Below are positions 1 through 40,820 of a DNA stretch of 40,820 bases, in pieces (the first letter of the stretch is position 1; the number at the start of each line of letters is the position of its first letter). The notes below the pieces were generated by a model. It had not been told where the DNA came from. It was given only the letters and a program-made list of their open reading frames with translations, and searched no databases. The position numbers were made by a program, and so were the translations under genes. The DNA comes from an uncultured Thermoplasmatales archaeon (GTDB taxonomy: Archaea > Thermoplasmatota > SW-10-69-26), in the NCBI GenBank assembly GCA_964464425.1, contig CAYXGD010000001.1, positions 1 to 40,820 on the forward strand, given 5' to 3'.

Positions 1-983
1 AGGAAGCCGAAGGGCTTCACGCCGGTGGGGTGATCGTACTTGGTGGGAGGCTCGGTCTCCCGGTGATGATCGTCGCGGTCACCGTCGTCGATGATCTCGA
101 AGTGGACGCTGCCGTCGGTCGCCGCCTGGATCTCGGCCTTGACCTCGTCGACGTGCTCGGCGGGGACCCAGGCATCCACGACGAAGGCGCGCTCGGTGGA
201 GGCGAAGTTCAGCGGCGCCTCGGCCTTCTCGGTCTCGATCGCCAGGATCTCCTCGGCGGCCAGTAGCAGGTCGCCGTGGGTCTCAGCGATCCGATCGAGC
301 TCGGCGCGAGCATCGGCCAAGGTGGCCTCGAGCTGCTCGGCGCGGGCCCGGAGGCGAGCGAGCTCTTCGCCCGGTGGGCCTTGGCCCTCAGGGACCTCGA
401 TGTCCCGGAAACCGCTTCGGGCCAGGAGCTCCTGGGCCTTCTGAGCCTCCTCGGTGGCCACGAAGACCGCGGTGACCTCCTCGGAGGCGAACAGCTCGTA
501 CCGGGAGATCGCGGTGGAGAGGTCCTCGTGGACGTCACCGGATGCATGGCCGACGAAGGCCTTCAGGCTGTCGTAGCCCCGGTAGTCCTCGAGGTCGAGA
601 GGCAGCGTGGTCAGGGGTTCGAGGCGCGAGATCCGGTCGCGGACCTCGTCCAGCTCTCGGGCGATCTCGTCGCGGCGGTCGGTCGCGGCCGAGACCTCCT
701 CCTCGATCTCGGGGAGCTGGGTCTCCAGCCGGTCGCGGACCTCGGCCTCGGACAGCCTGCGACTGGGCGTGTCGCCTTCGAGCCGGCAGGCGCTGATGAT
801 GGAACGCAGCCGGACGAGGAGCTCGGAGGCCCGGGAAGCCTCAGGGAGGGGCTCACCGATGTCGAGCTCCGGGGTCCCCTCGTCCCGGGTGTACTCCTCG
901 ATGTGGGTAAGACGGATGTCGTGAAGGGTCTCGATGACCGCTTGCTGGTGGGCCTTGGGCGCGATGACGGCCAACCGCGTCAT
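1..983 (-). CDS. atpI: A-type (A1Ao) ATP synthase subunit I, N-terminal cytoplasmic part; 3' end runs off the left window edge
   Basis: Not in the ORF track because it is edge-truncated. A reverse-strand ATG (cat at 981-983) opens a frame with no stop down to position 1: MTRLAVIAPKAHQQAVIETLHDIRLTHIEEYTRDEG...RLRARAEQLEATLADARAELDRIAETHGDLLL...VVDAWVPAEHVDEVKAEI. The acidic coiled-coil N-domain is typical of A/V-ATPase subunit I/a. It lies 22 nt downstream of atpH, matching the archaeal atpH-atpI order. Confidence 0.85.
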   Translation of the reverse strand, partial: MTRLAVIAPKAHQQAVIETLHDIRLTHIEEYTRDEGTPELDIGEPLPEASRASELLVRLRSIISACRLEGDTPSRRLSEAEVRDRLETQLPEIEEEVSAATDRRDEIARELDEVRDRISRLEPLTTLPLDLEDYRGYDSLKAFVGHASGDVHEDLSTAISRYELFASEEVTAVFVATEEAQKAQELLARSGFRDIEVPEGQGPPGEELARLRARAEQLEATLADARAELDRIAETHGDLLLAAEEILAIETEKAEAPLNFASTERAFVVDAWVPAEHVDEVKAEIQAATDGSVHFEIIDDGDRDDHHRETEPPTKYDHPTGVKPFGF

Positions 984-1005
984 CGGCTCAGGCCGGAGGA
1001 CCAGG

Positions 1006-1386
1006 CTAGGCACCCCCGAGCTCGGACCGGAAGCGGTCGACCACGGTCTGGGCGGCTTCGGTCAGGACGTCGTCGTCGACGTCACGGAGCTCGGCGGCCT
1101 CCTTCTCGGCCTGACGGATGATCTCGTGAGCCTCCGTCTCGGCCTCGTCGGTGGCCTCCTTGATGATCTCCTCGGCCTCGGCCTCGGCTGCTTCCTTCTC
1201 CTCCTGGATGATGGAGCGAGCCTTGCGCTTGGCTTCTTGGATGGTGGCTTGGGCCTCTTCGGTGGCCTCTGCCCGCATCTCACGGACCTCCTCCTCTGCC
1301 TGCTTGACCTCTCGCAGGGCCTGGAGGTTCCCCACGTTCCTCACCGAGTCAGACGCCGAGGCTACCATAGGAACTGGGCCGGCCAA
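1006..1386 (-). CDS. atpH: A-type ATP synthase subunit H
   Basis: Small Glu/Ala/Lys-rich coiled-coil protein (…EVKQAEEEVREMRAEATEEAQATIQEAKRKARSIIQEEKEAAEAEAEEIIKEATDEAETEAHEIIRQAEKEAAELR…) directly upstream of atpI. The track start at 1386 is TTG. An in-frame ATG at 1368 (MVASASDSV…) sits about 30 nt downstream of a TATA-like box and may be the real leaderless start. Confidence 0.75.
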   Translation of the reverse strand: MAGPVPMVASASDSVRNVGNLQALREVKQAEEEVREMRAEATEEAQATIQEAKRKARSIIQEEKEAAEAEAEEIIKEATDEAETEAHEIIRQAEKEAAELRDVDDDVLTEAAQTVVDRFRSELGGA

Positions 1387-1395
1387 TCAAGTTCC

Positions 1396-1406
1396 CCTAC
1401 ATAACC
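1396..1406 (-). promoter_or_regulatory. TATA-like box (minus-strand GGTTATGTAGG) upstream of atpH
   Basis: The only A/T-rich patch in the S8-atpH spacer. It matches the recurring TT(A/T)TGTAGG-type motif seen upstream of many genes in this window, about 30 nt from the ATG at 1368. Confidence 0.45.
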
Positions 1407-1452
1407 CTTGTGCGCGCGCCTGCAGCGCATGGCGCACGCGCGCCGGTGGGGG

Positions 1453-3303
1453 TCAGAAGATGACCTTGACGATGGCGACAAGCAGGAGGATCGCCAGGAG
1501 GGCGGCCGCGGCCACCGCGGGGAGCGTGTACTCCCCGAGTTGCTCCTCGAGATCCTCGTAGTACTGCTGGACCTGGCGGCTCGGCGAGTCGAAGAACCCC
1601 CCGCCACCGCCTGCCTGTCCCAGGGTGCCCAGCGGCTGGGGGGTCGTGACCGACGCTGTCAGCTCGTACTCGGCGGCCCCCGTGCCTGGCTCGCTGGCGG
1701 CCCGCAGATCCCACGACCAAGTGCCCGGGGCTGGGTTGCTCACGGACCTCGACGCGGACCCGCCCTCGGCCGGGACCTTGAGGGGCTGGCCGTCGGGTGG
1801 CGTCAGCGTGACCCGGAGGTCCGGGGGTGGGGTGCCGCTGACCGTCGAGGCCCAGCTGACGTTCAGGGTGAGCCGGGTCGCTCGGGGCTTGACCGGGATC
1901 TCCCCGGAGGCGTTCTCGCTCTCGGCCCCGGTCCCGCCCAGGACACCGCTCACCTCCCCCGTCGGGCCCAACACCAGCTGTCCGCTGGCGGTGTAGGTCT
2001 CCTGCCGGGGGAGCTCCAGGGTCCCGTTGTCCGCCGCCAGGGCCAGCTCGAGCGTCCGGGGCGCGTCGACGAACCCGTACCCTGTGGCTGGATCCGGGCC
2101 CGGCGGTCCAAGATCCATGGCGGCCTGACGGAACAGCTCGGCGACCTCCAGCGGACCCAGGTCGGGGGCGCTGGCCCGGACCATGGCAGCGATGCCTGCG
2201 ACGTGGGGGGCAGCCTGGCTGGTCCCGGAGAGGTCGACGTAGAGGTTGGAGCCCGCCGCGGCGCCGGCCTTGGCGCTTCGGATCTGCACGCCAGGTGCGG
2301 CGACATCCGGCTTGACCCAGGGAGCTTGTTCCCCGCTGGGAAGGAGGACCGGACCACGGCTGGAGAACTCAGCGACCCCGCCCGAGTCGTCGACAGCGCC
2401 GACGGTGAGCACGTTGGGGTTCTGGGCTTCCAGGGAGAGCGAGGAGGCATCGGGGCCTTCGTTGGCCGCCGAGAAGACGAGGAGCAAACCGTCGTCTCGG
2501 ACCAGCGCGTTGCTGGCCTGGATCGTTGCGTCCCCTTCGTCGTACGGCTCGCCGACCTCCTTGCGACCCCAGGAGTTCTGGACGACGGTGATGTCGTAGG
2601 CCTCGTGGTTCTCGTGGACCCAGTCGAAGCCCTCGATGGCGGTCGAGGTGGTGAAGGGGTTGGAGATGTCGATCGAGATCAGTTGGCTCCCGGTGGCCAT
2701 GCCGGCGTACTCCCGGTTGTCGGAGCGCAGGAGCTGGGAGCCCTCGCCGGTGCCGGCCACGATCCCGGCCACGTGCGTACCGTGGCCGTCGGTGTCGGTA
2801 CCTGCCGGGGCCTCGGTCGCGCCGGCTTGCTCGCGGACGACCACGGCCTCGGCGACCTTGCCTTGGACGCTGGGGTGGCTCTCGTCGATGCCCGTGTCGA
2901 GCACGGCCACGGTCCCGCCGCCACCGTCGATGCCCTGGTCCCACATCTGGGGACCGACCCCGACCGCGGACCGGGAGGTGTCCAGGTGCCAGGCCAATGG
3001 TTCGTCGGCGTCGATCCGGTCCACGCCCGGCATGCGGGCCAGCCGGTCGAGCTGGTCGGCGGGCAGGAAGAGGTGGAGCCCGTCGATGACCGTGTAGGTC
3101 TTGGCGACGTCGCCGAGGTCCTCGAGCCGGTCCAGCAACATGTTGGTGGGGGGGCCGTCGGTTTGGACGATCACCGACACCCGTCCGGTCGCATCCTCGA
3201 GCTTGGGATCGATGTAGGCCGGGGTGGTCCCGCCACCGCCGAGGCTGACGCTCGGCAGCAGGAGAGCTACGCTCACCATCACCAACAGGGCTCGCTTAGC
3301 CAC
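1453..3303 (-). CDS. Secreted subtilisin-like serine protease (peptidase S8) with a C-terminal beta-domain and C-terminal TM anchor
   Basis: Asp/His/Ser triad motifs are present: VAVLDTGID, DGHGTHVAGIVAG and SGTSQAAPHVAGIAA. It has an N-terminal signal-like segment (VAKRALLVMVSVALLLPSVSLG; GTG start) and a C-terminal hydrophobic helix (LPAVAAAALLAILLLVAIVKVIF). Confidence 0.9.
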   Translation of the reverse strand: MAKRALLVMVSVALLLPSVSLGGGGTTPAYIDPKLEDATGRVSVIVQTDGPPTNMLLDRLEDLGDVAKTYTVIDGLHLFLPADQLDRLARMPGVDRIDADEPLAWHLDTSRSAVGVGPQMWDQGIDGGGGTVAVLDTGIDESHPSVQGKVAEAVVVREQAGATEAPAGTDTDGHGTHVAGIVAGTGEGSQLLRSDNREYAGMATGSQLISIDISNPFTTSTAIEGFDWVHENHEAYDITVVQNSWGRKEVGEPYDEGDATIQASNALVRDDGLLLVFSAANEGPDASSLSLEAQNPNVLTVGAVDDSGGVAEFSSRGPVLLPSGEQAPWVKPDVAAPGVQIRSAKAGAAAGSNLYVDLSGTSQAAPHVAGIAAMVRASAPDLGPLEVAELFRQAAMDLGPPGPDPATGYGFVDAPRTLELALAADNGTLELPRQETYTASGQLVLGPTGEVSGVLGGTGAESENASGEIPVKPRATRLTLNVSWASTVSGTPPPDLRVTLTPPDGQPLKVPAEGGSASRSVSNPAPGTWSWDLRAASEPGTGAAEYELTASVTTPQPLGTLGQAGGGGGFFDSPSRQVQQYYEDLEEQLGEYTLPAVAAAALLAILLLVAIVKVIF

Positions 3304-3323
3304 GGGCCGTAGAGGGTCTACAA

Positions 3324-3334
3324 CCGTTTAGACG
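3324..3334 (-). promoter_or_regulatory. TATA-like box (minus-strand CGTCTAAACGG) upstream of the S8 protease
   Basis: A/T-rich patch centred about 27 nt upstream of the GTG start at 3303. Confidence 0.35.
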
Positions 3335-3365
3335 TTGGGACCACCAAGAACGAACATGGTCGTGT

Positions 3366-4418
3366 CTATGAGGTGGGTGGCGAGGTGACGTACCGAGGGT
3401 CGGGGACGACACCGAGCCCAGGGCCCTGGGAGGTCCCGGTCCAGCCGGGACGGGGTCGGGGCAGGGGGAAGGGGTCGTGAGCCAGGAAGAGGTTCCCGTC
3501 GAGGTCGGCGTGATCGACGCTCCCGTAGAGCGCAGCGCCAGCCGCGATGCCCAGCCCCGTCTCGATGAAGCACCCGACCAGCGTCCGGAGGCCATGCTCC
3601 GTGGCGGCGTCCAGGCACGCGACCGCTGGCTGCAACCCGCCGACCTTCTGGACCTTGATGTTGACCCCCAGCGGGGCATCGAGGCCGGACAACGCCTCGA
3701 CGTGGGCGGGTCCCTGGATGCTTTCGTCGAGGAAGATCGTCATCCCGGTCTCGCGGGCCAGCTCGGCGGTCTCCTCCAGGTGGTCCCGGGCCAGGGGCTG
3801 CTCGACGAGATCGACACCGAGCTCCTGGAGCTTGGGGAGGAGCATCCGCGCGTCCTGCAGGTCGAGGGCCTCGTTGGCGTCGACCCACAGCGCCGTCCCT
3901 GGGAACAGGTCGGCCACGCGATCAGGCAACTCGTCCGGGAGGACCTCGGCGACGGCCTCGACGAGCGCCAGATCGGCGGTCGGGTCGTCGCCTAGCTTGA
4001 CCTTGAGCGTGGTATGACCCCGCTCGAACCACGCCTGGGCCTCCTGGCGCGCGCTCTCAGGATCGGTCAGGGTCACCGTGGCCGCTGTGGGTCCCACCCC
4101 GGCTTCCAGCTGCAGCATCTCGTGGACCGGTGTGTCGTCCAAGCGCCCTTGGAGATCGTGCAGGGCGAGGTCCAGGCCGGCGCGGGCGCCCTTCGGGAGC
4201 TTGGCGTGGTGGTCGAGGGTGGCGGGGATGTCCCAGGGGTCCAGGGTCCCGGCGTCGATCCCGGAGAGAGCGGCCTCGACCTCGGCCAAGGTCTCCCCGG
4301 TGACCGACGGGCTGGCCACCGCTTCCCCCCAGCCGATGGTCCCCTCGTGGGCCACGGCCAGGTGGACGACCTCCAGCTCGGTCTGGCTGCCTCGGGAGAT
4401 CGTGAACGGGTGATCCAA
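3366..4418 (-). CDS. Enolase-superfamily dipeptide / N-acyl-amino-acid epimerase (L-Ala-D/L-Glu epimerase-like)
   Basis: Family-typical segments include VPLDHPFTISRGS…GWGEA, …LKVKLG…, …LWVDANEA…, …LVEQPL…, …IFLDES… and …VNIKVQKVGG…. The track ORF (to 4856) is an over-extension running through the upstream gene. The nearest canonical in-frame start is TTG at 4418. The conserved first beta-strand (LKLDVRRTTV) is encoded from 4451, where only a CTG is available (see findings). Confidence 0.8.
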   Translation of the reverse strand: MDHPFTISRGSQTELEVVHLAVAHEGTIGWGEAVASPSVTGETLAEVEAALSGIDAGTLDPWDIPATLDHHAKLPKGARAGLDLALHDLQGRLDDTPVHEMLQLEAGVGPTAATVTLTDPESARQEAQAWFERGHTTLKVKLGDDPTADLALVEAVAEVLPDELPDRVADLFPGTALWVDANEALDLQDARMLLPKLQELGVDLVEQPLARDHLEETAELARETGMTIFLDESIQGPAHVEALSGLDAPLGVNIKVQKVGGLQPAVACLDAATEHGLRTLVGCFIETGLGIAAGAALYGSVDHADLDGNLFLAHDPFPLPRPRPGWTGTSQGPGLGVVPDPRYVTSPPTS

Positions 4419-4447
4419 GGGGACCGTGGTCCGGCGGACATCGAGCT

Positions 4448-5488
4448 TCAGAGGATCGCCTCCACCGCGTCGGCCAACCGGCCGGGCCCGTCCTCGAGCA
4501 CGTCGACGACGGGGAGGGCCTCGATCCGGTCGGCGAGGTTCCGGCGGTCCTCGGACAGGTGCATGGCGGAGACGCCCAGGAGCTCGGGGGCGCGGATCAC
4601 GCCACCCAGGCGCTTGATCAGCGACCACTCCTCCAGGGGATCCTCGACAGCGAACCGGCGACCGCCGTGGAACTCGGTGGTCTTCTGGAGCCGGGAGGCA
4701 TCGTGGCACAGGAGGCAGCCGTGGGGCGAGGCGCCGTGCAGCAGCCCCAGGGAGACGCCACCGTAGGCAGGGTGCGTGATCGCGCCCTGGCCCTCGACGA
4801 GCACGACCTCGGCCTCGGTGGCCTCGTAGGCCTCCATGACGATCCGCTCGGTCCAACCCGACACGAAATCGGCAGGGACCGCGTCGACGACGACCCCTGC
4901 ATCGCAGCCGATCATGATGCCGGTCTGACCGGTGGCCGCCACGGCGACCTCGCGGCCCCGGTCGGCCAGGGCTCTGGCGACCTCGACCGTGGTCGTCATC
5001 TTGCCCGAGGAGCAGTCGGTCCCGACCGTGAGCACGACAGCGCAGGGCAGATCGAGCACTTCACCGCCGTAGATCGGCTTATCCTCTGGGGGTCGCCGGA
5101 CGTCGACCAGCTCTGCCCCGTTGGCCTCGGCGAGGGCAGCCAGGGACGGGTCCTCGCTGAGGAACTCGTGCATGCCCGAGATCACATCGAGGCCCGCCTC
5201 GACGGCCCGGGCGACCTCCTCGCGCCAGTCCTTGGGCAAACGGCCGCCGACGGGTGCGACCCCGATCGCCAGGGTGTCCGGCTCGTGCTCGAGGGCCGCC
5301 TCGACGCTCGGGACGACAGGGACGCCTTCCCCAGGTGGGCCGACGACCTCGGCGGCCTCGGCCACCGAGCTCCCCGTGGCACGGTCGACGACGGCGACCA
5401 CCGGGTCGCGGCCGTACCGGAGCAGCGCTTCTGCGGTCTTGGCATCCCGGGCCAGGAAATGATCGTGGGCGAGGATCGCGAGAGCCAC
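4448..5488 (-). CDS. DUF1611-family protein (DgcN-like putative N-acetyltransferase)
   Basis: 346 aa with a GTG start. It has the central GTDCSSGKMTT motif and the overall layout characteristic of DUF1611, and is paired with an enolase-superfamily epimerase as in many genomes. Confidence 0.7.
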   Translation of the reverse strand: MALAILAHDHFLARDAKTAEALLRYGRDPVVAVVDRATGSSVAEAAEVVGPPGEGVPVVPSVEAALEHEPDTLAIGVAPVGGRLPKDWREEVARAVEAGLDVISGMHEFLSEDPSLAALAEANGAELVDVRRPPEDKPIYGGEVLDLPCAVVLTVGTDCSSGKMTTTVEVARALADRGREVAVAATGQTGIMIGCDAGVVVDAVPADFVSGWTERIVMEAYEATEAEVVLVEGQGAITHPAYGGVSLGLLHGASPHGCLLCHDASRLQKTTEFHGGRRFAVEDPLEEWSLIKRLGGVIRAPELLGVSAMHLSEDRRNLADRIEALPVVDVLEDGPGRLADAVEAIL

Positions 5489-5559
5489 GACGGGACAAGC
5501 CTGCGCCCGGACAAGAGCCTACTGGGTCTGAGCGCCCCTTCTCGACGTTCACGCCACCC

Positions 5560-5571
5560 GGTTTTTGTAGG
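5560..5571 (+). promoter_or_regulatory. TATA-like box GGTTTTTGTAGG upstream of the second S8 protease
   Basis: Centred about 26 nt upstream of the ATG at 5592, which implies a leaderless or near-leaderless mRNA and argues against the GTG at 5571. Confidence 0.5.
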
Positions 5572-5591
5572 TGGAGGGCCTGCGGCCGGTG

Positions 5592-6650
5592 ATGAGCCAC
5601 CGCCGCGTCCTCGTCGCCGGCCTGCTGGTCTGCACCCTCGCGATGGCTGGTTGCACCCAGCTGGTCGGGAACCAGGCCTCGAACGAGTGGGCCCTGGATC
5701 TCACCGGGATCTCGGCCGTGCACGACGGAGGTCCCGACGGCAGCGGGGTCAAGGTCGCCATCGTCGATACCGGGGTCGACCTCCAGCACCAAGCCTTCGG
5801 CGGCATGCCTGGCAAGGTCCTCTGGGGCGATGTCGTCAACGGACGCAACCAGCCCTACGACAACGCCGGCCATGGGACCCACGTCACCAGCCTCGTGCAC
5901 GCCCAGGGCAACGGAGGCCTCCGGGATCCCAACGTCCTCGGCGCTGCCCCCGGCGCCGACCTCATCCACATCAAGGCCATCCCGGCCCAAGGGTCAGGCA
6001 GCGATGGTGACGTGGCCCGAGCCATCGACAGGGCCGTCCAGGAGGGTGCCCACGTCCTGGTGCTCTCCCTGGGGTCCGAGCCGAGCCTGCTCCCCATCGG
6101 CCAGCAGACCGAGAACGCCGTCGATCGCGCGATCGACAAGGGCGTGGTCGTGGTCGCCGCTGCCGGCAACGCCCAGCAGGGTAGCGACGGTGACGACTGC
6201 ACAGTGAAGTCCCCCGCGTCGATGACTCGGGTGATCGCCGTCGGGGCCGTCGATCGCCAAGCCAAGTTGGCAAGCTTCTCGTGCCAGGGGGACAACAGCG
6301 GCGGACCGTTGGGCCTCAACCAGCCTCAGGATCCCAACAAGAAGCCCGAGCTGGTCGCGCCCGGCGTCGGCGTGATCGGTGCCTGGCCAGGTCGGGATTG
6401 CGGCGGCCAGGTGTCCGACTACTGCGTGCTCAGCGGCACCAGCCAGGCGGCCCCGTACGTCGGCGGCGCGGTGGCCCTGATCCTGGAGGAGCATCCCGAG
6501 CTGCAGCGCAAGGGTCCCGATCAGGTCCGCAAGGTCAAGCGGATCCTCACAGAGACCGCCGAGAAGCGACAGGGTCAATCCGGCCACGACGACCGGTACG
6601 GGTACGGTCTCCTGCAGGCCGACCGGGCGCTCGACAAGCTGGGTGGATGA
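5592..6650 (+). CDS. Subtilisin-like serine protease (peptidase S8), predicted lipoprotein
   Basis: Triad motifs are present: VAIVDTGVD, AGHGTHVTS and SGTSQAAPYVGGAVA. The N-terminus MSHRRVLVAGLLVCTLAMAGC carries a lipobox (AGC) preceded by an RR pair, so it may be a Tat-type lipoprotein. The start was moved from the track GTG at 5571 to the ATG at 5592 based on TATA spacing. Confidence 0.85.
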   Translation: MSHRRVLVAGLLVCTLAMAGCTQLVGNQASNEWALDLTGISAVHDGGPDGSGVKVAIVDTGVDLQHQAFGGMPGKVLWGDVVNGRNQPYDNAGHGTHVTSLVHAQGNGGLRDPNVLGAAPGADLIHIKAIPAQGSGSDGDVARAIDRAVQEGAHVLVLSLGSEPSLLPIGQQTENAVDRAIDKGVVVVAAAGNAQQGSDGDDCTVKSPASMTRVIAVGAVDRQAKLASFSCQGDNSGGPLGLNQPQDPNKKPELVAPGVGVIGAWPGRDCGGQVSDYCVLSGTSQAAPYVGGAVALILEEHPELQRKGPDQVRKVKRILTETAEKRQGQSGHDDRYGYGLLQADRALDKLGG

Positions 6651-6653
6651 CCG

Positions 6654-8174
6654 TCAGGCCTCGTGGACGACCCGACCACCGATGATCGTCCGTTGGACGG
6701 TCACCGCCTCGAGGTCCCGCGCCTGGCGGGGATCCTGGTCGAGCACGACCGCGTCGCCCACGGCCCCGGGCCGGAGGATCCCCCGCGTCTCCTCCACGCC
6801 CAGCGCGAAGGCGGCATCCCGTGTGTAAGCTCGGATCGCCTGGCTGACCGACAGCCGCTCGGTCGGGTCGGGGTGCTCGGTCGCGCACCGGATCCCGTAC
6901 AAGGGACCGTAGGGCATGCCGTCGCTACCGAACGCGACCTTGACCCCGGCGTCGAGCGCGCTCTTCAGCGGGTTCATGGCGCGCCGGCGGGCCTCCCCGA
7001 GGGCCTGGTCGTAGAGGCCCCCATCGCCTTGCCAGTTGCCGATGAAGTTGGGCTGGAAGCACGCGATCACGCCTCGCTCAGCCATGGTTCCAAGCTGCTC
7101 CTCGGTGACCATCTCGGCGTGCTCGATCCGTGGACGGGCTCGGCGATCGATGCCGGCGTCCTGCAGGCCGTCGAGGACGGCCTGGATAGCCCGGTCACCG
7201 ATGGCATGCGCCTTGACCTGCAACCCGAGCGCTTGGGCCCGACGGGCGGTGGCCGCCACCGACTTGGCATCGCGGAGCAGCATCCCCGTCGTGGCCTCGT
7301 CCCGGTAAGCCTCGGTCACCGCGGCGGTCCGGGCCCCGATGGAGCCGTCGGTGTAGATCTTGACCCCCGACAGCGAGCACCCAGGCCCGCTGAGCTGACC
7401 GAGCTTGAGGGTCTCGAGCGCGTCCAGCAGCGCCTCGCGGACGTACATGGCCGATCGTTGGAGGAAGAACCCCTCTTGGGCGCCGCGTGTGAGCAGCTGG
7501 ATGTCCCTGGGGCCGGCGGTGTCGGCCACGTGCGTGATCCCGAGGGCCGCCAGGCCCCGGCTCTCCTGGCGTAGACCCTTGACGCAGGTGTCGTAGGCCG
7601 GCGCACACCGTTCCCAGGCCAGGTCGGCAGCGTCCTCGGTGAGCAGGCCTGTGGGCCTTCCATCGTCCTGCACGAGACCCGGGGTACCCTCGGGGAGATC
7701 CAGGGCTTCGAGGCCGGCCTCGTTGACCACCGCCTTGTGGCCGCAGACCCGGCGGGCCATGACCGGATGGTCCTGGGAGACCGCCTCGAGATCGGCCGGT
7801 CGCAACGAGCCATCCTCCCATTCGCTCTCGTCCCAGTTCCAACCGATGACCCAGCCGCCGGCCGGGGTCCGCTCGGCACGTTGGGAGAGGATCTCAACGG
7901 CCGCGTGACGGCGAGGCAGACCCGAGAGGTCGGCCCGGAAGTGAAGCTCCCCGAGCCTGGCTGCGTGGGTGTGGGCGTCGATGAAGCCGGGCAGCACCGT
8001 GGCACCTTCCAGCTCGAGGGTCTGGGTCCGGGCACCGGCCAGGGCCTCGATCCGGCGGGTCGGGCCCACGTCGAGGACACGTCCGTCCCGGAAGGCGACG
8101 GCGCCTGCTTCCGGCCGGTCGTCATCCTGGGTCAGGACCGTGGCATCGGTCAGGATCAGGTCAGGCGAGTCCAC
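6654..8174 (-). CDS. Metal-dependent amidohydrolase (Amidohydro_3 / YtcJ-like)
   Basis: Family motifs are present: LPGFIDAHTHA, VKIYTDGSIGARTAA, KAHAIGDRA…RIEHAEM and AFGSDGMP. The 170-codon 5' extension in the track (Arg/Pro/Gly-rich) looks non-coding. GTG at 8174 (VDSPDLILTDATVL…) gives the family-typical N-terminus, and TTG at 8204 is an alternative. Confidence 0.8.
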   Translation of the reverse strand: MDSPDLILTDATVLTQDDDRPEAGAVAFRDGRVLDVGPTRRIEALAGARTQTLELEGATVLPGFIDAHTHAARLGELHFRADLSGLPRRHAAVEILSQRAERTPAGGWVIGWNWDESEWEDGSLRPADLEAVSQDHPVMARRVCGHKAVVNEAGLEALDLPEGTPGLVQDDGRPTGLLTEDAADLAWERCAPAYDTCVKGLRQESRGLAALGITHVADTAGPRDIQLLTRGAQEGFFLQRSAMYVREALLDALETLKLGQLSGPGCSLSGVKIYTDGSIGARTAAVTEAYRDEATTGMLLRDAKSVAATARRAQALGLQVKAHAIGDRAIQAVLDGLQDAGIDRRARPRIEHAEMVTEEQLGTMAERGVIACFQPNFIGNWQGDGGLYDQALGEARRRAMNPLKSALDAGVKVAFGSDGMPYGPLYGIRCATEHPDPTERLSVSQAIRAYTRDAAFALGVEETRGILRPGAVGDAVVLDQDPRQARDLEAVTVQRTIIGGRVVHEA

Positions 8175-8226
8175 GACCCTGGCATCCAGGCCACCCCTCT
8201 TCAACCTGGGTCCCACGGCCGACGTT

Positions 8227-8243
8227 GTCTGTCCAGGACAGAC
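8227..8243. promoter_or_regulatory. Perfect 8+1+8 palindrome GTCTGTCC-A-GGACAGAC (candidate operator)
   Basis: An exact inverted repeat read directly from the sequence. It lies between an A/T-richer patch (8245-8254) and the amidohydrolase start codons (8204/8174). Confidence 0.35.
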
Positions 8244-8688
8244 GAACAACCGTTGATGGCTCCGTACAGGCATCTCGGAGCATCGGGTCGGGGGCTCGCC
8301 TCCAACAGCCTCCCAACGCCTCCAACGTGTTCGACGCTCCCGGCCCCTTTCCTCTCCCACCCTACCCGTCCAGCTCGTGCGCTCAACGGGCATCGAGGAC
8401 CCCGGGGACCGGTGGCCCCCCTTGCCCAACGCCGGTGACAAAGCAGGGCCTTTTGCTTCCCACCCCGAACGACCCACGGGAGGCGGAGGCGCGCGCCCAT
8501 CTGCGCACCCTGTGCGCGGACCGGACGGCCGGTCCCCAGAACCCGGTCGTCTGGGCGAGCCCGGGGCCCTGTCAGCGGGCCCCGGCTCCGCTCCCCACTG
8601 TTCATGGGATAGGGTCCTCGCCGCCTGGCCGGCCGTGGGGTGGATGATCGCCGGTGCCTTCCTCTTCCGACCACTGGGCCAGATCAGA

Positions 8689-10608
8689 TCACGGCGTCTC
8701 CCGGTCCGAGGCACGCGCCTCCCGAGGCCTCCCGGCGTCGCCGACCTCGACCGGTGGCGGTTGGTTCAACGGGCCGGCATCTGACGCCAGTTTCGGGAAG
8801 AGCAGGTGGAACCTGGCCCCCGCCTCGTACCCCTCGTCGATCCAGATCCTGCCGCCGTGGAGCTCCAAGATCCGGCGGCAGATCGCCAGGCCGGCGCCCG
8901 TCCCCTCCTGGTCCCGCGGGTTCTCGACGCGTTCGAACAGGTGGAAGAGGCGGGCGTGGTGCCGGGGCTCGATGCCGATCCCGTTGTCCTCCACGACGAC
9001 CTCCCACGCGTCATCCTGCTCGACGGCGCGGATCTCCACCCGCGGCCGCTGACCTTCAGGGCTGAACTTGAACGCGTTGACGAGCAGGTGGTAGAAGACC
9101 TGGGACAACAACGCCGGATCCCCGTGGATCGTCGGCAACGGGTCGACGTGGATCTCGGCCGGGGGACGGTCAGCGTCGGCCTCCAACCGGGCGATGGCCC
9201 CCTCGACGACCTCGTCGAGATCGGTATCCTCGGTCTCGATGCCGTGCTGGAGGCTGGCGTACTCGAGCAGATCGTTCAGCAGGTCGTGGATCCGCACGGC
9301 ACCGTCGGCCGCGTACTCGATGTACTCGTTGGCCGCGTCGTCCAGATCGTCGGCGTACTGCCGCTGCAGCAGCCGGGTGTACAAGGAGACCATCCGGACG
9401 GGCTCCTGCATGTGGTGGGCGGCCGCGTACGTGAACCGTTCCAGGTCCGCGTGGGCCCTGGAGAGCGAGGTGGTCGCGGCTCTGGCTTCCCGGGTCATCG
9501 CCTCGGCCATCCGGTGGGCCCGTTGACGACCGGCCGCCAGCAGGTAGGTGAGCGCGGCGACGGCCAGGGACAAGGTGGCCCCGCCGGCGAGCGTCAGGCC
9601 GGGGGCCAGCTCTTCGGCGGTGGAGAGGAGGTTGCCGGGTCGATGGACGTACAACGGCCACGTCGAGGCACCGACGGAGACCGGCACGTACCCGAGCGGA
9701 TCGAACCCGGGGAGGGAGGCTAGCGCGTCAGGCGGCTCCTGGACCGCGCTTGGACCCGCGTCCTCGCCCTCCTGCTCGAGGATCTCGTAGAGCTCGATGC
9801 GGACCTCGTGCCCCGAGGCGGTGAGCTCCGAGATCGCGGGTGCCAGGCTGGCTCGGATGTCGTGGACGGAGACGACCAGGCCCTGGACAGAGGCGCGGCG
9901 GTGTTCCACGGTGCCTGGCTCCACCGTCCCGTAGATCGGCAGGAGCAGGACGTAGAGCCCCTCGGCTTGGGACCGGTTGCTGGCATCGAGATCGAGGTTG
10001 ACCGCGCCCAGGATCGCCGGCCGACCCCGGTCGACGGCCGTCTGGATGATCGTCCGGGCGTCGGAACCAGCGGTGAGGTCGCTCGCGAAGGTGGGGCCGG
10101 GCCCCTGGGGAGGCACGCGGTGGTCGAGGATGAAGCCGGCCTGGTCGAGGGTCGGCGCCGGGCCGGGATCCGGGTAACCCAGCGCGGTCAGGTTGGGATC
10201 CTCGCGAAGGTCGGCCCAATGGGCTTCCGCGTCGCCTGGCGGGACGTGGGTCGCCAGGCCAGCGCTCAGGAACCCGGGTGCTCGCTGGTCCCAGCCCGAT
10301 CCTTGGGTCCAGTTGTGGAACGCGGCATGGGAGGGGAGCTCCCCTGCACCATCGACGAACCCTTTGAGGACGAAGAGGTTCGTGACATCTTGGACGAGGC
10401 GGTCCTCCAGCTGTCCCGAGACGGTCTGCGCGTGGTCGCGGTACCGACGATCCTCCTGTTCATCGGCGCTCCGGCTGAAGTAGACGCTCCCGGCCACGGT
10501 CCCAGCCAGCAGGGGCAGGAGGACCAGGCCGGCGAGGACGACAGGGGGGACCCGAGCACCGGCGGCCGTCACCAGGCGCCGAAGCTCTCCTGGATCGAAG
10601 GCGCTCAC
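8689..10608 (-). CDS. Membrane sensor histidine kinase with a CHASE-like extracytoplasmic domain
   Basis: One N-terminal TM segment is followed by an extracytoplasmic domain of about 300 aa, a second TM segment (LAPGLTLAGGATLSLAVAALTYLLAA), an H-box (AAHHMQEPVRMV) and HATPase_c N/G boxes (LLVNAFKF…, VEDNGIGI…, GTGAGLAICRRI). The start codon is GTG. Confidence 0.85.
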   Translation of the reverse strand: MSAFDPGELRRLVTAAGARVPPVVLAGLVLLPLLAGTVAGSVYFSRSADEQEDRRYRDHAQTVSGQLEDRLVQDVTNLFVLKGFVDGAGELPSHAAFHNWTQGSGWDQRAPGFLSAGLATHVPPGDAEAHWADLREDPNLTALGYPDPGPAPTLDQAGFILDHRVPPQGPGPTFASDLTAGSDARTIIQTAVDRGRPAILGAVNLDLDASNRSQAEGLYVLLLPIYGTVEPGTVEHRRASVQGLVVSVHDIRASLAPAISELTASGHEVRIELYEILEQEGEDAGPSAVQEPPDALASLPGFDPLGYVPVSVGASTWPLYVHRPGNLLSTAEELAPGLTLAGGATLSLAVAALTYLLAAGRQRAHRMAEAMTREARAATTSLSRAHADLERFTYAAAHHMQEPVRMVSLYTRLLQRQYADDLDDAANEYIEYAADGAVRIHDLLNDLLEYASLQHGIETEDTDLDEVVEGAIARLEADADRPPAEIHVDPLPTIHGDPALLSQVFYHLLVNAFKFSPEGQRPRVEIRAVEQDDAWEVVVEDNGIGIEPRHHARLFHLFERVENPRDQEGTGAGLAICRRILELHGGRIWIDEGYEAGARFHLLFPKLASDAGPLNQPPPVEVGDAGRPREARASDRETP

Positions 10609-10630
10609 ACAGGAGCTTCTCCGGGCGCCC

Positions 10631-10639
10631 CTTTATAAG
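10631..10639 (-). promoter_or_regulatory. Palindromic TATA box CTTTATAAG upstream of the sensor kinase
   Basis: The best TATA match in the window, centred about 27 nt upstream of the GTG at 10608 (leaderless geometry). Confidence 0.55.
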
Positions 10640-10681
10640 ACCGCGACCTAGCCCGATGGCATCGACCGCCCGGATGGACGG

Positions 10682-11152
10682 TCAGTAGCCGAGCTCCTGG
10701 AGCTTGCGGTCCCGGAGATCGCCGCCGCAGCTGGGGCAGAAGGCCGTCCCCTCGTAGACCTCGGCTTGGCACTCAGGGCACGCCCCGATCTTGTGCCGCT
10801 CGAGCTGGTCGGCGCCGCAATGCTCGCAGAACTCCGAGTACCGGTTCACGGGGAGCCGGCAGGCGTAGCAGGTCTTGGAGTAGTCCGGCTGGAGGTCCCC
10901 CTTGTGGAGGTTCTGGAGGTAGACGACGAAGATCAACGTCAGGAAGATCAAGCCGACCAGCGCACCCACGAAGGGGAGGCCGTAGACGCCGGTCTGCCAT
11001 CGCTGGTAGAGGTAGACGCCTCCAGCCCCCAGGACCACACCGTAGATGACCTGGAACCAGTAGAGGAACTGCAGCGGGTTGACGGTCTCCCGTTCCACAC
11101 CGGGGCAGGTCGGCCCCGGAGGAAAGCGGTTACGGAACGCCACCGGCGTCAT
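10682..11152 (-). CDS. Membrane protein with a C-terminal double zinc-ribbon
   Basis: The real start is the ATG at 11152 (MTPVAFRNRF…), sharing one nucleotide with the PolX stop (TGATG). Two or three hydrophobic helices are followed by four CxxC pairs (CYAC…CEHC…CPEC…CPSC). The 5' part of the track ORF overlaps PolX and is spurious. Confidence 0.6.
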   Translation of the reverse strand: MTPVAFRNRFPPGPTCPGVERETVNPLQFLYWFQVIYGVVLGAGGVYLYQRWQTGVYGLPFVGALVGLIFLTLIFVVYLQNLHKGDLQPDYSKTCYACRLPVNRYSEFCEHCGADQLERHKIGACPECQAEVYEGTAFCPSCGGDLRDRKLQELGY

Positions 11153-12843
11153 CAGCGGCCTACGTAGGCCAGCAGATCCTCCAAGGGACCCGCGTTGAGG
11201 ACGTGCTCGGACGTCAGCCACCCCTTCCGGGCTTGATCGACGCCCAGGCGCATCGTCTCCATGCCAGCGGGGGCGTGGGCATCGGTGGAGATGACGAACC
11301 GGGCCTTGTCGCGGAACCGATGAACGTCGAGCCAGTCCAGGTCGAGCCGGTTCGGCTGCGCGTTGATCTCGATGGCGATCCTGTGGTCGGCCGCGGCCTC
11401 GACGATGGCGGGCATGTCCAGATCGTTGCCCTCTCGTTGCCCGATCAGTCGGTTGGTCGGGTGGGCGAAGATATCGACCGGGTAGGCCTCGAACGCGTGG
11501 AGGACCCGATCGGTCGCATCGCTGACCGTGTCGTGGAGCGAGGCGACGACGAGGTCGAGCTCCTCGCACACCTCCGGGGGGACATCCATCCCGTCCCGGG
11601 TGATGTTGGCCTCGACGCCGTGTAGCACCCGGACGCCGTCGACGGCCTCATCGGCCTCCCGGACCTCCTCCCCCTGTTCAGCCAGCTCCTCCAGGGTCGG
11701 GGCCCCGGTGACGGTCAACGAGGGTCCGTGGTCGGTGATCAGGATGTAGCTGTACCCGAGCTCAGCGGCCTTCCGGGCCATGGCCTCGACGCTCTCCTTG
11801 CCGTCGCTCCAGGTGGTGTGCATCTGCAGATCCCCCTGGATGTCCTCGAGGGTGACGAGCTCAGGCAAGTCGTCCTCCCCGGCCCGTTGAACCTCGCCGA
11901 GACCCTCGCGCATCTCGGGCGGGATCCACGTCATCCCGAGCGCACCGTACACCTCGTCCTCAGTGGCGCCAGCGAGCTGGGTCCCGTCCTCCTCGTACAC
12001 CCCGTACTCGTTGACCTTCAGCCCGCGAGCCTGGGCCCGGCTGCGGACCTCGACGTTGTGGTCCTTGGACCCGGTGAAGTATTGGAGTGCAGCCCCCCAC
12101 GACGACGGGTCGACCACACGCACATCGACCTGGAGCCCGTCCCGGGTCACGATCGACGCCTTGGTCTCGCCCTGCCCGAGCACGCGGTCCACCATCTCGA
12201 GACCGGCGACGGTCTCCAACGCCTCGACCGGTGCGTGGGCGGTGGCCAGCAGGTCGACGTCTCCCACGGTGGGGGTCCGTCGCCGGAACGATCCGGCCGG
12301 CTCCAGGCGGTCGAACCGGCCGGTCGCCAGGAGTGTCTCGGTCAGGTCGGCGACGATCGCCTCGGCCTTCCCCAGGAGGGTCCTCTGCCGGGCCTCCCGG
12401 ACGAACCCGATGTGATCGAGGATCTTCCCCTGGGTCGTCTTCCCGAAGCCCTTGACCTCGGCGACCCGGCCGTCCCGGGCCGCCGCCTCCAGGCTGTCGA
12501 GGTCGGTGACGTCCAGCGCTTCGTAGAGCTTCTTGATGCCCTTCGGGCCCAAGCCCTGGACCGCCAGCAGGCCGGGGACATCCACGGGCACCTCCTCACG
12601 AACGGTCTCCAAGGCGGTCATGGTCCCCGCTTCGAGGTACTCGGCGACCTTCTCCGCGATGGCTTGGCCGACCCCGTCGATGCTCTCGAGGTCACCCTCG
12701 GCGTGAACCTCCTCGATCGGGGCCTGGAGGGTCTCGATGTTCCGCGCGGCCTTCCGGTATGCTCGAGCTTCCCACTCGTCCCCCTTGACGTCGCTGTAGT
12801 CGGCCAGCTCGTTGAGGACCTCGGCGACCTCGGCGTTGCGCAT
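11152..12843 (-). CDS. polX: Family X DNA polymerase with a C-terminal PHP phosphoesterase domain
   Basis: The N-terminal HhH/8-kDa-like region (MRNAEVAEVLNELADY…AYRKAARNI) is followed by a nucleotidyltransferase core (GSFRRRTPTVGDVDLL). A PHP domain follows, with motifs DLQMHTTWSDG, ITDHG, LHGVEANI, ASLHD and STDAH. Confidence 0.9.
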   Translation of the reverse strand: MRNAEVAEVLNELADYSDVKGDEWEARAYRKAARNIETLQAPIEEVHAEGDLESIDGVGQAIAEKVAEYLEAGTMTALETVREEVPVDVPGLLAVQGLGPKGIKKLYEALDVTDLDSLEAAARDGRVAEVKGFGKTTQGKILDHIGFVREARQRTLLGKAEAIVADLTETLLATGRFDRLEPAGSFRRRTPTVGDVDLLATAHAPVEALETVAGLEMVDRVLGQGETKASIVTRDGLQVDVRVVDPSSWGAALQYFTGSKDHNVEVRSRAQARGLKVNEYGVYEEDGTQLAGATEDEVYGALGMTWIPPEMREGLGEVQRAGEDDLPELVTLEDIQGDLQMHTTWSDGKESVEAMARKAAELGYSYILITDHGPSLTVTGAPTLEELAEQGEEVREADEAVDGVRVLHGVEANITRDGMDVPPEVCEELDLVVASLHDTVSDATDRVLHAFEAYPVDIFAHPTNRLIGQREGNDLDMPAIVEAAADHRIAIEINAQPNRLDLDWLDVHRFRDKARFVISTDAHAPAGMETMRLGVDQARKGWLTSEHVLNAGPLEDLLAYVGR

Positions 12844-12916
12844 CAGGTCACGGGTCAGGCTCTGGCGAGCCTCAAGGTTTCGGGGTCCACCGGTCCACGA
12901 GCACGGAGCGGGGGAT

Positions 12917-13026
12917 GCCGGCCGAACCCGGTGGGTCGGCGGTGTGGTTCAACCTCTCGCGAGGCCCTTGTCGTAGCATTGTCGGACCTCGCGATCGAAC
13001 AGGGGGTTCAGATCCCTCTCTGAGAA
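12917..13026. repeat. Decayed copy of the hairpin-repeat family (see 16745-17145 and 38005-38520)
   Basis: Contains GCCGAACC…GGTTC (12921-12950), CCTCTCGCGAGG/GACCTCGCGA, GGTTCAGATCC (13005-13015) and CTCTCTGAGAAC (13015-13026). These are the same stem and junction words as the two intact arrays, but the pairing is eroded. Confidence 0.5.
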
Positions 13027-13040
13027 CGATACGGTTGGAA

Positions 13041-13123
13041 CGCGGGGCGGGGGATTCGAACCCCCGGGTGCAAAGCACACAGAGTTAGCAACCCTGCGCC
13101 TTACCAGGCTAGGCAAGCCCCGC
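13041..13123 (-). tRNA. tRNA-Ser (anticodon GCU), long variable arm, no encoded CCA
   Basis: The minus strand reads GCGGGGC-TT-GCCT…AGGC-G-CAGGG-TTGCTAA-CTCTG-TGTGCTTTGCACCC-GGGGG-TTCGAAT-CCCCC-GCCCCGC-G. It has a 7-bp acceptor stem, a GGTTCGAATCC T-arm, a GTGC/GCAC variable-arm hairpin and anticodon GCT at loop positions 34-36. Confidence 0.9.
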
Positions 13124-13147
13124 AGCGGGTGGGCTGCGAAGCCAACT

Positions 13148-13161
13148 CTCCTATAGAATCC
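13148..13161 (-). promoter_or_regulatory. TATA-like box (minus-strand GGATTCTATAGGAG) upstream of tRNA-Ser
   Basis: A/T-rich patch centred about 30 nt upstream of the tRNA 5' end at 13123. Confidence 0.5.
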
Positions 13162-13185
13162 TTTGGGAACCAGCGGTACCGGCGG

Positions 13186-14679
13186 TCACTCCTCGCTGGT
13201 CCCGCGGTCCTTCTCCTGGGGGACCGAATGCCCGAGCGCGCGGAGGAACTTGGCGGAAAGCGCCGTCTCGACGCTCTCCAGGAACTCCTGGCGGTTCTGG
13301 ATCTCCACGAAGACATCGACGGGGATCTGGGCACCGGCCATGTGGCTATGACCTCCCCCGCGGTTGGGACCGAAGAGCTCCTCCATCACGTTGCCCAGAT
13401 GGACGCGGACGTCCCGGGAACGTGAGGAGACGTGGATCGTCCCGCTGACCAGACCGTACACGACGACGGTGTCCACGCCCTCGATGTCCAGCAGGAAGTC
13501 GGCCACGTAGGAGAGGAAGTCGGCCTTGGGGACGACACCGAGGAACGAGACGACCAGGGATCCGCGCTTCTTCATGCCCTCGATGGCCCGGCCCAGGATC
13601 GTGGCCTGGTCGCTGGACATCGGTGGCGACTCGATCCGGCGCAGGGTCTCGGAGTCCATGAAGGCGCTGAGGTACCGGACGGCCTCCAGGTCCTCGCTGT
13701 CGACCTTGTCGGTGAGGACCTTGGTATCGGTCCGGATACCGTACATGAGCGCGGTGGCCACGTCGGTCGGCGGGGTCAGCCCCAGCTCGCGTAGGTAGCC
13801 CGTGAGCAGGGTGGCCGTCGCGCCTACGCCGGGTCGGACGTCGCGGAAGTCGGCCTTGATCCGCTCGTCATCGGTGGGGTGGTGGTCGAACACGATGTTC
13901 GGGACGACCTCCTCGGGCAACGGGTTGTTCTTGCCCGCCACCGAGACATCGACCAGGGCGACGAGGTCGACAGCGCTGACGATCTCGCGCGATTCCTCGG
14001 CCCCGGCGACCTCCTCGGTCTCGACGCTCAGCAGGTTCACCATGGCCCGGTTCTCCGGGCGGCCCACCTGGCCCTTGGCGTACTTCTTGACCTCGATCTC
14101 CGGGTTGATGCTCTTGGCGACGAACTCCAAGGCCATCGCGCTGGAGATCGAGTCCGGGTCCGGGTTGGACTGCAGGAAGATCGCTAGGGACCGGGCGTTG
14201 TTCAGCAGCCGCTTGAGCGACCGGACGCGGGACTCCATCTGGACGTCCCTGAGCCGGCGCTCGACGCTGCGGGCCAGCACCTCTTGGGGCAGGACAACCT
14301 CGTCGCTGCCGGCCTTCTTGAGGGCATCCCGGGACGGCGGGTCGACGGCCCGGGCGATGATCCTGGCGTCGGGGAAGTTCTCCCGGACGTAGATCACACC
14401 CTCCTGGTTGGCATCGACATCGCTGGCCAGGAGGAGGACAGCGTCCGCTCGGGAGAGCTGCTCCTTGAAAGGGTCCAGGTTCCGCAGGTCACCGACAGCT
14501 GCGTTCAGGTTGCCGTCTCTGAGGTTCTGGACGCGGCTCTCGGAGGCATCGACGACGAAGACCTCCTCGCCCCGGTCCTGGAGCGTGCTAGCGACCTTGA
14601 ACCCAACAGAACCGCAACCCAGGATGACGTACACTGGACGTTCTCCTGCCAGCAGGCGTCGAACCTGCTCCGAGGGCAA
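13186..14679 (-). CDS. TrkA-N (RCK/NAD-binding) domain fused to a DHH/DHHA1 phosphoesterase (NrnA-like)
   Basis: The N-terminal Rossmann segment (VYVILGCGSVGFKVA…VVDAS) is followed by a DHH motif (NIVFDHHPT) and the DHHA1 GGGH motif (NRGGGHSHMAGAQ). The track start is TTG at 14679. GTG at 14634 (VYVILGCG) is an alternative, given the TATA-like box at 14694-14703. Confidence 0.8.
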   Translation of the reverse strand: MPSEQVRRLLAGERPVYVILGCGSVGFKVASTLQDRGEEVFVVDASESRVQNLRDGNLNAAVGDLRNLDPFKEQLSRADAVLLLASDVDANQEGVIYVRENFPDARIIARAVDPPSRDALKKAGSDEVVLPQEVLARSVERRLRDVQMESRVRSLKRLLNNARSLAIFLQSNPDPDSISSAMALEFVAKSINPEIEVKKYAKGQVGRPENRAMVNLLSVETEEVAGAEESREIVSAVDLVALVDVSVAGKNNPLPEEVVPNIVFDHHPTDDERIKADFRDVRPGVGATATLLTGYLRELGLTPPTDVATALMYGIRTDTKVLTDKVDSEDLEAVRYLSAFMDSETLRRIESPPMSSDQATILGRAIEGMKKRGSLVVSFLGVVPKADFLSYVADFLLDIEGVDTVVVYGLVSGTIHVSSRSRDVRVHLGNVMEELFGPNRGGGHSHMAGAQIPVDVFVEIQNRQEFLESVETALSAKFLRALGHSVPQEKDRGTSEE

Positions 14680-14693
14680 TGACGGGCGTCCAA

Positions 14694-14703
14694 CTAATAA
14701 CCG
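14694..14703 (-). promoter_or_regulatory. TATA-like box (minus-strand CGGTTATTAG) upstream of the TrkA-N/DHH gene
   Basis: The most A/T-rich patch in the 14680-14753 spacer. Confidence 0.4.
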
Positions 14704-14753
14704 TTTTCCAACGGGGCTTGGGGAGCCGTATGGAACAAGACGGCCCTATTCGG

Positions 14754-15011
14754 CTATCCTGGGGGGTCTTGGGCCGCTTCGCCTTGCCAGAACCGCCACC
14801 CCTGTTGCACCACTGTCCCAAGCAACCCCAGAAGCAGGGAGATCACGGCTGCCACCGCCAGCCAAGCAGCCAACTCGAAGAAGAAACCGACCTCGTCCCC
14901 TGAAGGGGCGGCGGTGAGCCCGGTCATCGCGGCGTTGAGCACCAAGGCCGCCGTGATCGCGAAGATCCCGAAGTAGGTCGTCCCCCACCCCAACGGTCCA
15001 AAGCGTGCCAT
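14754..15011 (-). CDS. Small hypothetical membrane protein (2 predicted TM helices)
   Basis: The product MARFGPLGWGTTYFGIFAITAALVLNAAM…FFFELAAWLAVAAVISLLLGLLGTVV has two hydrophobic helices. The ATG at 15011 lies about 28 nt downstream of a GCTATCAC patch, and the track start (GTG at 15032) is an alternative. I recognise no family. Confidence 0.4.
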   Translation of the reverse strand: MARFGPLGWGTTYFGIFAITAALVLNAAMTGLTAAPSGDEVGFFFELAAWLAVAAVISLLLGLLGTVVQQGWRFWQGEAAQDPPG

Positions 15012-15048
15012 GCCGGTGAACCCGCCCAGCACGTGATAGCCGTTCCGG

Positions 15049-15423
15049 CTACCCGCTCATGAAGGACTTGACCAAGAGGATGTCACGCAGGCCGGCCTTG
15101 ACCTTGATCTTCTTCTTGACGTAGGCTTCGAGGGGGGAGAGCGTCCCATCGAAGATCGCCAGGAAGTCCTCGGCTTCGGCCGTGACACGCACGTCCGGGT
15201 CCTCGGGACGGCCCTCGGCGATCTCGACCAGGTTGCCGTCGCGGACCTCGAGGTTCCACGCGCCCCGTGCCTTGAGGTCGATGAGGATGTCTCGGTCCTT
15301 CCCCTTCAGGGAGTCCCGGAAGTCGGGGTTGTTCTCCCAGCGGCGTCGGAACCCCTTCTCCAGGCGTTCCAGGGCGTTCTGGATCCGTTCCTCGACATCG
15401 GTCTCGTTGGTTGCCTCGGTCAC
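15049..15423 (-). CDS. SCP2 sterol-carrier-like domain protein
   Basis: The C-terminal signature …EDFLAIFDGTLSPLEAYVKKKIKVKAGLRDILLVKSF is typical of SCP2. The GTG start at 15423 overlaps the rnhB stop (GTGA). The 5' extension in the track is spurious. Confidence 0.65.
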   Translation of the reverse strand: MTEATNETDVEERIQNALERLEKGFRRRWENNPDFRDSLKGKDRDILIDLKARGAWNLEVRDGNLVEIAEGRPEDPDVRVTAEAEDFLAIFDGTLSPLEAYVKKKIKVKAGLRDILLVKSFMSG

Positions 15424-16082
15424 GATGTGCCTCCTGAGGGTGAGGTGAAGTCCGCAAGGGATGCCGTCCCGAACCCGAGGTCCTTGATCGTCGACCACGT
15501 GGTGCGGGCGTGGGGCGGGGGCTGCTGGTGCTCGGATCGCCAACCCTGTAGGAACCTGCGCGTCGTCGGGTCGCTGGGGTAGCCGGATCCGACAGGCTGG
15601 CCGATCTCCTGTTCGATGACGGTCATGGCTCGGTCGCGGGTGACCTTGGCCAGGATGCTGGCCGCACCGACCAACGGGTCGCTGGCATCGGCGCCCACGC
15701 TGGCCGTGACCTGGCAGAACCCTTCCAGGGCCCTCGTCAAGCGGGCGCCTAGGCGTTCAGGTCGGCTGTCCAAGGCGTCGACGGTCGCCTCCGGAGCGTC
15801 CAGCCCTTCCAGGATCTGGAGGAAGGCGTCGATCTCGATCTCGGTCAGGCTCGTCCCGGATCGCATCCGACGGTCGAGCTCCCAGGCGGGGAGGACACGG
15901 ACAAGGCAGGTGAGCCGGTCGTCGGCCACCAGGGCTTCGTAGAGCCGGTCCCGGGTCTGAGGGCTCAGCACCTTGGAGTCGTCGACCCCGTCGGGTAGGC
16001 GTGAGGGGTCACCCCGCACGCCGGCGACGATGAGGGGGCCCAGAACGGGACCGCGTCCTGCTTCATCGACGCCGGCACGCAT
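15420..16082 (-). CDS. rnhB: Ribonuclease HII
   Basis: Starts at the ATG at 16082: MRAGVDEAGRGPVLGPLIVAGV…DDSKVLSP…, the canonical RNase HII N-terminal catalytic motif. The upstream 34 codons in the track are an over-extension. Confidence 0.9.
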   Translation of the reverse strand: MRAGVDEAGRGPVLGPLIVAGVRGDPSRLPDGVDDSKVLSPQTRDRLYEALVADDRLTCLVRVLPAWELDRRMRSGTSLTEIEIDAFLQILEGLDAPEATVDALDSRPERLGARLTRALEGFCQVTASVGADASDPLVGAASILAKVTRDRAMTVIEQEIGQPVGSGYPSDPTTRRFLQGWRSEHQQPPPHARTTWSTIKDLGFGTASLADFTSPSGGTS

Positions 16083-16177
16083 CGGCGCTGCAAAGCGCAC
16101 CCTAGGGTAAAACCTAACGGCTCCCGGATGACCGGTCCGGGGGGTCGACCCCCCCGAGGACCGGCCGGCCGGTGCGG

Positions 16178-16699
16178 TCAGCACCCCGCGTTGAAGACCC
16201 CCGGTGTCTCAGGACCGGTCGCCCAGGCCCCATGGAGGCCGGCGCCGATGTGGCACGCTGCCAGGCTCTCTCCAGCGCCCGGGGCCGGGAGGCCGCCGGC
16301 ATCGCCGTACGCCACGGACTGGAGCACGTCGTCGTCCTCGGTGACCAGCTCGATCTCGTCGCCACCGTTGGCGAGGTTGAGGCAGCTGCTGGGGAGCTCC
16401 AGGACCAGGTGGCTCTGGGCCGGAAGGATCCCGGTCAAGGGCCAGTGGTAGTCCTGGACCAGACCTTCACCCGGCGCGAAGCACGCGTCATGGTCGGTCA
16501 GGTAGAGCCCATCCAGTCGAAGATCGACGGGGGACGGGTTGTAGAGCTCGACCCATTCCCCGTCGACGCCCGATCCGGTCGGGTCGGGATCGACCTCCAC
16601 GAGGATGGGGGCCACCGGGTCGCTGGCCTGGGCGGCCAGAGGTAGGGCGGTCGTCATCACAAGCGCACAGATCAGCAGAGCGGCGTTGGCCGGCTGCAT
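16178..16699 (-). CDS. Secreted lamin-tail-domain (LTD) protein
   Basis: The signal peptide (MQPANAALLICALVMTTALPLAAQA) is followed by an LTD-like pattern: ILVEVDPDPTGSGVDGEWVELYNPSPVDLRLDGLYLTD…GDEIELV. Confidence 0.7.
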   Translation of the reverse strand: MQPANAALLICALVMTTALPLAAQASDPVAPILVEVDPDPTGSGVDGEWVELYNPSPVDLRLDGLYLTDHDACFAPGEGLVQDYHWPLTGILPAQSHLVLELPSSCLNLANGGDEIELVTEDDDVLQSVAYGDAGGLPAPGAGESLAACHIGAGLHGAWATGPETPGVFNAGC

Positions 16700-16717
16700 G
16701 AGACCTAGCCACCGGCT

Positions 16718-16733
16718 GGAGCTATAGCGTTCC
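16718..16733 (-). promoter_or_regulatory. TATA-like box (minus-strand GGAACGCTATAGCTCC) upstream of the LTD gene
   Basis: Centred about 26 nt upstream of the ATG at 16699. It lies between the hairpin array and the gene. Confidence 0.5.
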
Positions 16734-16744
16734 TCGACGAACGG

Positions 16745-17145
16745 CGACCGGTCTGGCCGTTGGGATGGGAGCGTGGGCGCGAAGGTCGCCGCTTCGCTGT
16801 GGTCCCGGCAACCGGCGTGGTTGGAGGTCGACCTGGGGCGGTTGGTGTGGTCGACCTCCAGATTCGCCCGAACCGGGGGGTCTCTGCAGGTTCGGGCGCT
16901 CTGAACCTCGCCCCTATCCGGTGGTCCAGGCAGGTGGTGTGGTCGACCTCCAGATCCACCCGGATCGGAGATCCGGGTTCTCTGAACCTCGCCGTTATGC
17001 TGTGGTCCCGGCGAGCGGTGTGGTTGGAGACCGGTTCTGGGTGGTTGGTGGACCGGTCTCCAGATCTGCCCGAACCGTCCGGTCGGTGTCGGTTCGGGCG
17101 CTCTGAACCTCGCCCCTATCCGGTGGTCTCGGCGAGGTTCAGATC
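16745..17145. repeat. Hairpin-repeat array 1: about 8 consecutive GC-rich stem-loops (REP/BIME- or MITE-like family)
   Basis: Perfect stems were read from the sequence. They are 16822-16833/16849-16860 (12 bp), 16865-16874/16889-16898 (10 bp) and 16958-16966/16970-16978 (9 bp, loop GGA). Further stems are 17025-17035/17052-17062 (11 bp), 17068-17076/17091-17099 (9 bp) and 17102-17114/17131-17143 (13 bp). Junction words CAGATC and CTCTGA recur. Loops share GGTTGGTGTGG-like and CTATCCGG words. Exact or near-exact blocks are shared with 38005-38520. Confidence 0.85.
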
Positions 17146-17684
17146 ACTTCGCCTTCGAGGAGCTTCTCGATCTTGTACGGGAGAAGGTTCCGGTTGATCG
17201 GGGTGACCTCGAGGATCCTGATGTCGTCCCGGCGCCGGATGTCCTGGAGCAACGGGTTCCTGGACTTCTTGTGGAGGGTCATGATCATGGACTTGTCGGA
17301 GTCCAGCGCGGCCTTGACCGCGTCGCAGAAGGCTGGGCTTTCCATCTCCATCTTGCCCACCTCGTCGACGACGATGACCTCGGCCTCCTCGATGGCGCGC
17401 AGGATGGCGCTCACACCGATGTCCTCGAGCACATCGAGGTCGACCCCGTACTTGCCGACGCGGACCTCGCTGTCGAGGTCGACGTGGGCCAGCGTGTCGG
17501 TCTCCTTGGTCAGCCAGTCCTGGATATGGAACCCCTTGCGTTGGCCGGCTTCCTCGATGGCTTCGGTCACCATCCCGCCGACGATGGTCTCCTTGCCTTC
17601 CAGTTTCTCGATGATCTTGAGGATGGTCTGGGTCTTGCCCACAGAGGGCATGCCGGTGATGCCGATCTTGGCTGCGTGGGCCAT
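17139..17684 (-). CDS. Nucleoside-triphosphatase THEP1 family (P-loop NTPase)
   Basis: The Walker A motif is GITGMPSVGKTQ, the Walker B-like motif is VIVVDEVGKME, and the length (181 aa) is typical of archaeal THEP1. Its last two codons and the TGA stop lie inside the 3' arm of hairpin 17131-17143. Confidence 0.85.
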   Translation of the reverse strand: MAHAAKIGITGMPSVGKTQTILKIIEKLEGKETIVGGMVTEAIEEAGQRKGFHIQDWLTKETDTLAHVDLDSEVRVGKYGVDLDVLEDIGVSAILRAIEEAEVIVVDEVGKMEMESPAFCDAVKAALDSDKSMIMTLHKKSRNPLLQDIRRRDDIRILEVTPINRNLLPYKIEKLLEGEVI

Positions 17685-17819
17685 CTCAACGAGCTCCGAG
17701 AGCCTCCGAGGAGGCGCTTCTCTTCATAAATGGGAAGCGGGGACCTACACAAAAAGGGTGTGATTCGCACCGGGGTGCTGCGACCCCAGGGTCCTTGGCT
17801 GAACCCGAGCCGACCGCGG

Positions 17820-18566
17820 CTAGGTCTCCTCTGTGAGGCCCATGCGGGCCACCAGCGGACCGATCGCGATCATCGTCAGGGCGACCGCCGCTGCGGCTGT
17901 GAGGATCCAGGTCGCCTGGGGTCCGAAGAAGATCAGCCCGGAGATGACCAACAGGCTGGCGACGATGATGCCCAAGGCGACCTTGGTCAGCGCACCACGC
18001 GTCTTGGGGTAGGGCAGGTGGCTGACGTTGAGCCCAGCCAGCACGATCCCGGCCAGCAGGGCCAGGCCCGTCGGGATATCGAGGACCAGGAGGACGACGA
18101 GCGTCGCGCCGCTCCAGGGTGCGGGGAGACCCACGAACGTGTTGGGCGGGGCCTGGCCCTTGGTGTCCCCGTCGCGATGGCGGGCCAGCCTGAGCATCCC
18201 GGCCACGATGAACCCGAGGGCCACCACGGCCTCGATAGCCGCTGTGACGGTGCCCTGGGGGACATGGATCACGTTGACGAGGAAGACAGCCGGGGCCACG
18301 CAGAACGTCAGGAAGTCGCTCATGGTGTCCAGCGCGTTGCCCAGGCCGGTGGAGCCCCAGGCCCGGGCGACGATCCCATCGAGCCCGTCGGTGACCATCC
18401 CCAGCCCGATGTACGCGGCGGCCACGGCCGTGTCATCGAACGGGCTCAGCGGCCCACCAAGCTCGACCGACCAGGTCAGGATCGACAGGAACCCGAAGAT
18501 CCCGTTCGAGAGGGTCAGGGCATCAGCGACCCAGATCTTCGGCGAGGAACGGCCCGTGCTCATCAT
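17820..18566 (-). CDS. pssA: CDP-alcohol phosphatidyltransferase (archaetidylserine synthase-like, PssA homologue)
   Basis: The signature D-G-x2-A-R-x8-G-x3-D-x3-D is present (TDGLDGIVARAWGSTGLGNALDTMSD) and the protein is multi-TM. Its ATG overlaps the stop of the upstream psd-like gene (ATGA). Confidence 0.8.
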   Translation of the reverse strand: MMSTGRSSPKIWVADALTLSNGIFGFLSILTWSVELGGPLSPFDDTAVAAAYIGLGMVTDGLDGIVARAWGSTGLGNALDTMSDFLTFCVAPAVFLVNVIHVPQGTVTAAIEAVVALGFIVAGMLRLARHRDGDTKGQAPPNTFVGLPAPWSGATLVVLLVLDIPTGLALLAGIVLAGLNVSHLPYPKTRGALTKVALGIIVASLLVISGLIFFGPQATWILTAAAAVALTMIAIGPLVARMGLTEET

Positions 18567-19165
18567 GCATCTCCGGCGTCGGCGATCGTCGTCGTGCCAG
18601 CCAGGACCCGCTGACCAGGGTCGACCCGGACGGTGGCTTCCGGCGGCAGGTCTACGTCCACGCGGGACCCGAACTTGATGATACCGATGCGCTCGCCCTT
18701 GGCCACGGTCTGGCCTGGCTCCACCCAGGCGACCGCCCGCCGGGCCACCAGGCCAGCGATCAGGTGGACGTCGAGCTCCCCCCAGGCGGTCCCGAGGGTC
18801 ACCGTCACACCAGCGTTCCGCTTGGCGGTCCCCAGGAAGGCCGGCAGGTGGCCGCCGGAGAACCGTTCGACGGCCTGGACGGTCCCGGCGTAGGGCGCGC
18901 GGATCACGTGCACGTTGTGGACGTTGAGGAAGACGCCCAGGTTCCCCTCCTCGATCACATGGACCCGGCCGTCGGCGGCCGAGACGATGCCGTCGCCGAT
19001 CTCACGGTCGGGGTCACGGAAGAAGAGCGCCAGGCCCAGGGCCAGGACCAGCAGGCCGGTGCCGACCACCAGGCCCCATCGGGTCCACCGCGTGGCGAGG
19101 AACGCAATCCCGGACAGGACGATCGGGGTGAAGGCCCAGGGGGCCGCGCCGGGGGCCAGGCGCAT
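18563..19165 (-). CDS. psd: Phosphatidylserine (archaetidylserine) decarboxylase-family proenzyme, PssD homologue
   Basis: Starts at the ATG at 19165 (MRLAPGAAPW…). Two N-terminal TM helices are followed by the small-type PSD core, with the self-cleavage-type motif KFGSRVD near the C-terminus. It begins 10 nt downstream of artA. Confidence 0.75.
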   Translation of the reverse strand: MRLAPGAAPWAFTPIVLSGIAFLATRWTRWGLVVGTGLLVLALGLALFFRDPDREIGDGIVSAADGRVHVIEEGNLGVFLNVHNVHVIRAPYAGTVQAVERFSGGHLPAFLGTAKRNAGVTVTLGTAWGELDVHLIAGLVARRAVAWVEPGQTVAKGERIGIIKFGSRVDVDLPPEATVRVDPGQRVLAGTTTIADAGDA

Positions 19166-19175
19166 CGTGCCACGC

Positions 19176-20141
19176 TCAGGAGGAGCCCGCTTCGACAGAC
19201 GAGGGGCTGCCACCGCTGGGCGGCTGGGCCTTCTCACGCCTGGGCAGGTCGAGCACGTCCAGGATGTTCTCGTGTAGCTCGGGAAGGGTCCGGAAGACGG
19301 CCAGCGCGATGATGACCAAAGCGATGATCGCCCCGGTCTTGGCCACGTAGGAGTGCATGAACGCGAAGCTGTCCATGCCGAACATGGTGTAGCCCTTGAC
19401 CCGGTAGCCGAAGACGATGCCGGCGTTGCGGAAGAGGTTGAGGATGTAGATCGTCGGGACGCTGATCAGGTAAGCCTTGGCCTTGCGGGCGGTGGAGGCC
19501 TTGGTGAACGCGATGGCGCCCACGAAGATCATGATCGACTGCAGGGCCGTGCAGGCGAAGATGATGGTCACCGCGTAGTACGGGAACCCGGCCGCCTGGC
19601 TCCCTTGCACGTTGGCGTCGCACCAGCTGGGCGTCGACTCGATCCCGTAGCTGTTGGCCAGGCAGATGTGCGTGGCGTGGTAGCCATCGCTGTTGACCCT
19701 GACGTCCTGGACGGCCACGCTGTTGGTCCCGAAGAGGACGTTGGACAACCAGGAGCTCTCGACCCCGGTCCAGTAGATGATCTGCTCCTGGATCGGGGTG
19801 ATCTCGAAGAGGACGAAGTAGCTGGTCGCGGCCACGAAGGTGGCGCCTGTCAGCCACCGGAGCGCCACGGGGTCCTCCCGCCATCTCCAGTTCAGGTACT
19901 CGTGGTAGGCCACGTAACCGGTCAACAGGGGTGCGGCGAGGCTGAACCAGGCGTTGAACGGGTCGTCGATGGCGAAGTAATGGGGGGCCTTGAACGGCCA
20001 GTACAGCCCGAAGAGCATCCACCCGGCGATGCGGACCCAGTGGGTCCGCCGGTCCCGCCAGTAGGCTCCCCAGCCTAGAAGGCCCATGCCGGCGAAGGCC
20101 AGGAGGAGCAGGGCTGTATCGGGGACGCCCAGGGCTGCCAT
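19176..20141 (-). CDS. artA: Archaeosortase (exosortase/archaeosortase family, ArtA-like)
   Basis: A polytopic membrane protein with the family catalytic Cys, Arg and His contexts: IIFACTALQS, ILNLFRNAGIV and AFMHSYVAK. It has a short hydrophilic C-terminal tail. Confidence 0.75.
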   Translation of the reverse strand: MAALGVPDTALLLLAFAGMGLLGWGAYWRDRRTHWVRIAGWMLFGLYWPFKAPHYFAIDDPFNAWFSLAAPLLTGYVAYHEYLNWRWREDPVALRWLTGATFVAATSYFVLFEITPIQEQIIYWTGVESSWLSNVLFGTNSVAVQDVRVNSDGYHATHICLANSYGIESTPSWCDANVQGSQAAGFPYYAVTIIFACTALQSIMIFVGAIAFTKASTARKAKAYLISVPTIYILNLFRNAGIVFGYRVKGYTMFGMDSFAFMHSYVAKTGAIIALVIIALAVFRTLPELHENILDVLDLPRREKAQPPSGGSPSSVEAGSS

Positions 20142-20162
20142 CTAGCTGAGGGATGCCTACGT

Positions 20163-20176
20163 CCCCTACTTGAAGG
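20163..20176 (-). promoter_or_regulatory. TATA-like box (minus-strand CCTTCAAGTAGGGG) upstream of artA
   Basis: Centred about 29 nt upstream of the ATG at 20141. It would drive the artA-psd-pssA operon. Confidence 0.45.
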
Positions 20177-20218
20177 TTGTCGAAGAGTCTTCCATCGGTC
20201 CCGGGCACCGTCCAAGCC

Positions 20219-21559
20219 TCAGGCCTCCCGCCCAGCGATCCTGGCAGCGATCGCGATGGGGTCCCAGGTCGGGCTGAACGGTGGGGCGTAGGAGAGGTCC
20301 ATGGCCTCGATATCCGCGGTCGAGGCCTGCATCCAGATGGCCGCAGCGGCCGTGTCGATGCGTTGACCGGCACCAGGCCCTCCGACGATCTGACAGCCCA
20401 GCACGCGCCCGGTGCCGCGTTCGGCGACCATGCGGACCTGGATCCGAGCGCTACCGGGGAAGTAGTCGGCCCGCGTCTGGCTGGTGATGGTCTCGGCCAC
20501 TGCGTCGAACCCGGCCTCCCGGGCTGCCGGCAGGGTCGAACCGGTCGCGGCGACCTCCAGGTCCTCGAACCGGGTGATGGCCGTGCCAAGGACGCCGGGG
20601 AACCGGGCATCGTTGCCGGTCACGGTCTCCCCGGCGATGCGACCGGCACGGTTGGCGTGGAGGGCAAGGGGCAGGAAGGTCGGGGTCCCCGTGAGCCGGT
20701 GGGGGAAGGCCACGCAGTCCCCGGCAGCCAGGATCCCGTCGACGGTCGTCCGCATCCGGTCATCGACCTGGATCGCTCCGCCGGCCGTGAGCGCGCAGCC
20801 GGCACGCTCTGCCAGGTCTGTCCGTGGCGTGGCGCCGATGGCCATGACCACGAGGTCCGCATCGAGGACCTCGTCCCCGACGTCGACCCCCGTGACCCGG
20901 TCCTCGCCCTCGAGCCCGTCGGCCCGACGCTCGAGGACCAGCTCGACACCGGCCTGCCGGACCCGCTGGTTGATCCGTTCCCCGAGCTCGGGCTCGACGA
21001 CGCCAGACATCAACGTCTTGTGGCTGTGGACCAGCGTGGTCTCGAGGCCCCGATGCACGAACGCTTCGGCCATCTCCAACCCGACGAACCCGCCCCCGAT
21101 CACGCACGCGTGGTCGATCCCGTCGGTCGCCAGGTCGTCGACCAAGGCGACACCGTCGTCCAGGTGCCGCAACGCGTGGACCCCTGGGAGGTCGCAGCCA
21201 GGCCAAGGGGTCCGTGGTTCCACCCCGGGAGCCAGCACGAGGTGATCGTAGGCCAGGCTGTTCGGGCCGTCGGGACCGGCGGTCGTCACGGTCCTGGCCC
21301 CGGGGTCGACATCGACCGCCTCGGTCTCCATGCGGACATCCAGGCCCCGCTCCCGGGCGTCCTCCGGGGACAAGACGACCAACCGGTCCTTACCCCCTTC
21401 CACGATGCCACCAGCCCAGTACGGCATCCCGCACGCCGAGAACGAGATATGTCGGCCTTGCTCCAGGACGACGACATCGAGGTCGGGGGCCCGGCGCTTG
21501 GCGACGCTGGCAGCCGACATACCTGCGGCACCGCCGCCGACGACGACCAGACGAGCCAT
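20219..21559 (-). CDS. FAD-dependent pyridine nucleotide-disulfide oxidoreductase (CoA-disulfide reductase / NADH oxidase family)
   Basis: Contains the FAD-binding motif VVVGGGAAG, the redox-Cys motif SFSACGMPY, the NAD(P)-binding motif VIGGGFVGLEMAE, and a C-terminal dimerisation region. Confidence 0.85.
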   Translation of the reverse strand: MARLVVVGGGAAGMSAASVAKRRAPDLDVVVLEQGRHISFSACGMPYWAGGIVEGGKDRLVVLSPEDARERGLDVRMETEAVDVDPGARTVTTAGPDGPNSLAYDHLVLAPGVEPRTPWPGCDLPGVHALRHLDDGVALVDDLATDGIDHACVIGGGFVGLEMAEAFVHRGLETTLVHSHKTLMSGVVEPELGERINQRVRQAGVELVLERRADGLEGEDRVTGVDVGDEVLDADLVVMAIGATPRTDLAERAGCALTAGGAIQVDDRMRTTVDGILAAGDCVAFPHRLTGTPTFLPLALHANRAGRIAGETVTGNDARFPGVLGTAITRFEDLEVAATGSTLPAAREAGFDAVAETITSQTRADYFPGSARIQVRMVAERGTGRVLGCQIVGGPGAGQRIDTAAAAIWMQASTADIEAMDLSYAPPFSPTWDPIAIAARIAGREA

Positions 21560-21613
21560 ACGCCAACAACCAAGCCGGGCGTCTTAGCCGCGATGGTCCA
21601 AGCTGGAAGGCAA

Positions 21614-21626
21614 GGGTTTCAAACCC
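21614..21626 (+). promoter_or_regulatory. Palindromic TATA-like box GGGTTTCAAACCC upstream of the PAC2 gene
   Basis: Centred about 26 nt upstream of the ATG at 21646, in the divergent spacer shared with the oxidoreductase gene. Confidence 0.45.
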
Positions 21627-21645
21627 GGTGCACCCATCCGGAGCC

Positions 21646-22377
21646 ATGCCCGTGGTCTCGCACCGCGAGTGGGAGTACGAGGATCCCCTGGTGGTCGTCG
21701 GGTTCCCGAGCCAAGGCCTGGTCGGGGCGATCGTCGCCAGCTACGCGGTCCCCCGGCTGGACATGAAGCTCGTGGCCAGCATGGATTCGCCCCGGTTCCC
21801 ACCGGTCGCCAGCGTCCGGGATGGCTCGGCCATGTCCCCGGTCCAGTTCTTCGCCTCGGCCCAGCAGTGCGGCCTCGACGGCGAGTGCTCCCAGCTCGTC
21901 GTCGTCCGCTCGGACGCCCAGCCCACGGCCGAGACCAGCGACGAGATCGCCCAGGAGATCCTGACCTGGGCCGAGGCCGTCGGCGCTGAGCGGGTGATCT
22001 GCCTCGAAGGGGCCCCCCTCGAGGATGGCTCGGATGAGGTGTTCGCGGTCCCCAACCTGTGCTGCACGATCGACTTCGAGCGCTTGGGCGCCAAGCCGTT
22101 CCCCGACGGTGCGATCAGCGGGCTATCGGCCTCCGTGCTCGTCGAGGGCAACACCCGGGACATGGGCGTGGTCACGCTCTTCACGTCCGTGGACGAGGAG
22201 CTACCTGATGCCGCGGCCGCCGCCCGGCTGGTCGCGGTGGTCGACAAGCTCGTCCCCGGCATCGTGATGGACCCGGAGCCCTTGGAGGAACAAGCCAAGG
22301 CTTTGGAGGACCAGCTCAAGCGGTCCCTGAGCGAGCAAGAGAAGGCGACCGATGCCTCCAAGATGATGTACGGCTAG
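21646..22377 (+). CDS. PAC2-family proteasome assembly chaperone-like protein
   Basis: Starts at the ATG at 21646: MPVVSHREWEYEDPLVVVGFPSQGLVGAIVASYAV…, with a C-terminal acidic coiled tail typical of archaeal PAC2/DUF75 proteins. The 144-codon upstream part of the track ORF is a shadow of the opposite-strand gene. Confidence 0.7.
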   Translation: MPVVSHREWEYEDPLVVVGFPSQGLVGAIVASYAVPRLDMKLVASMDSPRFPPVASVRDGSAMSPVQFFASAQQCGLDGECSQLVVVRSDAQPTAETSDEIAQEILTWAEAVGAERVICLEGAPLEDGSDEVFAVPNLCCTIDFERLGAKPFPDGAISGLSASVLVEGNTRDMGVVTLFTSVDEELPDAAAAARLVAVVDKLVPGIVMDPEPLEEQAKALEDQLKRSLSEQEKATDASKMMYG

Positions 22378-22389
22378 GGAGGACCACGG

Positions 22390-23190
22390 ATGGACGTTCT
22401 CATCGTCGAAGACGACCCGGTCCAGGCCGAGATCGTGGACCAAGTGCTCTCCGAGGCCGGCTGGACCGCCCGGATCGCCGGCACGGTCGCTCAAGCCAAG
22501 GAGCTGTTCCACGAGGTCGAGCCGACGGTCGCCCTCCTGGACTACCGGCTGCCAGACGACGACGGGCTGGTTCTCCTGGACTGGATCCGCCAGCAGGACG
22601 CCTCGGTCCCGGTCGTGTTCCTGACAGGTGAAGGCTCCGAGGAGATCGCGCTCCAAGCACTGGGTCGTGGCGCCATCGACTACATCGTCAAGAGCCCCTC
22701 GGCCTACAAGGACCTCCCCCATCGCCTCAAGGTGGCGGTGGCTCGCTGGGAGGAGGTCGAGGAGGCGCTGGTCAACCAGCTCCAGCCCGGCGAGCAGGCC
22801 CGGCCAGCCGGCGCCGAGGCACGCGACCAGCTCAACGACCGGTTCGCTGGGTTCACGGAGAACCCGGCCATCGAGGGCGTCCTCATCTCCGACCTCCAGG
22901 GCCGCACGGTCTTCTCCGACCTCCCGGACCAGACCGATCTCGACCGGCTCAAGGCCCGCGTGGCCGCTCTGGCCCACCAGGGCCGCAAGACCGGCGAGGC
23001 GGCCGAAGCAGGCCCCTACCGCCACACCATGGTCATCCAGGGAACCGACCGGGTGATCATCACCGCCCCGGGCCCCAACGCGACCCTGGTCACCGTCCTC
23101 CTGCGACCCGGGACCGGGCTCTGGTCGGCCGTCCAGTACCTAGCCCGCGCCTCCAACTTGGTCCGCGAGGCCTTCGAAGCCGAGAACTAG
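22390..23190 (+). CDS. Response regulator: receiver domain plus an uncharacterised C-terminal domain (possibly Roadblock/LC7-like)
   Basis: The REC motifs are MDVLIVEDDP, ALLDYRLPDDDG and IVKS. The C-terminal roughly 110 aa (…AIEGVLISDLQGRTVFSD…HTMVIQGTDRVIITAP…LVTVLL) has no DNA-binding signature. A GGAGG sits about 6 nt upstream of the ATG. Confidence 0.75.
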   Translation: MDVLIVEDDPVQAEIVDQVLSEAGWTARIAGTVAQAKELFHEVEPTVALLDYRLPDDDGLVLLDWIRQQDASVPVVFLTGEGSEEIALQALGRGAIDYIVKSPSAYKDLPHRLKVAVARWEEVEEALVNQLQPGEQARPAGAEARDQLNDRFAGFTENPAIEGVLISDLQGRTVFSDLPDQTDLDRLKARVAALAHQGRKTGEAAEAGPYRHTMVIQGTDRVIITAPGPNATLVTVLLRPGTGLWSAVQYLARASNLVREAFEAEN

Positions 23191-23280
23191 GCCCATGCCC
23201 CTGCATGGCCTGTCGCAGGCTCGACGCAGGTCCCCGGCCCGAAACCTCAAAGCCAGGGCCGGCCTCACCGTTGACCAGCG

Positions 23281-24159
23281 ATGACGCGCCAGACCCCGCG
23301 GACCCTGACCCTGGGCCTCACCCAGGCCAAGGACCTGGGCGACGCCGAGAAGAACCTCGAGCACCATCTGGCCCTGATCGATCAGGCCACTGACCAGGGC
23401 GCCCAGGTCGTCTGCCTCCAGGAGCTGTTCGGCTCCCACTACTTCCCCCAGCACGAGGATCCCAGCTACTTCGACCTGGCCGAACCGATCCCGGGTCCCA
23501 CCACCCAGGCTGTGGGTCGACGGGCCGCCGAGCACGGCATCGTCGTCGTCGCGCCCATCTTCGAGCGGCGAGCTGCCGGCATCTACCACAACAGCGCAGC
23601 CGTCCTCGACGCCGACGGCAGCCTGCTGGGCACCTACAGGAAGATGCACATCCCCCACGATCCCAACTTCTTCGAGAAGTACTACTTCACGCCGGGGGAG
23701 GAGGGTTTCAAGGTCTTCGACACGGCCCACGGTCGCCTGGGGGTCCTGATCTGCTGGGATCAGTGGTACCCCGAGGCCGCCCGGATCACCGCCCTGAAGG
23801 GCGCCGACGTTCTGTTGTACCCGACGTGCATCGGGCACGCCGAGGCCGACGCCGACGTCGCCGACGAGCAGCGAGCCTCCTGGCAGCTGGCCCAGCAGGC
23901 CCACGCGCTTGCCAACGGGATCCACGTGGCCGCTGCCAACCGTGTCGGTGTCGAGGGAGGGCTGACCTTCTGGGGAGGCTCGTTCGTGGCCGACCCCTTC
24001 GGCCGGATCGTTGATCAAGCCCCGGTCGGCGAGGAAGCCGTCCTCATCAGCGAGATCGACCTGGATCGAAGCGAGGAGGTCCGCCGGGCCTGGCCGTTCC
24101 TCCGGGACCGCCGGATTGACGCCTACGACGAGATCACCCGACGTTACATCGAGGGCTGA
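23281..24159 (+). CDS. aguB: N-carbamoylputrescine amidase (carbon-nitrogen hydrolase family)
   Basis: The CN-hydrolase E-K-C contexts are CLQELF, YRKMHIP and LICWDQWYPE. It is directly followed by agmatine deiminase. Confidence 0.85.
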   Translation: MTRQTPRTLTLGLTQAKDLGDAEKNLEHHLALIDQATDQGAQVVCLQELFGSHYFPQHEDPSYFDLAEPIPGPTTQAVGRRAAEHGIVVVAPIFERRAAGIYHNSAAVLDADGSLLGTYRKMHIPHDPNFFEKYYFTPGEEGFKVFDTAHGRLGVLICWDQWYPEAARITALKGADVLLYPTCIGHAEADADVADEQRASWQLAQQAHALANGIHVAAANRVGVEGGLTFWGGSFVADPFGRIVDQAPVGEEAVLISEIDLDRSEEVRRAWPFLRDRRIDAYDEITRRYIEG

Positions 24160-24160
24160 G

Positions 24161-25222
24161 ATGACCCTGGTCCCGTCCCCAGGCTCGCCAGCCGACCAAG
24201 GCTTCACCATGCCGGCCGAGTGGGCCCCCCACGAGGCGACCTGGCTGGCCTGGCCCCGCGATCCGCTCACCTGGGTGGCAGGGATCGAGGCCGCCGAGCA
24301 AGCCTTCCTGGCGATGGTCGAGGCCCTGGCACCTGGCGAGCGCGTCGAGATCCTGGTCCACGACGCGGACCAACGCGAGCGTGTCGAGGGTCTGCTGGCC
24401 AAACGCGGCATCGCCGGGCCCCGCCTCCACGTCGTCAGGCACGTCGACTCCTGGGTCCGCGACTACGGGCCCACGTTCGTGATCGACGAGGCCGATGGCC
24501 GGCTGGGGGCGATCGACTGGACCTTCGATGCCTGGGGCGGCAAGTACGATGCGCTCAAGGCGGACGACCGGTTGGGTGCCTGGATCGCCGAGGCTGCTGG
24601 CGCTGAGCGGTTCCGGGTCGACGCCGTGATGGAGGGAGGCAGCATCGATGTCGACGGCCAGGGCACGCTGCTGACCACCGAGCAGTGCCTGCTCAACGAC
24701 AACCGCAACCCCGAGCTTACCCGGGAGGAGATCGAGCGGTTGCTGGCCGACCACGTCGGCGCCCGGACCGTGCTGTGGCTGGGAAAGGGTATCGTGGGGG
24801 ACGACACGGATGGCCACGTCGACGACATCGCCCGGTTCGTGGCCACCGGCAAGGTCGTGGCCTGTAGCGAGGAGGACCCAACCTCACCGAACCACGAGCC
24901 GCTGCAAGCCAACCTGGACAGGTTGTCGACCATGACCGACGCCAGGGGGCGCTCCCTCGAGGTCATCGAGCTCCCGATGCCCGCTCCCGTGACCTGGGAG
25001 GGGGACCCGGTGCCTGCCAGCTACGCCAACTTCTACATCGGGGAGGAGGCCGTGCTGGTGCCCATCTACGATGACCCGTCCGACACGGCGGCCTTGGAGC
25101 TCCTGGAGGACCTTCTCCCGGAGCGCAGGGTCGCGCCGATCCCGGCCCAGGACCTGATCGTCGGCATGGGCGCCTGCCACTGCCTGACCCAACAGCAACC
25201 GGCCGCGCCGACGACCGGCTAG
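24161..25222 (+). CDS. aguA: Agmatine deiminase
   Basis: The ATG at 24161 lies 1 nt after the aguB stop. Motifs include MPAEWAPHEATWLAWP, WVRDYGPTFV, GGSIDVDGQGTLLTTE, DTDGHVDD and a C-terminal GMGACHCLTQQ carrying the catalytic Cys. The track start at 24011 is an over-extension. Confidence 0.9.
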   Translation: MTLVPSPGSPADQGFTMPAEWAPHEATWLAWPRDPLTWVAGIEAAEQAFLAMVEALAPGERVEILVHDADQRERVEGLLAKRGIAGPRLHVVRHVDSWVRDYGPTFVIDEADGRLGAIDWTFDAWGGKYDALKADDRLGAWIAEAAGAERFRVDAVMEGGSIDVDGQGTLLTTEQCLLNDNRNPELTREEIERLLADHVGARTVLWLGKGIVGDDTDGHVDDIARFVATGKVVACSEEDPTSPNHEPLQANLDRLSTMTDARGRSLEVIELPMPAPVTWEGDPVPASYANFYIGEEAVLVPIYDDPSDTAALELLEDLLPERRVAPIPAQDLIVGMGACHCLTQQQPAAPTTG

Positions 25223-26808
25223 ACGACCCGGATGATGCCGGCGACACACAGGCCCACCAGGACCGCGATCCATGCCCCGGGACCGGGGACCGTGTCCGGG
25301 GCCTGGTCGCCGGCTGCATCGAGCTGCTCGTCAGGCCCGCCTAGCCCGGGACCATCCTCGACGGTCACGTCGAAGATGGGGGGCTGGTCGGCGCTGGGGC
25401 CGTGGACCTGGGTGGCAGCGGTCGGTTCGAGGTCGACGCCATCGACCTCGACGACGTAGTCGCCTTGGGTGGGGAACGTGGCCGTGATCGGGAAGGTCCC
25501 CGACGCGTGCGTATGGACCTTGTCGGAGAGCAACGGCAGACCCGTGGTCCCGTCGCGGACCGTGACCGTCATCTCGCTGTGATCGAACGGCCGGCCGGCC
25601 TCGTCGGTCGCCTTGACGGTGAGCTTGGTGGGGGTGCCAGCCTCGATCGTGTCCGGGTGGTCGAGGGTCGCGAACTGGGGCCCGGCGGCCATGGGCACCA
25701 CCGGCGGGTGGACGCTGAACCGGTGGGTGGTGGTATCGGTCCAGGCGCCCTTCTCGGCGGTCACCTCGAGGGTGTAGTCGCCAGGGGTCGAGTAGGCTCC
25801 GGCCAGGTGGAAGACCCCGTCGTACTCGTGCAGGGTCTCGCTCTGGAACAGGACCTGGCCACCTGGACCGGTCAAGCTCGCGTCGAGGTCGACGTGCGGG
25901 ACCGGGTCGCCGGTGGCGGCGTCGGTGATGACGGTCGTGAGGTGGATCCGGCCGAAGACGCCTACGCTGGTGTAAGGATCGTAGGTGGCCCACAGCTCGT
26001 ACGGACCATCGTTGCTGCCTGCATCCACGCGGTTCTCCAGGGGGCGGTTGGTCGGGGCACCGGGGCTAGCTGCCGGGACGTCCGGCATCTCGCCCTCCTC
26101 GACCGTGATCTCGTGCACCTCCCGGACCGGTCCGAACATGGCTGAATCGGGCGAGGGGAAGGCCTGGTACCCCAGGAAGACCACCTCGTAGGTCCCCGGC
26201 TCTGTGAACACGTGCTGGAACGTCTGGGTGTCCTCGTGGGTGTGGGTGTGGACCCGGAGGATCTCCTTGCTCTGGTCCACGTCTCGGACCTGGACGAGCA
26301 CGTCGCTGTGTGGGATCCGGTCGTCGTCGGCGTCGAGGAGCTCGTAGGTGAACGTCACGGGCTCACCGGCCGTGGCGGTCTCGGGCCCGTCGATGGGCAA
26401 GGAGGCCGTGGCGTCTGGTGCTGCGAGGACCTGGCCTTGGAACGTGTCGGTGACCTCGCCCTCCCCGGTCGGGATGGTGACGGAGACCTCGTAGGTCCCC
26501 GTCGTGGGGAAGCTGATCTGGATCTCATCGACGCCGTCGTAATCGTGGCCGGACGACGGCTCGGTCTTGTAGAGCGTGCGGCCATCTAGGGTGATCTCGA
26601 CGACGGCATCGTGGTGGAAGGCCGGGGCGCCGTCCTCCCCGAAGAGCACCCAACCGAAGTGGTTCACGTTGCCGACGTACGTCGTCCCGTCCTCAGGCGT
26701 GTCGTGGGTGACCACGACCCGGGGACCGGCCTCACCGGCCGTCGCGGCATGGCTCCCTGCGGGGAGCAGGAGCAGGGTCAGGATGACCGGCAGGATCTTG
26801 GCGCGCAT
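25219..26808 (-). CDS. Secreted protein with four tandem His-containing beta-sandwich-like repeats and a PGF-CTERM-like tail
   Basis: The signal peptide is MRAKILPVILTLLLLPAGSHA. Four modules of about 100 aa share the pattern P..H.D..V.V…H.H/Y..G.F…F…G.Y.V.V. The C-terminus is PGPGAWIAVLVGLCVAGIIRVV. Confidence 0.7.
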   Translation of the reverse strand: MRAKILPVILTLLLLPAGSHAATAGEAGPRVVVTHDTPEDGTTYVGNVNHFGWVLFGEDGAPAFHHDAVVEITLDGRTLYKTEPSSGHDYDGVDEIQISFPTTGTYEVSVTIPTGEGEVTDTFQGQVLAAPDATASLPIDGPETATAGEPVTFTYELLDADDDRIPHSDVLVQVRDVDQSKEILRVHTHTHEDTQTFQHVFTEPGTYEVVFLGYQAFPSPDSAMFGPVREVHEITVEEGEMPDVPAASPGAPTNRPLENRVDAGSNDGPYELWATYDPYTSVGVFGRIHLTTVITDAATGDPVPHVDLDASLTGPGGQVLFQSETLHEYDGVFHLAGAYSTPGDYTLEVTAEKGAWTDTTTHRFSVHPPVVPMAAGPQFATLDHPDTIEAGTPTKLTVKATDEAGRPFDHSEMTVTVRDGTTGLPLLSDKVHTHASGTFPITATFPTQGDYVVEVDGVDLEPTAATQVHGPSADQPPIFDVTVEDGPGLGGPDEQLDAAGDQAPDTVPGPGAWIAVLVGLCVAGIIRVV

Positions 26809-26837
26809 CCGGGTGCCTCACCGCCCAGTCCCCGGCC

Positions 26838-26849
26838 GCCTACATAAGG
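26838..26849 (-). promoter_or_regulatory. TATA-like box (minus-strand CCTTATGTAGGC)
   Basis: Matches the TTATGTAGG motif and lies about 35 nt upstream of the ATG at 26808. Confidence 0.45.
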
Positions 26850-26872
26850 CTTCCAGTGGCTGGGTTGGTCGG

Positions 26873-27838
26873 TCAACCATCACGGCGGCCGACCAGGAGG
26901 GCACCGGCCACGGCGAGGACCAGGATCACCAACCCAACACCTGGGCCAGGCGCGCCGTCGGTCCCGTCGCCGCCATCACCGACCGCCTGGCCCACGACGC
27001 TGATGTTCTGCTCCCAGGTGACCGTCTCGAACCCGTCGGTCACGGTCAGCGTGATGGTCCGTTCGCCTGGGGTGTTGAAGGCGTGCCGGACCACCGGGCC
27101 CTGGGCGGTGTCGGGCCCCAGGTCCCACGTGTACGAGAGCTGGTCGGCCTTGGGCTCGGTGTCGTTGTCCGAGGCCGTGGCCCGGAAGAGGATCTCGTCA
27201 CCGGGTTCGGGCTGCTCGGGGATGACCTCGACCTCCTCGAGCCAGGGCTTCTCGTTGGTCGGTCGGACGTAGGCCCGGAAGCTGTCCTTGCCCAGCCAGC
27301 AGGCACGCGGTTGGTCGCAGGCCGGGTCGTCCTCGCTGACCTGCGCGATGATGCAGAACGTGTGTCGGCCCGTCGAGTAGTTCCGCTCACCACCGGTCTG
27401 GTCGGGGTAGTGGTCGAAGACCTCCAGGCGCCAGTACGCGTCGGCGCCGCCGTTGCCGGGCCGTGTGGCGCCCCCGACGGTGACAGATTGCCCGGGGTCC
27501 AGGCGGCGGTTCTTCACCGGGCCCAGGCTCACCCAGCCGACGTCCCCGCGCTGTTCGGGGCAGCCGTCGACCTCGGGATCGAGGTACGTGATCGCCAGGA
27601 GGTTGACCCCGCGCTCTTCATCGCCGTTGGTGACCTCCGCCCGGACGCTGAAGAAGTACCGGGGGCTCGTGTACGTCTCGCCTTCGTAGTCCGTCGTGAC
27701 GACCACGTCGGGCCTCTCCAGGATCTGGACGGTCGTCCCCTGGGCGGCGGCCAACGGGAGCGCCAGGGCACCCAGCAGCAGGGCACCAGCGAGCAGGTGG
27801 ACAGGACGGGTCTTCGGACCGGGGCGGTCGAGGCGCAC
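26873..27838 (-). CDS. Secreted PKD-domain protein with a PGF-CTERM-like tail
   Basis: It has a signal-like N-terminus (…HLLAGALLLGALALPLAAAQG; GTG start). The PKD-type segment is LSYTWDLGPDTAQGPVVRHAFNTPGERTITLTVTDG. The C-terminus is GAPGPGVGLVILVLAVAGALLVGRRDG. Confidence 0.7.
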   Translation of the reverse strand: MRLDRPGPKTRPVHLLAGALLLGALALPLAAAQGTTVQILERPDVVVTTDYEGETYTSPRYFFSVRAEVTNGDEERGVNLLAITYLDPEVDGCPEQRGDVGWVSLGPVKNRRLDPGQSVTVGGATRPGNGGADAYWRLEVFDHYPDQTGGERNYSTGRHTFCIIAQVSEDDPACDQPRACWLGKDSFRAYVRPTNEKPWLEEVEVIPEQPEPGDEILFRATASDNDTEPKADQLSYTWDLGPDTAQGPVVRHAFNTPGERTITLTVTDGFETVTWEQNISVVGQAVGDGGDGTDGAPGPGVGLVILVLAVAGALLVGRRDG

Positions 27839-27857
27839 GACCGGAGCCTAGGGTCTC

Positions 27858-27871
27858 GTCCTATGAAGGCC
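27858..27871 (-). promoter_or_regulatory. TATA-like box (minus-strand GGCCTTCATAGGAC)
   Basis: Centred about 27 nt upstream of the GTG at 27838. Confidence 0.4.
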
Positions 27872-27893
27872 TTGCTGAACGCGAACCTCGGGG

Positions 27894-28802
27894 TCACGGC
27901 GTCGTGGAGGTCCCCAGCCGGGACCGATGACCTCGTCGGTAGGCGATCTTGGCCACACCCAACCCGATGATGTAGAGCAGGATCACCGGGCCAGCGATCA
28001 GCACCTGGGTGATCGGGCTGGGATCGCTGAGGACGGCGCCCAGCACCAGCACGCCGACGACCACGCCTCGCCAGTGGCGACCCATGGTCTCGGGGTGCAC
28101 CAAGCCCATGTAGGCAAGGCCGGCCATGATCAGGGGCAACTCGAAGGCCAACCCGAACAGGCCCGAGGTCAGAAGCACGAAGCTGAGGGTCTGCTGCGGT
28201 TGGGCGAACGCCGCGGCGCCGATCGGGTCGGCGTACGCGTAGAGGGTGGCCAAGGTCAGCGGGACCATCAGGAAGTACCCGAACGCCACCCCGCCGAGGA
28301 AGAGCGCCATGGAGACCGGCATCAACCAGCCCACGGTCCTGCGCTCGTGGGGGTGGAGCGCCGGGGCCAGGAAGGCCGAGATGTGGTAGGCCACGAACGG
28401 GGCGCCGAGCACCAGCCCGCCCAGGACCGCGGCTTGGAGCTGGGCCACCAGGGCCTCGCTGGCGGTCAACACGGCCAGGGAGACGGTGTCCGGCAGGCTG
28501 TAGGCCAGGATCTCGTTCAGCAGGCGCGTGGCCAGGCTCTCGGCCACCGTCGGGATCGGCGCCCAGAACGTGTAGCCGCGCAGGGTGACCAGCTGCACAT
28601 CGAAGCTGAAGAGGAGCACCGTGATCGCGCCGACGGTGCCCAAGGAGGCAAGCACACGGTACCGCAGCTCGCGCAGGTGGTCGAGCAACCCCATCTCCTG
28701 ATCCTGGAGCTGGCGGGCCCGTCGGCTGACGGCGAGCACCCCCCAGGTGAGCAGCGCCACGAGGGCGGCGGCACCGGCCAGGATCAGGTACCTGTTGGCC
28801 AC
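27894..28802 (-). CDS. tatC: Twin-arginine translocase subunit TatC (with an N-terminal extra helix)
   Basis: Contains the TatC signature GLLDHLRELRYRVL followed by six hydrophobic helices. The GTG at 28802 lies about 24 nt downstream of a consensus TATA-like box. This supports the 36-aa N-terminal extension containing an additional hydrophobic segment. Confidence 0.85.
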   Translation of the reverse strand: MANRYLILAGAAALVALLTWGVLAVSRRARQLQDQEMGLLDHLRELRYRVLASLGTVGAITVLLFSFDVQLVTLRGYTFWAPIPTVAESLATRLLNEILAYSLPDTVSLAVLTASEALVAQLQAAVLGGLVLGAPFVAYHISAFLAPALHPHERRTVGWLMPVSMALFLGGVAFGYFLMVPLTLATLYAYADPIGAAAFAQPQQTLSFVLLTSGLFGLAFELPLIMAGLAYMGLVHPETMGRHWRGVVVGVLVLGAVLSDPSPITQVLIAGPVILLYIIGLGVAKIAYRRGHRSRLGTSTTP

Positions 28803-28818
28803 GGGCCGGCTAAGGACA

Positions 28819-28831
28819 CCTCCTACAAAAG
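28819..28831 (-). promoter_or_regulatory. TATA-like box (minus-strand CTTTTGTAGGAGG) upstream of tatC
   Basis: Best match to the window-wide TTTTGTAGG motif, with leaderless spacing to the GTG at 28802. Confidence 0.5.
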
Positions 28832-28894
28832 CGGCCCGCCGACGACCGTCTCTCGGGAGGCCAGGGCCTGGGCGACCACCCGGTATGCCACAAC

Positions 28895-28906
28895 GCTCTT
28901 AAGGGG
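28895..28906 (+). promoter_or_regulatory. TATA-like box GCTCTTAAGGGG
   Basis: Centred about 27 nt upstream of the ATG at 28927. Confidence 0.4.
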
Positions 28907-28926
28907 CCACGCCGACGTTGAGGGTG

Positions 28927-29802
28927 ATGCGCCTGGCCCTCTGGCTCCTCCTCGCCACGCTGCTGATCCCGGTCGCAGGGGCCGAGGGGGCCATCGACGT
29001 GGACGACGAGGGCCGGGTCCTTCTCTACGCCCACTGGCCAGCCTCTGTGGCCGAAGGCATGGCGGGCCCGATCATCATGGACGAGGTGTTCCCTGTGGAG
29101 GAGCCCGACCTCTCTGAGGGCCCCGCCACGCCCGGCGCCTCGGCCGCTGGCACCGAACACACGTGGACCTACCGGCTGCACGACTTCTACGGCCGGATCG
29201 GGCCGATCGGGGACCTCCGTCTCGACACGGCGGTGCCGGCGATGTTCCACTTCTACCTCTCAGCCGACCAGACCCCCTGGCCCAGCCCCGCCGGCCCAGC
29301 GCCCAAGGAGGTCGACCACGGGGTCGTCCCCAACGTCACCGTCGAGGTCCGCCTGGCCCACCAGAACCGGACGGTGGGCACCGGCGCCCAGACCCACGAC
29401 CTGGTCAACCTGCCCGACCCGGTGGGAGGCACCATCCAGCACTACGCCATCCCGGTGCCCCACGATCTGGCACGGATCCCATCCGGGTCCGGCCTCGACG
29501 TGCAGATCACCGTCCGCCAGGCCCAGGCTGGCGGCCAGGATGCCATGCAGCCCCTCTACAACGTCCACACCGGAGAGGCCTACCCGACGGGCCTGGCCCT
29601 GCCCATCGAGAACCCCGGTGCTCTCCTGTTCGACGGGGAGAGCTCGAGCAGCCTGGACGTCGCCAAGGCCCGCGAGACCCTCTCGGCCATGAGCGTCAAG
29701 ACCGTCGAAGAGGAGCCCTACGCCTGGACAGCCCTCACCGTCGCCATGGCCGCCATGGTCGTCACCGGTGGCCGCATGGTCCACCGCTGGCGCCAGCGGT
29801 AG
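28927..29802 (+). CDS. Hypothetical secreted protein with a C-terminal TM anchor
   Basis: The signal peptide is MRLALWLLLATLLIPVAGAEG and the C-terminal helix plus basic tail is WTALTVAMAAMVVTGGRMVHRWRQR. I recognise no family. The ATG at 28927 is preferred over the track TTG at 28918 because of TATA spacing. Confidence 0.5.
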   Translation: MRLALWLLLATLLIPVAGAEGAIDVDDEGRVLLYAHWPASVAEGMAGPIIMDEVFPVEEPDLSEGPATPGASAAGTEHTWTYRLHDFYGRIGPIGDLRLDTAVPAMFHFYLSADQTPWPSPAGPAPKEVDHGVVPNVTVEVRLAHQNRTVGTGAQTHDLVNLPDPVGGTIQHYAIPVPHDLARIPSGSGLDVQITVRQAQAGGQDAMQPLYNVHTGEAYPTGLALPIENPGALLFDGESSSSLDVAKARETLSAMSVKTVEEEPYAWTALTVAMAAMVVTGGRMVHRWRQR

Positions 29803-29817
29803 CCGGGCGCACCCCCA

Positions 29818-30873
29818 TCATCCTGCCAGCGCCTCGATCAGGGCGGTGTAGGCCCCCACGCCGGCCTCCAGCTCCTCGACCGTGATGTGCTCGTCGGGCT
29901 TGTGCGCTCGATCGATCGACCCGGGCCCGCAGACCACCGTCGGGCACGCGCGCTGCCAGTGCCCGGCCTCGCTGGCGTAGTCCACGCCGATCACCTCGCG
30001 CTCCAACCCAGCCTTGGCCATGGCCGCCAAGCATCGATGCCCGAGCCGGTCCGGGCCTTCGAACGGGGGCTCTCGCTTGGCCAGACGGATCTCGACGTCC
30101 GACGGATGGCCAAGGGCTTGCTGGACGGCGCGGACCATCTCGTCGGGCATCACCGGCGCCGGGAACCGCCCGTCGATCCTGGCCCAGGCCTCGGGTGCGA
30201 GCACGTTGTACGGCCCCTCCTGGCTCCCCAACCCGGTGATCGCCAGGGTCGGCTGTCCCAGCACCGGGTGGTCGACCACCACGGGCTCGGCTGGCAGATC
30301 AGCCAGCAGCTCGACCAGCCGCTCGGGGGCGGAGGCCGCCCGGCCGCCGTCCCCTCGAGGGGCCGAGGCGTGGCCGGAGGGGGCGGTGACCGTGAGCTGC
30401 ATCCATGCTACGCCCTTCCCGCACGTCGCCACGTCCAACCCGGTGGGTTCCCCGACCACGACGGCGGTCGCTGGCTCGAGCACGTCGGGCTTGTCCACCA
30501 GGGCCCGAGCGGTGGCCATGGTGGTCTCCTCGTCGCTGGTCAGCACGAGGCCGGCCGGGGCCTCGGTGTTGGCCAGGGCAGAAAGCATGGCGGCCACGGG
30601 GCCCCGCATGTCTGAGGCACCGCGGCCGACCAGGCGGCCGTCGAGCATCGTGTTCCCGAACGGTGCTTGGGTCCACCCGTCGCCGACGGGCACGACATCC
30701 ACGTGCCCACTGAGCAGGCACCCGTCCCGGCCCCGCCAGGCGACCAAGGCCTCGTGGTCCTGCAGCCGCTGGACGCGCATGCCGGCCCCACGGCAAACCT
30801 CCTCGGCCAGATCGAGGCAGGGCCCGACCTCGGGTCCAGCAAGCAGGTGCTCGGCGGTCTCGACGACGTCCAC
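29818..30873 (-). CDS. M20-family metallopeptidase (ArgE/DapE/LysK-type deacylase)
   Basis: Motifs include SGHVDVVPVGDGWTQAPF, GRGASDMRG and LTSDEETT. Length and layout match acetylornithine/acetyl-lysine deacetylase-type enzymes. The start codon is GTG. Confidence 0.8.
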   Translation of the reverse strand: MDVVETAEHLLAGPEVGPCLDLAEEVCRGAGMRVQRLQDHEALVAWRGRDGCLLSGHVDVVPVGDGWTQAPFGNTMLDGRLVGRGASDMRGPVAAMLSALANTEAPAGLVLTSDEETTMATARALVDKPDVLEPATAVVVGEPTGLDVATCGKGVAWMQLTVTAPSGHASAPRGDGGRAASAPERLVELLADLPAEPVVVDHPVLGQPTLAITGLGSQEGPYNVLAPEAWARIDGRFPAPVMPDEMVRAVQQALGHPSDVEIRLAKREPPFEGPDRLGHRCLAAMAKAGLEREVIGVDYASEAGHWQRACPTVVCGPGSIDRAHKPDEHITVEELEAGVGAYTALIEALAG

Positions 30874-30892
30874 GCGGGGGGAACCGGCCCGA

Positions 30893-30903
30893 CCGGTATA
30901 AGC
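30893..30903 (-). promoter_or_regulatory. TATA-like box (minus-strand GCTTATACCGG) upstream of the M20 gene
   Basis: Centred about 25 nt upstream of the GTG at 30873. Confidence 0.45.
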
Positions 30904-30918
30904 CTGGAGATGGCCGGG

Positions 30919-32193
30919 TCAGCCGTCGGCCACGATGCGGACCTCGGGTTCCACGACCTCGATCGCGCCGGTCTGGGTGACCCGCCAGAACGCGAAGGTG
31001 GCCTCGGTCGGATCGCCGGTCGCGTTCCAGTGGGCGGAGGCGGACACGGTCTCGTAGTCGATGGCCTCGCCGGTGGCCGCCGCGCCGAGCCCGATGTCCA
31101 GGCTGCCAGGGGTGATCGACCGGCCCGGCGGGTCCCAGACGCTGCGCAAGCACGCGGAGACGGCGTCGGGGTCCGTGCTTTGCGCGGCCGCCATGCCCAA
31201 CAGGATCGTGACCGCAGCGTCGTAGGCCTCCCCGGCGAACAGACCTGGGGCGTGACCGTAAGCCTCGGTGAACCGTTGCCGGAACGCCGGGTCGGCGCCT
31301 TGGGCCAGGAACGCCGTCGGTGCGGTCCCCGGGCTCCCAGTCAAGAGCGTCGGCTGGCCGGTTCGGTTGCGGACCCGGTCGACGAACGCATGGCTGAGCG
31401 AGCCTTCGGTGAACACGAGCTCGCGGCCGTCAAGCAACCCGTGCTCGTGGGCCTGGGCTAGCAGGTCGACCCCTGGGTCCGGGAAGCCGACGTAGACGAT
31501 CGTGGCAGGGTCGGCAGCCTCGGCCTGCCTGATGGCCTGGCTGTGGTTCTGGCTGGATGCCACGACCGGGATCGTCGCGGTCACCTGGGCGGTCTGACGG
31601 TCCTCAAGGGAGGCTTGGAGGTTCTGTGTGATCGCCCGGCCGTAGCTGGTGTCCAGGTGGAGGACGGCCACCGATCCTGCGCCCCTCTCGTCCAAGAGCT
31701 GGGCCAGGGCCACACCCTGGAGCCCGTCGCTCGGCGGCACCCGGAAGAACCGATCGCCAGCGTCAGCGGCCGACAAGCGGTCGCTGGTCGCGCCTGGCGT
31801 CACGATCAAAGTCCCAGCACCGTCGGTCTGGTTGAGCACGCCGAGGGCGGCCGAGGAGCTGACCGGTCCGACGATCGCGGTCACGCCCTGCTGGGTCAAG
31901 CGGTCGGCGGCTGTCCGGCTGACCGAGACCGTGCTGGCCGTGTCCGCGTGGAGGACCTCCACCTGGCGACCGAACAGCCCGCCGGCCAGGTTGACGTCCT
32001 GGATGGCGAGGTCCACCGCTCGCTTCAGGTCCGGCCCGATGCTGGAGAGGCGTCCGGTCACCGGGAGCAGCGTACCGATGACCGGCTGGCCCTGGTCACC
32101 GGCCTCTGGGCAGGGCCGGGCCACCGGTTCCCCGGTGCAGCCGGCCAGGGCGACGGCGACGATCACGACGGCTCCCAGCAGCTCGGTGCGCAT
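30919..32193 (-). CDS. ABC transporter substrate-binding lipoprotein (Leu/Ile/Val-binding, type-1 PBP family)
   Basis: Starts at the ATG at 32193: MRTELLGAVVIVAVALAGC (lipobox). The body (IGTLLPVTGRLSSIGPDLKRAVDLAIQDVN…) is typical of the LivJ/K family. The 116 upstream codons in the track are an over-extension. Confidence 0.85.
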   Translation of the reverse strand: MRTELLGAVVIVAVALAGCTGEPVARPCPEAGDQGQPVIGTLLPVTGRLSSIGPDLKRAVDLAIQDVNLAGGLFGRQVEVLHADTASTVSVSRTAADRLTQQGVTAIVGPVSSSAALGVLNQTDGAGTLIVTPGATSDRLSAADAGDRFFRVPPSDGLQGVALAQLLDERGAGSVAVLHLDTSYGRAITQNLQASLEDRQTAQVTATIPVVASSQNHSQAIRQAEAADPATIVYVGFPDPGVDLLAQAHEHGLLDGRELVFTEGSLSHAFVDRVRNRTGQPTLLTGSPGTAPTAFLAQGADPAFRQRFTEAYGHAPGLFAGEAYDAAVTILLGMAAAQSTDPDAVSACLRSVWDPPGRSITPGSLDIGLGAAATGEAIDYETVSASAHWNATGDPTEATFAFWRVTQTGAIEVVEPEVRIVADG

Positions 32194-32434
32194 CGGCAGG
32201 CGGGCATGGTCCCCGGCGCGGTAAGAACATCCCGGTCTTGCACCGCGCTGGCCCGAGGCGCCGGTCGCAGGCCGACGACCACACCGAAAGCCATAATCGA
32301 GGCCTCGGGCGTTGCCCGCCTGGTCCGGCCCGCGCCGGCCAGCCAGGGGAAGAGCATGGAAGCACGCCAGAGGGTCGCTGTCACGTCTGCCGCTGGAAGG
32401 GTGCACGACGACCCCGAGCCCGCCCGGTGACGGC

Positions 32435-33562
32435 ATGGCCAGCTGGCTACAGACCGTCCTCGAGGGCCTCCCGGGCGCGCTGGTCAACGGCGTCGTCCTC
32501 GGCACGATCATCGCCCTGGCCGCCGTCGGGCTGACCCTCATCTACGGGGTCCTGCAGATCCCAACCTTCGCTCACGGGGACGTCCTGACCCTCGGCGCCT
32601 ACCTGGGCTGGGCGCTCCTGGCACCGGCCGGCCTGGCGGCCAGCGCCAACTGGCTGGGCCTGGCAGCGGCGCTGCTCACCGTCGCCGTGGGCATCGTCCT
32701 CTACACGCGCGACCTGCTCACCCGGCGCACCGCAGCCGTCCTGACCGTCCTGGCCGTGCTGGCCGTGACCTGGGACGTGTGGACCATGCTGGCCCCCGGC
32801 CTCCAGGGGTTCCTGGGGTCGGTGGTGCAGGACGGCGCACGCATGGCGAGCGCCCTGGCCACCGCGGCCTTGGCGATGGCCGGGTTGGGCGTGGCCAGCC
32901 ACTACCTCCTCTGGCGGCCGCTCAAGCGCCGAGGGGCCAAGATGGTCATGCTGATGATCGCCAGCATCGGGCTGGCGTTCTTCCTCCGAGGTGTCATCCA
33001 GTTCATCTGGCAAGGCCAGCGACGCATCTACGCGCTCAACATCCCCGAGCTCGTCTACGCGCCGATGGCCACGCGGATCACCAGCCACGAGATCGTCGCC
33101 TTCCTGGTCGCCGCGCTCGGGGTCGTCGGCGTCCACCTCTTCCTCACCCGGACGACCACCGGCAAGATGATGCGCGCCCTGGCCGACAACCCGGACCTGG
33201 CCCTGGTCACCGGCATCGACGTGCCGCGGCTGACCAGGCTCACGTGGGGGCTGGGCTCAGCGCTGGCGGGGGCCGCTGGGGTGCTCTACGCCTCCATCCA
33301 GCAGGGGTTGACGCCTGAGACCGGATGGATCCTCTTGCTCAGCATCTTCGCTGCCGTCATCCTCGGCGGCATCGGCAGCGCCCAGGGAGCCATCCTAGCC
33401 TCGCTGATCATCTTCGTCGCCCAAGAGGTCAGCGTCGTACTGACCGCCCCCCTCGACGTCCCCTTGCTGGGTCCCGAGTACAAGGTCGCCGTCGGGTTCG
33501 GGATCCTGATCTTGACCCTCCTGGTCCGGCCCCAGGGGCTGATGGGGGTGGAGGTCCGATGA
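32435..33562 (+). CDS. livH: Branched-chain amino-acid ABC transporter permease (LivH family) with an insertion of about 60 aa
   Basis: Starts at the ATG at 32435 (MASWLQTVLEGLPGALVNGVVLGTIIALAAVGLTLIYGV…FAHGD). The family C-terminal motif is AAVILGGIGSAQGA. The segment between the FAHGD motif and the …WRPLKRRG loop is visibly longer than in E. coli LivH and contains extra hydrophobic helices. Confidence 0.85.
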   Translation: MASWLQTVLEGLPGALVNGVVLGTIIALAAVGLTLIYGVLQIPTFAHGDVLTLGAYLGWALLAPAGLAASANWLGLAAALLTVAVGIVLYTRDLLTRRTAAVLTVLAVLAVTWDVWTMLAPGLQGFLGSVVQDGARMASALATAALAMAGLGVASHYLLWRPLKRRGAKMVMLMIASIGLAFFLRGVIQFIWQGQRRIYALNIPELVYAPMATRITSHEIVAFLVAALGVVGVHLFLTRTTTGKMMRALADNPDLALVTGIDVPRLTRLTWGLGSALAGAAGVLYASIQQGLTPETGWILLLSIFAAVILGGIGSAQGAILASLIIFVAQEVSVVLTAPLDVPLLGPEYKVAVGFGILILTLLVRPQGLMGVEVR

Positions 33563-34947
33563 CCGCCGAGCCCCAAGCCCCAGAGGCGCCAGCCGAGACC
33601 GGCCCGGACCGTTGGTGGCCCCTGGTTGCCGGGGTCGCAGCCCTGGCCCTGGCCGCTACTCTCCCCTCCCTCAAGGGCCTGCCTTGGCTCCCGTGGGTCG
33701 CCCTCCCGTTGGCGGCCGTCGCCTGGCGGTTGGCCGATCGGGTCGAGGGGACCGACACCATCCGGTTCATCGCCATCCTATCCGCCACCCTGCTCCTCTT
33801 CCTCTCCTTCAGTTGGCGCGGGGCGTTCCCCTGGAGCTTCCTATCACGGACCTACACGCTGATCCTGATCTACGCCGTGTTCACCCTAGGCCTGTCCCTC
33901 CAGTTCGCCTACTGCGGCTTGATCAACTTCGGGCACGTCGCCAGCATGGCCTTCGGCGCCTACGCCGTGGCGCTGCTCACCGGGAACCTGGCCAACCACG
34001 GCGCGCTGGTCGACCTCCTCTCGTTCTTCGTCGCCTTGGTCGCTTGGGCGTCGGCCGGGATCGCCCTCTGGCGTCAGGTCACCTGGCCGGCCCTGGCCAA
34101 GGTCGCCGCCGTGCTTGGCCTCGCCGTCCCCATCCTCCCGGCGGTCACGTGGCTCTGGGCTGCCCTGATCGGCCTGGCCTCGCCCCCCTACATCGGTGCC
34201 CTGGCCACGGGCCTGATCCTCGCCGTGGGCTGGGCCTACATCATCGGGGTCCCGACCCTCCGCCTGCGGGAGGACTACCTGGCCATCGTGACCATCGCTG
34301 CCGCTGAGATCCTCCGCATCACGATCAACAACGAGGACGGCTGGACCCGGGGCTCGGCGGGCATCAACGAGATGCCGTTCCCCTTCGAGCCGCTCATGGT
34401 CATCGGCGAACCCTTCGGCCAGGGTGCTGCCCTGAACATGGCAGTCGCCGTGGCCGCCATCGCGGCCATCGCCATCGTCGGGTGGATCCTCACCCGGCTG
34501 GTCCGGAGCCCCTGGGGCCGCCTGATCAAGGCTGTCGGCGACGACGAGGACGCCGCCGAAGGCGTCGGCGCACCGGTCATCTCCCTCAAGATGCAGGCCC
34601 TGGCGCTCGGGAGCATGGTCGCCGCCATCGCCGGGGCCCTGCTCGTCTGGCAGAACCTGGCGGTCCAACCCAAGCTGTTCCGACCCGTGCCAACGTTCTA
34701 CGCGTGGGCCATCTTGATCCTCGGCGGCCTAGGTAGCCTGCGAGGCGTGGTGGCCGGCAGCGCCATCTTCTGGGTCATCTGGCAAGCCCCTCGATGGATG
34801 GACCTCGGCCGACTGGGCCTCGAGGTCGGCAGCCAGCGGATCGCGGCCCTTCAGATCCTCCTGGTCGGGCTCCTGCTCATGATCGTGGTCCTCGTGAAAC
34901 CCGAAGGCTTGTTCGGCAAGACCGAGGAACTGGAGGTGATGGAGTGA
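33559..34947 (+). CDS. livM: Branched-chain amino-acid ABC transporter permease (LivM family)
   Basis: The ATG at 33559 overlaps the livH stop (ATGA). The protein is polytopic, with LivM-type motifs (…YCGLINFGHVA…, …ILILGGLGSLRGVV…). Confidence 0.85.
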   Translation: MTAEPQAPEAPAETGPDRWWPLVAGVAALALAATLPSLKGLPWLPWVALPLAAVAWRLADRVEGTDTIRFIAILSATLLLFLSFSWRGAFPWSFLSRTYTLILIYAVFTLGLSLQFAYCGLINFGHVASMAFGAYAVALLTGNLANHGALVDLLSFFVALVAWASAGIALWRQVTWPALAKVAAVLGLAVPILPAVTWLWAALIGLASPPYIGALATGLILAVGWAYIIGVPTLRLREDYLAIVTIAAAEILRITINNEDGWTRGSAGINEMPFPFEPLMVIGEPFGQGAALNMAVAVAAIAAIAIVGWILTRLVRSPWGRLIKAVGDDEDAAEGVGAPVISLKMQALALGSMVAAIAGALLVWQNLAVQPKLFRPVPTFYAWAILILGGLGSLRGVVAGSAIFWVIWQAPRWMDLGRLGLEVGSQRIAALQILLVGLLLMIVVLVKPEGLFGKTEELEVME

Positions 34948-35699
34948 CCACCAGCCTCGAGGCGCGGGACGTGACCGTCCGGTTCGGCGGCCTGACCGCC
35001 GTCGACCACGTCGATCTCGACATCCAGCCCGGGGAACTGGTCGCCTTGGTCGGGCCCAACGGCGCCGGGAAGTCCACCCTCTTCAACGCGTTCACCGGGC
35101 ACGTCACCCCCACGACGGGTCAGGTCATCTACGACGGGGACGACGTGACCGACCTCCAGACCCACCAGCGCGCCAGAGCCGGCCTGGTCCGGACCTGGCA
35201 GATAGCTCGTCCCTTCGTGCGGCTGTCCTGCCTCGAGAACGTCCTGGCTGCCGCCCCCGAGAACCCGGGGACGCGCATCCACCGGGCGTTGCTGGGCACC
35301 GGCGACCGGGAGGACATCGAGCTGCGGGCCGAGGAGGTCCTCGAACGGGTGGGCATGGATCACATGCGCGACGAGCTCGCCGGCAAGCTCTCCGGCGGTC
35401 AACGCAAGCTCCTGGAGATCGCCAGAGGGCTCATGTTGGACCCCAAGGTCCTGCTGCTCGACGAGCCCTTCGCCGGGGTCAACCCGACCCTCGCCAACCG
35501 CATCATCGACCTCCTCAAGACGCTCTGGCAGGACGACGGGCTGACCATCTTCCTCGTCGAGCACAACATGGACATCGTGATGGAGCACTGCCCGCGCGTG
35601 GTCGTCATGGCCCAGGGCGAGGTGCTGACCGACGGTACCCCCGACGAGGTCCGTGCCGACCAGCGGGTCATCGAAGCCTACCTGGGAGGGACCATGTGA
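34944..35699 (+). CDS. livG: Branched-chain amino-acid ABC transporter ATP-binding protein (LivG family)
   Basis: The GTG at 34944 overlaps the livM stop (GTGA). It has Walker A GPNGAGKST, the signature LSGGQRKLLEIA, Walker B LLLDEP and an H-loop VEHNM. Confidence 0.9.
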   Translation: MTTSLEARDVTVRFGGLTAVDHVDLDIQPGELVALVGPNGAGKSTLFNAFTGHVTPTTGQVIYDGDDVTDLQTHQRARAGLVRTWQIARPFVRLSCLENVLAAAPENPGTRIHRALLGTGDREDIELRAEEVLERVGMDHMRDELAGKLSGGQRKLLEIARGLMLDPKVLLLDEPFAGVNPTLANRIIDLLKTLWQDDGLTIFLVEHNMDIVMEHCPRVVVMAQGEVLTDGTPDEVRADQRVIEAYLGGTM

Positions 35700-36439
35700 T
35701 GACGCTCGAGGTCACGGGCCTGCGGACCGGGTACGGCAAGCTCGAGATCGTCAAAGGCGTCGATGTCTCGGTCCCCTCCGGCGACCTCGTTGTCATGGTC
35801 GGACCCAACGGGGCCGGGAAGAGCACGGTGCTCAAAGGGATCGCCGGCCTGGTCGAACCGTGGGACGGCCAGGTCCTCGTCGACGGGACCGAGGTCACCC
35901 ACGTCCCAGCCCACGCCAAGGTCCGGTACGGCCTGGCGGTCGTCCCGCAGACCGACAACATCTTCCCACGGTTGACGGTCCGGGAGCACCTGGAGGTCGC
36001 CACCGGCGCTGCCAACCGAGGCAGCCTCGAGGATGCCCTGGAGATGGTCCCCCAGCTCGAGCCCCTCATGGACCGTCGGGCGGGCAAGCTATCCGGCGGT
36101 CAGCGCCAGCTGGTGGCCCTCGGCCGAGCGTTGGTCACGCGTCCCCAGGTCCTGCTCCTGGACGAGCCGACGGCCGGGGTCCAACCTAACGTCGCCCGGG
36201 AGCTGCTCGACCACGTCGTCGAGATCGCCGGGCAAGGCGTCGCCGTCCTCATGGTCGAGCAGAACGCCCGCGAGGCCATGGAGAGGGCCGACCAGGCCGT
36301 CGTTCTCGACCGGGGCGAGGTGGCCTTCCGGGGACCCGGTCCTGACCTCCTCGAGGACCCGGAGGTCGGTCGGCTCTACCTCGGCATGACCCCCGAGGCC
36401 GACGGGCAGGACCCTGGGACCGGAGATCAAGCCACGTAG
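35696..36439 (+). CDS. livF: Branched-chain amino-acid ABC transporter ATP-binding protein (LivF family)
   Basis: Its start overlaps the livG stop (GTGATG). It has Walker A GPNGAGKST, the signature LSGGQRQLVALG, Walker B LLLDEP and VEQN. Confidence 0.9.
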   Translation: MMTLEVTGLRTGYGKLEIVKGVDVSVPSGDLVVMVGPNGAGKSTVLKGIAGLVEPWDGQVLVDGTEVTHVPAHAKVRYGLAVVPQTDNIFPRLTVREHLEVATGAANRGSLEDALEMVPQLEPLMDRRAGKLSGGQRQLVALGRALVTRPQVLLLDEPTAGVQPNVARELLDHVVEIAGQGVAVLMVEQNAREAMERADQAVVLDRGEVAFRGPGPDLLEDPEVGRLYLGMTPEADGQDPGTGDQAT

Positions 36440-36486
36440 ACGCTGGAGCGCGGTGGTCCGGCGAGGCCAAGCCTGGGGTTCCGGGC

Positions 36487-36521
36487 AAGACAGATGAAGA
36501 GAGAAGAAGAGGTGAAAGGGG
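36487..36521 (-). terminator. Candidate terminator: pyrimidine/T-rich tract on the minus strand just downstream of the binding-protein gene
   Basis: The minus strand reads CCCCTTTCACCTCTTCTTCTCTCTTCATCTGTCTT starting 10 nt after the stop at 36531, in the convergent spacer with livF. Archaeal termination typically uses T-rich tracts. The evidence is weak. Confidence 0.25.
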
Positions 36522-36530
36522 TCGCCGGGC

Positions 36531-37910
36531 CTAGGATCCGCCGACCTTGAACGGCTCACCGGTCTGGATCGTGCCGTTGTTGTCGACCTGCCAGAAGGCG
36601 TAGGTTCCGCTGACGACCTCACCCCGGTCGTCCCACTGGAGATCGCTGGCGGCGCCGATCCAATCGATGTCCTGGCCAGCGCTCAGCAGGGTGAAGGCCT
36701 GATCCAGGTCGTGGGTCTGGACCCCCGGCGGGTTGGCGACCCGGCGCATGTGATCCTGCCAGACCGTGGGATCGGTGGAGTCGGCGCTGTGGATCGCCAG
36801 CAGCATGTAGATCGCCGCGTCGTAGCTCTCGGCGGCGAACAGCCCGGGCGCGTGGCCGTACTTCTCCTCGAACTCCTGCTGGAACTCGCCGCTGGCGTTG
36901 GTGCTCCCGGCGGGGGTGGTCCCCTGGAAGCCGCGGAGAGCCGGCTCGCCGTCGGCGTCGTCGCCGACGTTGTCGACGAAGTCCTGGGACTTGACGCCCT
37001 CGCTGAAGTAGACCGGGAACTCGCCCAGCCGACCGTCGTTGAGGAGCCCCGTGTAGATCGGGACGCCGGCCCCTGGGTAGCCGATGAAGACAAGGGCGTC
37101 GAAGTCGCCGGAGGTGGCCTCGCTGGCCTCCGTGTCGAAGGAGGAGGCGTCCTCGTCGTAGAGGATGGTCTTGCCGACGTCGCCCTCGAAGGCATCCTCG
37201 AGCGTGTTGGCGAAGCCCTTGCCGTAGTCGTTGTTGACGGCCAGGATGTTGATGGACTCGCAGCCGTCATCCTGGAGCAACTGGGCCATGGCGCGTCCCT
37301 GCAGGGAGTCCGGCGGGGGCACCCGGTAGAAGAACCCGTTGTTCTCCCGCTCGGTCAGGGTCGGGGACGTGCTGGCCGGGGTGGTCAGCACGATCTCGTT
37401 CTGGACGGCGGTGGGCAGGATGCTACCGGTCACACCGGATGAGGCGGCCCCGACGACGCCGACGACACCCTCCTCGATCAGCCGCTGGAGCTCCTGGGGA
37501 GCAGCCGACGGGTCGGTCTGGGTGTCGCCCTCGATGACCTCGACCGACCGCTGGCCCAGCAGGCCACCGGAGGAGACGTTGTTGGCCTGGTCGGCGGCCA
37601 TGCGGACAGCGCGGGCCATGTCGCCCCCGAAGTCCTGGAGGCCGCCGCTTAGCGGCAGCATGAACCCGAGCGTGACCGTGTCACCGGTCTGCTGGAGCGC
37701 AGCCGGGGCCACTGGGGCCGCTTCGGCGTCCCCTGGAGCCGGGTCCAGGGTAGAGGCAGCGGTCCCTTCCATGGAACCACCCAGCCCCTCACACGTCGTC
37801 ACCCGTTCGCCAGCGCCACCATCTTGGGTGGTGGTGCAACCGGCGAGCCCAACCGTGAGAAGCGCCACGGCCATCATCCAAACAGCATGGTTCCTATCTA
37901 ACACGCCCAT
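36531..37910 (-). CDS. Second ABC transporter substrate-binding lipoprotein (Leu/Ile/Val-binding family)
   Basis: The N-terminus is MGVLDRNHAVWMMAVALLTVGLAGC (lipobox), followed by a Thr/Gly/Ala-rich linker and a type-1 PBP body (VTLGFMLPLSGGLQDFGGDMARAVRMAADQAN…). Confidence 0.85.
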   Translation of the reverse strand: MGVLDRNHAVWMMAVALLTVGLAGCTTTQDGGAGERVTTCEGLGGSMEGTAASTLDPAPGDAEAAPVAPAALQQTGDTVTLGFMLPLSGGLQDFGGDMARAVRMAADQANNVSSGGLLGQRSVEVIEGDTQTDPSAAPQELQRLIEEGVVGVVGAASSGVTGSILPTAVQNEIVLTTPASTSPTLTERENNGFFYRVPPPDSLQGRAMAQLLQDDGCESINILAVNNDYGKGFANTLEDAFEGDVGKTILYDEDASSFDTEASEATSGDFDALVFIGYPGAGVPIYTGLLNDGRLGEFPVYFSEGVKSQDFVDNVGDDADGEPALRGFQGTTPAGSTNASGEFQQEFEEKYGHAPGLFAAESYDAAIYMLLAIHSADSTDPTVWQDHMRRVANPPGVQTHDLDQAFTLLSAGQDIDWIGAASDLQWDDRGEVVSGTYAFWQVDNNGTIQTGEPFKVGGS

Positions 37911-37938
37911 AGGTCAACCCGAGGCGCGAAGCCCCAGG

Positions 37939-37951
37939 CCCCTTCAAAAGC
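37939..37951 (-). promoter_or_regulatory. TATA-like box (minus-strand GCTTTTGAAGGGG)
   Basis: About 36 nt upstream of the ATG at 37910. It separates the gene from hairpin array 2. Confidence 0.4.
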
Positions 37952-38004
37952 ATGTCGAAGCCCCGTGGTCTCCCGCCGATCACGGCGCAGAGCAGCCCAG
38001 GCCA

Positions 38005-38520
38005 GGATCCACCGGGCAGCCAGACCGGCCGCTGTGGTGGGGGTTGATCCGGTAGGATGTGAGGCTGGAGGTCGCCCTGGTGTGGTTGGTGTGGTCGACC
38101 TCCAGAGCCTGTCCGAACCGAGCGGTCGTTGCGGGTTCGGACGCTCTGACGGCCTCTATCCGCGCGGGTGCTTCGGCCGTCAGATCCGCCCGGATCGGAG
38201 ATTCGGGCTCTCTGAACCTCGCCTCTGCGCGGTTGGTGTGGCGAGTTGTGTTGCTGGAGGTCGCCCTGGTGTGGTTGGTGTGGTCGACCTCCAGAGCCTG
38301 TCCGAACCGAGCGGTCGTTGCGGGTTCGGACGCTCTGACGGCCTCTATCCGCGCGGGTGCTTCGGCCGTCAGATCCGCCCGGATCGGAGATCCGGGCTCT
38401 CTGAACCTCGCCTCTGCGCGGTTGGTGTGGCGAGGTTCAGATCCGACCGAACCGAGCTGTGGGTGCCGGTTCGGTCTCTCTGAGCCCCCGCGGTGGTACC
38501 GGTGGCCCAGCGGGGCCTCA
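38005..38520. repeat. Hairpin-repeat array 2: about 12 consecutive stem-loops, same family as 16745-17145
   Basis: Stems read from the sequence include 38065-38077/38093-38105 (12 of 13 pairs), 38111-38119/38134-38142 (9 bp) and 38145-38154/38175-38184 (10 bp). Others are 38188-38196/38200-38208 (9 bp with one G-T), 38400-38411/38430-38441 (12 bp), 38445-38453/38468-38476 (9 bp) and 38486-38491/38510-38515 (6 bp). An exact 23-mer, GGTTGGTGTGGTCGACCTCCAGA, occurs at 38084-38106 and at 16840-16862. Confidence 0.85.
38064..38441. repeat. Tandem direct duplication, period 189 bp, inside array 2
   Basis: 38064-38245 equals 38253-38434 apart from one mismatch that I could find by eye (T at 38203 versus C at 38392). 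Each unit carries five hairpins. The fifth hairpin of copy 1 is truncated at the junction (GCGAG|TTGTGTT). Confidence 0.9.
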
Positions 38521-38787
38521 AAGCCGTCCGACGTCCTCGCAGGAGACGGACTCGACGCCTTGGATCTTGGCGAAGGAATCCTCGAGGCCATCGACCGAGA
38601 TCTCCTCGGTGTCCTCCATGCGGAGGGTCACGTGGATGGCCTTGAGCCCGAAGGCGACGGGCTTGACCTCGGCGCTCTCCCAGGTGACACCCTCCGGGAT
38701 GACGTCCTTGGCTTGCTCTTGGAGGGCGTCCAGGTCGCTCTCGACGCTCTCCGGCATGATCTTGAAGACGGCGATAAGTTCACCCAT
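38518..38787 (-). CDS. Translation elongation factor aEF-1 beta
   Basis: 89 aa: MGELIAVFKIMPESVESDLDALQEQAKDVIPEG…VKPVAFGLKAIHVTLRMEDTE…VESVSCEDVGRL. This is the typical archaeal EF-1beta length and sequence pattern, preceded by its usual Zn-ribbon partner gene. Confidence 0.9.
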   Translation of the reverse strand: MGELIAVFKIMPESVESDLDALQEQAKDVIPEGVTWESAEVKPVAFGLKAIHVTLRMEDTEEISVDGLEDSFAKIQGVESVSCEDVGRL

Positions 38788-38809
38788 GATCGGTCACCAG
38801 TCCCGGGCG

Positions 38810-38980
38810 CTACGGGCCGACGAAGGCGCAGGAGGGGCACTCGTACTCGACGCCCTGGTCGCGGCACTGCGGGCAGCGACCGATGGGCGCATCGGCGCAA
38901 TCGGGGCAAGGGAAGCTGGTGCTGCCCCGGCCGATGAGCCGGACGCCACAGGAGGTACAGGAGTCGGCCTTGAGCTGCAT
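38810..38980 (-). CDS. Small Zn-ribbon protein (four CxxC pairs), the conserved partner upstream of aEF-1 beta
   Basis: Not in the ORF track (56 aa). My translation is MQLKADSCTSCGVRLIGRGSTSFPCPDCADAPIGRCPQCRDQGVEYECPSCAFVGP followed by a stop. The ATG is at 38980 and the TAG at 38810-38812. Confidence 0.7.
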   Translation of the reverse strand: MQLKADSCTSCGVRLIGRGSTSFPCPDCADAPIGRCPQCRDQGVEYECPSCAFVGP

Positions 38981-39009
38981 GGGACTCTCAGGCCGGCCCG
39001 ATGCTGGTT

Positions 39010-39023
39010 CCTGTATAAAAGGG
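39010..39023 (-). promoter_or_regulatory. TATA box (minus-strand CCCTTTTATACAGG) upstream of the Zn-ribbon/aEF-1beta operon
   Basis: A clear TTTATA core about 35 nt upstream of the ATG at 38980. Confidence 0.55.
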
Positions 39024-39054
39024 CTAGCGTAGCCCGGAGGCGTGCGTCAGCGCC

Positions 39055-40820
39055 TCACTCCTGGTGCTCGGTGGTGGTGCTCCCAGGGGTCAGCCCCTGC
39101 CCGGTGTCCTCCTGCCGGTCGGTCCGGTTCCTCCCATCGATCATGGGTGGATCCGGCTGCCCGCCGTCCGACGAGGGGTCACGGGACCGCCGTTGGCGCA
39201 GGCGTCCGGGGGGATCGGGGCGGACCGGCAGCGTGAACCGGAAGGTGGACCCGCCGGTCTGGTTCCGGTCGACCCAGATGTCGCCACCGTGGCGCTGGAC
39301 GACCTTGCGGCAGATCGCCAGCCCGATCCCGGTCCCCGGGTACTGGCGCCGCGAGTTCAACCGTTGGAAGAGCTGGAAGACCTTGTCGGCGTAGTCCTCC
39401 GGGATCCCGATCCCGTTGTCCGCCACCTCGATCAGCCAGGCGCCGTTGTTGCGTTCGGCCGCGATGGTGATCTCCGGCGGAGCCTCCCCCCGGAACTTGA
39501 TCGCGTTGGTCAGCAGGTTACGGAAGACCTGCCGGAGCTGGCTTGGATCGCCTTGCACCGTCGGCAGTTCCTCGTAGTGGATCGCGGCGCCCGCTTCGCT
39601 GGCCATGCCGGCCAGCTCGGTGGTGGTCTCGTCGAGCAGGTCGGACAGATCGACGGGTTGGAAGGGCTCCTCGCTCGCGTCGACCCGGGAGTAGGTGAGC
39701 AGATCCTTGATCAGCGTCTGCATGCGCTGGGCGCCCTCGACGGCGTACTCGATGTACGTCTCCGCATCCTCGTCGAGTTGATCCTTGTAGCGGCGTTCCA
39801 GCAGCTGGACGTAGCTGGCGACCATCCGCAAGGGCTCCTGGAGGTCGTGGCTGGCGACGTAGGCGAACTGCTCGAGATCGGCGTTGGAGCGGCGAAGCTC
39901 CTCCTCGACCCGCTTGCGTTCGGTGATGTCCATGCTGATCAGCAAGGCCGCGACGACCGCGTCACCGTCCCGGATGGGGCCGGCTCTCGTGGCGTACCAG
40001 GCGGTCTCACCGTCGGCTCCTGGACCGGGGACCTCGTAGGTCCGGGTCTCGCCGGCGTCGAGCACAGCTTCCAGGTTCTCATCCAGGATCGAGACGTGGG
40101 TCTCCGGCACCCACTCGCGGATGTCGGTCCCCAGCACGTCCTCCGGTTCGATCTCCCCCACGCCACGGTTGAGGAACTGGACGATCCCCTGCTTGTCGAC
40201 GAGGAGGATGATGTTGGGGGCGTGGTTGACCAGGGTCCGCCAGCGTTCCTCGCTGGATCGGAGCTCGTCCACCAACCGCGCGTTCTCCACGGCGCTGGCC
40301 GTGTGACTGCCCAACGATCGGACGAGCTCGATCTCCTCCGGGCTGAACGGGGTCGTCTGGTCCCGGTAGAGCGCCAGGGCGCCCACCGGTTCGCCGTAGA
40401 TGGTCAAGGGGACGACAAGCAGGCTTGCGATGCCTTCCTCCTGGATGGCCTGAGCTGCGGGCCCGAGCTGTTGGCTGGCCGAGACGTCCGGGATGTGCAC
40501 GTACGGTTCACCCTCCAGGAGCAGCGCCCCGGGGACCTCCTGGTAGGCGCGCGTGATGGTCTCCACGTACGCCTCCGAGAGAGCCTCGGCATGCAGGCAC
40601 GTCAGCGGGCCGTCCGTGCGGCCCAACATGAACAGGGCGCCCCGGTCGGCCGAGGCCAGGCGCCGGCCCGCCTGGACGGCCTTGGCGGCGACCTTGTCGA
40701 TGTCGAGCTCCTCGGTCATGCTGCCGGACGCCTCGGCTAGCTCTTTCATCTCGAGCTTGGCCCGGGTCTGCTGGTAGGTCTCCCGGCTGATCAGCCCAGC
40801 CAACCAGCCCACCAGGAAGA
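39055..40820 (-). CDS. Sensor histidine kinase (GAF + PAS + HisKA + HATPase_c); the 5' end probably lies beyond the right window edge
   Basis: A GAF-like region (…ADRGALFMLGR…LLVVPLTIYGEPVGALALYR…) is followed by a PAS region (ERWRTLVNHAPNIILLVDKQGIVQFLN…) and an H-box (SHDLQEPLRMV). The N/G boxes are LLTNAIKF, VADNGIGI and GTGIGLAICRKV. The frame stays open to position 40820 (…FLVGWLAGLI), and the track start at 40812 is an internal GTG. Confidence 0.85.
   Translation of the reverse strand, partial: FLVGWLAGLISRETYQQTRAKLEMKELAEASGSMTEELDIDKVAAKAVQAGRRLASADRGALFMLGRTDGPLTCLHAEALSEAYVETITRAYQEVPGALLLEGEPYVHIPDVSASQQLGPAAQAIQEEGIASLLVVPLTIYGEPVGALALYRDQTTPFSPEEIELVRSLGSHTASAVENARLVDELRSSEERWRTLVNHAPNIILLVDKQGIVQFLNRGVGEIEPEDVLGTDIREWVPETHVSILDENLEAVLDAGETRTYEVPGPGADGETAWYATRAGPIRDGDAVVAALLISMDITERKRVEEELRRSNADLEQFAYVASHDLQEPLRMVASYVQLLERRYKDQLDEDAETYIEYAVEGAQRMQTLIKDLLTYSRVDASEEPFQPVDLSDLLDETTTELAGMASEAGAAIHYEELPTVQGDPSQLRQVFRNLLTNAIKFRGEAPPEITIAAERNNGAWLIEVADNGIGIPEDYADKVFQLFQRLNSRRQYPGTGIGLAICRKVVQRHGGDIWVDRNQTGGSTFRFTLPVRPDPPGRLRQRRSRDPSSDGGQPDPPMIDGRNRTDRQEDTGQGLTPGSTTTEHQE

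Follow-up and report, generated by a model that had tools for sequence, protein, structure and literature searches.

Dispersed palindromic repeats are well studied in bacteria and, to our knowledge, barely characterised in archaea, and for the uncultured high-GC hypersaline Thermoplasmatota we know of no described repeat of the array type reported here. The BOX elements of Streptococcus pneumoniae are intergenic mosaics of boxA, boxB and boxC with a fixed subunit order and a variable number of internal modules, and resemble the archaeal arrays in having few subunit types, stable stem-loops and no transposase of their own. Their sequence and host are unrelated, however, their modules of 45–60 nt are not each a perfect hairpin, and we know of no report of BOX elements starting inside stop codons. 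MITEs, including the IS200/IS605-derived palindrome-associated elements (PATEs) of haloarchaea and cyanobacteria, are small, non-autonomous, hairpin-rich and intergenic with a lineage-specific spread, as the arrays are, although they are single insertions of 100–400 bp, whereas the arrays are stacks of 21–46-nt hairpins.

The REP/BIME sequences of E. coli, Pseudomonas and Stenotrophomonas are similar to the arrays in being GC-rich extragenic palindromes that cluster in spacers, often just past a stop codon, in varying in copy number between close strains and in their proposed roles as mRNA 3′ barriers and terminators. REPs are 20–40 nt long and reach tens to hundreds of copies per genome, a cognate RAYT gene (encoding a Y1 HUH transposase) often has REPs on its flanks, and in BIMEs the REPs alternate in orientation with conserved linkers between them. 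REP clusters reiterate in tandem together with flanking DNA (PMC3733652), and growth by tandem reiteration with bits of flanking DNA is a further point of likeness. REP palindromes end on one side in a conserved tetranucleotide, GTAG or CGTC (PMC3733652), and ribosomes stall at those lying no more than 15 nt from a stop codon (PMC12306157). Amongst archaea, the termination signals of Haloferax volcanii invite comparison: this too is a high-GC organism with hairpins near RNA 3′ ends and an adjoining AGATC, and with a hairpin upstream of the 3′ end, termination reached 59% of transcripts (PMC7237163). They differ in being single signals, with AGATC mostly within coding regions (PMC7237163), whereas in the arrays AGATC is antisense to the flanking genes and the hairpins are multi-unit repeats.

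Here we describe a family of hairpin arrays from a 69% GC archaeal contig, analysed over a stretch of 40.8 kb that is referred to below as the window. The host is an uncultured, high-GC Thermoplasmatota archaeon of hypersaline (salt-lake) type.

Results

Array 1 in the THEP1–LTD spacer

Array 1 (16743–17143) lies in the 439-bp spacer between THEP1 (NTPase_1, 17139–17684, − strand), the upstream gene, and LTD (16178–16699, − strand), the downstream gene, which encodes a secreted lamin-tail-domain protein. It is made of GC-rich paired hairpins stacked head-to-tail, seven of them perfect and two, at 16743–16790 and 16784–16813 in the LTD-proximal end, decayed, in agreement with the original prediction of a hairpin array filling a spacer of about 440 bp. 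The perfect GC-rich stems and a single GGA triloop were also as predicted, but the sizes were not, the proposed stems of 9–13 bp and loops of 14–16 nt comparing with measured values of 7–13 bp and, for the six hairpins without the triloop, 12–16 nt.

Read along the + strand, the array starts with its decayed and, as it appears from the sequence, oldest end (16743–16813), which abuts the LTD promoter region. This contains an outer hairpin, GGCGACC (16743–16749) pairing with GGTCGCC (16784–16790), and a C-type hairpin that has degenerated, GGTCGCCG-CTTCGCTGTGGTCC-CGGCAACC, in which one pair is a C·A mismatch. A TATA-like CTATAG at 16722–16727, between the array and the LTD ATG, is the putative LTD promoter element. 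The A-type hairpin at 16822–16860 has a 12-bp stem formed by TGGAGGTCGACC and GGTCGACCTCCA around a 15-nt G/T-rich loop and is followed by GAT; the B-type hairpin at 16865–16898 has a 10-bp stem, CGCCCGAACC and GGTTCGGGCG, a 14-nt loop and a following CTCTGA. In the chimeric unit at 16899–16956 the C-type 5′ arm CTCTGAACCTCGCC and the C loop are fused to the end of an A loop and the A 3′ arm GGTCGACCTCCAGATC (16941–16956), as had been proposed. Beyond it are a D-type hairpin (16958–16978; ACCCGGATC-GGA-GATCCGGGT, 9-bp stem with the GGA triloop) and a C-type unit with a shortened stem (16980–17015; CTCTGAAC-CTCGCCG, TTATGCTGTGGTCC, CGGCGAG), inside which a perfect hairpin at 16988–17015 has a 7-bp stem and a 14-nt loop. 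The second A-type hairpin (17025–17062; TGGAGACCGGT, 16 nt, ACCGGTCTCCA; 11-bp stem) has a wholly different inner stem, and is followed by a second B-type hairpin (17068–17099; GCCCGAACCG, 12 nt, CGGTTCGGGC; 10-bp stem) and the terminal C-type hairpin (17102–17143; TCTGAACCTCGCC, 16 nt, GGCGAGGTTCAGA; 13-bp stem). The stop codon of THEP1 (17139–17141, TGA on the − strand) is within the 3′ arm of this last hairpin, so that in the gene sense the array begins at the last sense codon and stop codon of THEP1. The overall order, (old C) A B [C/A chimera] D C A B C, corresponds to two units of ~202 nt that are 76–86% identical. The recurring G/T-rich loop words and CTATCCGG, which had been noted previously, are present in the array.

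Four module classes, each a hairpin, make up the family: A (TGGAG-x-loop-x′-CTCCA), B (a variable outer stem around the core CCGAACC..GGTTCGG), C (TCTGA-x-loop-x′-TCAGA) and D (CCCGGATC-GGA-GATCCGGG, with a GGA triloop). In each class the bases at the foot of the stem are conserved and the flanking words fixed, with CTCTGA following B and D and CAGATC following A and C, and the modules are ordered A-B-C-D-C in a super-unit of ~190–200 nt. The window holds three arrays with ~25 hairpins in total. Perfect hairpins with a stem of at least 9 bp are concentrated in arrays 1 and 2, which contain 15 of the 20 in the window in ~2% of its sequence. Recurring junction words were part of the original prediction, and CTCTGA is found 11 times on the + strand of the window, nine of these in the arrays, and once on the − strand. 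Against shuffled sequences, array 1 had folding z-scores of −5.1 (+ strand) and −7.2 (− strand), and both arrays 1 and 2 were outliers in a sliding-window fold scan.

Arrays 2 and 3

Array 2 (38064–38520, + strand), found with Tandem Repeats Finder, is of the same family and polarity as array 1. It lies between the stop codon of aEF-1beta and the promoter side of a periplasmic-binding-protein gene, in a spacer (37911–38517) that removes the earlier claim that the THEP1–LTD spacer is the only long one. The modules are arranged as A-B-C′-D-C, A-B-C′-D-C, B-C″, comprising two 189-nt units that are 99% identical, and the aEF-1beta stop codon (38518–38520) is inside the hairpin listed last on the + strand. 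Arrays 1 and 2 are 21 kb apart and their A and D-C segments are 93–95% identical over 41–43 nt, with the order kept; the shared modules and junction words therefore require copying between the sites. Array 3 (12900–13036, + strand) is decayed and lies directly 3′ of tRNA-Ser(GCT) (13040–13124, − strand), the 3′ end of which abuts it. Besides a B-like hairpin it contains a second one, TCGCGAGG..CCTCGCGA, as well as the same junction words as the other arrays (GGTTCAGATCC-CTCTCTGA), and its distal boundary is a degenerate copy of the tRNA 3′ end. Repeat DNA with recombinant units had been proposed, and a lack of further copies named as a ground for refuting it; two more arrays are present in the contig, and orthologous arrays occur in two relatives (see below). 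The family changes at the DNA level, by tandem duplication of units, by recombination and deletion of modules and by copying, which has placed the element at three or more intergenic sites within 40.8 kb.

All three arrays have one orientation, and the genes flanking them are all on the − strand. Viewed in the gene sense, each array in the window begins at the 3′ boundary of the upstream gene, be it a stop codon or a tRNA 3′ end, and the stop codons of THEP1, which ends in ATC TGA, and of aEF-1beta are both inside the first hairpin. The hairpins are maintained, their polarity is fixed and their site is the 3′ boundary of a gene. No general tendency for a hairpin to follow the stop codon was seen among 30 genes of the window, and a hairpin after every stop was rejected as a genome-wide rule on this ground.

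The loops are strongly asymmetric between the strands. On the + strand they contain (393 nt) 7% A, 21% C, 42% G and 30% T, compared with 15, 34, 35 and 16% for the whole window; the + strand loops being A-poor, the loops of a gene-sense RNA would be C/A-rich and U-poor (7% U). In the sense strand there is little T in either loops or junctions, and unrelated hairpin families flanking tRNA genes in relatives also have ~8% T there. On the strand equivalent to +, the loops of the relatives' other hairpin families are C/T-rich, not G/T-rich. Motifs resembling two-tetrad G-quadruplexes cover 11–15% of the arrays on the + strand, against a background of 2%, and 0% on the − strand. The word CAGATC, which follows the A and C hairpins on the + strand, matches the downstream AGATC termination motif of Haloferax (PMC7237163). 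Mutation by deamination as the origin of the loop bias, which predicts G/T enrichment on the exposed DNA strand, was rejected by reasoning because a second hairpin family in the relatives is purine-rich.

Base pairing and divergence

The 19 distinct hairpins contain 194 Watson–Crick pairs and one G·T. As judged by RNAalifold and pair counting, one stem position of the B class is CG, GC, UA or AU across six copies, and four stem pairs of the C class differ in both partners. In neither class, B or C, did any of 500 shuffles attain the covariation score, and slid structures collapsed. Orthologous B-C modules are 67–71% identical, compared with 76–81% at the third codon positions of THEP1, such that modules and synonymous sites diverge at about the same rate and yet the module stems remain Watson–Crick paired with compensatory changes. 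Since the stems stay complementary as the modules drift at about the neutral rate, the pairing is actively maintained. The loop sequence is not kept between orthologues, but its composition is.

Some stems differ by the swap of whole arms, as in AACCTCGCC/GGCGAGGTT compared with AAGGTCGCC/GGCGACCTT (ACCT/AGGT). Stems without wobble pairs, together with these swaps, suggest a DNA-level process or replacement by a sister copy rather than stepwise compensation at the RNA level, and a DNA-level constraint fits the near-absence of G·U or G·T better than does selection for an RNA helix. The stems are too perfect to carry a strand signal in the balance of G·U and A·C mismatches. Template switching is known to make and maintain perfect hairpins (PMC8794818), and the pairing of the arms could be kept either by selection for the hairpin or by arm-to-arm correction, for example through template switching or gene conversion from sister copies.

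Arrays in relatives

The THEP1 protein of the window is 98% identical to that of ‘uncultured Thermoplasmatales archaeon binchicken_co207_194’ (L015), 95% to that of a Logan contig (L012), 93% to that of a ‘Candidatus Thermoplasmatota archaeon’ MAG (L002) and 85–86% to those of ‘Thermoplasmatales archaeon SW_10_69_26’ (L008) and GCA_964396185.1 (L004). L012 and L015 have an array at the same THEP1 stop codon, its terminal B and C modules and its ATCTGA ending corresponding to those of array 1. The L012 contig breaks within the array. The recurrence of the array in these independent assemblies shows that it is not an assembly artefact. The THEP1 stop is inside the first hairpin in the window, L012 and L015, whereas the relatives lacking the array end in TAG. 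Orthologous arrays differ by the gain or loss of whole modules. In the relatives with 85–86% identical THEP1 the spacer is 79–130 bp without an array, and array 2 is missing from the aEF-1beta spacers of relatives that are 81–91% identical, including another contig of the L015 MAG. Because they are absent from these THEP1 and aEF-1beta spacers the arrays must have been gained on short time scales, and, as close relatives do without them, any function must be dispensable.

Just after tRNA-Ser and tRNA-Leu the relatives carry hairpin clusters of unrelated sequence that vary in unit number between near-identical contigs (L008 and L011, L002 and L003). These are bounded by 16–18-nt direct repeats of the tRNA 3′ end, with inverted copies inside, and array 3 is homologous to one such tRNA-flank unit in L005. 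Copies of the tRNA acceptor/T-arm strand, some direct and some inverted, are present in the relatives at tRNA 3′ ends, where the hairpin cassette considered in the Discussion would be seeded. Array 3 and the tRNA-Ser and tRNA-Leu clusters are similar to tRNA-integrated elements in being bounded by copies of the tRNA 3′ end, but they enclose just 100–300 nt of hairpins and no integrase, and arrays 1 and 2, whose similarity to the tRNA 3′ end is at chance level, are not at tRNA genes. The possibility that the tRNA-Ser T-arm and acceptor 3′ strand gave rise to arrays 1 and 2 was rejected, the local alignment scores equalling the null mean; such a derivation is kept only for array 3, the homologue of the tRNA-flank units in L005.

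Pattern scans of GTDB genomes, JGI metagenomes and IMG/VR gave one true extra locus, that in L015. The B-hairpin pattern had no matches in the GTDB genomes and a single one in the JGI metagenomes (L001), which was discarded as a chance match inside a bacterial gene; a relaxed B-C pattern gave eight loci in GTDB, of which only L015 is real.

Searches and class tests

Rfam, which had been suggested as a comparison, contained no family matching the region in either gathering or permissive scans (best E = 0.33, far below threshold), and over the whole window tRNA alone scored. That the array is non-coding, as originally proposed, is borne out by the lack of Pfam matches to its ORFs and by the gain and loss of modules between orthologues; a six-frame translation of arrays 1 and 2 had no homologue among 5.8 billion proteins. 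Three patterns gave no matches in the IMG/VR viral contigs, and BLAST gave none against plasmids and phages. No transposase, integrase or RAYT gene was found among the ~35 genes of the window or in ~170 kb of the relatives' loci.

The hairpins are like REPs in size (21–46 nt), in their GC-rich stems of 7–13 bp and in being all intergenic, but their loops, of 12–20 nt, exceed the usual REP length. The stem feet carry no GTAG/CTAC or CGTC/GACG tag and are flanked instead by the words CTCTGA and CAGATC. All modules of the three arrays run head-to-tail as direct repeats and not in the alternating layout of a BIME, four hairpin classes are present, the stems are perfect where those of REPs are imperfect, no RAYT was seen in the window or the fetched loci, and the host is archaeal. 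As for MITEs, in which terminal inverted repeats (TIRs) and a target-site duplication (TSD) bound a unit of 50–500 bp, there is no TIR pair around the 189- or 202-nt unit or around the arrays, no target-site duplication on comparing filled with empty sites (the window with L008, L004 and L023), and no parent IS was found. A CRISPR had been dismissed in the original prediction, and we agree, the spacing being irregular, the repeats of four types and the inter-stem sequence conserved, with Tandem Repeats Finder returning only the 189-nt super-unit. No oligo-T terminator-like sites are present in arrays 1 or 2 and no T-runs follow the hairpins. The proposed likeness to REP/BIME clusters or stacked MITEs thus stands for behaviour and falls for the tags, the alternating units and the TIRs and target-site duplications. 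Overall, the testable features of REPs, MITEs and CRISPRs are mostly missing, and ‘REP/BIME’ is only an analogy for the genomic behaviour. New relative to the original prediction are the fixed polarity with a start inside the stop codon, the super-unit of ~190–200 nt, the strand bias of the loops and the connection with the hairpin clusters beside tRNA genes.

Discussion

We lean towards seeing the arrays as a lineage-specific, REP/BIME-like modular palindromic repeat that spreads as DNA and probably also reaches the transcript, where it would form a 3′ hairpin barrier. Transcription of the upstream gene would run on through the array, making it the 3′ trailer of a common transcript, and this trailer would fold into a row of hairpins, all very stable, whose loops are unstructured and poor in U. 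Such a row may block both 3′ exonucleases and read-through and so insulate the adjacent downstream promoter, the hairpin and AGATC signals of Haloferax volcanii being a possible functional analogue. A further effect of the hairpin that begins in the stop codon may, by analogy with bacterial REPs (PMC12306157), be to damp the decoding of the termination codon.

A rather doubtful, though serious, competitor is that the arrays are selfish DNA, their single-stranded hairpins being recognised by a trans-acting enzyme encoded elsewhere (a RAYT, an IS200/IS605-type Y1 HUH protein or a tRNA-targeting integrase), which would insert module copies in the 3′ flanks of genes; there would be no host function, and the polarity would reflect the mechanism of insertion. 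The perfect stems with almost no wobble keep this strong, since they point to a constraint on DNA, and the fast gain and loss among close relatives, the conserved stem-foot bases and fixed flanking words of each class, the tRNA 3′-end repeats that bound the relatives' clusters in the manner of integrated elements and the break of the L012 contig within its array, as expected of a multi-copy repeat, all fit with it. What speaks against it is that the searched genes and loci hold no transposase or integrase, that the units are all direct and have neither TIR, TSD nor tag, and that viral contigs, phages and plasmids gave no matches; selfish DNA alone would also leave the U-poor loops of three unrelated hairpin families unexplained. 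In an unlikely reading, the arrays could be the footprint of an undescribed archaeal, non-autonomous, self-stacking hairpin cassette that is seeded at tRNA 3′ ends, colonises the exact 3′ boundaries of genes in one polarity and supplies the stop codon, with its palindromy kept by a dedicated hairpin-specific enzyme and with possible use by the host as a K+-dependent hairpin/G-quadruplex transcription stop in a genome without T-rich terminators.

It is improbable that the + strand, antisense to the flanking genes, is the functional one, whether as a structured ncRNA with G/U-rich loops or as a template-strand roadblock in which hairpins, AGATC words and two-tetrad G-quadruplexes, stabilised by the high intracellular K+, stop transcription. 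G/T-rich loops such as GGTTGGTGTGG are conserved in composition, the excess of G-quadruplex-like motifs is confined to this strand, CAGATC matches the Haloferax motif and the palindromic CTATAG at 16722–16727 could fire both ways; yet no Rfam family matches, the loops are conserved between orthologues in composition only and not in sequence, and the C/T-rich loops of the relatives' other families on the equivalent strand mean that the potential to form G-quadruplexes is not general. Very improbable, too, is the absence of any family element, each array being an independent by-product of replication and repair, through template switching and slippage, at the 3′ end of a gene. Perfect stems, arm-swap variants that point mutations could not easily reach via wobble pairs, the copies, both direct and inverted, of adjoining tRNA 3′ ends within the relatives' arrays and the known capacity of template switching to create and maintain perfect hairpins (PMC8794818) would all be explained, but not that arrays 1 and 2 share their module order at 93–95% identity over a distance of 21 kb, together with junction words that are otherwise near-absent. 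Open reading frames do run through arrays 1 and 2, but an assembly chimera, a coding repeat or a degenerate CRISPR can be given almost no weight when the array is at the same locus in three independent assemblies, its orthologues differ by whole modules, its translations match neither Pfam nor any of the 5.8 billion proteins, and identical repeats at regular intervals with unique spacers between them are lacking.

The family provides a clean case in which orthologous hairpins are perfectly paired, with almost no wobble, at about neutral divergence, and so bears on whether palindromes are maintained by selection or by template-switch correction. The 3′ hairpin barrier that we favour would be a candidate answer to how transcript 3′ ends are marked in very GC-rich archaea with few T-runs. 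As the number of units varies between near-identical populations, the arrays are potential strain markers and a potential cause of MAG fragmentation. If either a dedicated enzyme or a role in termination proves true, the family would be a new archaeal counterpart of the REP–RAYT system.

Hairpins and junction words of the arrays

The A-type hairpins of the modular repeat family (16826-16856, 17029-17058 and 38069-38101 of the window) have palindromic inner stems, in which the words GGTCGACC, with a SalI site within it, and ACCGGT, an AgeI site, are found. Because the inner stem is itself palindromic, the same palindromic word occurs twice in each A hairpin, about 23 nt apart, and this pair may serve as a dimeric DNA-binding site. 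The A-type loops (16835-16850, 17039-17056, 38078-38095 and 38267-38284) are similar to GGTTGGTGTGGTTGG, the thrombin-binding aptamer. In all three arrays the + strand shows a 6-7 fold enrichment of two-tetrad G-quadruplex motifs, with none on the - strand of the arrays. Also on the + strand, A and C hairpins are followed by the junction word CAGATC (window 16951, 17061, 17140, 38181, 38370, 38438 and 13009). AGATC has been reported as the downstream termination motif at the 3' ends of coding regions in Haloferax volcanii (PMC7237163).

Genomic setting of the arrays

Array 2 (38064-38520) belongs to the same hairpin family as array 1, in the spacer between THEP1 and the lamin-tail-domain gene LTD, but is larger, occupying the 607-bp spacer from aEF-1beta to Peripla_BP_6 and including two 189-nt units with 99% identity to each other. 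It is absent in relatives whose aEF-1beta is 81-91% identical. Relatives without it nevertheless carry one or two small and unrelated GC hairpins directly 3' of the aEF-1beta stop (L023, 1350-1611; L021, 10271-10404), such as CCCCCTGGGCC-GCT-GGCCCGGGGG in L023.

The third and decayed member of the family, array 3 (12900-13036), lies directly 3' of tRNA-Ser(GCT). It has the family junction words and is bounded by a copy of the tRNA's 3' end that has become degenerate; in the relative L005, a repeat unit located downstream of tRNA-Ser is its homologue. Hairpin clusters are likewise present in the flanks of tRNA-Ser and tRNA-Leu in relatives (L005, 5372-5830; L008, 14074-14340; L011, 4869-5260; L002, 4572-5101), where the 16-18-nt tRNA 3' end is repeated in up to four extra direct copies as well as in inverted ones, direct and inverted copies pairing into long hairpins.

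Separately, every lineage has a lone strong hairpin where LTD meets RNase HII (window ~16120-16178; L015, 1564-1585; L008, 11199-11235; L005, 2547-2579); it is conserved in position and unrelated in sequence between lineages. The start given for RNase HII by the ORF tool (16184) is probably too far upstream.

Copy-number variation

The Logan contig L012, from a relative with 95% identity, terminates within its array (2245-2363), consistent with the repeats breaking short-read assemblies. Near-identical contigs from different samples are not equal in unit number: L011 (4918-5203) and L008 (14085-14266) differ by a single complete repeat unit of about 142 nt, and L002 (4755-5030) and L003 (3332-3369) by one of about 235 nt, so that within populations the copy number of the arrays is polymorphic.

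Follow-up and report, generated by a model that had tools for sequence, protein, structure and literature searches.

Two spacers in a 40.8-kb window of archaeal DNA (the whole 40,820-nt stretch analyzed) contain arrays of two alternating hairpin types, X and Y, separated by near-invariant linkers (16781-17145 and 38060-38525). The family is not catalogued in Rfam and is kept foldable across related lineages, and comparison of its copies gives good support to the view that the stems are maintained complementary. With roughly even confidence, we read these repeats as a lineage-specific, REP/BIME-like family of structured palindromes that sits in gene 3′ trailers and may be kept foldable for a function in the sense RNA. 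The material comprises three loci from this one 40-kb window and ~140 kb of relatives, whose contigs (L numbers below) were found via the flanking proteins.

The window has a GC content of ~69% and looks like the DNA of a Thermoplasmatota-like halophilic archaeon. The proteins it encodes are acidic archaeal housekeeping proteins (aEF-1beta, an HVO_2753-type zinc-finger protein, a THEP1-type NTPase, RNase HII, and PolX), and the closest NTPase homologues come from halophilic Thermoplasmatota metagenome-assembled genomes (MAGs), e.g., “Thermoplasmatales archaeon SW_10_69_26.” Streptomyces-type intergenic repeats, which the GC content had suggested, were rejected because the aEF-1beta, HVO_2753 zinc-finger, and NTPase matches are those of a halophilic archaeon. 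Exact-protein searches with aEF-1beta and the NTPase found no identical record. Array 1 fills the spacer from the NTPase stop codon to the leaderless-type promoter of a lamin-tail-domain (LTD) gene, and array 2 runs from the aEF-1beta stop codon to the promoter region of a solute-binding-protein gene; all four of these genes lie on the minus strand. At both arrays, the TGA of the upstream gene falls inside the stem of the hairpin that comes last on the plus strand. Long spurious ORFs run over such arrays in high-GC MAGs (e.g., 37965-38483 and 38059-38937). The genes whose 3′ ends adjoin the arrays are as follows.

17139-17684, minus strand: NTPase_1 (THEP1-type) gene, 3′ end adjoining array 1
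38518-38787, minus strand: elongation factor 1-beta (aEF-1beta) gene, 3′ end adjoining array 2

Read on the gene-sense strand, the repeating dimer is GATC-X-GAG(A/C)-Y-GG(A/C), with a length of ~85-90 nt. X hairpins have a stem of 10-13 bp that starts with CTG(A/G)A and ends with T(C/T)CAG around a loop of 15-20 nt; Y hairpins have a stem of 9-10 bp with the core CCGAACC or CCGGATC. Stem classes that look distinct at first sight collapse into these two families, the “GGAG” and “GAACCTCGCC” classes being variants of X and the “CCGAACC” and “CCCGGATC” classes variants of Y. GATC stands before each unit and (G)ATC after it, X and Y occupy opposite ends of the dimer, and the conserved flanks around the hairpins are GATC, CAGAG, and CTCTGA; the dimers have no terminal inverted repeats. 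At a higher level, each array locus holds two copies of a composite unit of ~190-200 nt, X(A)-Y(B)-X(D)-Y(C)-X(D′), in which the right arm of D′ is truncated. Certain loop motifs recur on the sense strand (ACCACAGC, CCAACC, and a UCC triloop), and the loop sequence GGTTGGTGTGG is also present among the family’s hairpins.

Such hairpins are concentrated well beyond chance. There are 22 of them, 21-44 nt long, in the two spacers and one tRNA trailer, with none in coding sequence. Fifteen of the window’s 20 perfect hairpins of at least 9 bp fall within ~830 nt; composition-matched shuffles of the whole window hold a mean of 9.45 such hairpins per 40.8 kb and thus ~0.2 per 830 nt. The pattern CCGAACC..GGTTCGG occurs five times, compared with zero in shuffles. 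A model of the Y hairpin (R1) found no additional copies in the window. In the Rfam search only a tRNA (13041-13123) passed the gathering threshold, and sensitive scans of the arrays gave chance-level matches only (E >1).

The modules of array 1, listed with a strand only where the dimer model assigns one, are as follows.

16781-17145, minus strand (dimer-model orientation): array 1, ~9 hairpin modules
16781-16813: degenerate distal X, GAAGGTCGCC, loop GCTTCGCTGTGGTCCC, then GGCAACC
16822-16860: X hairpin, class A, TGGAGGTCGACC / GGTCGACCTCCA, 12 bp
16865-16898: Y hairpin B1, CGCCCGAACC / GGTTCGGGCG
16900-16954: chimeric X, D-type left arm TCTGAACCTCGCC plus A-type right arm, non-pairing
16958-16978: Y hairpin C1 (the focal hairpin), ACCCGGATC-GGA-GATCCGGGT
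16981-17015: X hairpin D′, TCTGAACCTCGCC, loop, GGCGAG; right arm truncated (17010-17015)
17025-17062: X hairpin A′, TGGAGACCGGT / ACCGGTCTCCA
17068-17099: Y hairpin B2, GCCCGAACCG / CGGTTCGGGC
17102-17143: X hairpin D, TCTGAACCTCGCC / GGCGAGGTTCAGA, 13 bp

The loop and arm of the distal X resemble L062 X1 and the L036 loops, and an arm of hairpin D includes the NTPase stop codon (17139-17141, TGA on the minus strand). Hairpin A′ is nested where part of the D′ right arm is missing, an arrangement repeated at 38211-38245 and in L070. In the chimeric hairpin, the A-type right arm is a 19-mer, GGTGTGGTCGACCTCCAGA, that is identical at four sites, and the counterpart in L070 is intact. Joined as it is from a D-type left arm and an A-type right arm that do not pair, 16900-16954 is, to judge from its two arms, a product of gene conversion.

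Array 2 is built in the same manner.

38060-38525, minus strand: array 2, 12 hairpin modules
38064-38434: tandem duplication, 189 nt x 2, ~95-99% identical, unit X(A)-Y(B)-X(D2)-Y(C)-X(D′)
38111-38142: Y hairpin B3, GTCCGAACC / GGTTCGGAC; duplicate at 38300-38331
38188-38208: Y hairpin C2a, carrying the interior wobble G38193·T38203
38377-38397: Y hairpin C2b, GCCCGGATC-GGA-GATCCGGGC; partner of 16958-16978
38445-38476: Y hairpin B4, GACCGAACCG / CGGTTCGGTC
38479-38522: X13 hairpin, TCTGAGCCCCCGC / GCGGGGCCTCAAA; C·A (U·G on the sense strand) and C·C mismatches

Here D′ (38211-38245) again has a truncated right arm (38240-38245). X13 contains the aEF-1beta stop codon (38518-38520), and L063 has a simpler hairpin in its place. 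Because of the 189-nt tandem duplication, the copies at this locus come as nonindependent pairs.

The initial annotation had singled out a 43-nt block, and its description holds: 16951-16993 differs from 38370-38412 at exactly two positions, A16958/G38377 and T16978/C38397, which pair with each other. This pair closes the base of the 9-bp hairpin, whose triloop is GGA, and is A-T in C1 and G-C in C2b. With 41 of 43 positions identical, the block is far more alike between the two loci than the 82-nt unit segments (65-76%). C1 aligns with a B-type hairpin of L070 that has the same A-T closing pair, so the A-T/G-C difference is one case of a position that varies throughout the family. All of the stem classes listed along with the block were also found in the sequence: GCCCGAACC/GGTTCGGGC at 16866 and 17068, GTCCGAACC/GGTTCGGAC at 38111 and 38300, GACCGAACC/GGTTCGGTC at 38445, GGAGGTCGACC at 16823, and GGAGACCGGT at 17026. 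The assertion that every change is matched on the opposite arm went too far, given the non-pairing chimeric hairpin, the truncated right arms, and C·T, C·C, and A·C mismatches. The plus-strand wobbles G38193·T38203, T17067·G17100, and T38110·G38143 do exist, but they are not the only imperfections, since C38075·T38095, C38480·A38521, and C38485·C38516 are mismatches. The first of these, in X7, is duplicated at 38264/38284 in X10; the second, in X13, is a G·U pair on the minus strand.

Across the family, complementarity was retained while the paired bases changed. The 11 distinct Y hairpins, drawn from three lineages, had 99 of 99 cells paired, with six of nine pairs changed on both sides and one pair position showing all four Watson-Crick combinations; none of 500 shuffles reached this covariation, and controls with a slid register collapsed. 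Among nine X-Y dimers, 97% of cells were paired and 12 of 22 pairs were changed on both sides, again reached by 0 of 500 shuffles. For the X stems, pairs were counted by script from the outer anchor, as the MAFFT alignment of the X hairpins was out of structural register, and 112 of 117 cells were Watson-Crick. Array 1 is colinear, module by module, with the array of L070. RNAalifold on the two gave 75 shared pairs, of which 11 were compensated, 2 were changed on one side, and 0 were broken, at identities of 85% in linkers, 80% in stems, and 53% in loops. Many of the stem differences are C-G to G-C flips without a wobble intermediate. Covariation thus stands above the duplication background, shuffles never reaching it and pairs being compensated between lineages. 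That no pair is broken despite 53% loop identity, and that the linkers are the most conserved part, argues for a constraint at the locus and not only at copying. The earlier proposal of selection on the stems stands insofar as complementarity is kept far above both chance and the duplication background; selection is not the sole possible preserver of palindromes, however, because gene conversion is visible here and template switching possible.

At the NTPase locus, four contigs of relatives carry the same hairpin grammar directly 3′ of the NTPase stop codon: L062 (NTPase 95% identical), L070/L071 (LTD 77%), and L072 (LTD 59%), with arrays that range from 3 to ~10 modules across lineages. L062 has one X hairpin with an inverted loop, a point against the sense-strand reading preferred below. 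In relatives with 85-86% NTPase identity, the NTPase-LTD spacer is 80-90 nt long and has no hairpins. Likewise, aEF-1beta relatives without an array (81-91% identity) have a short spacer with at most one hairpin, in which the promoter-proximal part is conserved. Array-free spacers are those of L038, L042, L063, L064, and L066. Contigs of relatives break within arrays, and the arrays in this way disrupt metagenome assembly. Altogether, the family occurs at four locus types (NTPase, aEF-1beta, tRNA-Ser, and tRNA-Leu), where its presence and length are polymorphic, at a density of three loci per 40.8 kb in the window and one to two loci per 7-20 kb in relatives.

The third locus of the window lies behind a tRNA gene. 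We detected it with a model of the dimer (R2) that is strand-specific and was trained solely on the NTPase- and aEF-1beta-linked dimers; its match there, 12913-12999 on the minus strand, scored 26.5 bits (E ~2.5e-4).

12902-13040, minus strand: third, degenerate unit, behind tRNA-Ser (13041-13123, minus strand)

This unit consists of an X hairpin (12959-12992) and a Y hairpin (12920-12954), the latter with two G·U pairs on the sense strand; at 12902-12916, the tRNA-Ser 3′ end recurs as a direct repeat that has decayed. R2 also matched the tRNA-Ser trailers in L072, L038-40, and L042-45 and the tRNA-Leu trailer in L036. The tRNA-linked units are flanked by direct repeats of 15-27 nt of the tRNA 3′ end and include an inverted copy of the T arm, with an oligo-T terminator only after the last repeat. 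These direct repeats look more like the outcome of recombination or integration than of an RNA function, and the duplicated tRNA 3′ ends suggest a possible targeting mechanism.

As to the strand on which the hairpins might fold, the initial annotation saw a weak hint of folding on the plus strand, as RNA or as single-stranded DNA and thus antisense to the flanking genes, a proposal that fails on the wobble tally, the fold z-scores, the composition of the loops, and the co-orientation with genes. The 24 hairpins contain 263 Watson-Crick pairs, 5 plus-strand G·T pairs, 1 plus-strand A·C pair, and 2 other mismatches. The excess of G·T over A·C points toward the plus strand, but 5 against 1 is not significant (one-sided binomial p ~0.11). 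Four of the five G·T pairs are terminal, and the same positions are C·T mismatched in other copies; the sole interior one, G38193·T38203, goes back to one C-to-T change, confined to a single copy of the near-identical 189-nt duplication. On the minus strand, X13 has one interior G·U pair and the Y hairpin of the tRNA-linked unit has two, three in all. Absolute folding energy is lower on the plus strand, which follows from its richness in G and U (its shuffles are lower too); z-scores for the two arrays, although far beyond shuffles on both strands, favor the minus strand (−8.2 and −12.4 compared with −6.7 and −8.7). Loops read on the plus strand are 43% G, 31% T, and 6.5% A, so that those of the sense strand, with 43% C and 31% A, are unable to mispair there. 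Both R1 and R2 place all window copies in a single orientation, and with R2 every unit is co-oriented with its upstream gene at four of four locus types, including units outside the training set, which leaves the antisense idea unsupported; we consider it very improbable. If the elements act as RNA, then they most likely do so on the sense strand, as the 3′ trailer of the upstream gene.

The reading that we prefer, of structured repeats in 3′ trailers that serve the sense RNA, starts from the placement of the dimers, which lie directly 3′ of a gene and in its orientation, with the first stem overlapping the stop codon (NTPase and aEF-1beta) or following the tRNA. Runs of four or more T or A (TTTT/AAAA) are absent from both arrays, and an intrinsic terminator (hairpin plus U-tract) was rejected on this ground. 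Since no T-run terminator precedes the arrays, they would be transcribed as the 3′ trailer of the upstream gene. Their hairpins could then act in the sense RNA like bacterial REP elements, by blocking 3′-to-5′ decay, or could cause transcription to pause or be insulated before the next promoter, and a stop codon embedded in a stem might modulate translation termination. With any such role, purifying selection would act on pairing locus by locus. The arrays would grow and spread at the DNA level, through slippage or unequal exchange between the direct and inverted repeats, through gene conversion, and, rarely, by seeding the 3′ ends of further genes; dynamics of this kind are visible in the 189-nt near-identical duplication and in the patches that are identical between loci. 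Archaeal termination and mRNA decay are not known to depend on stem-loops. Functional RNA helices usually carry more wobbles, and pairing as nearly perfect on both strands as it is here (263 Watson-Crick pairs compared with 6 G·T or A·C) is fitted at least as well by DNA hairpins or cruciforms.

The main rival to a sense-RNA function is accordingly one of mobile DNA, in which a trans-acting transposase or recombinase recognizes the folded single-stranded DNA of nonautonomous elements of the PATE/REPIN kind, or of miniature integrative elements, and stems are kept because only foldable copies propagate. We think this possible but give it clearly less than an even chance, and it is just as doubtful that, as part of the same account, the arrays arose by repeated insertion beside the GATC that ends the previous unit. 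The scatter over at least four locus types with presence and length polymorphic between lineages, the near absence of G·U from stems that pair on both strands, and the conserved linkers (GATC and CAGAG) beside every hairpin, which resemble cleavage or guide sites, would all suit mobile elements. So would the tRNA-linked units, bracketed by tRNA 3′-end repeats and with an inverted T-arm copy and oligo-T only after the last repeat, the nesting of A′ within the right arm of D, and the contigs of relatives that end inside arrays. Yet there is no transposase or integrase among the window’s 38 ORFs scanned (nor a match to Y1_Tnp), and no IS605-type transposon in the window or in the retrieved loci of relatives. 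The dimers also lack terminal inverted repeats and GTAG/CGTC tags. The copies are diverged, as recently transposed elements would not be: stems differ from one copy to its neighbor, yet lineages keep the modules in the same order, and changes are compensated, which implies constraint in situ. Exact-pattern scans yielded chance matches only: 35 in GTDB representative genomes (unrelated organisms or coding sequence), 16 in JGI metagenomes, and in IMG/VR either none or chance matches in coding sequence. A second alternative is that no functional constraint exists and that palindromy is regenerated mechanically, through quasipalindrome template switching during replication and through gene conversion between paralogous hairpins. 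Template switching is an established source of mutations that correct imperfect inverted repeats; conversion is visible in the 19-mer at four sites, in the chimera, and in the 41/43 block compared with units of 65-76%; and the many C-G to G-C flips show no wobble intermediate. Conversion has also destroyed a hairpin (16900-16954), however, and so is not inherently structure-preserving, and arm-to-arm templating leaves unexplained why linkers are 85% and loops 53% identical and why loop composition is biased by strand. With 0 of 75 pairs broken between lineages whose loops are near-saturated, we regard this account as improbable, and we hold it equally improbable that the apparent compensatory changes are single mutational events, as it would require.

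On a more speculative reading, the X-Y dimer would be a new archaeal structured element that homes to gene 3′ ends, tRNA genes included, copies the 3′ end of its target on insertion, and persists because the host uses the trailer. We find this rather unlikely as a whole. If it were true, a conserved, modular hairpin string of ~350 nt with C/A-rich loops and fixed GAUC/GAGA linkers could serve as a platform for protein binding or processing, and the inherited unit would be the structure, not the sequence. One locus can be traced through at least four lineages with dozens of compensated stem changes, invariant linkers, and consistent orientation, which makes the family unusually well suited to the question of what preserves such repeats, host RNA function or propagation of folded DNA.

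Several known classes of repeats and RNAs were set against the arrays. A CRISPR array was rejected because the “repeats” differ from one another and are palindromes, with constant parts that are only linkers of 3-6 nt. On visual inspection, hammerhead, C/D-box, and K-turn readings of the linkers were set aside, since UCUGA/UCAGA behaves as a covarying helix (in L062 it is UCUCA/UGAGA), and in-frame read-through ORFs past the TGA were rejected because the stems change nonsynonymously and because the window and L070 have their stops in different modules. Integron attC sites and CALIN share with this family a conservation of structure over sequence, strand-specific recognition of hairpins, and an organization in arrays. 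The arrays here, in contrast, have no R″/R′ cores (RYYYAAC/GTTRRRY), extrahelical bases, or cassette ORFs, and attC was rejected on anatomy: the stems start with TCTGA or CTGGA and are perfect, and hairpins of 21-44 nt follow one another at a distance of 1-5 nt, with no ORF between them. The CsrB/RsmZ sponge RNAs, too, string together hairpins in which stems vary and loop motifs recur, but no promoter or terminator of their own and no Rfam match was found for the arrays, and no cognate RNA-binding protein is known from this lineage.

Two families of extragenic repeats come closer; the literature we searched holds little on structured extragenic repeats in archaea and nothing for uncultured halophilic Thermoplasmatota. 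PATEs and other small mobile repeats of haloarchaea derive from IS200/IS605-type transposons (PMC3119063). Like the dimers described here, PATEs are gene-less, lack terminal inverted repeats, nest in palindromes, and are polymorphic among strains of halophilic archaea; the dimers may also resemble PATEs in having palindromes near both ends and no clear target duplication. PATE copies are near-identical, whereas the dimers are diverged and keep their order at orthologous positions with compensated changes, and at the tRNA-linked units the 3′ end of the target is duplicated. Structured REP/BIME repeats are short, GC-rich palindromes in mosaic arrays with conserved linkers and tandem amplification (PMC2817692, PMC3733652). 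In Enterobacteria and Pseudomonas, as here, they lie in 3′ regions between genes and fall into classes that differ by matched changes in the arms; the same roles are proposed for both, namely mRNA 3′ protection, termination, and supercoiling. Membership in the REP-RAYT system appears to fail on the GTAG/CGTC tag and on alternating orientation: GTAG/CTAC is absent from both arrays, CGTC/GACG is rare and never at the foot of a hairpin, and no RAYT gene was seen in the 40 kb. REP/BIME modules alternate or form inverted pairs, whereas the modules here are all co-oriented; they belong to an archaeal host, they form a dimer of two hairpin types in which stems vary and linkers stay fixed, and their first stem overlaps a stop codon or follows a tRNA.

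We compared gene ends at 17139-17143 and 38518-38522 of the window with those of the related-lineage loci L036 (~4570), L042 (~10546), and L038 (~10546). In array-carrying lineages, the NTPase gene ends in ATC TGA, with the TGA lying inside the X stem, and in array-free lineages, it ends in TAG. The aEF-1beta gene ends in CTT TGA in the window, within X13 (the X hairpin closest to this gene), and in CTC TGA or CTC TAA in relatives. Because the endings of both genes differ between lineages in this way, the hairpin element may have supplied or remodeled the stop codon. At the other border of the arrays, each downstream gene has a promoter-like element ~25 nt 5′ of its ATG (CGAGGAACGCTATAGC at one locus and CGACATGCTTTTGAAGGGG at the other):

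16700-16740, minus strand, promoter-like element of a gene downstream of an array
37885-37960, minus strand, promoter-like element of a gene downstream of an array
L063 1420-1500, corresponding element in a related locus whose spacer is empty of array

The position of these elements suggests leaderless transcripts for the downstream genes. The second element (CGACATGCTTTTGAAGGGG) is kept in L063, and the arrays are therefore confined to the stretch that separates a stop codon from the promoter that follows it.

X-Y units, dimers of an X and a Y hairpin, also lie behind tRNA genes:

12902-13040, minus strand, unit in the window
L072 4009-4140, unit in a relative
L038 14070-14470, same
L045 4869-5230, same
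L036 4700-5100, same

The upstream gene is tRNA-Ser, or tRNA-Leu in L036. Each unit has an inverted T-arm copy (GGGGGATTCGAACCCCC) before it and, after it, the tRNA 3′ end repeated in direct orientation (ATCCCCCGCCCCGCG); this repeat is degenerate in the window and present in up to four copies in L038. At the tRNA-linked loci of L042 and L045, an oligo-T terminator occurs only after the last such repeat. The L072 unit folds into a cloverleaf-like four-way junction (z = −5.8).

Long ORFs (145-292 aa) span the arrays on both strands:

16760-17197, plus strand
37965-38483, plus strand
38059-38937, plus strand
37980-38591, minus strand

These are artifacts of repetitive, high-GC, stop-poor sequence that could pass for genes in MAG annotation. 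Logan contigs of relatives end within or directly beside arrays (end of L062, at 2363; start of L070/L071), which fits modules that are multicopy in those genomes. Elsewhere in the window, a 117-nt direct repeat (35379-35495 vs. 36080-36196, 72% identical) between two adjacent ABC-transporter ATPase genes probably reflects ordinary paralogy of nucleotide-binding domains.

X-hairpin loops carry the G-rich motif GGTTGGTGTGG:

16834-16850, plus strand
17036-17053, plus strand
38078-38094, plus strand
38224-38241, plus strand

More GG runs adjoin it (e.g., GGTGTGGTTGGTGTGG), and the motif is less distinct in L070. In plus-strand ssDNA or RNA, it could rival the hairpin in the K+-rich cytoplasm of a halophile; it resembles the two-tetrad G-quadruplex motif of the thrombin-aptamer type.

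Follow-up and report, generated by a model that had tools for sequence, protein, structure and literature searches.

Composite hairpin arrays at gene 3′ ends in an uncultured, presumably halophilic Thermoplasmatota archaeon: a candidate REP/BIME-like family of palindromic DNA modules

The window, i.e., the whole stretch of DNA that was analysed (40,820 bp, the entire contig), has a GC content of 69% and carries an ordinary archaeal chromosomal gene set, as judged by GC3 and Pfam. It encodes aEF-1beta, an HVO_2753-type zinc-finger protein, a THEP1-type NTPase, RNase HII, archaetidylserine-pathway enzymes, PolX, TatC, histidine kinases, and one tRNA-Ser(GCT), along with two Liv-type binding proteins and their ABC transporter genes. 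No transposase, Y1 transposase, integrase, cas or other mobility gene was found by Pfam in these 40,820 bp. The NTPase shares 85% of its residues with its counterpart in ‘Thermoplasmatales archaeon SW_10_69_26’, and the best matches to it come from MAGs of salt lakes and salt crusts. Given this identity and these habitats, the host is an uncultured halophilic Thermoplasmatota archaeon, probably belonging to a group called Haloplasmatales.

The subject of this study is the 607-bp spacer (37911-38517) that separates the aEF-1beta gene from a gene for a substrate-binding protein. A previous sequence-only reading assigned about 12 stem-loops to this spacer and named the same two flanking genes; both assignments proved right. 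If imperfect stems are counted, the region 38024-38522 (array 2) comprises 12 clear hairpins and one decayed module, arranged on the plus strand in the order (E0-like remnant)-A-B-C-D-E*-A-B-C-D-E-F-G (Table 1). The additional hairpin class singled out in that reading (C) is also real: it occurs twice, its TCTGA/TCAGA ends enclosing a different, self-complementary interior.

Table 1. Features of the two arrays, the tRNA-linked cluster and their surroundings (positions in the window; arms are given as left/right)
Feature	Coordinates	Strand	Remarks
Third cluster of the family	12890..13039		downstream of tRNA-Ser(GCT) (13040-13124, minus)
Array 1, same family	16781..17143		E0 remnant, A, B, E/A deletion hybrid, D, E*, A′ (compensated stem variant), B, E
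Peripla_BP_6 substrate-binding protein gene	36531..37910	-	downstream of array 2, same strand
Native upstream/promoter block of the binding-protein gene	37911..37966	-	conserved with relative L078; outside array 2
Decayed E-like module	38024..38063		promoter-side edge; E-type loop motif GCTGTGGT retained; corresponds to E* when the composite units are aligned
Recent tandem duplication	38064..38434		189-bp unit x2.0, 99% identity; Tandem Repeats Finder
Hairpin A, T-type	38065..38105		CTGGAGGTCGcCC / GGtCGACCTCCAG, loop motif GGTTGGTGTGG
Hairpin B, C-type	38111..38142		GTCCGAACC / GGTTCGGAC
Hairpin C, T-type	38145..38184		TCTGACGGCC / GGCCGTCAGA
Hairpin D, C-type	38188..38208		GCCCGGATC gga GATtCGGGC; one G.T on the plus strand
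Hairpin E*	38211..38245		TCTGAACCTCGCC ... GGCGAG; stem paired only at the inner 6 bp (CTCGCC/GGCGAG)
Hairpin A, second copy	38254..38294
Hairpin B, second copy	38300..38331
Hairpin C, second copy	38334..38373
Hairpin D, second copy	38377..38397		perfect
Hairpin E, full length	38400..38441		13-bp stem, TCTGAACCTCGCC / GGCGAGGTTCAGA
Hairpin F, C-type, B-like	38445..38476		GACCGAACCG / CGGTTCGGTC
Hairpin G, T-type	38479..38522		TCTGAGCCCCCGC / GCGGGGCCTCAAA; gene-side arm holds the aEF-1beta stop codon (38518-38520) and last codon
aEF-1beta gene	38518..38787	-	array 2 directly downstream, same strand

The concentration of palindromes in this spacer is far above expectation. When a perfect hairpin is defined as a stem of at least 9 bp with a loop of 3-24 nt, the 607 bp contain 9 distinct ones against a mean of 0.09 and a maximum of 2 under a first-order Markov null, and the spacer holding array 1 contains 6 against 0.06 expected; only 5 occur in the remaining 39.8 kb of the window, and unrelated high-GC DNA has 0.39 per kb. 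The predicted fold energy of array 2 reaches -251 kcal/mol over 481 nt, with z = -9.95 for the minus strand and -8.65 for the plus strand relative to shuffles. Both strands being equally extreme, fold energy was discarded as a means of choosing the transcribed one. Arrays of this kind yield long spurious ORFs across spacers: those crossing the arrays (e.g., 37965-38483, plus strand) were rejected as genes because they fail the GC3 criterion, which all real genes here pass. All three hairpin clusters of the window are extragenic, the genes on either side being supported by GC3 and Pfam.

The hairpins fall into two types that differ in sequence, one not being the inverse of the other. T-type hairpins (A, A′, C, E, and G) have TCTGR...YCAGA outer stems, differing self-complementary interiors and loops of 15-21 nt, and C-type hairpins (B, F, and D) are built on the stem cores CGAACC/GGTTCG or CGGATC/GATCCG. 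In both arrays, the T-type and C-type strictly alternate at distances of 0-7 nt, with short conserved linkers (GC, TCC, or TC) between them, and loop orientation is uniform within the window. E* is tied to the A that follows it by a linker (ttgtgttg after the copy at 38211-38245) into an ‘E*-A’ double module, and the E*-to-A linkers are similar across both arrays (cggtgtggt, ggcgtggt, and ttgtgttg). The two arrays have in common a composite unit of ~190-200 bp, E*-linker-A-B-X-D, in which the X position is taken by E in array 1 and by C in array 2, and the E-F-G tail of array 2 aligns with the A-B-X positions of this unit. The sequence-only reading had proposed comparing the unit order of the arrays; between arrays 1 and 2 the order E*-A-B-X-D is conserved with members swapped within it, so the repeat should be regarded as a composite unit.

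Individual members vary as well. The stem interiors of A and A′ differ (GTCGACC vs. ACCGGT), both being perfect; the E stem is seen with two different loops, one of which is an A-type loop (GCGGTTGGTGT); and the E/A hybrid of array 1 resembles an E*-A module with an internal deletion. Such stem variants, the hybrid and the loop swaps make the hairpin family a mosaic. At least 22 hairpins are present at three loci in the 40.8 kb, the units being 21-44 bp long with stems of 9-13 bp. All six occurrences of GGTTGGTG in the window fall in the arrays. Two further ideas were dismissed: G-quadruplex formation by the GGTTGGTGTGG loops, given that generic G2-tract patterns are enriched merely ~3-fold, and a relationship to a 17-nt match of E arm plus loop in the PolX gene (11888-11904), which was judged to be chance because the position is ordinary coding sequence.

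One recent tandem duplication (Table 1) accounts for about half of array 2, whose hairpins are therefore not 12 independent units. The relation between the arrays is of another kind. The 23-mer GGTTGGTGTGGTCGACCTCCAGA, reported earlier as exact between 38084 and 16840, is so and has a further copy at 38273, and the block 38370-38412 does match 16951-16993 at 41 of 43 positions. Overall, the two arrays, located 21 kb apart after two unrelated genes, are collinear mosaics of ~65-76% identity with exact islands, and such islands within low overall identity argue for exchange between loci, not for one duplication. The earlier assignment of array 2 to the same hairpin family as array 1 is thus upheld by collinear units and shared exact islands, and its view that the two loci are more than one segmental duplication by the degree of divergence and by C and E occupying the same unit position. 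The opposite reading, that there is no repeat family and that arrays 1 and 2 represent a single segmental duplication or result from faulty assembly, could appeal to the 189-bp duplication in array 2, which is of a kind that short-read assemblers can misjudge. It is very improbable in view of the divergence just described, the compensated stem variants, the third cluster at tRNA-Ser and the related arrays in independent assemblies of relatives, and a simple segmental duplication was rejected.

The genes on either side of each array are encoded on the minus strand; the array opens at the stop codon of the upstream one and stops short of the promoter of the downstream one. Read in the sense direction, hairpin G comes first in array 2, with CTT-TGA of aEF-1beta in one of its arms, and the far end of this array precedes a block that is conserved in a relative and in which the promoter of the binding-protein gene presumably lies. 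The sense-strand start of array 1 falls within the stop codon of the NTPase (ATC-TGA-ACCTCGCC...), which is contained in the last hairpin of this array in plus-strand order (17139-17141); the array ends ~90 nt ahead of the ATG of a gene for an LTD-domain protein. No target-site duplications or direct repeats above shuffle level were detected flanking arrays 1 and 2.

Relatives were found via the proteins flanking the arrays. In those with an 85-86% identical NTPase (L066, L072-L075), the spacer between the NTPase and LTD genes is 80-88 bp long and has no array. In L078, which shares the gene order and whose aEF-1beta is 91% identical, the spacer between aEF-1beta and the binding protein is 262 bp long and bears a single G-like hairpin after the stop codon, homologous to hairpin G, with the promoter block conserved. 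Since the spacers of relatives are array-free or hold one hairpin, both arrays are insertions or expansions in the lineage of the window, placed exactly between the upstream stop codon and the promoter region, left intact, of the co-oriented gene that follows.

A closer relative, L079 (NTPase 95% identical), does carry an array at this NTPase stop codon, composed of other, compensated members, while its flanking coding DNA differs from that of the window at 1 of ~62 nt. One of these members, TCTGAAGGTCGCC/GGCGACCTTCAGA, is of the type of the E0 remnant in the window, with a compensated GG/CC swap relative to E; further ones are GGACGAACCG/CGGTTCGTCC and TCTCAGGACCAG.../...CTGGTCCTGAGA, the latter with its loop in the opposite orientation. 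Different members beside near-identical flanks point to turnover by member replacement, not point mutation. The L079 contig ends within this array, which suggests that such arrays may break short-read assemblies of this clade.

Blast comparison of both arrays with the loci of relatives revealed no sequence-level homology beyond chance words, and the relatedness to the arrays of relatives appears, at the level of sequence, solely in motif cores and architecture. Hairpins with the B core (CGAACC...GGTTCG) number 10 per 171 kb of clade DNA, all in arrays, and 0 in 446 kb of unrelated high-GC DNA. Among 8 B-type hairpins from 4 genomes, 100% of the stem cells are paired, one position having four pair types and another two; the covariation score of 0.362, vs. 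0.104 for shuffled stems, was reached by 0 of 500 shuffles. Thus, the stems remain complementary through two-sided changes. The loop motifs CTTCGCTGTG[G/A]..CC and CGGTGGT are common to the window and L070/L071 despite different stems.

Searches at a larger scale returned little. The exact E-class pattern (CTCTGAACCTCGCC N12-22 GGCGAG) gave 27 single hits in 185,579 GTDB species genomes and 38 in JGI metagenomes, all coding or unrelated and at chance level; IMG/VR scans with the E pattern, the 19-mer of the A arm and the D hairpin gave coding chance matches (in a primase-like gene) or none. With Rfam 15, tRNA-Ser is the sole match in the window at the gathering threshold, and nothing is found at E<=1 in 37900-38560. 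The sequence-only reading had spoken of a ‘high-density dispersed family’, which goes further than chance hits in exact scans and a single tandem duplication behind about half of the 12 stem-loops would allow. Copies beyond the two arrays do exist, namely, the tRNA-Ser cluster and the differently composed array at the array-1 site of the 95% relative.

In the tRNA-Ser cluster, a B-like hairpin, GGCCGAACC...GGTTCAACC, and a hairpin TCGCGAGG...CCTCGCGA occur together with two junction motifs of the family, GGTTCAGATCC and CTCTCTGA, and the 3′ end of the tRNA is repeated there in degenerate form. At the orthologous site in L072, the tRNA end GAATCCCGCTCCCCGCG is followed by 191 bp with five hairpins, then by the same 17-mer and an oligo-T terminator. 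Compared with L072, L075 has an extra 142-bp unit at this site, and in L066 a pair of units is duplicated; at a tRNA-Leu site there is one unit in L071 and two in L070, two assemblies that encode an identical NTPase. The tRNA-side arrays of relatives have the 3′ end of the local tRNA directly repeated over 15-17 nt on both sides, and they also contain inverted fragments of the same T-arm. Both the direct and the inverted copies match each species’ own tRNA variant, which agrees better with an origin on the spot than with a ready-made element brought in from elsewhere. In bacteria, REPs are reiterated in tandem along with flanking DNA (PMC3733652). By analogy, such reiteration would account for part of the pattern of the tRNA arrays, though not for the inverted fragments.

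These observations raise the question of whether the hairpins could have been made in place and without transposition, with template switching during replication or repair and tandem duplication at gene 3′ ends copying local sequence in both orientations, so that palindromes would be formed and kept perfect, and the similarity between loci being due to occasional gene conversion. The species-matched copies and inverted T-arm fragments around the tRNA-side arrays are what such a process would leave, as are the evident tandem duplications and the position of the native oligo-T terminator of L072 after the second copy of the tRNA end; moreover, the E arm GGCGAGGTTCAGA resembles the end of the NTPase gene, GGCGA(A/G)GTGATCTGA. 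However, this last resemblance was spotted post hoc and is weaker in L079, the B core is common to the clade at different loci, and the stem classes E, A, B, and D, the collinear five-hairpin unit and the exact 23-mer recur after two unrelated genes 21 kb apart, so that sequence transfer between loci is required. In-place generation as the whole explanation is considered unlikely.

Another reading sees the arrays primarily as structured RNA, i.e., 3′-UTR stem-loop arrays or small-RNA precursors selected on the sense strand of the upstream gene or tRNA, in which ACCAC/ACCAA-rich loops would be recognised and the stems would be free to covary. Several features are consistent with this: loop motifs reappear under different stems in the window and in L070/L071 (GGGTCACAGCGAA, CACCACCGCGAAG); the loops of T-type hairpins have one orientation relative to the upstream gene, being C/A-rich on the sense strand, at four independent loci; internal stem mismatches in the sense orientation are of the G.U type in 6-7 cases vs. 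1 of the A.C type, numbers of wobble positions that are too small for a firm test; a decayed copy in L066 stays paired via two wobbles; and the stop codon lies inside the first stem. The G.U excess and the loop orientation lean weakly towards an RNA-level constraint on the sense transcript. Against the reading stand the wholesale replacement of members between relatives whose flanking genes are ~98% identical in DNA, copy-number variation within a species, one T-type hairpin of L079 with inverted loop orientation (the sole exception to the rule above), fold z-scores that fail to separate the strands, and the lack of an Rfam family match even at E<=1. Turnover and copy-number change, as seen in the DNA, weigh more than this RNA-level lean, and the view of the arrays as primarily structured RNA is considered rather doubtful.

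We therefore favour, with a probability of roughly 0.55, the reading in which array 2 is one representative of a REP/BIME-like family of palindromic modules that halophilic Thermoplasmatota of one clade carry in their DNA. The arrays change fast, by tandem duplication, internal deletion, and member replacement. It may be supposed that the modules moved between loci as hairpin-forming DNA, either with the help of an enzyme that recognises hairpins in trans (e.g., a Y1/HUH transposase) or by gene conversion, and that the arrays grew and shrank via unequal recombination or slippage. For the transcript of the upstream gene, an array would provide a very stable 3′ stem-loop block that might hinder 3′-to-5′ decay and read-through, and since the first stem engulfs the stop codon, translation termination may also be affected. 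In E. coli, REPs near a stop codon reportedly influence both termination and the expression of the preceding gene (Liang, Rudd and Deutscher 2015); by analogy, the same effect could apply to the arrays described here.

A more radical version, which we regard as improbable, is that the arrays constitute a previously undescribed archaeal repeat system separate from REP/RAYT. Hairpin arrays would then be seeded specifically where tRNA and protein genes end, by copying the terminal sequence of the gene in inverted and direct orientation, possibly through target-primed or template-switch synthesis or through tRNA-end-directed mini-integration, and a dedicated factor would recognise the conserved ACCA-rich loops in the sense transcript, so that the whole would be a clade-wide device for 3′-end regulation or processing instead of selfish DNA.

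Among known systems, CRISPR and integron arrays are the easiest to set apart. Repeated palindromes are present, and the conserved outer stem bases of the T-type hairpins with freely varying yet complementary inner stems recall attC sites. In contrast to both systems, the hairpins abut (0-7 nt apart), leaving neither constant-length unique spacers nor gene cassettes, at least five stem classes are interleaved, and the window has no cas gene and no integrase. A CRISPR array or an attC/cassette array is barely conceivable here, and both were rejected.

The PATEs/MITEs of haloarchaea (e.g., Haloquadratum), which are non-autonomous elements derived from IS200/IS605 (PMC3119063), are closer in their host. 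They are likewise hairpin-bearing, have no terminal inverted repeats, produce no target-site duplication and reside in halophilic archaea. Moreover, T(C/T)TGA is the starting point of all arrays located after protein genes, which makes insertion beside a short fixed motif, as in IS200/IS605 derivatives, conceivable. The differences are that the arrays pack at least five different hairpins, as opposed to one left-end and one right-end hairpin, that their element ends are not definable, and that there is no tnpA/tnpB in the window; nor do mobility genes appear among the Pfam labels of the related loci in relatives.

The closest resemblance is to the REP/BIME clusters of E. coli, Pseudomonas, and Stenotrophomonas, which are mobilised by RAYT Y1 transposases (PMC3733652, PMC2817692). 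In both cases, short GC-rich extragenic palindromes of several sequence classes are found at gene 3′ ends in mosaic clusters, where two kinds alternate with short conserved linkers, and in both the sequences are lineage-specific, polymorphic in presence/absence and copy number, and reiterated in tandem with flanking DNA. The array hairpins agree with REPs in size and shape (~20-45 bp, GC-rich, stem-loop) and in being extragenic. They differ in that the arrays are archaeal, the loops are 12-21 nt long with motifs recurring under different stems, the first stem engulfs the stop codon, and no RAYT is encoded in the window. REPs usually exceed 100 copies dispersed over a genome and have a cognate RAYT gene, typically with REPs beside it; the window offers at least 22 hairpins at its three loci, and related arrays recur in relatives. 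BIMEs consist of regularly spaced REPs whose orientation alternates, whereas in the window it is two different sequences that alternate and the loops point one way. Most described REPs also carry an unpaired GTAG or CGTC tetranucleotide that marks the REP superfamilies (PMC3733652). No such unpaired tag was found in arrays 1 and 2: CGTC occurs solely in the paired stem of class C, no GTAG lies beside any hairpin, and the ends of T-type hairpins (TCTGR/YCAGA) are paired. For this reason, the arrays are called REP/BIME-like and not members of a REP family.

Compared with the well-studied bacterial REP/BIME, archaeal REP-type elements were found described, in the portions of the literature covered, merely as generic intergenic palindromes. 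The RepRanger survey (PMC12306157) counts intergenic palindromic ‘REPs’ in archaea, with more of them in GC-rich genomes, its putative REPs being all intergenic palindromic elements minus predicted intrinsic terminators; the passages searched mention neither ‘Halo’ nor ‘Thermoplasma’ and contain nothing on composite arrays of this sort, on duplicated tRNA ends or on halophilic Thermoplasmatota. The literature searched likewise yielded no description of composite T/C arrays, their stop-codon placement or tRNA-end duplications in halophilic Thermoplasmatota. Relative to these generic palindromes, the arrays are a sequence-defined archaeal family with a composite unit, polymorphism between close relatives, covarying stems and a link to tRNA 3′ ends. 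If a cognate enzyme or an RNA-level role does stand behind them, they would extend hairpin-based mobile DNA, or 3′-end control, to halophilic Thermoplasmatota.

In the relatives L072, L075, L066, L070, and L071, hairpin arrays lie immediately 3′ of the tRNA-Ser(GCT) and tRNA-Leu(CAG) genes. Direct copies of the 3′ end of the local tRNA, 15-17 nt long, flank these arrays, which in addition contain inverted T-arm fragments of the same tRNA. In L072, the second tRNA-end copy is followed by the native oligo-T terminator. The number of units in the tRNA-linked arrays varies between assemblies of the same species.

A comparable relationship to the adjoining gene may exist at the end of the NTPase gene, where GGCGAAGTGATCTGA (window 17125-17160) and GGCGAGGTCATCTAG (L070 4555-4575) resemble GGCGAGGTTCAGA, the 3′ arm of the class E hairpin; this gene end is also able to pair with the adjoining E arm. 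The resulting direct-inverted-direct copies either reproduce the layout found at the tRNA genes or are a coincidence.

In all arrays that follow protein genes (3/3: two in the window and one in L079, the closest relative), the first T-type hairpin, i.e., one with TCTGR...YCAGA stem ends, includes the stop codon TGA in its outer arm (TCTGA or TTTGA). In array-free relatives, the stop codon is TAG or TAA, or occurs in another context. Since the spacer between the LTD-protein and RNase HII genes of L066 holds two overlapping perfect 10-bp hairpins (11217-11276), the clade has hairpins at other gene ends as well; in the window, by contrast, these genes overlap or the spacer is absent. The L079 contig includes only about the first 120 nt of its hairpin array before ending at 2363, which is consistent with array repeats breaking short-read assemblies.

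Matches to the E hairpin have also been found elsewhere. TGAACCTCGCCGAGACC, an exact 17-nt match to the E arm and loop start (window 11888-11904; blastn-short E = 7e-4), is located within the PolX coding sequence, in an ordinary coding context, and is probably due to chance. The 12-bp E stem (CTGAACCTCGCC...GGCGAGGTTCAG) forms a hairpin on two contigs of one bacterial MAG, Anaerolineaceae SRP167436_co1_209, where it sits within a larger palindrome; this is probably an unrelated repeat and the match coincidental.

Coordinates of the arrays, hairpin elements, and neighboring genes
Feature	Sequence	Position	Strand
tRNA-linked hairpin array	L072	14050-14290	
tRNA-linked hairpin array	L075	4860-5225	
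tRNA-linked hairpin array	L066	14050-14480	
tRNA-linked hairpin array	L070	4690-5110	
tRNA-linked hairpin array	L071	3250-3445	
T-type arm with stop codon	window	17139-17143	
T-type arm with stop codon	window	38518-38522	
T-type arm with stop codon	L079	2240-2244	
E-stem hairpin, Anaerolineaceae MAG	L015	about 914-955	
E-stem hairpin, Anaerolineaceae MAG	L025	2380-2421	
Peripla_BP_6 gene, first	window	30919-32541	minus
Peripla_BP_6 gene, second, downstream of array 2	window	36531-37910	minus
Loop motif GGTTGGTG(T)GG	window	16840, 17043, 38084, 38231, 38273, 38420	plus

Near array 2, two divergent Peripla_BP_6 binding-protein genes occupy window 30919-37910, and a plus-strand operon encoding a Liv-type permease and an ATPase lies between them.

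The motif GGTTGGTG(T)GG is present in the window in six copies, each in an array loop and on the strand antisense to the flanking genes. Generic G2-tract patterns are enriched only about 3-fold. The loop motif bears a likeness to a two-tetrad G-quadruplex motif, and high intracellular potassium could make such G-quadruplex-like loops relevant.
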